Source of the DNA: Saccostrea echinata
Lineage: Eukaryota
Length of the DNA: 64,000 bases
Assembly (NCBI RefSeq): GCF_033153115.1
Contig: NW_026889794.1
Coordinates: forward strand, 3,472,001-3,536,000
Reading direction: 5' to 3'
Shown here: positions 1 to 64,000 of the stretch, in pieces
Position numbering within the stretch: the stretch's first letter is position 1
How the letters are laid out: each line of letters opens with the position of its first letter
Notes under the pieces: model-generated
Databases searched by the model: none
Told to the model about the DNA's origin: nothing
The model's input: the letters and a program-made list of their open reading frames with translations, nothing else
Translations under genes and position numbers: made by a program

Positions 1-63
1 ATTCTTTTTTTTCCCTGACTAGCTGGAAATCATATAGGCTTATATTCTTATATTTCTGTACAC

Positions 64-3000
64 TTATCCAAACCAATGGTTGCCTTGGCAATCTCTGTTC
101 CATTCTTTTTCACACATCCAGCACCAATCAGTCTTGCACACAGTACACGTCATGTGCATACAACCCCCTGTAACAAAGAAACCATTACAAGAATACAAAT
201 AAAAAAATTCTTATATGTGCAAAATACAAAAAACATGGCCATTCCCACTTTTTTTTAATTTACAGAATATATAATGAACAAATAGTGCATTTTGGACCTC
301 AACTGAAAAAGAAACTTTTGGCCTAAAAAATAAAAATGATATTCAAGCTAGATCTAAAGTTATCAAATGTGTACACTGCATTTTGAACTTACTGGGAGAA
401 AAAATTTGATATTTATTTTTTTCCTAGAGATCATCCTTCCTCTATAAGAGTTAACAAAAAATGTCTGTATGTTGATTGCACATTACAGAAAGAAACATAA
501 CTGGTGTAAGCGGGTCTTTGTTTTACAGTGAAGACAACTCTGTCTTTACTTTACACTGAGGACAAGTCTCTCCATCTATTTTTTACACTGAGGACAACTC
601 TCCATCTTTGCTTTAAACTGACAACTCTCCATTCTTGCTTTACACAGAGGACAACACTCCGTCTTTGCTTTAAACTGAGGACAAATCTCTGTCCTTGCTT
701 TACACTGAGGACAACTCTCCATCTTTGCTTTACACTGAGGACAACTTTCCATCTTTGCTTTACACTGAGGACAACTGATTGTCTTTACTTTACACTGGGG
801 ACAACTCTCCATCCTTGCTTTAAACTGAGGACAACTCTCCGTCTTTGCTACACTGAGGACAACTGATTGTCTTTGCTTTCCACTGAGGACAAACCTACCT
901 CATCTTTTCTTTACTTTACCCCCCTTATATGTAGTATAAACCTATCAAAAGACTGTTTTTGTTTTACACACAGACTGTTTTTGTTTTACACTGAGGACAA
1001 CTCTCCATCTTTACTTTACACTGAGGACAACTGATTGTCTTTGCTTTACACAGAGGACAACTCTCCATCAACTCTCCATCTTTGCTTTACAATGAGGACA
1101 ACTGATTGTCTTTGCTTTACACTGAGAACAACTCTCCATCTGTGCTATACACTAAGGATAACTCTCCATCTTTGCTTTACACTGAGAACAACTCTCCATC
1201 TTTGCTTTACACTGAGGACAACTCCCTGTCTTTTCTTTACATTGAGGACAACTCATCATCCTTGCTTTAAACTGAGGACAACTCATCGTATTAACTTTAC
1301 ACTGAAGACAACTCTCCATCTTTGCTTTACAGTGAGGACAAACCTACCTCATCTTTTCTTCACTTTACACTTATATGTAGGATAAACCTATCACTAGACT
1401 GTTTTTGTTTTATACATAGACAAACTTACCTGATCTCTCTGTCTTTGCTTTATACTGAGGACAGGGTTTGGAGATTTTCTCAATGGTTTGCTATATCTTT
1501 GCTACACTGAGGACAACTGATTGTCTTTGCTTTACACTGAGGACAAATCTACCTCATCTTTTCTTTACTTTACACTTTTTTGTAGGATAAACCTATCACT
1601 AGACTGTTTTTGTTTTACACTGAGGACACCTCTCCATCTTTGCTTTACACTGAGTACAACTGATTGTCTTTGCTTTAAACTGAGGACAACTCTCCATCTT
1701 TGCTTTACACTAAGGACAACTATCCATCTTTGCTTTACACTGAGGACAACTGATTGTCTTTGCCTTACACTGAGAACAACTCTCCATCTGTGCTTTACAC
1801 TAAGGACAACTTTGCATCTTTGCTTTACACTGAGGACAGCTCCCAGTCTTTGCTTTAGATTGAGGTCAACTCACTGTATTTGCTTTAAACTGAGCACAAC
1901 TCATTGTATTTACTTTTCACTGAGGACAACTCTCCATCTTTGCTTTACACTAAGGACAAACCTACTTCATCTTTTCTTCACTTTACACTTACATGTAGGA
2001 CAAACCTATTACTAGACTGTTTTTGTTTAACATAAAGACAAACTTACCTGATCTCTCTGTCTTTGCTTTACACTGAGGACAGGGTTTGGAGATTTTCTCA
2101 ATGGTTTCCATAGATTCCAGCTCATATTGAGCTCTAAGAGCTTGCTCAAAGTTTACGTCAATCTCCTTTAAGAAAATATGGAAAAAACATCAGGTACACT
2201 TTGATTCTATTTTGCCCTCAAGTTTAAATATTCCTATAAAACTTTGTAGTAACAATGCCCATACCTACAGAGATCAAAATTAAAGCTCTAAGATTGAGGT
2301 TGAGTACATATATAAGAGAGATATCCATTCTTACAGTATTTCCTGCAGGATACTATATCTAATTCTTTAAAGGTGCTTGGACACAGATTTGAAGTTAATA
2401 CAGGTATTTTCTCAAATTTTCTGTATAATTTCATGACTTATATGTTGCTATAGCATTTCATACTAAAGTATAATAAAATTTTTATTTCATCTCGAAGTTA
2501 TTAAAACTTCGAATTTCTGGACGCGTTAGATTGACACATCATTGCACTTTCACATATTTTAATTTTATTCTTAATACTTAAGAAAAGTGGCAATTTTGTT
2601 GTGTATCAATGAAAAATATTAAAACCATAACCCAGAAAATTCAGCGTAGAATGTTTGAAAGCAAAACCCACTCACAGTATTGTAAGTCCGTGCTCAGTGG
2701 TGTGTGCAGAGTTTAACAATTGAACACACCCGGTGAATTGTAAACATTAACAATAACAGAGCTTGTGCCCTGTTTACAAAAACAGTTTACGTTTCACGGG
2801 TGTGTTCAATTTGTTAAACTCTGTACACATCACAGCGCACGGACTGACAATACTGGTGAGTTGGTTTTGCTTTCAAGCATTTCTACTCTGAATTTTCTGG
2901 ATTATAGATGTAATATTTTTCATTCATACATAACAAAATCGCTTCTTTTCTTAAATATTAAGGATAAAGTTAAAATTTGTGTAAGCGCAAAGATGAGTTA

Positions 3001-6000
3001 ATCAAACGCGTCCCGGAATTCATAGTTCCAATAATTTCCAGATAAAATAAGTTTTTAATTATACTTTCATGTGAAATGCTATTGCAATATATAAGTTGTG
3101 ATATTATACAGAAAATTTGAGAAAATATGAAGTTCAAATCTGTGTCTAAGCACCTCTAAATCATATGATGTGTCTCACAACATACATACATGTCTACGGT
3201 ACAGTGAACAAACTATTATTTGCAATAACTTTTATATGTCAATTTGAAATATCAGCAAAGACTAATTTTCTTGAGGAAACATTCTACACTGTACAATAAT
3301 GAACAATGAAATAAATAATTTGTGACAAGAAATATTCATGAGAAAAGCAAGGTCATGAAACTCACAAATATTTCTAGCATGCAAGAAGTTGGTTTACAGT
3401 ATACTGCATAATACCCAGCAAATGCACACTGAGGTACTTCAACTACCCTAGCCAGACTATCCTCTGCATCTACTAATTTGCATCCCATGCCTGAACATCT
3501 ACATCACTAAGAACATCTAATAAGCTTACCAGGTTTGCTGATGCCTCAGTGAGTTGTGTATTACACTCTTCCCCCGAATGGTAAGCACCTCGACATTCCC
3601 TGCAGAATTCATACTGGAAAACATTAAAAATTACTTCAAATGAGTAAAATAAGCAGAAAAATTTGGCACATCTGCCTAAAAGTATCATTATAAATTGGCT
3701 GAATCATTACTTCAAAAACCTCAAATGGAAAAATTTCACCCTTCTTTTCAATCTTCTTTTCAAAGAAGATTGCTTTGAAAATTACCTTTAAAACTGTAGT
3801 TTTGGAAATGAAAGAACAACATTGTACTACAATTCTTTTAATAGTGTATTTTGAGCTTTAATGGTCAATGTTAACTTACATTACAAGTGGGACATATGAC
3901 TTTGTGGTGCAAGTCTTCAATTAGAAACCCTGCCCCACATCCAGGGGCAGGGCACATTAGTCCCCCACTTTGCAGGAGGTACTCCTCAGCTCCAAAGTTT
4001 TTGTATCTCTCATACTGAAAAAGAACAGTTGCAATTCAAACTGGAAACAGGTTTTAGGGACTGTTAAAATATTTTTTACTTTACATCAATAAAATGAACT
4101 AGATTTACAGCATAAATGTTTCCCCCAGCAGAAAAGTGGCATACTGTGTTTTTCCACATTTGTCTACTTATTACTAAAAAAAAATGAAACAAAAAAAATG
4201 AAACTCAAGTGACTATTTGAAAGCAAGGAATACATGTGTATACCTGCTCAGATCCAAGTACACAAAAGTGATGAGCATCTTTTATCAAAGAGCTGGGACA
4301 TCCAGCTAAAAAGAAACATGAGGTTTAGATAATTGAGACAATTCTCTTACCAGTACTTTAAGGACTTAACGTATAGGTTTGATCAATATATAACTCAGGT
4401 ATTGTCATTCAGATTTTCTAGATTTCTGCCATATGACTTATTTTTAAAAAAAAAAATTAAAAAATAATCTAAATCTTTATGTCAAGGACACCTGGATTTT
4501 TTTACCTGGACAAGGAATACTGTATCCAGCATCTGGATCCTCTACAAATCTCCTCTCATTCAGCTGTATGACACAGTATGATATAAAGCAGTCTAGACAC
4601 ATCACATGTTTCTTAGCACATGGGAAAACCAGAACTGGATGACTGTTATCAGAATAGTTTATTTTGGTTCAATAAGCATGCATGCACTCTTAGTTAATGT
4701 ATATCAAATATGTTAGTTGGGCATACATGTACAATGATATATTTTGCAACAAAAAATGGCAAAAGCAAGAAAAACTTTCAACTTTTAAATAGAAACACCA
4801 AATTTTAAAAATAACAACAAAATCCGGCCTTCCATAAGGTCTGCATACACTGAACCATGTTTTATTGCTTAGTACATAATAAATTTACAGCAAATTAAAA
4901 TCAATTGCTTATTTCTTAAATAAATATTTCATAATATTATTTACATATAAATTAACTAAATCTCATTTCCACCTGCACTGCATTAAAATTACATGTACTC
5001 TGCTCTGTATCCAAAAAATAAAATACTGCCAACATTTTTACACTTAATTATGATGAAAAATTTGATGAATGGAATTATTGATGATTATTTAGAGATGATT
5101 AAAAATTTGACAAGTGGAAATATAAATTATTTCAAGTCATTCATCAATAACAGTTGAGTTTCCACTTTTACAGTATATGCTCAAATGATTTCACAGATAA
5201 AGAGGTACATATACTTATCCTTACAAGGTTTAAAAGCTTTCATATACTTACCTGACATCAGTGCAGGTAATGCATTCTGTGAGGTGCCTGTTGGGTTTAA
5301 AGTGTCTCAGCACGGCACACTGACCTTGTAGTTCATCAAGGTCACCATGATCTATGGTACATTTAAAGTAAAATTTCTGAAAAATAAACAGACATCTTTC
5401 TAGATATACAATCACTATCGTGTTTAATTTTTCTTTGAGTTCTGAAATGTAAATTATGAATACAAAGATAACATTAAAATCAGTTTTTAACTTTCAAAAT
5501 AGTCTGAATTTCAGTCTACCATGACATGATCTTCCATCTTGGTAAATGTGAATCATTTACATGTAATAAGTACGTGTATGTCTTTATAAATTTTAGGTAC
5601 ATCATTCATATAATTTGTTTTGTAAATATGAATCTTTAATTCAACATAGAAAGAGCTCTCCTCTGAATAAGAGAGATAACTCATACACTTACTGCTTCCT
5701 GTTGAGATCCACAATTTTGACAGTCTCCCTGGATTCGGCCTGGATGAAGAACATCATTAAAACTACCAGGTTCCTGTCAGTGAGTAAAACATCAATTTTA
5801 TCATGAGGATATGTTTATATTTTCAATCTTTTCAGGAAGTATTGCCCTGATGCTAAGAATAATATTGAAATTTTGTCCCTTGATTGTCTTCATGGAAAAT
5901 GATAACTGCCCTTTCAATGACTTGAGGAAGAATCATATTGCTCAGTGAGTGAATAGAGAAAAAATATTTTTTCCTGTAAAGTCTGATAAGCAATTTCATT

Positions 6001-9000
6001 TTCATGTAAATTACGTGAATTTGATTTGTCAAGAAACATTTGTTAAAAAACACTGTTACCCTCCAGCTTGATAGAACTTAGCAACAGTCAACATTGCTTG
6101 AAAATGGAAGATATTCCAAAAAAATATTGATGGTACAGAATCTATGTGTGTGCACTTCACCTTTATCTGTATAAAACATTCAGCATAATATAATAAATAC
6201 TGCAGGAAGTTGATGGTATCACTGAAAAATTTCCCCCCTAAAAAGCCATTGTCAACTGAGGCTGCACCTCGATTGACAAAGGTTTTCTTGGGGTGAAATT
6301 TTTGAATGTTACCCTCAACTACATGCAATATTTATATAACGTTACCCTGTGACAGACATCACCAAGAATGATATGTGCCTGACTTAAGGAAACATATTGG
6401 TCTGTAACTGATATATGACCAGATGAAGGATGATATTACCCTATATATGCTTGCTCTGATGAAAAATGAGACTGCCAAACTGAACTGATTAAGGTACTTG
6501 TTTACTCACGATATTTTAACAACAACGGGTCGCCGTAGTTATAAATGTCGTAAATTCAAAGAGTTGTGTGAATGAATAGTTTTGTATTTTAAAACTATAT
6601 GTAAGAGTTACACATTACATATACAACTAATATTTGTGTCTTTCTTATTCTAATATATATAATTTATCGGAAATATACTGTTTACGACATATGCCGTATA
6701 TCAGCGCGGTAAATTGTAAACAATCGTCTGTCATTTAACATCACCGATGCATCATGACACGCTGGAAGAAACATGGTTTCTCAAAGAAAATATCCCAGTA
6801 CAGAAAAAATTCTCAGCTGCTTACGAATCGCTGGGCAGAAAGTAGGATTAATTTAGACCATAATTATGATGTCAATCGATCTACCGAGGATGAGACTGGA
6901 CATGATGACAACATACATGTAATTGTTCCAGAACCGGCAGGTAGCGACGTTCCCGTCTCCTTCAACGACTCAGAAAATTCTAGGTAATGCTTAAGTCTAA
7001 GACCATAAATTATTAGAAACTCTTTTTCTGTAGGTGTGAATACATACATGTAAATCTTTCGGCAAAAATATTGTTGCCTACATAAACACTGATAAAGATC
7101 TAGAGGTCGAGGGATATAATAATCAAATCCATCACCTGTTAATCTGACAATATCAGTGACATGTATCCTCCTCAACTGCTGAATCCTATTCACTTTTAGT
7201 GCATAAATAAAGTATAGTTTAAAATGATATGAACGTATAATGAAAGCTTTGACTGCCAAATATTTTTTTTATTTCTTTATATATGAATTATGATATAGGA
7301 TTATAAGAATGATTCAGTTTAATTGCATGATCAGTGCATAATTGTTATTGATCATTTAACTTAATGCAAACAACACTTTTTCTAAAGATATGACACTGCT
7401 TGGAGAGAAGGAAGAAGGGTGGTTGAGTTAGGGGTGTTAGCAGATGGGCTCTCTGGTTGTGAAGTTTGTGGCATTCCTCTCCATCTTTCTCATACCATGG
7501 GAATACTAACTTGTGGATTAGGTTCATTCCTGAAAGTCCAATGTCAAAACACAACATGTCAGCATGTAAATAAAATAGCAACTGGAAAACGCCATGGAAA
7601 GATATGGGATGCAAATACCAAGCTTGCCACAGGTACATATTTTGTATTTATTTTTCAGTTACAGTACATGTATACATGTATTATAAAAGGACCAGGTTAA
7701 TTTCCTGTCATGAATATATTCTATTTTTCATAAATACATCTGTCAGTGAATTATATATTTTTAGGAATGGTGCATACAGGCATGGGACCTTCTCAGGTGA
7801 ATGCACTTTTAACTTCATTAAATATCCCCCCAATCAGTTCTAGGACACTGCAAAACAGACAAAATGAAACAGGAACAGTTATGGAGAAAATTGCAGTAGA
7901 AAGTACCAGAAGCAGCCTTCATGATGAAATTCAGGCAACTGTAGAGTATGTACATGTAGAAAAACATATCCATTGTAATATGAAAATATTGGTTTTGAAT
8001 ATTTAGGACACTAATTAAAAATATATTTGATATAAATGAAGTTATAATGTGTTTATCAGAATGTAAATGCATAGATGATGTCATTTAGAATCTTAATATT
8101 TCTATTCTCAAATATATTCATCTTTAACATATTACATGTAAGCAGTAAATCCTACCATTTTCAATTAAAGATTTTAAGATAGTTTTCCTAAAGATATACT
8201 GCATAGTAACCTATTATTATATAAAATGCTCATTTTAAGAGATTAACCACAATTAAGGTGGGAAAAACCAACTAGCTTCATGTTTCTGAAAGCTTTCCTG
8301 TGATTTTTAAGGTGTGAAGGTACAGACGAGCTAACAGTAAGTGTTGATGCAGGGTGGCAGAAACGAGGCAGTGGGCGATCCTATGACAGCCTCTCTGGTA
8401 TGTTGTGCATATTTTTTTATACCCCCCGTTTGAAAAGTGGGAGGGTATATAGTGATCGGTATGTCCATCCGTCTGTACATCCATCTGTCTGTACGTCCGT
8501 CTGTTATGCTTTGGGGTACCCATCTCTTATCCACAACTCCTCTTATACCACTGGATGAAATTTAATGAGACTTTCACAGATTCTGTGTTACATAGTGCCA
8601 CTGTGCACCTCCTATTTTACTTTTTGATCGGACACATATTTTGGGTTTCCAAGAGCAAAACATGGACACTGTCATTCTTTTTATAATATTGGAGGGTACC
8701 CATCTCTTATCCAAAACTCCTCCTATACCACTGGATGAAATTTAATGATACTTTCACAGATTCTTTATTACATAATGCCATTGTGCACCTTCTATTTTAC
8801 TTTTTGTTCTGATACTTATTCGGGACTCCCAGAGCAAAACATGGACCTTGCCTTTATAATCATATGGGAGGTGGAGGGGTATCATTTAGTGAGCTCATTG
8901 CTCACAGTACCTTTAGTTTTCTTTTAAAAGGAGTTGGATGTATAACAAAGTAAAACTTCAATTGTTTAAATTATTTTGAATTAGAATTGTTATACCTATT

Positions 9001-11568
9001 TTATACAATATTTATATATTTAAGGAATGTTTTTAAGTTTTGTGTGATTTATTGGTGTGTAAATCACACAGACTTGTCACGTAGGCATATTTCATGAAGC
9101 GTGCTAGCGCTTCATGAAAAATATGCCTACGTGCAAGTCTGTGTGATTTACACACCAATAATTCACACTAAACTTAAAAACATTCCTTGTATTTACATTT
9201 TACATATTCCAAAGCACCAATAATGTACTCAATATTTGAATTTCTTGCTGCCCTATATCGTTACATTTTTATTTACGTCTCTGTAGCCTCATTGTGACGT
9301 CACTTTAGCTCGTGTTTCACCGTGGATATTTCTACGCGTGAGTTTACACAAAAATGACTTTCAAATCAATTTCACAGTTGGCTTAATAGAAAAACATAGC
9401 AAATGTAAATATTTTATAATAAATATATTTCATAACAAACATATTATATACCGGTATATATTTTATAATAAATTCATTCCTTAAATAACTCAATCTGCAT
9501 GACTTTTTATTTGAAACAATATTTTTAGGTCATTGCTCAATGATTGGATCTCAGACAGGCAAAATCATTGACTATGAAATACGAACAAAGTGTTGCAAAA
9601 TTTGTGAGAGTGCTACAAGAAATGGAAAAGACCCCAAAGATCATGACTGCCGAAAAAACTGGGAAGGTACATTGTATTTTATTCTCTGAGAGAGAGAACT
9701 GATCCACCTATCCTTTTCTCTCTATTATTCTCACTTTCATTAATAACTAATCATGATGCAAATGCATGTACTTTAAACTGCTTGAAAGTACTTGTGGAAA
9801 ACAGAGGAAGCAAATTTATTTTGTGAGAGACATGTGAACCAATATATCCCATGAGTATGGTGTCTAGATAGGGCCTTTTACAAAAGCTCACCAGTGATTT
9901 CAGAAAAGCAGGCCTTACAACAACAACACATCAAGTGAACACAACTTCCCACAACACGAAATCACACTTGCACGCAACATGTCATTGCACTCACAGGAAT
10001 TTTAAAAAATATTGTAAAACAACAACATTGAAGAATACATTAACTTGCTTTAATAGTATATACATGTAAATAAAAATGAAAAAGTGAAGTTATGTTTTCA
10101 CACTGTATTTGTTAGAAAAAAATCATGGAAATTCATTTAAAATCATAGCAAAAATTATGTGTAAAAATATCATGATATTATCATGATATTTTTTTAAAAT
10201 CGTGATATATCTTGATATAAAATTTTGGCAATACCCATCTCTAATAACATAGGTAACTCTATTTATCAGATTACTTTTATCTGATAACCCCATACTTGAC
10301 TTTATTTGAGGGAATTCTGCAAAATGATCCATTTAAAATGAGTTGTAGAGTGTATATATTGTAAAATATAAACAGTTCTAGTAGCACATAAAACCTTTAA
10401 CTAGCTACGATAATTTCATCTCAAGCTTAATTGAACTTTTTTTATATAGGAATCTCTAAGGCGATGGAAAAGGATATGGTGGCTAAAATGGTCTCCAGAA
10501 AAGTGGAAGAAGGGGTGAACATAACAAATGTGGTTGCAGATGAGGACACCACTACCTTTTGCCATTTGAGAAACGTCCACAAAAACATTACAAAGATTAG
10601 TGATAAAAACCATATAAGGAAAATTTTCTCTTCAAATTTGTATGGTTTACAATTAAAACACAGATCACTGAGTACTAAAGTTATTCGGTACTTAGTAAAA
10701 TGTTTTAATTCCATGATATCACAAAACAAAGGGAATCCAGTGGGAGTACAGAGAGGGTTGGATGCACTAAGCAGACACCCTTTTGGAGATCACAGTGCTT
10801 GCAATGAATCTTGGTGTTCCCATATCAGCAATCCGAAACAGAAATATTCTGCTTTGCCATATGGGAAACCACTCAAGGACAGCCATCTTCAAGAGTCCCT
10901 TCAACTCATCTGCTCCAAGCTACTGAAGGACACTTCCAAACTTTCAAGATTAGGAAGTACACAAGCAAATGAAGCATTCAACAAATCTGTCTCCCTAAAA
11001 GCTCCTAAGAATCATCACTTTGGTGGATCTGCAAGCCTCAGTTACAGAGTTGCAGCAAGTGTTGCAGAGAAAAATGCAGGGCAGACATATTTGGTTGAGG
11101 TAAGTCATATACATGTATAGTTATGCAGCTGAGTGATGATGACAACTTAAAATTTCATAGATTGAATATTAAGGACACAAGTGAATCAGTGATATATTAT
11201 TTATTTAGCTTTAACATTATAACATCATACTTTTAATAGGTGAACAGAAGAGTTGGTCTCTCTCCAGGAAAACACACCAGGAAATTCTGCTATTTGCGTG
11301 ATTCTCAATCAAGAAAGAGAAAAGCCATCGCAAGAACAAAGAATGCAAAGAGGAAAAGAATGCAACTGAAAGCCAAGAAGTGAGATTTTTAAATTTAAAG
11401 CTGTTATAAGTATTACTCCACCTCCAACCTCTTTGTGGGGCTTGATTGTGTCGAACTACTCAGTCTGTCACATACCTAGAGCTTTACTGTATCATGATTT
11501 TTGTAAGGTGTATATAACAATAGTATTAAATGTTGACAGTAAAAAATTAGTTGTGTAATTCATGCATA

Positions 11569-11651
<83 letters not shown>

Positions 11652-14600
11652 CTTTGCCCTTCTTGATAAGTTTGGAAAATCAATTTAGTTTTGAAGTTTC
11701 AAATAGTTCATTTATTGATATTAAAAATTTTACTGCCTTTATAGATGCCAGACTACAGCCTGTAAAGAGATAAGAGAGGGGCCTACATATCAGTCTGGAG
11801 TTGGAATCTCTGATTCCAATACCGTAGTTGATGAAATTCCACCACCGTCATCTGCACCACAACCACAGAGTTTGTCAACCAAAGACAAAAATTTTGTCGT
11901 CTTTGACCTGGAAACAACAGGACTTGGTATTGAATTCTATTTCTCTAAATTAAATCTTGTACAATTAATTTTAAGGAAAACTTCAGAAAAGTTGTCTAAT
12001 ATATTATAAATCATAAAAGAAAGCCAATGCTGATTTTGGTTAAAAAAAAAAAGGTTAATGAATGCCATTGTTGATTTTGTTATTTTTTTTTTTATTTAAT
12101 GAATGTCAATGCTGATTCTTTTTTATTTCAGCAAGAACATCACACATTCTGCAGGTGGCTGCCATTTGTGGGAAGGAGACATTTTCTTCCTATGTAATGC
12201 CTAAGAAGCAAATTACACCCTCTGCCTCCACAGTTACTGGCCTAAAGCTTGATAATGGAACCCTCTATCACCATGAGAGGAAAGTCAATGCTGTTTCAAT
12301 TTCAAGTGCACTTGGTTCTTTTTTAAGCTTTATTGAGAAGCAAGGCAATGTTATTTTAGTTGGCCACAATGTCAAAAGTTTTGATGTTCATGTTCTTTTT
12401 CATGCTCTAGATTCTTGCTCTCTGTTAGATCGAATGTCAAAATGTGTACAAGGTTTTTTAGATACCAAATTTCTATTCAAACTTGTCCATCCCAATTTGT
12501 GTTCATATAGACAGGAACATTTATCAGAAGTATTGTTAAATTGTACTTACAATGCACATGATGCTGTAGAGGATGTTTCAGCTTTACAAAGGTTATTTGA
12601 CACTGTTCATTTTTGTGATGATGAACATTCATCCTCTACATTTACATTTCAGTATGCTTTGAGTGTCCATAACTACCAGAAGGTTGTAGATAGAAACATT
12701 CCATCCTTAAAATGTTTAATTGATAAAAATGTTTTGAGTGTCAGAATGGCAAGGAAGGTGGCAGATAGTGGCCTAAACTTTGATCATCTCAGATTAGCAC
12801 ATTCTAGAAGTCCTGATGGAATTTATGATCTATTCACTGAGCAGTGTGACAACAAATCTGTCAGAGTTACAAAGTGCAAGAAAATTATTGATATTGTTAC
12901 ACAGTTTTTCATGTCTTTAAATGAAAGTTAAATGTCTGATCATTACATGCATAATCCCTGGAGTGTTGCATTCCTGTCTAACAAACATTGAGGTCATACG
13001 TACAAAATTAATGAAAGAAGATGATTATTAGTTAAATTATATGAACATTTATATTTTGCCTTGAAAATGGATCAAGTTAAGTCATGTAAGAAAAAAAGTA
13101 CATTCTTTCACTTTGTTCATGCAGTAATTCATTTTTAACTTATTAATCATTATATTTATTACATGTAAATTATTAATTTATCTTAACTTAATGTTTTAAA
13201 ATTATTTTAAATTTTATGGAATGTGTTTTTATATATTATGAAATTTTGTATTTACTCTTTCGGTTTTACTATTATTTAAACTGAGAAATATGTGAAAATT
13301 GGAAAAAAGGATAGAGAAAATTCGAAATATTATAATTAAGTTTGTTTCCTTTTTCTTTAAAATGTCAATTTTTACAGTTCAAAGTATCAGACAGGGTGAC
13401 ATGAAAAAGATTTTGTTAAGTACATCAACTTTTTTTATTGTACATCTTAAGGTGAACATAATGAAATATCGTATGAAATTGAAAAAAAAACAGAGGAAAT
13501 TCAGGTTATTTTGTAACAAAATATCGCAATATTTTGATCATTGACACCCACTTTGTAATTTATTTTTATTTCTTTTAGGGTGCTTTATATATGTATAAAT
13601 CAACCATTCAGAGTTATCATCAGTCAAATTTTTAGAATATTTGAATGAAAAAAGGTTCATTTTTATGCATAAAATGTTATAAAACAGAGGAAATTCGAGT
13701 TGCAGAAAATAAAAACGTGATCGATTTTGGAAATGATTTTATGTTATTTTTAAGATAACACTTTAAATAATAAATTCACATGATAAAATGTTTCATTTAT
13801 GTGCTCTCAAAAAAAATATTGTGAAAGATGGAAGTAACCTTTAAAAATTCATATCTACAATGGTGAATTCATGCTATAATTTCATTGGCTAATAGGAAAA
13901 AAAGTAGGTCATTGACCTAGATGTTTTAAAGTGGATTTCGTCAAAACATACATATGTCTTACTAATTCAATTGCTGAGTTTTGATTATCATCAGTGGAAT
14001 TTTTTTTTATTCTGAGTAAACAAGTACCTTAAGTATGATTTCTTTGTGACTGACCTGATGGAGAATAATATTGCCTTGGAGACATTTTCCACACACTACT
14101 CTTAACTTTCCTGGTTGAAGGGCATTACATTTTTTACAGTATACATAAAACTGGTATGGGTGTGCTGAAAAAAAAAATGCAGCATGTAATGTACAATTTA
14201 AAATTCATCAGCACAATGTATAAATGTACAAGTGTACAAACAGTAATAAACTGGATACAGACACTTTTTTTTCCTTTTATGCCTCATGCTCTTCTCTTTG
14301 GTCTGTACTTGATTCATTTAATTAATTATCAATTTGAGAAATGTGACTACATCATGGCTTTAGTCTATTACCAATCATTACATTTTATCTGAAAAATTAT
14401 TTACTGAACAAGAGGACCTGAATAACTTTCACCCCCATGTTCTCCAGAAGATTTTTAAGAGAATTTTATATTCCCATGAAAAATAATGAGCCCATATTAA
14501 AGCCCCACCCTAATTCTAAGGGGTCTCTGATTCCACACTTCTTCAATATCAATATGATTTATGTGGCCTTGCAGTTCTGGAGAAGAAAATTCCTTTCCTG

Positions 14601-16403
14601 TATACATGCATGCATTATTTAAAATTTTATCCAGGTGAGAGGATACTTAAAAATGTTTTCTTTTATAGTCAAATGTAAAACTTTCCCCATTGTGGCTCCA
14701 CCATATCCCCGGGCTATGATTTCAATAATTTGGAATCAACATTATAATTAATTAATAGAAAGTTTTTACATAAGCTTCAACTTTTCAGATTTTAAAAACT
14801 TTTCCCTATTTATTCCATTATATAAATCTTTGGCCCCCTATTGTGGTTCCACCCTTGTGGAGGGGGGGGGGGGGGCAAGATTTAAATAATTTTAGAATCT
14901 ACATAATGTAAGGCAATTTTCACACAACTTTCATCTTTTCTGTAAAACTTTGATCCCAGATTGTGGCCCTATCCTACCCATGGAGGCAATGATTTGAACA
15001 ATCTTGGATCTACACTACCTCAGGATGCTTTCATGTAAGTTTTATTTTTTCTGGTCCAGTGGTTCATGAAAAGATTTTTTAAAGATTTTTTTCTCTTATA
15101 TATTCCCCTGTAAAACATTGATCTCCTATTCTTGCCCAACCTACTCCCAAGGGCCATGATGTGAACAATTTAAATTCTACACTACCCCAGGAACCTTTCA
15201 CATATTACATATATTCACATATTAGGTTTTATCTTTTCTGGCCCAGTGGTTCTTGAGTAGAGGATTTTTTAATGACTCCACCCTATTTTTTGGACAGACA
15301 GGTAATTGGACGGATGCTGGACAATGGGTTATCAGAAAAGCTCACTTGAGCTTTCAGCTCTGTTTAGTCATAATTACAGCATGTCATCTTCAAAACTTTT
15401 AAAACTTTAACACTACACTCACCCAAAACAGCTGCAGTCTGAGAATTGAGCTGGTTCAGGCCAATGCCAGTACTAACTTCTAGCAGTGGTGCCCGTTTTT
15501 GTTGAAAAGCATGTAATGTTGTGTGGTTTCCAAGACCTAGCTCCTAATGCCAGATTAAAAGTTCTCAATAATAAACAGGTTAATAAATCTTTGCAATACA
15601 TCATCAGCAGGGGCTGAAATATACAGTAGCCCGACGCCCGGGGCTAGTCATTTTAAGACTCAGGCTACCTAATTCAAATTTAATGATAGTCTGTTGGACT
15701 AGTAGAATGGAAAAAAAAATTCTCTTCAGTTTACTTTAAATTCACTTTTCTATGTTGACCGATTTCTTTTGAATGAGAACTACATGGTGGTTTAATTTGT
15801 TTCTGTCGATCACCATAGGGTTTGAAACTATAACTTATGTTTTCATTTTGCATAACAAATTATTGGGCTAGTTAGCTTGAGGTTTGGACTAGACACTACT
15901 TCTTTTACTCTGATCAGTAGCCCATGGGCTAGTGGGTTTTCCAAGAAAATTTCAACCCCTGATCAGATAAACATGTAGTGTGTCTAACGTAGAGTTACTG
16001 TATCAATTGAAACCAGATTTATAAATAATATTAGCCCCCAACCTCACCCCTTACCAATAATGTTTTGGAGGGAGACTGAGATGAGTGTAATGTGGGACCT
16101 CTGACACCATATAAATTAACATGGGTTTCTAGTTTAAGTAAGAAAAAAAATTGTATGAGCAATTATAAAGAATGCAAACCCTTCGTAATTTCTTCAGACT
16201 GACACCCTGAGTGTATGACTTACACTAACAGATTGACCATCCTGCAGTAGTTTTCCTGCCAAAATCAGGCGAAGGTCAGCTTTAGGAATCCCTGTCTTGT
16301 TACTTATACAACTTTTTATTTCTCTGACTGACGACTCTCTGCTTACTTCTAATGGACACGATGACGACGAGTTAAATTTTATATTTACTAATATTTTTTC
16401 CAT
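64..16403 (-). CDS. PRKN: Parkin RBR E3 ubiquitin ligase (Ubl-RING0-RING1-IBR-REP-RING2), 11 coding exons, ~418 aa
   Basis: GT-AG exons in consistent phase: 16224-16403 (Ubl [19 protein letters not shown]), 15423-15543, 14055-14164 ([18 protein letters not shown]), 5693-5773, 5252-5376 (FYFKC..CITCTD), 4506-4642 ([15 protein letters not shown]), 4244-4305 ([13 protein letters not shown]), 3880-4014 ([13 protein letters not shown]), 3530-3613 ([10 protein letters not shown]), 2048-2165 (KPCPQC), 64-167 ([18 protein letters not shown]). Total 1257 nt. Confidence 0.95.
525..2040. repeat. 30-bp minisatellite (CTTTGCTTTACACTGAGGACAACTCTCCAT / ...CTGATTGT) with higher-order blocks, in the last parkin intron
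   Basis: Dozens of units. A spacer 'aaacctacctcatcttttct...cactagactgtttttg' recurs near 891, 1341, 1545 and 1958. The unit core is identical to the end of parkin exon 10. Confidence 0.95.
2371..3155. mobile_element. Foldback MITE, Kolobok-like (TTAA target)
   Basis: TTAA|AGGTGCTTGGACACAGATTTGAA ... TTCAAATCTGTGTCTAAGCACCT|CTAA. The whole element is an imperfect inverted repeat centred near 2762. Confidence 0.8.
6188..6338. repeat. Imperfect palindrome (hairpin-type repeat)
   Basis: ataaatactgcaggaagttgatggtatca... pairs with ...tgttaccctcaactacatgcaatatttat around the core tgtcaactgaggctgcacctcgattgaca. Confidence 0.6.
6754..12931 (+). CDS. Kolobok DDE transposase fused to a C-terminal DEDDh (DnaQ/PML-like) exonuclease, 9 exons, ~883 aa
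   Basis: Exons 6754-6983, 7388-7632 (CxxC..CxxxxC), 7765-7945, 8312-8397 ([11 protein letters not shown]), 9529-9666 (CKIC..HDC..NWEG), 10450-11099 (SKAME, VADEDT, SDKNH, STQANE), 11240-11379, 11745-11926 (VFDLETTGL), 12132-12931 ([16 protein letters not shown]). Phases are consistent, total 2652 nt, no stop seen. The first exon is the least certain. Confidence 0.85.
8414..8915 (+). mobile_element. Non-autonomous Helentron-associated element (HINE/pearl-like) in a transposase intron
   Basis: tttttatacccccc...gagggtata subterminal IR, GTCY microsatellite, two ~180-bp tandem units (~8511 and ~8691), 3' hairpin gtgagctcattgctcac. Confidence 0.7.
9022..9188. repeat. Near-perfect ~80-bp-arm palindrome
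   Basis: aaggaatgtttttaagtt...catgaagcg tgctag cgcttcatg...aacttaaaaacattcctt. Confidence 0.85.
11571..11648. repeat. (TA)n microsatellite
   Basis: Direct reading. Confidence 0.98.
14408..15368 (-). mobile_element. HINE/pearl-like element with degenerate internal tandem repeats
   Basis: Starts aacaagagg, carries ~160-170-bp repeated units (ttgtggccc..., tctacactacc...), and ends ggacagacag...aaaagctcacttgagctttcagctc. Confidence 0.6.
15608..15961. mobile_element. MITE with CAGGGG TIRs (hAT-like)
   Basis: CAGGGGCTGAAAT ... ATTTCAACCCCTG, with internal repeated gggctag(t) motifs. TSD not clean. Confidence 0.55.
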
Positions 16404-16861
16404 CTAGAGAATTGGTTTGCTTTATCTCCTTTCATTTTACACAACGTCAATTTTTGTGACAATGCATGACTGATGACTAGAGTCTTTTTATATTATTGTC
16501 TCTTATATATTAAGAAGTCTTCCAACTCCCAAAAAAAAGATGTAAATCAGACAAAATCGATTTGTTACATTGTTGATGAAACTCGTCAAGCTTGAAGCGA
16601 AGGACAGCGATTTTGTCGCTATCCCACTTTCAGTTTGACAAAAATAGTGAATATTACTACGCAGTGGTATGCTATTTAATGAAAGACTGAATATTTCTTC
16701 GGTTCATATTTTGTTTAGTTTGGTGTTATATTACTTTAAATATTTATTTTAATGTGAAACAATAATAAGTTTTCTCATTTTGTTTCAAATAGGACGCACT
16801 ATATACTTATGCGTAAGAAGCTTATTTTTGAGTTCCAAGGTCATAAAGCAAAACATGTGAA
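16404..16861. promoter_or_regulatory. Putative bidirectional promoter between parkin and ISCU
   Basis: Divergent start codons 458 bp apart. TSSs cannot be seen directly. Confidence 0.6.
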
Positions 16862-19800
16862 ATGGCGTTATTTCGTGCAACAACAAGGCTTTTGAAGCCT
16901 TCTTTCGAAGCAAATATAGCATCGACTGTTTCATTTTATCACAAGAATGTAAGTATTGTTAAATTTTAAACCTGATTTATATTACATGTCATTTATTTCG
17001 ATGTACAACATTGTTGATATCCGAATTTCCTCAGATAAGATTTTATTTTTTATTTAGGTGATCGACCATTACGAAAATCCTAGGAATGTTGGTTCCATGG
17101 ACAAGAAGGACAAAAATGTCGGTACTGGTCTTGTAGGGGCTCCCGCATGTGGTGACGTCATGAAGCTTCAAGTAAGGGGAAAAAATGAATGTTACGTAAC
17201 TATAGTTTACTCCAATGGTCGACCTTTACGTTGTACGTTTGTAATGTTATTGGCGAAAAAATTTGGTTGTTATGTTATGTTTCCTATAAATAATGTGTCT
17301 TGTAATACTGAGCCTTAACACAATAATTTAATTTCTTGATGTACATGTGTCGGGTCCAACACAATCTCTTGATTTAGCTGTATACATGTAGCTTGAAATA
17401 GCTATGATAGCTTTATTAAGCTATTCATAATAGCTTGATAAAGCTATTATATGCAGTTTTTTTCAGAAAAATGTTTTTTGTAAGAAATAGAAAAAAGTTG
17501 CAAGCATTTAACTATTCATATATGTACTATGGCCTAGCTACATGTATCAAAACAATGACCAAAATCAAAGATAGTTCTAAGATTGCAGCATTTTAAGCAA
17601 AAGATGAATTTTCATTGTTTGAGTAACCAGTCTAGACGAACTCCAAAAACAGCGTTTCCGGAAGTAAGAAATTGAGACTGAAAAAGACTCCGAAAATAGA
17701 GTCCGCGCATGCGCGCACACACAAAAAATGGCGATTTTTCGGCAAAAATGATGGGTCTACAAAAACTGTCCGTGCAAAGTTTTGGAAAGTATGGCAATTA
17801 TACCAGTACTCAGAAATGCTAAATAAAAGACTTTGGAAGAGATCGTATTTGTCAAATTTTTGATTTTATTTGCAAAAAAGGAGATATTTACTTTCAAAGT
17901 TAACGTTTCATGTCAGATCAATTACAGAGAAAATGATACGTTTTGAGGAGTAAATATGCATAATAATAGGGATATATATGCAAAATGGGACAATATATAT
18001 TGTAACTGTTAAAAACCTGACTGAATTTTGCACATAAATTAGCATTCCGGTTTGTAATTTGTGTACGACATCTGAATTGAACGCTTAAGTTTTTACCATC
18101 GTTATTTACCAATTTTTTTTATCACATACGAACAGATATTATTATGAAAACATTTTTAAACCTATTATCTGTTAATATGAAGACTTTAAAAACCACTCTT
18201 CTAGATATTAAGGGCACAACATGTCTTCTAAAAATGAACTTGTTAATATCTCTGCTCCGTGGTGAAAAATGCGCATTTTCTGATTAAAATAAATACAAGT
18301 TGGGTGTCTTCAAAAACAAATAAAAGCACCCTTATTGTAGGATCGACATAAAATTTAAATCAAGGACACAATAAATTAAATAAGAAAATATTTCTTACCG
18401 GCAATATTGAATTCGATGTCGTATATCCAATTCACTATTATGCAAGAGTTTGAAGCGATAAATAAGTCAATATTCACAAAATAATTTAATAAATGCGATT
18501 ATCCATTCAACAAAAAATAAAATGAAGTAATAATGCACTAAATACACCATTATGCAGCCGTATATTTGGAGAAAGCGAACGACAATCCATCGTTTGTTTA
18601 CATCGGACGCCATTTTGTCGCAATGCATGATGGAGCCAAAGACTTCATTTTCGGAGTTCACGCTGTTTTTGGAGTTCGTCTAGACTGGTAACTGTACTAC
18701 CTTGTGTGTGTTGCGGCATGGATAAGTATTTCTCATTGTACTGAATTTATTTCCAATCAATTTTTTTTTTACCATAATTGGCCTCCTTTATAATTTCCCT
18801 GAAGAAGTAACTGTATCAATTGCTTTATATAGCCCCAAAACTTTTAGAGCTTTGAGTACAAAGTATCTGAAGGAAATGCAATTTGATGAGTGATTTTTAC
18901 ATGCATTATTTTCAGAAGAGTTCAAGGTTGAATATTATCACTGCACCTTACACTGCACTAAGGTGCAACTTTTTGTACATGCTGAGAACACATTTAAGGA
19001 GGCTGGGGGTCAACAAATTAACCACAAATTAACCACCAGATTTAACTTAATATTTTAGATATGTTATCTTAAGCTGTCAACTATCATTTGGCAAAGAAAA
19101 ATTTCAAAAATTTTAGTTTTAAAATTTGATCATTTTCTATATCTTCATATGGAGCTCTTATTCTAAAGGAGATCAATATAGTCTAAAAATGGCCACAACC
19201 CCCCAGCCTCTTTAAGAAAAAAGTGTGATAAAATAGCTAAATTAAGCTATTCTGAATAGCTTAATAAAGCTATATAGCTAAACCAAGAGATTGTGCCGGA
19301 CCTGATGTGTATTTCATAATAAGTACCACTTCCATGAATTCATATGATGATTTTAAGATTGTCTAAAATTATAGATTAAAGTGGATGAAAATGGTAAAAT
19401 CATTGATGCCAAATTCAAAACTTTTGGATGTGGGTCAGCAATTGCCTCCAGCTCATTGGCCACAGAATGGATCAAAGGAAAAAAGGTATGATTTTCCTCC
19501 TTTTGTTTACAGGTAAGGGAGAAAATGGATAATGCATGCGGGGCCTGGAGGTAAACCCTCTTTGACTTGAGCATTAGATACAAAAATATAATCTGTTCTC
19601 AGCATAAACAAAATTGTTATTGAAAATTCATGGTATGTACAACATGTACATGTACCTGGGACAGACCATCTGTCGGTAATCTAGAAAAGAAATATTTACC
19701 AAAAGTTCATCAAATCCTCTTTACAAAGCACTGTTTAGCTATGTCTGTAAACACTTGTTATAATTTCAATTGTAATATGAAAAGTTATCATTTTACATTT

Positions 19801-21952
19801 GAGACATGTTATAATTACAATTAGGAATTAAATAGTTTGAATATCCACTGTGACAGTGTTTAATTTCAACATTTATCATGATTAGAGGAAGTAGGATTTT
19901 GTAATAGGAAAGGAGACAACGTGACAGACCAGACCTGGATTTGGATCCTGGTTTGGTCCATCGCATTTTCTCCTTTCCTGTCACATTTGGTGCCATGTCA
20001 TGCCCTGGAAGTCACAGGAGAAAGACCTGCCAGGGAGGAGTCTGGGTTGGTGTCTTTGGGGAAGAAATGTGGTGATCAGACCAGGGTTGGCAAAAAACTG
20101 GGAAATACTCATATTTCCCAGGACAGTGGGAAATACTGGTAATTACCGGTAATTACTCGTATTTCCGAGGAATTACAGGGAAATAAGAAATAGCTACATA
20201 CTTCATTCATATTGACATGTAGTACACCTTATTTGCTAAGATATCTACCTAGTACCACTGTCCTGATTAAAAAAATATGGTTTCCAGGTAATTCATTTTA
20301 TATAATTATAACAGTATATTCATATACCAATCATGAGTGTCATTTGTTTCATGCTTGAGTCAGATGTATAGTCTAGTATAAAGGACCATGAAATGAACCA
20401 AAAGATCCCAACTGGGGTTTTTATGTAACTAAAAAAGAATCTAAGAAAATTCTTAAATGTAGAGTATGGTATAAATATCCTTTCAGTTCTACTCAGGTAG
20501 TTATCTCTCAAAACAGGAGCTCAAAACTATCCATAGCAATTTGTTAAAACAACATAATTGTTTGTAATAACTACAGTGTTTATAGAGGGATTGAAACAAG
20601 TTTTTTTTCTGTCTTGGATTTATAATAAATAAACTTAATATTTTTACAAAACTGTAAAGAAACTTGAATTGGAAAACTTCAGTTTTATACAGCCAGGGAA
20701 ATGTTTCAGAATGCTTATGGGTATGGGATCTGGAGTGATACATTATGAATATGTTAAATTGCAATTTGAGACATCTTCCATATTATTCATCTTCTGTTTT
20801 TATTTTTTATTTATACATAATTTTATTCACAAAATGCCTTGATTATGATTATTTTATTTTTGAATTTTGTATAAGATTGAATGAATTTAACACGTTCAAG
20901 AAATTTAAAAAAAACTTTAACTTTGTATTTCCCAGTATTTTCCAATATTTCCCAGTTTAGAGAAAATTTGTAGTATTTCCCGGGATGGGAAATACGGGTA
21001 TTTACCACTGGTAATTCCCACCACTGGTATTTCCCGGCCAACCCTGGATCAGACAGATTTGATCACCGGTGGCCATATAGCTCACTTGGTAGACCACCTG
21101 ACTAGTGACTCAGGGTCCCAAGTTTGAATGCTGGTCTTGTCGGTCACATTTTCTCCTTTCACACAAAAGTCATTATCCATGTCTCTCTGTGAGGACAAGT
21201 TTGCAGATCAAATAATACTTTAATCATATGTCAAACATCTCTCTAAATTATGGGTTGGGAAATATTGAAAAATTTGTAAATTAAACATAAACATGTGTGT
21301 ATGATATGAATATGATATTAACATGTAAGGTTTTAAGATTGTTACATTGTCCTGGAATATTTTTTTTTCACAGTTGGATGATGCAGTCAAGATCAAAAAC
21401 ACTGACATTGCTAAAGAGCTGTGCTTACCACCTGTGAAACTCCACTGTTCTAGTAGGTTTTGACTGAAATTCATTATTTTAATTAAATGTGCATTCAGTC
21501 TATTCTTCATTTTAATTTGTAACTTTAGAATTTGGTTGCATAATACAAAACTACTTTTGTCATAAAAAAGGAAGAATTTCTAAATTAAAATGTATTTCAT
21601 TTCCTGCTTCATGCAAAAGAAAATATAGAATGAGCATTTTGTCAAAATCAGCATAATTAAAGATTAAGATTTTTTTTTAAAAAATATGTAAATTTCATTT
21701 TTTTTTTTTTGTGTCTAACACAGCCCACATTTTTGCTAAATCTAAATATCTAACACAGAATTTGTTTGCAAGTTTATTTTCAAGTATGGTATTGAACATG
21801 CTGAACTGAAAATTGTATCTTTGTGTAGGAAGAGTAATGTTTCTTGTACAGTGAAGTTATTTTTTGTTTTAGTGTTGGCAGAGGATGCCATCAAAGCAGC
21901 TTTAAATGATTACAAGCTGAAAAATCAAGAGAAAGCAACTGCATCTGCCTAG
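16862..21952 (+). CDS. ISCU: Mitochondrial iron-sulfur cluster scaffold IscU, 5 exons, 156 aa
   Basis: Exons 16862-16948 (presequence [16 protein letters not shown]), 17058-17171 ([24 protein letters not shown]), 19375-19485 ([14 protein letters not shown]), 21374-21452 (LPPVKLHCS), 21873-21952 ([11 protein letters not shown]). Confidence 0.97.
17627..18688. mobile_element. MITE with ~29-bp TIRs and a TAA TSD (Harbinger-like target)
   Basis: TAA|CCAGTCTAGACGAACTCCAAAAACAGCGT ... ACGCTGTTTTTGGAGTTCGTCTAGACTGG|TAA. Confidence 0.85.
18998..19211. mobile_element. Short Kolobok-type MITE
   Basis: TTAA|GGAGGCTGGGGGT ... ACCCCCCAGCCTCT|TTAA. Confidence 0.7.
19943..21165 (+). mobile_element. Miniature LTR retrotransposon (TRIM) with a tRNA-like sequence inside its LTR (Helenus-like), interrupted by a hAT MITE
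   Basis: Truncated 5' LTR ending ...tcctgtcACA (19985), PBS-like TGGTGCC (19988), purine tract ggggaagaaa, then a 3' LTR from TGT (20068) to ..ctttcacACA (~21165) containing tRNA-like ggccatatagctcacttggtaga..cctgactAGTgactcagg..gtttgaat (21071-21141). Confidence 0.6.
20082..21046. mobile_element. hAT-family MITE
   Basis: TIR CAGGGTTGGC / GCCAACCCTG with a perfect 8-bp TSD GATCAGAC (20074-20081 and 21047-21054). Subterminal gggaaatac repeats. Confidence 0.9.
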
Positions 21953-22633
21953 TCACCAAGGTGATGACTACAAGAAAAGACTAAGAAAAGTTAGGAAAGA
22001 TAATATGGAATGCTGGCATTTATTATTGTTGTTGATGTAACACTTTTCCACTTGTTTGATATTATATGAATGCTGTTCCAGTTAATACTTGTATATGTAC
22101 ATTTAATATGTGAGAAATATATTGCCTCTAAATTTTGGATCCTTTGAATTATGTTTTGGTTAAATGACTTTAAGGGCAGATGGAATTTTTTACCAATATA
22201 TTGCTAAATATAATAAGCTTATAATAAATATTACCGGTAAGTAATTTTACTAATTTATAATCAAAAAGGAATTTTTTTCAATCAGTAAAAGCAAACTTGG
22301 AGTATTACATGCATTTTGTAAATAAATTGTTGATTTTAATATGGTTGTTTGTCAGTATATATTTTCAGACATTATTTATTAAGCATTAAAATTTATTGCA
22401 TGAAGACAAAATTAGTGCATACAAATATTTAAGTACACTTTCATCTTTAATCGGATGAAACTTAGACAATGTAGCCCTTATTATGTCCATATTTCTTGAC
22501 TTAATTTGCCCTTGAAATAAGTGCCTGTTATGTCATGCCCATTTTTCTTAGCTCTTAATTTGGAAATGTCATAGATTGTGGAACACTGAAGCTCTATATA
22601 TTATATACTTTTAAGCATTTTTGGCTAGAGGGA

Positions 22634-22807
22634 CAGTAAAACTCGTTTAGTACGAACACGTATATTGCAAATTCACGGATATAACGAAGTTTTCTTGGAT
22701 ACCCAGCTATATAAATTTTACGAATTCCTTATACGGATATAACAAATTAGGGGTATAGCATGGTAATTTCACAGGTCCCAGTGACTGTTATAACCGAGTA
22801 TTACTGT
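22634..22807. mobile_element. Tc1/mariner-like MITE
   Basis: cagtaaaactcgtttag ... gttataaccgagtattactg|ta. Confidence 0.5.
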
Positions 22808-22939
22808 ACTGCAATTTTTTATAAAGTGCCCCAACATGTACATACAAATTTCTACAAGTGATAAGAAGTAACCCTGTGTGGAGTATGAACTTCCAGAGTA
22901 ACACCCCCCCCCCCCCCCCAAGTGCCTAGAACTTCCCAA

Positions 22940-23980
22940 AATGACCTTGTACCAAGATTGTGACACCCTCAGCTCATGGGTAACATTTGCTTGCAATTAT
23001 TATTGTAATTCCAATATTTATCAAGTTAAGAATTATGAACTAGACAAAGATTTTGTAATTATTTTGTCAGTGACCTTGAACTTAAAGGATTGAACTATGG
23101 TCAAGATCATGACACATTTTCAAGTAATATTTGTGTTAAGTAAGAACTTTCAGTATTTCTTCACAAAAAAGTTGCAGACCCAATATGAATTTTACACTTT
23201 TTGTGCCAGTGATCCTGAACTTGCAAAAATGATCCGAATGAGTCAAGATCATAACACTCCCTTAGATTGTAAGAAATTGTTGTGTCAAGTATCATCTTCC
23301 ATTTTTCTCCATTACAGAGTTATTACCAGACTCAAATTACATGTATACATTTTTCTGTCAGTGATCTTGGACGTGCTCAAATTACTTTTGGTCAATGTCA
23401 TGACACACCAACAGGTAATAAGCAATCTTTGTAATAAGTATTAGCTTCCAGTGTTTCTTCATTACACAATATGGTCAGGACAGGAATTATACATTACTAT
23501 ATAAGTGACTTTGAACCTGACCAGATGACCATTGGTTAAGGTTATGGCACACCTTCAGATGATAAAAATCTTTGTGCGAGGGATGAACTTTCAATGTTTC
23601 TCCATTAGAAGGTTATGAACCTGTCAAAAATTTTGACTCTCTGCTAGTGACCTTGAACTTGCTCAAATGACCTTTGGACAATGTCATGACACACCCACAG
23701 ATCATTTGATATCAATCTTTGCACTAAATATGGGCTTCCAATGTTTCTCTAATACACAATATGGTCAGGACACGAAATTGACCTTTTTTTCTTCCAGTGA
23801 CCTTGAACTTCCAGGAATGACCTAGGGTCAAAGTCATGACATACCGTCAGGTCATAAACAATCTTTGTCTCAATTGTGAGCTTCCAATATATCTCAATTA
23901 CAAAGTTATGACCCGGACACAATTGCATGGACAGACAGACAAGGTCATTCCTGTAACCTCGGTTGTAGGGGGTATAAAAT
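22940..23980 (-). mobile_element. HINE-like element with a degenerate satellite array
   Basis: Repeated cagtgaccttgaact..ggtcaa..catgacacac units, ending ggacagacagacaagg..gggggtataaaa. Confidence 0.6.
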
Positions 23981-24079
23981 TATATAGCTCTGTTGCCCCT
24001 CCCCCCCCCCCATCCCCCCGGAAAAAAAAACTGAGCTTCTGTTCAAATCAATTTGTTTTAATATCAATTCTGTGATTCG

Positions 24080-24707
24080 GTATCAAACTCCAAGGTCAAA
24101 GGATCAAAATAAATGGTACGCAAAGGGAAGATCTTGTCTTAGTCAAAAGAAATACACATGCAAAATATAAAAGCCCTAGCACCAACCGTTCAAAAGTTAA
24201 GACAAAGGTTAAAGTTTTCAAAATTAGGTCAAACTTCAAGGTCAAAATTGTTGATATCCAAAGAAAGGTCTTGTCACAAGGAATATACCTGTGAAATTTG
24301 AAAGCCCTAGTTTTAACTGTTCAAAAGTTATGGCCAAGGTTATTTTTTTTTAAAGTGGGTCAAACTCTAAGGTCAAGGTCAAAAATATTTAAACCCATGG
24401 AAAGGTTTTGTCACGATAAATACATATGTGAAATTTGAAAGCTCTAGCACCAACTGTTCAAAAGTTATGGCCAAGGTTAAAGTTTGGTAAATTTTTGCAA
24501 AGGTGGGTCAAACTCAAAGGTCAAGAGATCAAATATGTTGGTACCCAAAGGAAGGTCCTGTCACATGGAATACACATGTGAAATATGAAAGTCATAGCTC
24601 CAACCAATCAAAAGTTATAGGCAATGTTAAAGTTTTTGCGGACAAACAGACAAACGGACTGGGCAAAAACTATATGCTCCCGAATCTTCGATGACAGGGC
24701 CATAAAA
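24080..24707 (-). mobile_element. HINE-like element with ~130-150-bp tandem units
   Basis: Repeated ggtcaaact..aaggtcaa..aaagttatggccaaggtt units, ending ggacaaacagacaaacggac..gggccataaaaa. Confidence 0.6.
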
Positions 24708-24945
24708 ATTACAAAAATTATTTGTAAAAAGGTGACTGAAACTACATATAGGCCTAAATTGTGTTTAATACCTCCTCCCATCCGGTTGGATGGGAGGAGG
24801 TATTTCTGGTACATGTAATGAAAAACACTAACTGTAACCATCTTTAATTTGATTTTAATTGCAAACGATTTACTTCATGTACCCCACCCCTTTTAAATTT
24901 CGCTTCCATTGCATATTTATCGAAGAGCTTCTGCTGATTATCTAT

Positions 24946-25062
24946 CACACTGACAGGCATTTGTTTCTATAATAAAAAGTTACCCCTTAGTATAATGGTA
25001 ACACTATTATTATTATACTATAAGGTAAATTTTTATTACAGAAACAATTGTCTGTCAATGTG
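24946..25062. repeat. Imperfect palindrome
   Basis: cacactgacaggcatttgtttctataataaaaa.. / ..tttttattacagaaacaattgtctgtcaatgtg. Confidence 0.7.
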
Positions 25063-26200
25063 TTATCCATGTGTACAACTATTCTGAGTTTTGATACCGA
25101 GTTTTACACGAACTACATAACACTGACTTAATTATGAGTTTAAGTAAAATTGGAAATATAAAACTTTTATTCCCAAACTGAGAGTGGAAAACTCTAATAT
25201 CGACAAAGTAAGTGAACATTCAACTTCAAGGATTAAAATGATTCAAAGGAAGGGCCGGGTAGTATCTGTGGTATTGAGTAAAATATTAATACTAATTGAT
25301 GACAAATGTTTTGGACACCTCCATTAGAAGTGATATACGATATATATATTTCACTACAAAAGACAGTGGCAAGGTGCCATAAAAATATTACATGTATTAT
25401 TAGGAACTTATTGAATATGGATTTTCCATATCCTAATTATACTTACATCTTTTAATGGATATTTTATTTTCATTTTCAATTATCATAGGTAATTTTCTAT
25501 TATCATAGGTATATTGCAAACGAAATGATTTATCCATTAGTATATATATACATGTACATATATGTCTATTCATGTGCATGCACGCATGTTAGAGATTTGC
25601 ATAGTGCGACTTTGACCAGAGACTTGAAATATTTTTGGCATCAAGAAATAAACTTGTATAATCATAATTCAGTCATCCTTTACCTACAGACACAATCATG
25701 CAATTTAATTGCAGAATACACTGTCAGTTTAAAGTTTTGACAACATCAGAGTACATAATAAACGTCCAAGAGGCCAAACATTTATTTAAGTTTTAATGTT
25801 TCAGGGTTTGCACAAGACTGGGTACTCAACCAACCCATATTTAATAATAATGATCAGAACACACAATTATAAATAAATGATAATCTGAACTGAATTATTT
25901 TAGCAATTTTATTATAAAGAAGAACACAATGAAAACAAACAAAATATAAAATATTGCACCAGGATACAACATATTTCCCTCTAAAGCAGGTCATGTGACT
26001 CGTTTTAACCATCACATGATCGACTTTTGGCACTTTCATGTAATGGATTTACCCATAAAATTAAAATAATGAGATCAATGACAAAAATATGACAGGTAAA
26101 TGGATTTCACAAGTCCTTAACGGACGGAATGTCGCTATTCGTCCATATCACATTACAGTCTGTTGCGATGGCGAACTTTTTTTTTCAATTGAGAAAGAAA

Positions 26201-29200
26201 CTAATCTAGTTCGCAGTCTGTTTCTTCCAACATCGTTTCCTACAAAGAAAATCAAATAGGTATTCTTAAATTTTTGACAAGAAAAATCCCTACATGCATG
26301 GTTTTTGCATATTGAATTCTTAAACAGAAAACAATAAATTGGGGATGATCTATTTTGAAACTATTTCTAAAAAAATGAATATGCCCATTTCTCACCCATC
26401 CTCCTCGGTCCTCTACCCAGCCGGAGTATGTCTCCCGGAAGTAGTCGTATGCCATCTGAGCAAGACCGACACTTCCCTTAGCCACGTGAACAGCTGTCCT
26501 GGTCAGATAAAAATAGAGCGCAATCTGATCCCATCCAATGGTGCTGTGCAAGGACGAATGGATGACCTTTTTGAACTGTGTGTAGGTGTGTTGCCTGGCA
26601 ATGTCCAGCACAACAGGGGTGAGTGAACCAAGGTTGTACTGAAAAGGTCAATGACAGTTATAATACAAGTAGCTATTTCTATTTCATTGAATAAATACAG
26701 TATCTTTACAAGTGAAAGACGAAATCTAGTACATGTACAAAAATTACAAAACTTACATCTTGAGAGAGTCGGTCTCCTTCTCTGCGAAATTCTGCAATAA
26801 GCTGTTCAACTATTTGATCATCTGAAATACGTATTTAAAAAATATTCAAATGTAAAAAAGAAAAGTTAATTTCTGTAGCTTCAGGAAAGAATTCAGAGCA
26901 ATTTTTTTAATTCAGTCGAATTCCGGAGAAATGCAGCTATAGGACTTACTTCCGCGTGCGCTGTGACCCCCGGCCTCCCCGTGGGGTGATTCCACTCCTG
27001 ATGACGAACTCTCGGTGTTATACCTCTCCACGGCTTTGTCCCCAATAAACTTAAGTCGGTCCGCAACCTCGGAAATTCTGTGTTCTCGCTCCTCCGCTGG
27101 TAGTTCTTCAAACGGACGATCATCTAAAAAAAAAATGTAAAAAAGAGTCAGTTGTATTATATATTTATAGTAAAATAATTTATACAAACACGTTTGTTCT
27201 TTGATCGAAAATGATGCATGTGCTCACTAGATTGATTTAATAATATTTCAAACTTTCAATTTAATCATTAAACTAAAAAAAACTATCAAATTAGAATGAC
27301 ATACTAGTATTGGAACACTCACCTTTTTTGTGTTTGTCTGTCGTTTTCGGGGAGTCAATTTCGTCTCCATGGCCATCAATCTCAATGTCGCTGTACACTG
27401 ACACCTGGCGGACGTATTGTGTGTGATGAGACCATCCATTTACGGTCGTAACTTTTTCATCTTTTTTGGATGAGTACCTTCGCACTACCCTCCTCCCTCT
27501 TGTTTGTGTTAAGTCCAAAGAGAGATTGTTCCTATCACCAGCCTTGCGTTGTCCATGTGTATGTGAGTATGCGTTCTTTTCACTTTTTACAGTAGAGCCA
27601 TTTGAAATTTCACCAAAAATCAGAGACTTAAACACTGCATCCACCGGTTTCATGTGTCCATCATCATTATCATGAGAGTGACTTGGAGTCGGTCCTTGAA
27701 CAGATTCCCGAACTTTAGGCTTTTCCTCGCTGTTTTTGAAAGCCTTTTTGTTTACTGTGTCACTAACTTTGAGATCCTTTTCACCTTTGTGGAAAAAGAA
27801 ATAAATCTTTTGAGTAAAAACACGCAGTTTCCTAGCCTTCATGACTGTACAGTATAGATAGCTAGCTATAACTGATTTAAGTACACTACAGCGAGCGGAA
27901 ATATAAGTAATGACTTTATCTCTTCTGATGAAGGAAGTGAAAGTAGAAAAACCCAGTTGGCTGTCAAGCGACAGTCTAATGAACAGTTGTATTTAGATTA
28001 TATATATATAAGCTGTATGCATGCTCGCGCATGTCAGCCTACGTCTTCGACCAATTAATTACCAGCTAATATGTAGGACATGTAAAAGTTGAGTGACCGC
28101 GAGGATTACATTTATACATACGAAATCAATAACGTATAGCGCTAAAGGGTGCATAAAAAGTGAGTAGAACGTTCCTTGGCTAGCAGCACGGAGGGCATTG
28201 CTCTCTTCAGATCGATGTTAAGTCAGTAACTTAACGGATTCAGCGGCTGTCGGGAAATCAGTGATGAAAAAAAACGCGATATGACAAAAAACTATGTCAA
28301 TGTAATTAATCCTGATCGGTTATATGTGTGGAGTTGATGAGAAAAAAAATTTTAAGAGAGAATAATATTGAATGATTAAGAGACCTCGGGAAGCTTTATA
28401 GTATGCTTTTAACAAATGGACTCGCGGTCAGAAAATGTTGCTACATTTTAATAAATATGCATCCAATTGACATAAGTAAAAAATCAAATCTGATTTTAAA
28501 AATCCAAAAACAAATTCATTTTCTAATTAAAATTAAGTTATCATTTAATGAAAATGCCATTTACCCCTAGGAAGTGACGAATTAGGTATATTTGTACTAA
28601 ATTCAATATCTTTGAAAATCTTTTTAATTTAAAAATCAATAGCGTTAATTGTGTATTCAGGAAGACTGACCAAAACAAACATAATTACAGTTTTTTTAAT
28701 CATAGTGATTCCACAGAAGCGCCTGTGGTCAATGAATTTAAAACATGTTCAACAATCTAGCACGGTGTTGTTGATCTAAGACTGACCGCATATGACCTTT
28801 CATTTCATTCAATTGCAGTGTTCTATAATGATAACATAAAACCGGTAATTCTAAAACCGCAAACGCTAAGTGCACTGACAGAAACATGTGCAAAAGAGAT
28901 CTCGACAAAGAGTACATAAAAATGGAGTAACGCAGTATACAGCAACCAGAATTAAAAGCTGATGTCATTTATGTTCTCCCTGGGGAGGAAAAGTTATTCG
29001 TCATAAAGTGATTGTTGTCAATTTAAATAACGGGATTATAAATTAGAGTGACGGGTATTGTTACAAGATTTCTTTTGGGTGTTAATCTCATTGTAATCGG
29101 TGCACAGTTTAGTAGCTCATCCGATTATTTTATGAATAATGTATTTCGATCAATGGATGACACTTTGCCGCTGTGTCCGACTTATATATCAATAGTAGTA

Positions 29201-30699
29201 ATTAGGTTGTATATATTGTGCCAAATGAATCATCAACAGTAACTTTTCAGGGAATCACCATTCGATTCCGAATTTGTGAATAAAAAAAAATAAAAACGAA
29301 ATCAATATACATGTACTTCTTTTCCCCCGCTAAATTGCAATTCTAAAATTACTGGAGCTGCAATAACAGAACGAGGAGAAAAAAAAATAGAATTCATACA
29401 AAAGAGTCGATTAACAGGTGGTATAAAAAAATCGGTCGAATTATGCAACATATTGTCTTTCTGACATATTATCTATTGATCAATAAAAATCTGCATTATG
29501 ACTACTTTCTTTGCACTTTGCGAAAATTGTTTTTTTATGTACATTGTACTAATATATTAAAAGATATCAATAGGCTTCCAGAAAATTTTAACAACATCCT
29601 GCAAAATGAATTGTCGGAGGGGCATTTTCTTTTTCAATGTAAATGAGTTATATATACCTGTCACGTTTAAGAAACTGGAGAACGAACTTTTTAACATGTA
29701 TTAAAAAAAATTACTTCTGTTAAATATACATAATCCCTATCGAGAAGGGGGACCTTCTCTTTGCCTACCAACACTTTAAGCTTCAGGTTAAATCTCTGAC
29801 TTCTCACTATCCTACACATTAGCATATACGCCACTGTCAACACTTTGTTTTTAGAAAACATGCAAAGAGTAGATCAAGAATATTCCCAATTACTATATTT
29901 GAAAATTTCTACCAAGATAATTTCACTTTTGTAGAGAATTCGTAGAACGGCTGTCATCGGAAGAAATTAAAATTCTAATTATATTATATACTAAAACACC
30001 TTAAGAACAAAGGGTAATATATGGACCAAACTTACCATCGTGAACTTTGTGAGATTTCCGAAACGAGAATATACGTTTAAGCCGACTTTTGGGGACAGAC
30101 TCGGCATAATGTTCCTGAATAACTTCGAGGGAAGACGACTTCATTTTCTTTTTTCTGATTTTCACTTTCTTCTGCTTTTCTTGTTTCTCTTTTCTCTTTT
30201 GGCGCCTCTCCTCCTCTGTGATCGTCTGCTTCTGAAAGCTGTGAAAAATCCGCTCTTTGGCTTGTTGAAAACGACTCTTTCTTTTTCTGGTGGATCCAGA
30301 ACTTCTCTGATCTTCGTCTGTGTCGGGGGACGGCACAATTCCGGACTCTTGGCGATAGATCATGTGTGACGATGACGAATGCCTCCGATGACCGGAAGTA
30401 GTCCGGCTGGTCAATCTAATAGTCCCAATCTGAGAGGGAAGAGTCCTGTATTTTTCTTTATCGTAATCTTTCTTTTGAAAGTCACTCTCTGATCCGAATA
30501 ACACAGATATTCGGTTTTCTTTTGAGATTGCTCTTTTGTAGCTGTCTGATCGCTGGAGTGTATACCCCGCGCGTCCGTCACTTCCAGGAGAATCAGCCAT
30601 CTTTGGTGCTCGGACTAGTTTTTCAATGTCAGACAGTCTTTTTCTATCCTCTTTCCTCATCGGTATGGTAGGCCTTCTCTGAACAATTCGTTGTGGCAT
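26201..30699 (-). CDS. Bcl-2 family protein, BCL-G/BCL2L14-like architecture (long basic/disordered N-terminus, BH3-like motifs, BH2, no TM), ~548 aa
   Basis: Exons 30036-30699, 27323-27784, 26950-27123 (VADRLKFIGD), 26757-26821 (IAEFRREGDRL), 26396-26638 (IGWDQIALYF..FRETYSGWVEDRGGW), 26201-26239 (ETMLEETDCELD*). Phases consistent, total 1647 nt. Confidence 0.8.
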
Positions 30700-32692
30700 T
30701 GTATTTTCTACGGAGAAAAAAGTATATATACATGTATATAAAAAAATATTTGAAATTCTTTCTATAAAATATCACTTCCTGACCTTCTTATCCCTGCTAT
30801 ATATATAAGTATATCATTATAATATTAATAACAATTTTGCAAGTCAATAACTAAGTAAAGGTTATAAGTACACAAGACTTAATGTACCGAGTAACTTGAT
30901 CACTTAAATAAATGCTTATCAGTGTTCCCTAATGATATACTTTTTCAGTTTCTTTTGCCAACTTATTAAAGGTTTTTCAAATTATCATGGTACATTCGAA
31001 ATGAAGAAAATATACATTAGGAAATTCGATTGGGAATTGCACAAGGATATATTTATAGTTAAATCCCTATGTCATTGTACAGGTAATGCAAGCACAATGT
31101 TGACATTGAGCTCTACTAGAGCATGGCGAAAAAACATGGCGTCATGTTACGACCAAAATGATTATTTGATCATTTAACAAATTAATGTAGACCTAAAAGA
31201 TCTTTTCTTTCAAATGAAGAATTACTCTATGTTTTAAGATATGTACTATAAATTATAATTAATTCATTTAATCCCTTTTATATATAATTTACTGATACTA
31301 TATATTCTTACCAAAGAGAGTTTACTTTTTTTAAATTTGCAATAGAACATTTACTTACTTCAAACATGTACATATTGAACAACATTCGAAGATCTCTAAT
31401 CTGTGTTTACCGTAAATATGTAAAATTATGTCTTTCAAATATCAGAACAAATAAAATTCACCTCTATCATGACATTGATGAAACCAGTTACCCAATACTG
31501 TAAATACCCTTTAAATTATTTTTAAATGTTAGTCATTTTTAAAATACTATTTACGTCATATCAAACCTGGCATTTGGTTTTAGCAACAGAAGTCTCCTTT
31601 CCTCAAGCTTTCTTCGATCTCCCCACAAAACATAGCACTATATAAAATATACTTTCATTCGATGGTGTACATCTGAATAATAAATTCTCTTTCGTACGTT
31701 TCGCTTTATTATTTCCACAGGTGAGATAAAGACAGTGACTCAGGTAAATTCCTCGCCTGACATCACTTGCTGGGTTTAAAGTGGGGCGAGCTCTTAAAAT
31801 AAAAACACAAGTTTATCAAATCACCGGCTATTTATCGGGTATATTTTTTAAAAATTTCCTCAAATGACGACAAGGTACGTATTTCCTAGGGTAGCATGTT
31901 AAAAATAAATATCAAAACATTAGACCAGGAAAGAATTCCACATGATATGATCCATTGATATTAAAATTAATCCCTGCATATTTAAAGGGTTTCGTCACTA
32001 CCCAGTATGTTTTTCACTGGAATTAAAAGGAAGTGCTGTTTAATAAATAATTAAGATAATGAATCTGATAACAGGCCAAATGTTGTGGTAGTACATTCCC
32101 GGACAGAAAGTCAGGAATAAGGAAGAGGTCAACTTTAAAGTGCGATGTCCACTAAAGAAACGGATGTTAACTTTGCGGCGTGTCAAAATGATCGACTTGC
32201 AATGCAATGTTTATATTTACTCAAAAGAAAAATACCCAAGAATCATTGTTATAATATGAAGGTTGCATAAGTAAAGTCATGGCCCCTTTTTTCAAGAAAC
32301 ACTAAATGTTCCGGGAATTCTCTTTACTTTCCTCTGGATTCCATGCAATATTTATTCCTGTAATCTTCCAAACTAAAAAGTAAAAAGATAATGCATGGAA
32401 ATTATTACAAAAATTTGAAATTGAACAATACTTAAATTAAAGGCATTTGCCTCCGAAATCATGTTCTATGTTAAGACATAAATCATATTCATTTAACTCT
32501 TCATTCTTTAACTTATCACACAACAGTTTCAAATGTCCTTGAGACAAATTTGGAAACATACATATGTAAACGCCCTGTGTATTAATAACATTGACAGATA
32601 CGGTCAGGAAACCGGTGGTCAATTCGTCATAACAATAAATTGCAAGTACTATAGTAATCTAAAATATTTTATAACGTGTCATTATATAAATA

Positions 32693-32858
32693 CAGTCAAA
32701 CCTCGTTATTTCGAATTAGATGGGACTGAAAAGACTTCGAGATATAATCGAGATCTCAAGGATTAATTTCTTAAAGAGTAAGTGGTTGGGACTTTCCGTT
32801 CACTTCGACATATTCATGGTATTCGAGATATATGTTCGAGATACTGAAGTTCAACTGT
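32693..32858. mobile_element. Tc1/mariner-like MITE
   Basis: ta|cagtcaaacctcgttatttcgaa ... ttcgagatactgaagttcaactg|ta. Confidence 0.6.
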
Positions 32859-33982
32859 ATAGTACACGTAAAGAATTTTTATTCAAGCATTATTTTGAAA
32901 TCCTTTCCTGTCAGTAGTAATTTTGAAAGAAAACGAGTACGAGTACCGCCAACGTGTGCCAGTTATAAGTTATAAGTCTACCGCATCTAATTCATTTTTC
33001 AACACGTGTCCAAGGCAAGAACTCCTGCAGTACTAACATTGACCTGTGCAAAAATTTACTTTTCAGAAGACTAACAAATTCATTTCTTGGTGTATTCGAA
33101 AACCTTGTGAAATAACGTTCGTGTATTTGGGATGATATACCTAAGTTTAAAGGTGCCGCAAAATATACATTTATAGGCACAGTCTAAATGCACACTGGAA
33201 TACCCAGAAGGTCATCACAGATGCCTCTGACAAAAAGATCATAAAAAAAAGTTCCATTGTAAAATACCACAAGCCTTTTGCCTTTTTCACAAAAAATCTT
33301 ACGACTGAAATAAATATTTTCGCATTTTCTGAGAAGTATCTTACCTGTAGTAGATCACCAAAAATCTTATATTTCTATTTAATTAGATAACATTGTAAAT
33401 AATATTTAAAGAAAAAATTAATATCTTTATAGAACAAAAAATTGCAGAGTTGTCAAATTTTAATCTTAGTAGTAAGATTTTTTGTGAAAAGGGCAGTTGT
33501 TGTACAAATCCGCTTCCCCCTTCTATCCCATTTTTTCTATGGAAAATTTCAATCCCCCCCCCCCCTTATTTTAGTATGCTCAACCCTCCTGTTATTGGAC
33601 TAGATGAAACAAACTAAAAGTAATAAGTTTTTCTTTTTGTCATTCACGTTAAATACATCGCAGCAAGCCAAGGGATTTTCATGTCCATTCTATAGACACA
33701 AAACCCGATGCTTGCAATATAATGGTTATTTAAACTACATTGTAAATAGATCTCCAATTATTTAGCCTTCAAAAAAATGTTGGTCTTGCTCTTCATTTTT
33801 TTTGCAATCAGCATCATATGAGTGACATTTATTTTTTCACTGTAAGTTATAGTTTTAATTTAAGCCATAATGAAAGCCTTTTTCTTTACCAACTCTTTCA
33901 TTATCAAAACAAAAGTGTCCCTTTCCACTGCACTCAATAACCTTCACAACAGAACAATGATTACATTCAACATCGTCTTTAT

Positions 33983-36900
33983 TTAGTTAAATCCATAACC
34001 TTCAATAACTTTCTGGTATGGAGCAATCTTCTTTGCAGCATTCTGTTTGGCTTTTTCTCTGAGAGCCTGAAAAGACACCACCGAAAAGGCATCAGCATGG
34101 TCTAAATTGAGTAAAAAAATACACCTATATCTGTAAATCTGTCTCAGTTGGTGGTACATGAGTGATATCACAGTGAATCATAAGACAGTGTCAGATTCGG
34201 TGATTAAAGTAAATCATCAACGACAGATTCCATTAAGGCACTATAAGTAACATTCCTACCAAAGAAATCTGTAAAACAATGAACATATTTTTTAAGAAGT
34301 TTTTATAAAATATACTGGATCTTGGAAAGGTCCCAGCAAGACCTCCATTGATAAGTTACATTGACATTTCTCGCCTTCATATAAACAAGGCCAGGATTCG
34401 GACACTGGTCAGTGAACCTATGGAAGACTTACCAACAAGAACTTCTTCCTTTCAAAGTGGTTCTTGGATTTGACCTTCCTCTTGGTTTCCAGTGTAGAGA
34501 TGACCTTCTGGTATTTCCAGCCAACCTCATGTGCCAGTCTGTTTAAATCACAGTACTGGAGAAAATAAACAACAGAAAGTTAACCAAATGAAAAGCAGTT
34601 GTAGACAAATGAAAATTAAAGAAAATCTTACTACGCACAGATAACATTCCAAATTACTAAGTTTCCTTCTATTTTTTAGTACCATACATAAATACAAATT
34701 ATTTGAACATTTTACTTATTTCCAAGTTTAGCTTTAGCTAATTGGTTGACCATCTGCATTGTGTTGTCAGGTGATAAAAAAATCGTCACTCAACAAGTTA
34801 TGTTAGATCTTGTTGTCAGGGACTCTAACCTAAAACTGTCATCATTCAACACAAGCAGACAAAAAAAATTATGGCTAAGTTTGCTATCATACTTAGAAAT
34901 AATGTACAGCATCTCAGATAGGCTATTTCCACTGCTTGATTAGGATATACAAGTAAGGGTTATTCCAGTAATAAAAAAAAATCTTTCCAACTCCTAGAAT
35001 GCAAAATATTCTCTTCTATTCGTGGGGGTGCTGTTCAGGTGAATACTACACATCCTATAGAAACATATATATATTAACCCTGCCTCTTTGGGTCACAGGC
35101 TTTTGATTGCTTTAGGGAACCTAATTTTGCCAATAAAATAGTAATATATCATATTATTTAAAATGACACTTTCTATCCATATCTCTTCACATATAAACAA
35201 ACTACATCACTACTGAATTTCATTTTGAAACTTTGCATACTTCCCAAGATATGCTGAAATCAATTCCAGAATTGACCTATTTTTTCTTTACAGAATTTTG
35301 GAATGAACTTTGGTAGTAATATAGATTGTTTATATGTGTGATATGAATTAGAATAAAAAGTATAATTGTAAATGAATTGATTTACAAGTATTTCATTGGC
35401 AAAAGTGGGTACCCTACTTGAGGAGTTTCGTATCTTTATTTTTTATATCCCCTAGAGAGTTGGATTAAAACGATCCAAGCTGTGGTTTGGGTTAATAAAC
35501 ATGACTACAAGTGGTTTTTTTTTCCTTTTTAAAACATGTGACCATCTTGGTAACACTGGTTGATTCACAAATTAAAAGCCAATTTTAACAGGCAATTGAG
35601 AAATATGGTATCTAAATCTGGCTACTTCTGTTCTAATTCCTTCATCATTATTGGGGAAGTCAAAGAACAACACTATTTAGTGGTATCAATAGGAAAAATT
35701 TATACCAATGCACCATATCACTCAAATCAACTTAGATCTAATCCTATCCTAAAAGAGAAGGACATTTTTATTCATTCAACTTCAGAGAAAAGGTTCCACC
35801 AGTATACATGTTAAAATCATAAAATTATATAGACGTCACTTTTACAGTATCATTAGTGACAGAATTGGACCTGTTTCAGATGGTGGTACATGTTCTAGTT
35901 ACATGTACTTTATATATCAAGCAAGTGTGATTATGTAAATAATTAGAAACAGGTCATCAAAGTATTTCATAATTAAGAAAGAAAGGAAAGGAAATGTGAA
36001 GGGACATAACTCTTACAACAGAAAGAAAACACTCCTTTCTCTCAAATCTATGTTTTAAAATTTCATCGTCTTGATCTGACCCTTATATTTTATCTGCAAA
36101 AAGATTCAATTTTGTAGGCTCTCTCCAGTCATCAATGAAAAGTTTTTGTATCCACTAGCCCAAGCAAATTTTGCTAGCCCTCTCAAAGAGTTACTGACCC
36201 ATACTAATTTGATACTCTTTTAAATGAAACTAGTAAAGGGTACTATTTAATTTGCACATCGTATTAAAATATGTCATCCCCAATGAAGTAGGGTGGTATA
36301 CTGTTATTACTAGACCTAAAATTATGTCTTCAGAATGTTCTCGCACATGGTTGGGAGAATCTTAAACTTCACACAAATGATAAATACCAACACTAGATGT
36401 GCCATTTACATACGAAATTTTCAAAATGGCCACCATTTCCATGGAAATAGAAGAAATATGCATTTTTCTAAATTTCATTTTTCTAAGTAACTGCTCTGCC
36501 AAACTTTTTAAACTTTAAAGGATTGTTCATTGCGTTCTGTTAAAGTGTTTTCTGCAAAAAAATTGGAATTGGTTGGCTGTCTCTCAGTTCTCAAAAATCA
36601 CGTTACATTTGCAACCAAAGTACCTTATTCTGGAATTACACTGCCATGCAGAATTACAATGCTCGACAAACATATAGGAAATTAAGTTCTATATTGACAA
36701 GGGACAGACTATGAAATTGTTAACACTTGTCTACTATGATCCATATTGTGTTGTCAGGTGATAAAAAAATCGTCACTCAACAAGTTATGTTACATCTTGT
36801 TGTCAGGGACTCTAACCTTAAACTGTCATCATTCAACACAAGTAGACAAGGTAAAACATCCAACTTGAAATAAAGCTACTATGTCTTTCCACTGAGGAAA

Positions 36901-39900
36901 GCATAACTTTGAAATGTGCCTTCAAGTTTAAGACACTTATCTGCCAAAAAAAAGTAGAGTGGAGGAGGTAACTGATCTACAGAAAGAGAGGGAGAGGGTA
37001 TGGGGGGGGGGGGAGGTAGAGAGTAAGATGAGAAATGCCTTTCCTTAGATCATGCATCCAGATGCTCCTCTTTTTCAACACAGATCACAGCACATTAATA
37101 TTCGTGAATAGTTTAGTGAATATAAAAAGAAAATTCACTTCAAATGGATAAAATTTTGTACCTTTTTCCTTCACAAACTAATTTTCTTCATCATGGTATG
37201 CCAAAATCTCAAACCAAACATAATACCAGAATTTCTATATTACATCAACAATACTGAAAGGGTATCAACCAGCATACTAAATTACAGTCGCATTGAAGTA
37301 AATAATGACACTATCATACACAGTCTGATTTCTAGAGTATTTGAAGTTGCTGTATAAGAATGAAGTTGCTGTATAACAATGAAGTTGCTGTATTAGACCT
37401 GTTTCAGCTGGTGGTACATGTTCTGGTTACATATACTTTACATATCAAATTATTCGGTGATTATGTAAATCATCATCAACAGGTCTCCTACATTTAAAAA
37501 ATTTGTTCTCCAAAAGTACAACTGCATACAATTCTGTTATCTTTGGTGAAAAAGACTTTAGAATTCACACTGATGTCTAGATTTTTCACTTCTGAAAAGT
37601 GAGTGACTTGAGAATCAAAATGTTGGAAAAACTAATTGACAAAGGCCTATCTCAAAGTTTCCTCCTGATGCACACACATCAGTCAAACTTGTGGCAATTT
37701 CATTGGATTTAAGTTTAATTCTAGGATAAAATCACTTGTGTTCTTCTGTGTACTACCATTCAGGTGGTTCTTTGTAATAACAATATTATTTCATAAGTGG
37801 TTCCTTCATCCTAGCAAATTGTTTAGTCACAGTGATAATCAAGTAATCTTTGATTTAAAAGACACATTATACATGTACATATACGAGTGTTTGTTCTTTG
37901 CTTTTATCATATACTAAATGTGTTATTCACAAAATGTTTTCACCATGGCGAGTGAAGTATCTGTTGATGGCGACCAGATATTCTAAAACGGTGACCAAAA
38001 AAAAAATTTGGGTCGCCATTTAACAACTTAATAGTGTGACTTGAGCACTGATCATAATATGCCAAAATCTCAAACCAAACATGATAGAATTTCTATATTA
38101 CATCAGCTATACTGAGAGGGTATCCATCAGCTTACTTTATCAAAAACAATGAACAAAATCCAATTTTGACATCTATCCATTTCCTCCGCAGATGTAAATT
38201 ACAGTCACATTGAACTAAATAATGACACTATCATACACAGTCTGATTTCTAGAGTATTTGAAGTTGCTGTATAACAATGAAGTTGCTGTATAACAATGAA
38301 GTTGCTGTATAGCAATGAAGTTGCTGTATTAGACCTGTTTCAGCTGGTGGTACATGTTCTGGTTACATATACTTTACATATCAAATTATTCGGTGATTAT
38401 GTAAATCATCATCAACAGGTCTCGTACATTTAAAAAAATTGTTCTCCAAAAGTACAACTGCGTACAATTCTGTTATCCTTGGTGAATAAGACTTTAGAAT
38501 TCACACTGATTTTTAGAATTTGCACTTCTAAAAGGGAGTGTCTTGAGAATCAAAATGTTGGAAAAACTAATTGTTTGCATGGTACTTGAGTGTTCTTTCC
38601 ATATGTAAATGTTACACATATCCTCACACAAATTTAGTCCTGTCTTTGTGAACTTCTAGAAAATTGTAGCCAAAATGTTTAGCAAATTGTAGCCAACATA
38701 TTCTTGCATTAAACAAAATCATTTACAGTTAGATATGCCCTTCGATTCCTAAAAGAACCCTAGCTGAACTCTTCATAAAATCCCATCCAAACCCCTATCA
38801 CCAGAATTCATTCTCATATATTCTAAAAATATTCAAGCTGAGCACTTCAACAGACAGGCCAAAGGCCCCTTGATCTTGTGACCCCAATAGTAATACCTCA
38901 GAATTCTTCATTTATCCAAAGTGTAAACCCAAACCATTCTCATGTTTTTTTAGACAAAGGCTAAGTAAGCTTTCTTTTTGTTCCCGTGTGACTAACCTTT
39001 CTTGACTGATTAAGCCTGTTTGCTCTTAGTGCTGAGGGAACCACCATCCTCTTTTGTTTATCGTATGGGGGTGGGATTCCTTCAAACACCTTCAGGCGCT
39101 CCAAAGCCTCTGCACCACGGCTTGTCTTGTGAGGGACCATACCTACAACACAGCTGTATTAATTAACTCCTTCATATCACTCAGACAAAACAAAATCACC
39201 CAATACCTAACAGTATAATGATTTCATCTCAGTTTTTTGGGGGGTTGGATTCTTTACACTGTTTTGGTTTATTGAACTGATCAGAATTTATTTTACTTCA
39301 GTGGATTACATCAGTGTAGGTAAGGTTTTCTCATCATATCAGTCCAGTTTAAACAAAAACCATGTTAAACTTTCACACGAAATGGATTGTTTTAATATCA
39401 TTCATTCTATCATGTACAGCATTACTTAGACATACCTCTAACAGCCTTGTAGAACATTTTACTGGGAGCCCTGAAGTGGAAAGGTCCTCTTGTTGGCTTA
39501 ACATTGCAACGTAATCGTAGGTATTTCAAGACCTTTACTGTTAAAATATAAGGAACATAACATGTGTGAAAGCTAAGAAAAGCAACATTTAACAAATGTA
39601 TGAATATGGTGTTATTTTTCTAATTTCAGGTCTATTTAAGTTTCAATTAAAATTGTCATACTTTCTGCAAAACTTTAGATATTTTTTTTTTTTATTTCTA
39701 CCTAAATGTATTGGTTCAATTAACTTTGTAAATGGATTTAAACTGAGTACTGTGTTAGTCTTTCAGCAATCAAGATTCTGAAAGTTAATGACTTTTTAAT
39801 GCATCTTTTTTACTACAGTTATTTGATTTAATAAGATATTTCAGAATGCAAAAGAAACAACCCTTCCAATACAAAATTCTAGAATGAATGTATATAGGCG

Positions 39901-64000: not shown

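Follow-up and report, generated by a model that had tools for sequence, protein, structure and literature searches.

The last intron of the parkin gene of the oyster Saccostrea echinata contains a tandem repeat whose unit reads like the end of the exon before it, which raises the question of where this repeat came from and whether it alters the parkin transcript or protein. The analysis covers a stretch of 64,000 nt (contig NW_026889794.1, positions 3,472,001 to 3,536,000), which we call the window and to which all coordinates below refer. We propose, with high confidence, that the repeat is an exon-10-derived minisatellite that likely arose from short-repeat slippage across the exon-intron boundary, and that it is likely neutral and spliced out. 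As judged by listings, no published account of this parkin locus was found in the open-access literature.

The host gene was located by tblastn on the minus strand at 64-16403, where it has 11 exons. With exact borders the spliced model is 1257 nt long and encodes 418 aa with a single terminal stop, identical at 418/418 positions to XP_061193571.1 (P0007, Saccostrea echinata), at 333/371 to the relative protein P0001 and at 306-312/417 to the parkins of Crassostrea and Magallana. It is an open reading frame with the Ubl-RING0-RING1-IBR-RING2 order of the RBR E3 ligase parkin, the domain scan having been done on the relatives P0001 and P0003, and exon 10 matched parkin PDB chains. Exon 10 (118 nt; 2048-2165, minus strand), placed by tblastn, the spliced model and contigs from sequencing runs X1, X5 and X6, has the first CxxC of RING2 (Cys374/Cys377) at its end, with the true donor following at 2048. 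The last coding exon, exon 11 (64-167, minus strand), holds Cys387 at the catalytic position together with the rest of RING2. We assign the role of Cys387 by its spacing relative to fly and human RING2 (PMC3709501): the Cys374/Cys377/Cys387 spacing equals that of fly C436/C439/C449, of which C449 (human C431) is described as catalytic in the available part of that source, where RING2 zinc site I is said also to require two later cysteines. Intron 10 (1880 nt; 168-2047, minus strand) contains the whole array. As a separate observation, parkin intron 3 (5774-14054) is 8281 nt long, far above the other introns of the gene (200-1880 nt).

The minisatellite occupies 515-1958 on the minus strand and consists of 39 donor-less units with a 30-nt period, arranged in runs that are interrupted by spacer blocks and an exon copy. 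TRF reports 515-1959 with a period of 30, 66% matches and 48.8 nominal copies, a count that exceeds 39 because the program takes spacer blocks as units. Searches with the 22-nt core at up to 3 mismatches gave 36 matches, all inside 515-2081, compared with 0 in 100 shuffles, and segmentation gave 41 core anchors, namely exon 10, the exon copy and the 39 units. Unit scoring was confined to the 30 regular 30-mers, with the 9 irregular units omitted. Their consensus is identical to the end of exon 10 across the 22-nt core and at 27/30 positions overall, which bears out the claim of the first-pass annotation that the 30-bp unit matches the end of exon 10 with the first CxxC of RING2; individual regular units are identical to the exon at 22-27/30 positions. 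The 30-mer carries no donor, and the first unit is separated from exon 10 by 89 nt of intron. In-frame stops occur in 6/30 regular units, while 18/30 keep CxxC without a stop. The poly-CxxC run reported for the ORF at 576-812 is likewise present: on the minus strand the frame is open for 78 codons (78 aa) in the distal run, and 6 of its 8 units keep CxxC. Pfam searches of two array frames returned Extensin_1 as the sole match, below cutoff, which we rejected as a repeat-composition artefact, and Rfam gave 0 matches over 1-17000.

The units are themselves part of a larger repeat. Module A (1490-2107, minus strand) comprises the exon end, the donor, the intron start, 11 units, a chimeric spacer and 2 units, and module B (834-1489, minus strand) is its tandem copy, with 553/618 aligned columns identical (exon 59/60, intron start 81/89, first five units 131/150). 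The final 60 nt of exon 10 recur at 1430-1489 (minus strand), with a difference from 2048-2107 at a single position, the second Cys being changed to Tyr; this copy is followed after 1430 by the same donor, 618 nt from the true one and with the same score (13.3), and an in-frame TAG at 1491-1493 lies directly upstream of it. The first-pass annotation had described such a copy, with its donor and its Cys-to-Tyr change, as a 60-nt piece 618 bp away; the copy itself stands, but it is not isolated, as it heads the whole 618-nt duplication. This segmental duplication has a breakpoint inside exon 10, and the second donor is therefore its by-product. Four decayed copies of the exon end plus donor, absent from that annotation, supplement the intact one to give five extra donor-like copies. 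They are situated on the minus strand at 1955-1989 (29/35 identical, score 39, the probable seed event), 1542-1576 (30/35), 1337-1371 (30/35) and 888-919 (28/32), and score 39-43, where the null reached at most 30 over 3084 windows; the junction-specific 20 nt of the four spacers score 24-28 against a null maximum of 20 (3084 windows). Their donors score 4.0-7.1, and only the donor at 1430 matches the true one. Each of the four spacer blocks consists of the intron start and a decayed copy of the exon end and donor, and two of them (1628 and 999) start as unit-intron chimeras. The array is thus built in three tiers: the donor-less 30-mer, the spacer block and the 618-nt tandem module.

Transcript evidence bears on whether any of this affects splicing. 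Twelve sequencing runs were listed, all of them as contigs and none recorded as RNA; four were aligned to 1960-2356, the best run of the twelve sharing 0.18 of words, and 515-1959 was covered only through X1 contigs that overlap 1960-2356. X1 gives no cover at 2167-2356, to which we attach no weight. Runs X1, X5 and X6 were taken as RNA solely because their contigs are spliced. In each of these, representing three studies, a contig joins exons 9, 10 and 11 via the first donor at 2048 (3/3), with exon 10 free of differences. The proposal that the array or the second donor acts as a splicing decoy finds no backing in these contigs, which show the first donor only; contigs drop rare variants, so that this result describes the major form. 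Because the assembled transcripts splice the array out from the first donor, we regard it as likely neutral. X1 also has contigs from intron 10, with depths of 3.5 and 4.9 against 10.3 for the spliced X1 contig, and these may be pre-mRNA, DNA or intron retention. The share of words was 0.12-0.18 for X1-X4 and 0.10 for X6-X9. Two donor-like sites occur on the minus strand in the intron start, one at 2006 (score 4.1), which would add 14 stop-free in-frame codons between exons 10 and 11, and one at 1993 (score 10.9), which is out of frame; use of either is unseen in the contigs.

An alternative that we consider improbable is that the last intron is spliced less efficiently because of the duplicated donor or the purine-rich array, giving a regulated non-productive isoform, with copy number tuning the dose of parkin. 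Such an isoform would come from retention or from use of the second donor, would stop after 19 codons and would lack Cys387. The equal scores of the two donors and the presence of intron-10 contigs in X1 are in keeping with it, and human 6-16 and CBS use proximal pseudo-donors according to the available part of PMC1557585. However, a contig in which the copy is spliced to exon 11 was not found. X1 record 2 stops within the copied exon, at 1441, and the donor in all three spliced contigs is 2048. The second donor is situated 618 nt downstream, and the F7 data favour the upstream site; the intronic X1 contigs may be pre-mRNA or DNA. We give equally little credence to a broader version, a copy-number-dependent poison switch on parkin in which second-donor use or intron retention drops the catalytic cysteine, or a minor cassette adds CxxC. 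If true, the length of a young lineage-specific minisatellite would set mitophagy capacity in this oyster.

Less probable still is the inclusion of some of the array in the transcript as a cassette exon, which would place extra CxxC knuckles between Cys377 and Cys387, as the first-pass annotation had envisaged for some isoforms. The length of the unit is a multiple of 3, those 18/30 units keep CxxC without a stop, and some human genes keep boundary repeats in alternative transcripts, as described in the available part of PMC2812944. Across intron 10 there are 336 stop-free in-frame AG/GT pairs, of which 20 have both sites at least as strong as the weakest real sites of the gene, but 0 reach its median real site at both ends. 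The splice-site model was built on just 10 donors and 10 acceptors, and rare cassettes are therefore still conceivable. For an exon ending at the second donor (1430), 20 of 74 upstream AGs would give an in-frame length and 0/74 are both in-frame and stop-free, while read-through past the first donor meets a stop after 19 codons for any donor beyond 1990. These three results, namely the 19-codon stop, the 0/74 acceptors and the 0/336 cassettes at median strength, count against isoforms with extra knuckles. A protein-coding repeat or exonised poly-CxxC would show purifying selection and a spliced stop-free frame, and neither was found. Synonymous core changes make up 4/24 distinct changes against an expected share of 0.185 (P 0.67, with the units non-independent), and the repeat units evolve without coding constraint. 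No contig contains such a cassette, it is absent from the NCBI model, and there is no support for the ORF at 576-812 as an exon. An insert would probably compromise the fold, because the cysteines of RING2 site I come from both exons. Notwithstanding the indels, the array returns to the frame of the exon at 1958, 1463, 1340 and 803, which we read as coincidence because that frame is blocked by stops.

The derivation of the minisatellite from the end of parkin's own exon 10 is well supported. Every oyster protein retrieved has the exon peptide in conserved form, which makes the exon the template, and exon 10 alone of the gene's 10 exon ends has an echo in its own intron (local score 46 versus 14-20). 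Together with the identity between unit and exon, this upholds the proposal that the array was born from parkin coding sequence. Gene conversion between exon and intron, also suggested previously, is not supported: the exon core is unchanged compared with a related oyster, and the 59/60 identity of the copy is within neutral expectation (1 change versus 3.4 expected, P 0.15, not significant). Oyster genomes are rich in repeats, and one might accordingly take the unit for a dispersed oyster satellite or a transposon fragment, which either came to this site by insertion or is like the exon by coincidence. We find this hard to credit, given the 27/30 identity to an exon only 89 nt away, the junction-specific donor copies and the 59/60 exon copy within the same array, and the lack of any copy in the other 62 kb of the window, where blastn-short with 515-2107 against 2201-64000 returned only one 14-nt match (E 0.31). 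The core was found in 0/74 metagenome loci of RBR-like relatives, an uninformative comparison as the best identity was 72% and none was recognisably oyster parkin.

X1 record 2, a contig of 268 nt, agrees with 1441-1708 in its length, in the letters at the junction and in the differences listed, and it includes both the module junction and the Tyr change of the exon copy; X1 record 1 matches 1930-2009. A match of this kind by a short-read contig means that 1441-1708 is no assembly artefact, and the array, for which an artefact had been named as a possible refutation, is real on this check, the distal part (515-1440) lying outside the cover. That the higher-order structure is an assembly artefact is scarcely believable, even though the best run shares only 0.18 of words, given these two matches in X1, which may itself derive from the assembled animal, and the 10% divergence of the modules, which is more than false duplication from accurate reads would give.

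The related oyster (organism C, run X10) serves as a partial outgroup for the birth of the minisatellite. It is letter-identical to the window over 2046-2081 and carries the Q-to-R change of P0001, whereas the window itself equals P0007. The ancestral intron start (1985-2047, minus strand) can be aligned in this oyster down to 1985 (X10 record 4, covering 1985-2075 with 7 other letters and 11 gap letters). No unit or exon-like piece aligned in the 161 unlike nt past 1985, although units of 24-29 nt did align for X1. The motif CPQCK is also absent from the read-through peptides of other oysters past the exon-end SG, over 44 codons in P0002 and 98-117 codons in P0005 and P0027-30, in one frame only. 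The X10 alignment, which involves a single haplotype, suggests that the array arose after the split from the related oyster. Position 1985 is also the end of a 5-mer common to exon and intron, and this 5-mer was probably the seed. The loose end of the related oyster, of which 30 letters are visible, ends like the decayed copy, so the seed step may predate the species split. Furthermore, the exon core and nt 8-31 of the intron are already alike at 19/25 positions, a score equalled in 2/3084 windows, and a different seed is therefore possible.

Returning to the origin from exon 10, slippage or template switching is a plausible route, and we infer the following order of steps from one haplotype. 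Initially, slippage or a template switch would have paired AGTGT in the exon (2070-2074) with the same 5-mer in the intron (1985-1989), so that the exon end and donor were copied 85 nt downstream. A second slip, between TGTC after the donor and TGTC in the exon, would then have removed about 11 nt including the donor to leave the 30-mer. Unequal exchange may have amplified the 30-mer and created the chimeric spacers, the last event probably being duplication of 618 nt from the breakpoint inside exon 10. In the transcript the most upstream donor would win, as for human F7, and any transcript spliced from the second donor would be non-productive, its reading frame terminating ahead of Cys387.

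Among known systems the closest appear to be the amphioxus mirages in Adh3, BflGb6 and BflGb9, which the available part of PMC3087553 describes as tandem duplications of exon-intron boundaries with splicing intact and with demonstrated length instability. In both cases a gene's own exon-intron boundary is tandemly duplicated into the intron, splice signals persist in many of the units, though not in every one, and normal splicing proceeds unaffected, in the oyster as seen for the major form in the X1, X5 and X6 contigs. BflGb9 has a single duplicate of an exon 3' boundary, like the 618-nt module, as far as that part of the source goes. However, the oyster 30-mer consists of exon sequence alone, has no donor, starts at a distance of 89 nt from the exon and forms part of a larger module that spans the boundary; duplication across the boundary is seen in the 618-nt module and the four decayed copies, but not in the 30-mer alone.

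Minisatellites that reiterate a donor are described for human F7, 6-16, CBS, LAMIN B2 and PDGF in the available part of PMC1557585, with upstream preference shown for F7. The 37-bp VNTR of F7 IVS7 resembles the oyster array in having a sequence-identical donor downstream of the true one and in use of the most upstream donor, which the oyster contigs show in three studies. As that source describes F7, all of its monomers carry the donor and the array begins with one that straddles the boundary. In F7-type arrays a pseudo-donor can also take over once the true donor is lost. In the oyster none of the 39 monomers has a donor; the extra donors are an intact one at a distance of 618 nt and four that have decayed. 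Only the donor at 1430 matches the true one, and 89 nt of intron lie between exon and array. Since the 30-mer lacks a donor and does not cross the boundary, it falls outside the F7 definition.

Models that derive minisatellites from short repeats, whether flanking or non-contiguous (Haber and Louis; Taylor and Breden, as summarised in the available part of PMC3389668) share with our proposal the short common words (5-nt and 4-nt) at the inferred breakpoints. The models set a length of 5-10 bp, of which the 5-mer is the lower limit and which the 4-mer does not reach, and here the ancestral state is partly visible. Internal tandem repeats of human duplicated genes also have exon-like sequence at exon boundaries and, in the available part of PMC2812944, often alter splicing or protein, whereas no such change is seen in oyster parkin.

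The locus provides a bivalve example of a repeat type already described in human and amphioxus, in which the template survives next to the probable seed copy, the monomer without donor and the late 618-nt duplication, as a record of minisatellite birth. Its two identical donors 618 nt apart form a natural experiment on whether a mollusc prefers the first donor. The array would matter more only if parkin isoforms were measurably changed, and nothing here shows such a change.

Other repeats occur in the window. Within parkin intron 9, 2341-3180 forms a long imperfect, MITE-like palindrome (81% over 806 nt against its own reverse complement), with no second copy in the window. A tandem repeat of 137-150 nt with a TCAAGG motif lies at 24136-24636 and presumably resembles the Helitron-associated repeats of bivalves. 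Finally, one 19-nt unit forms two short arrays at 37342-37397 and 38259-38329, about 0.9 kb apart.
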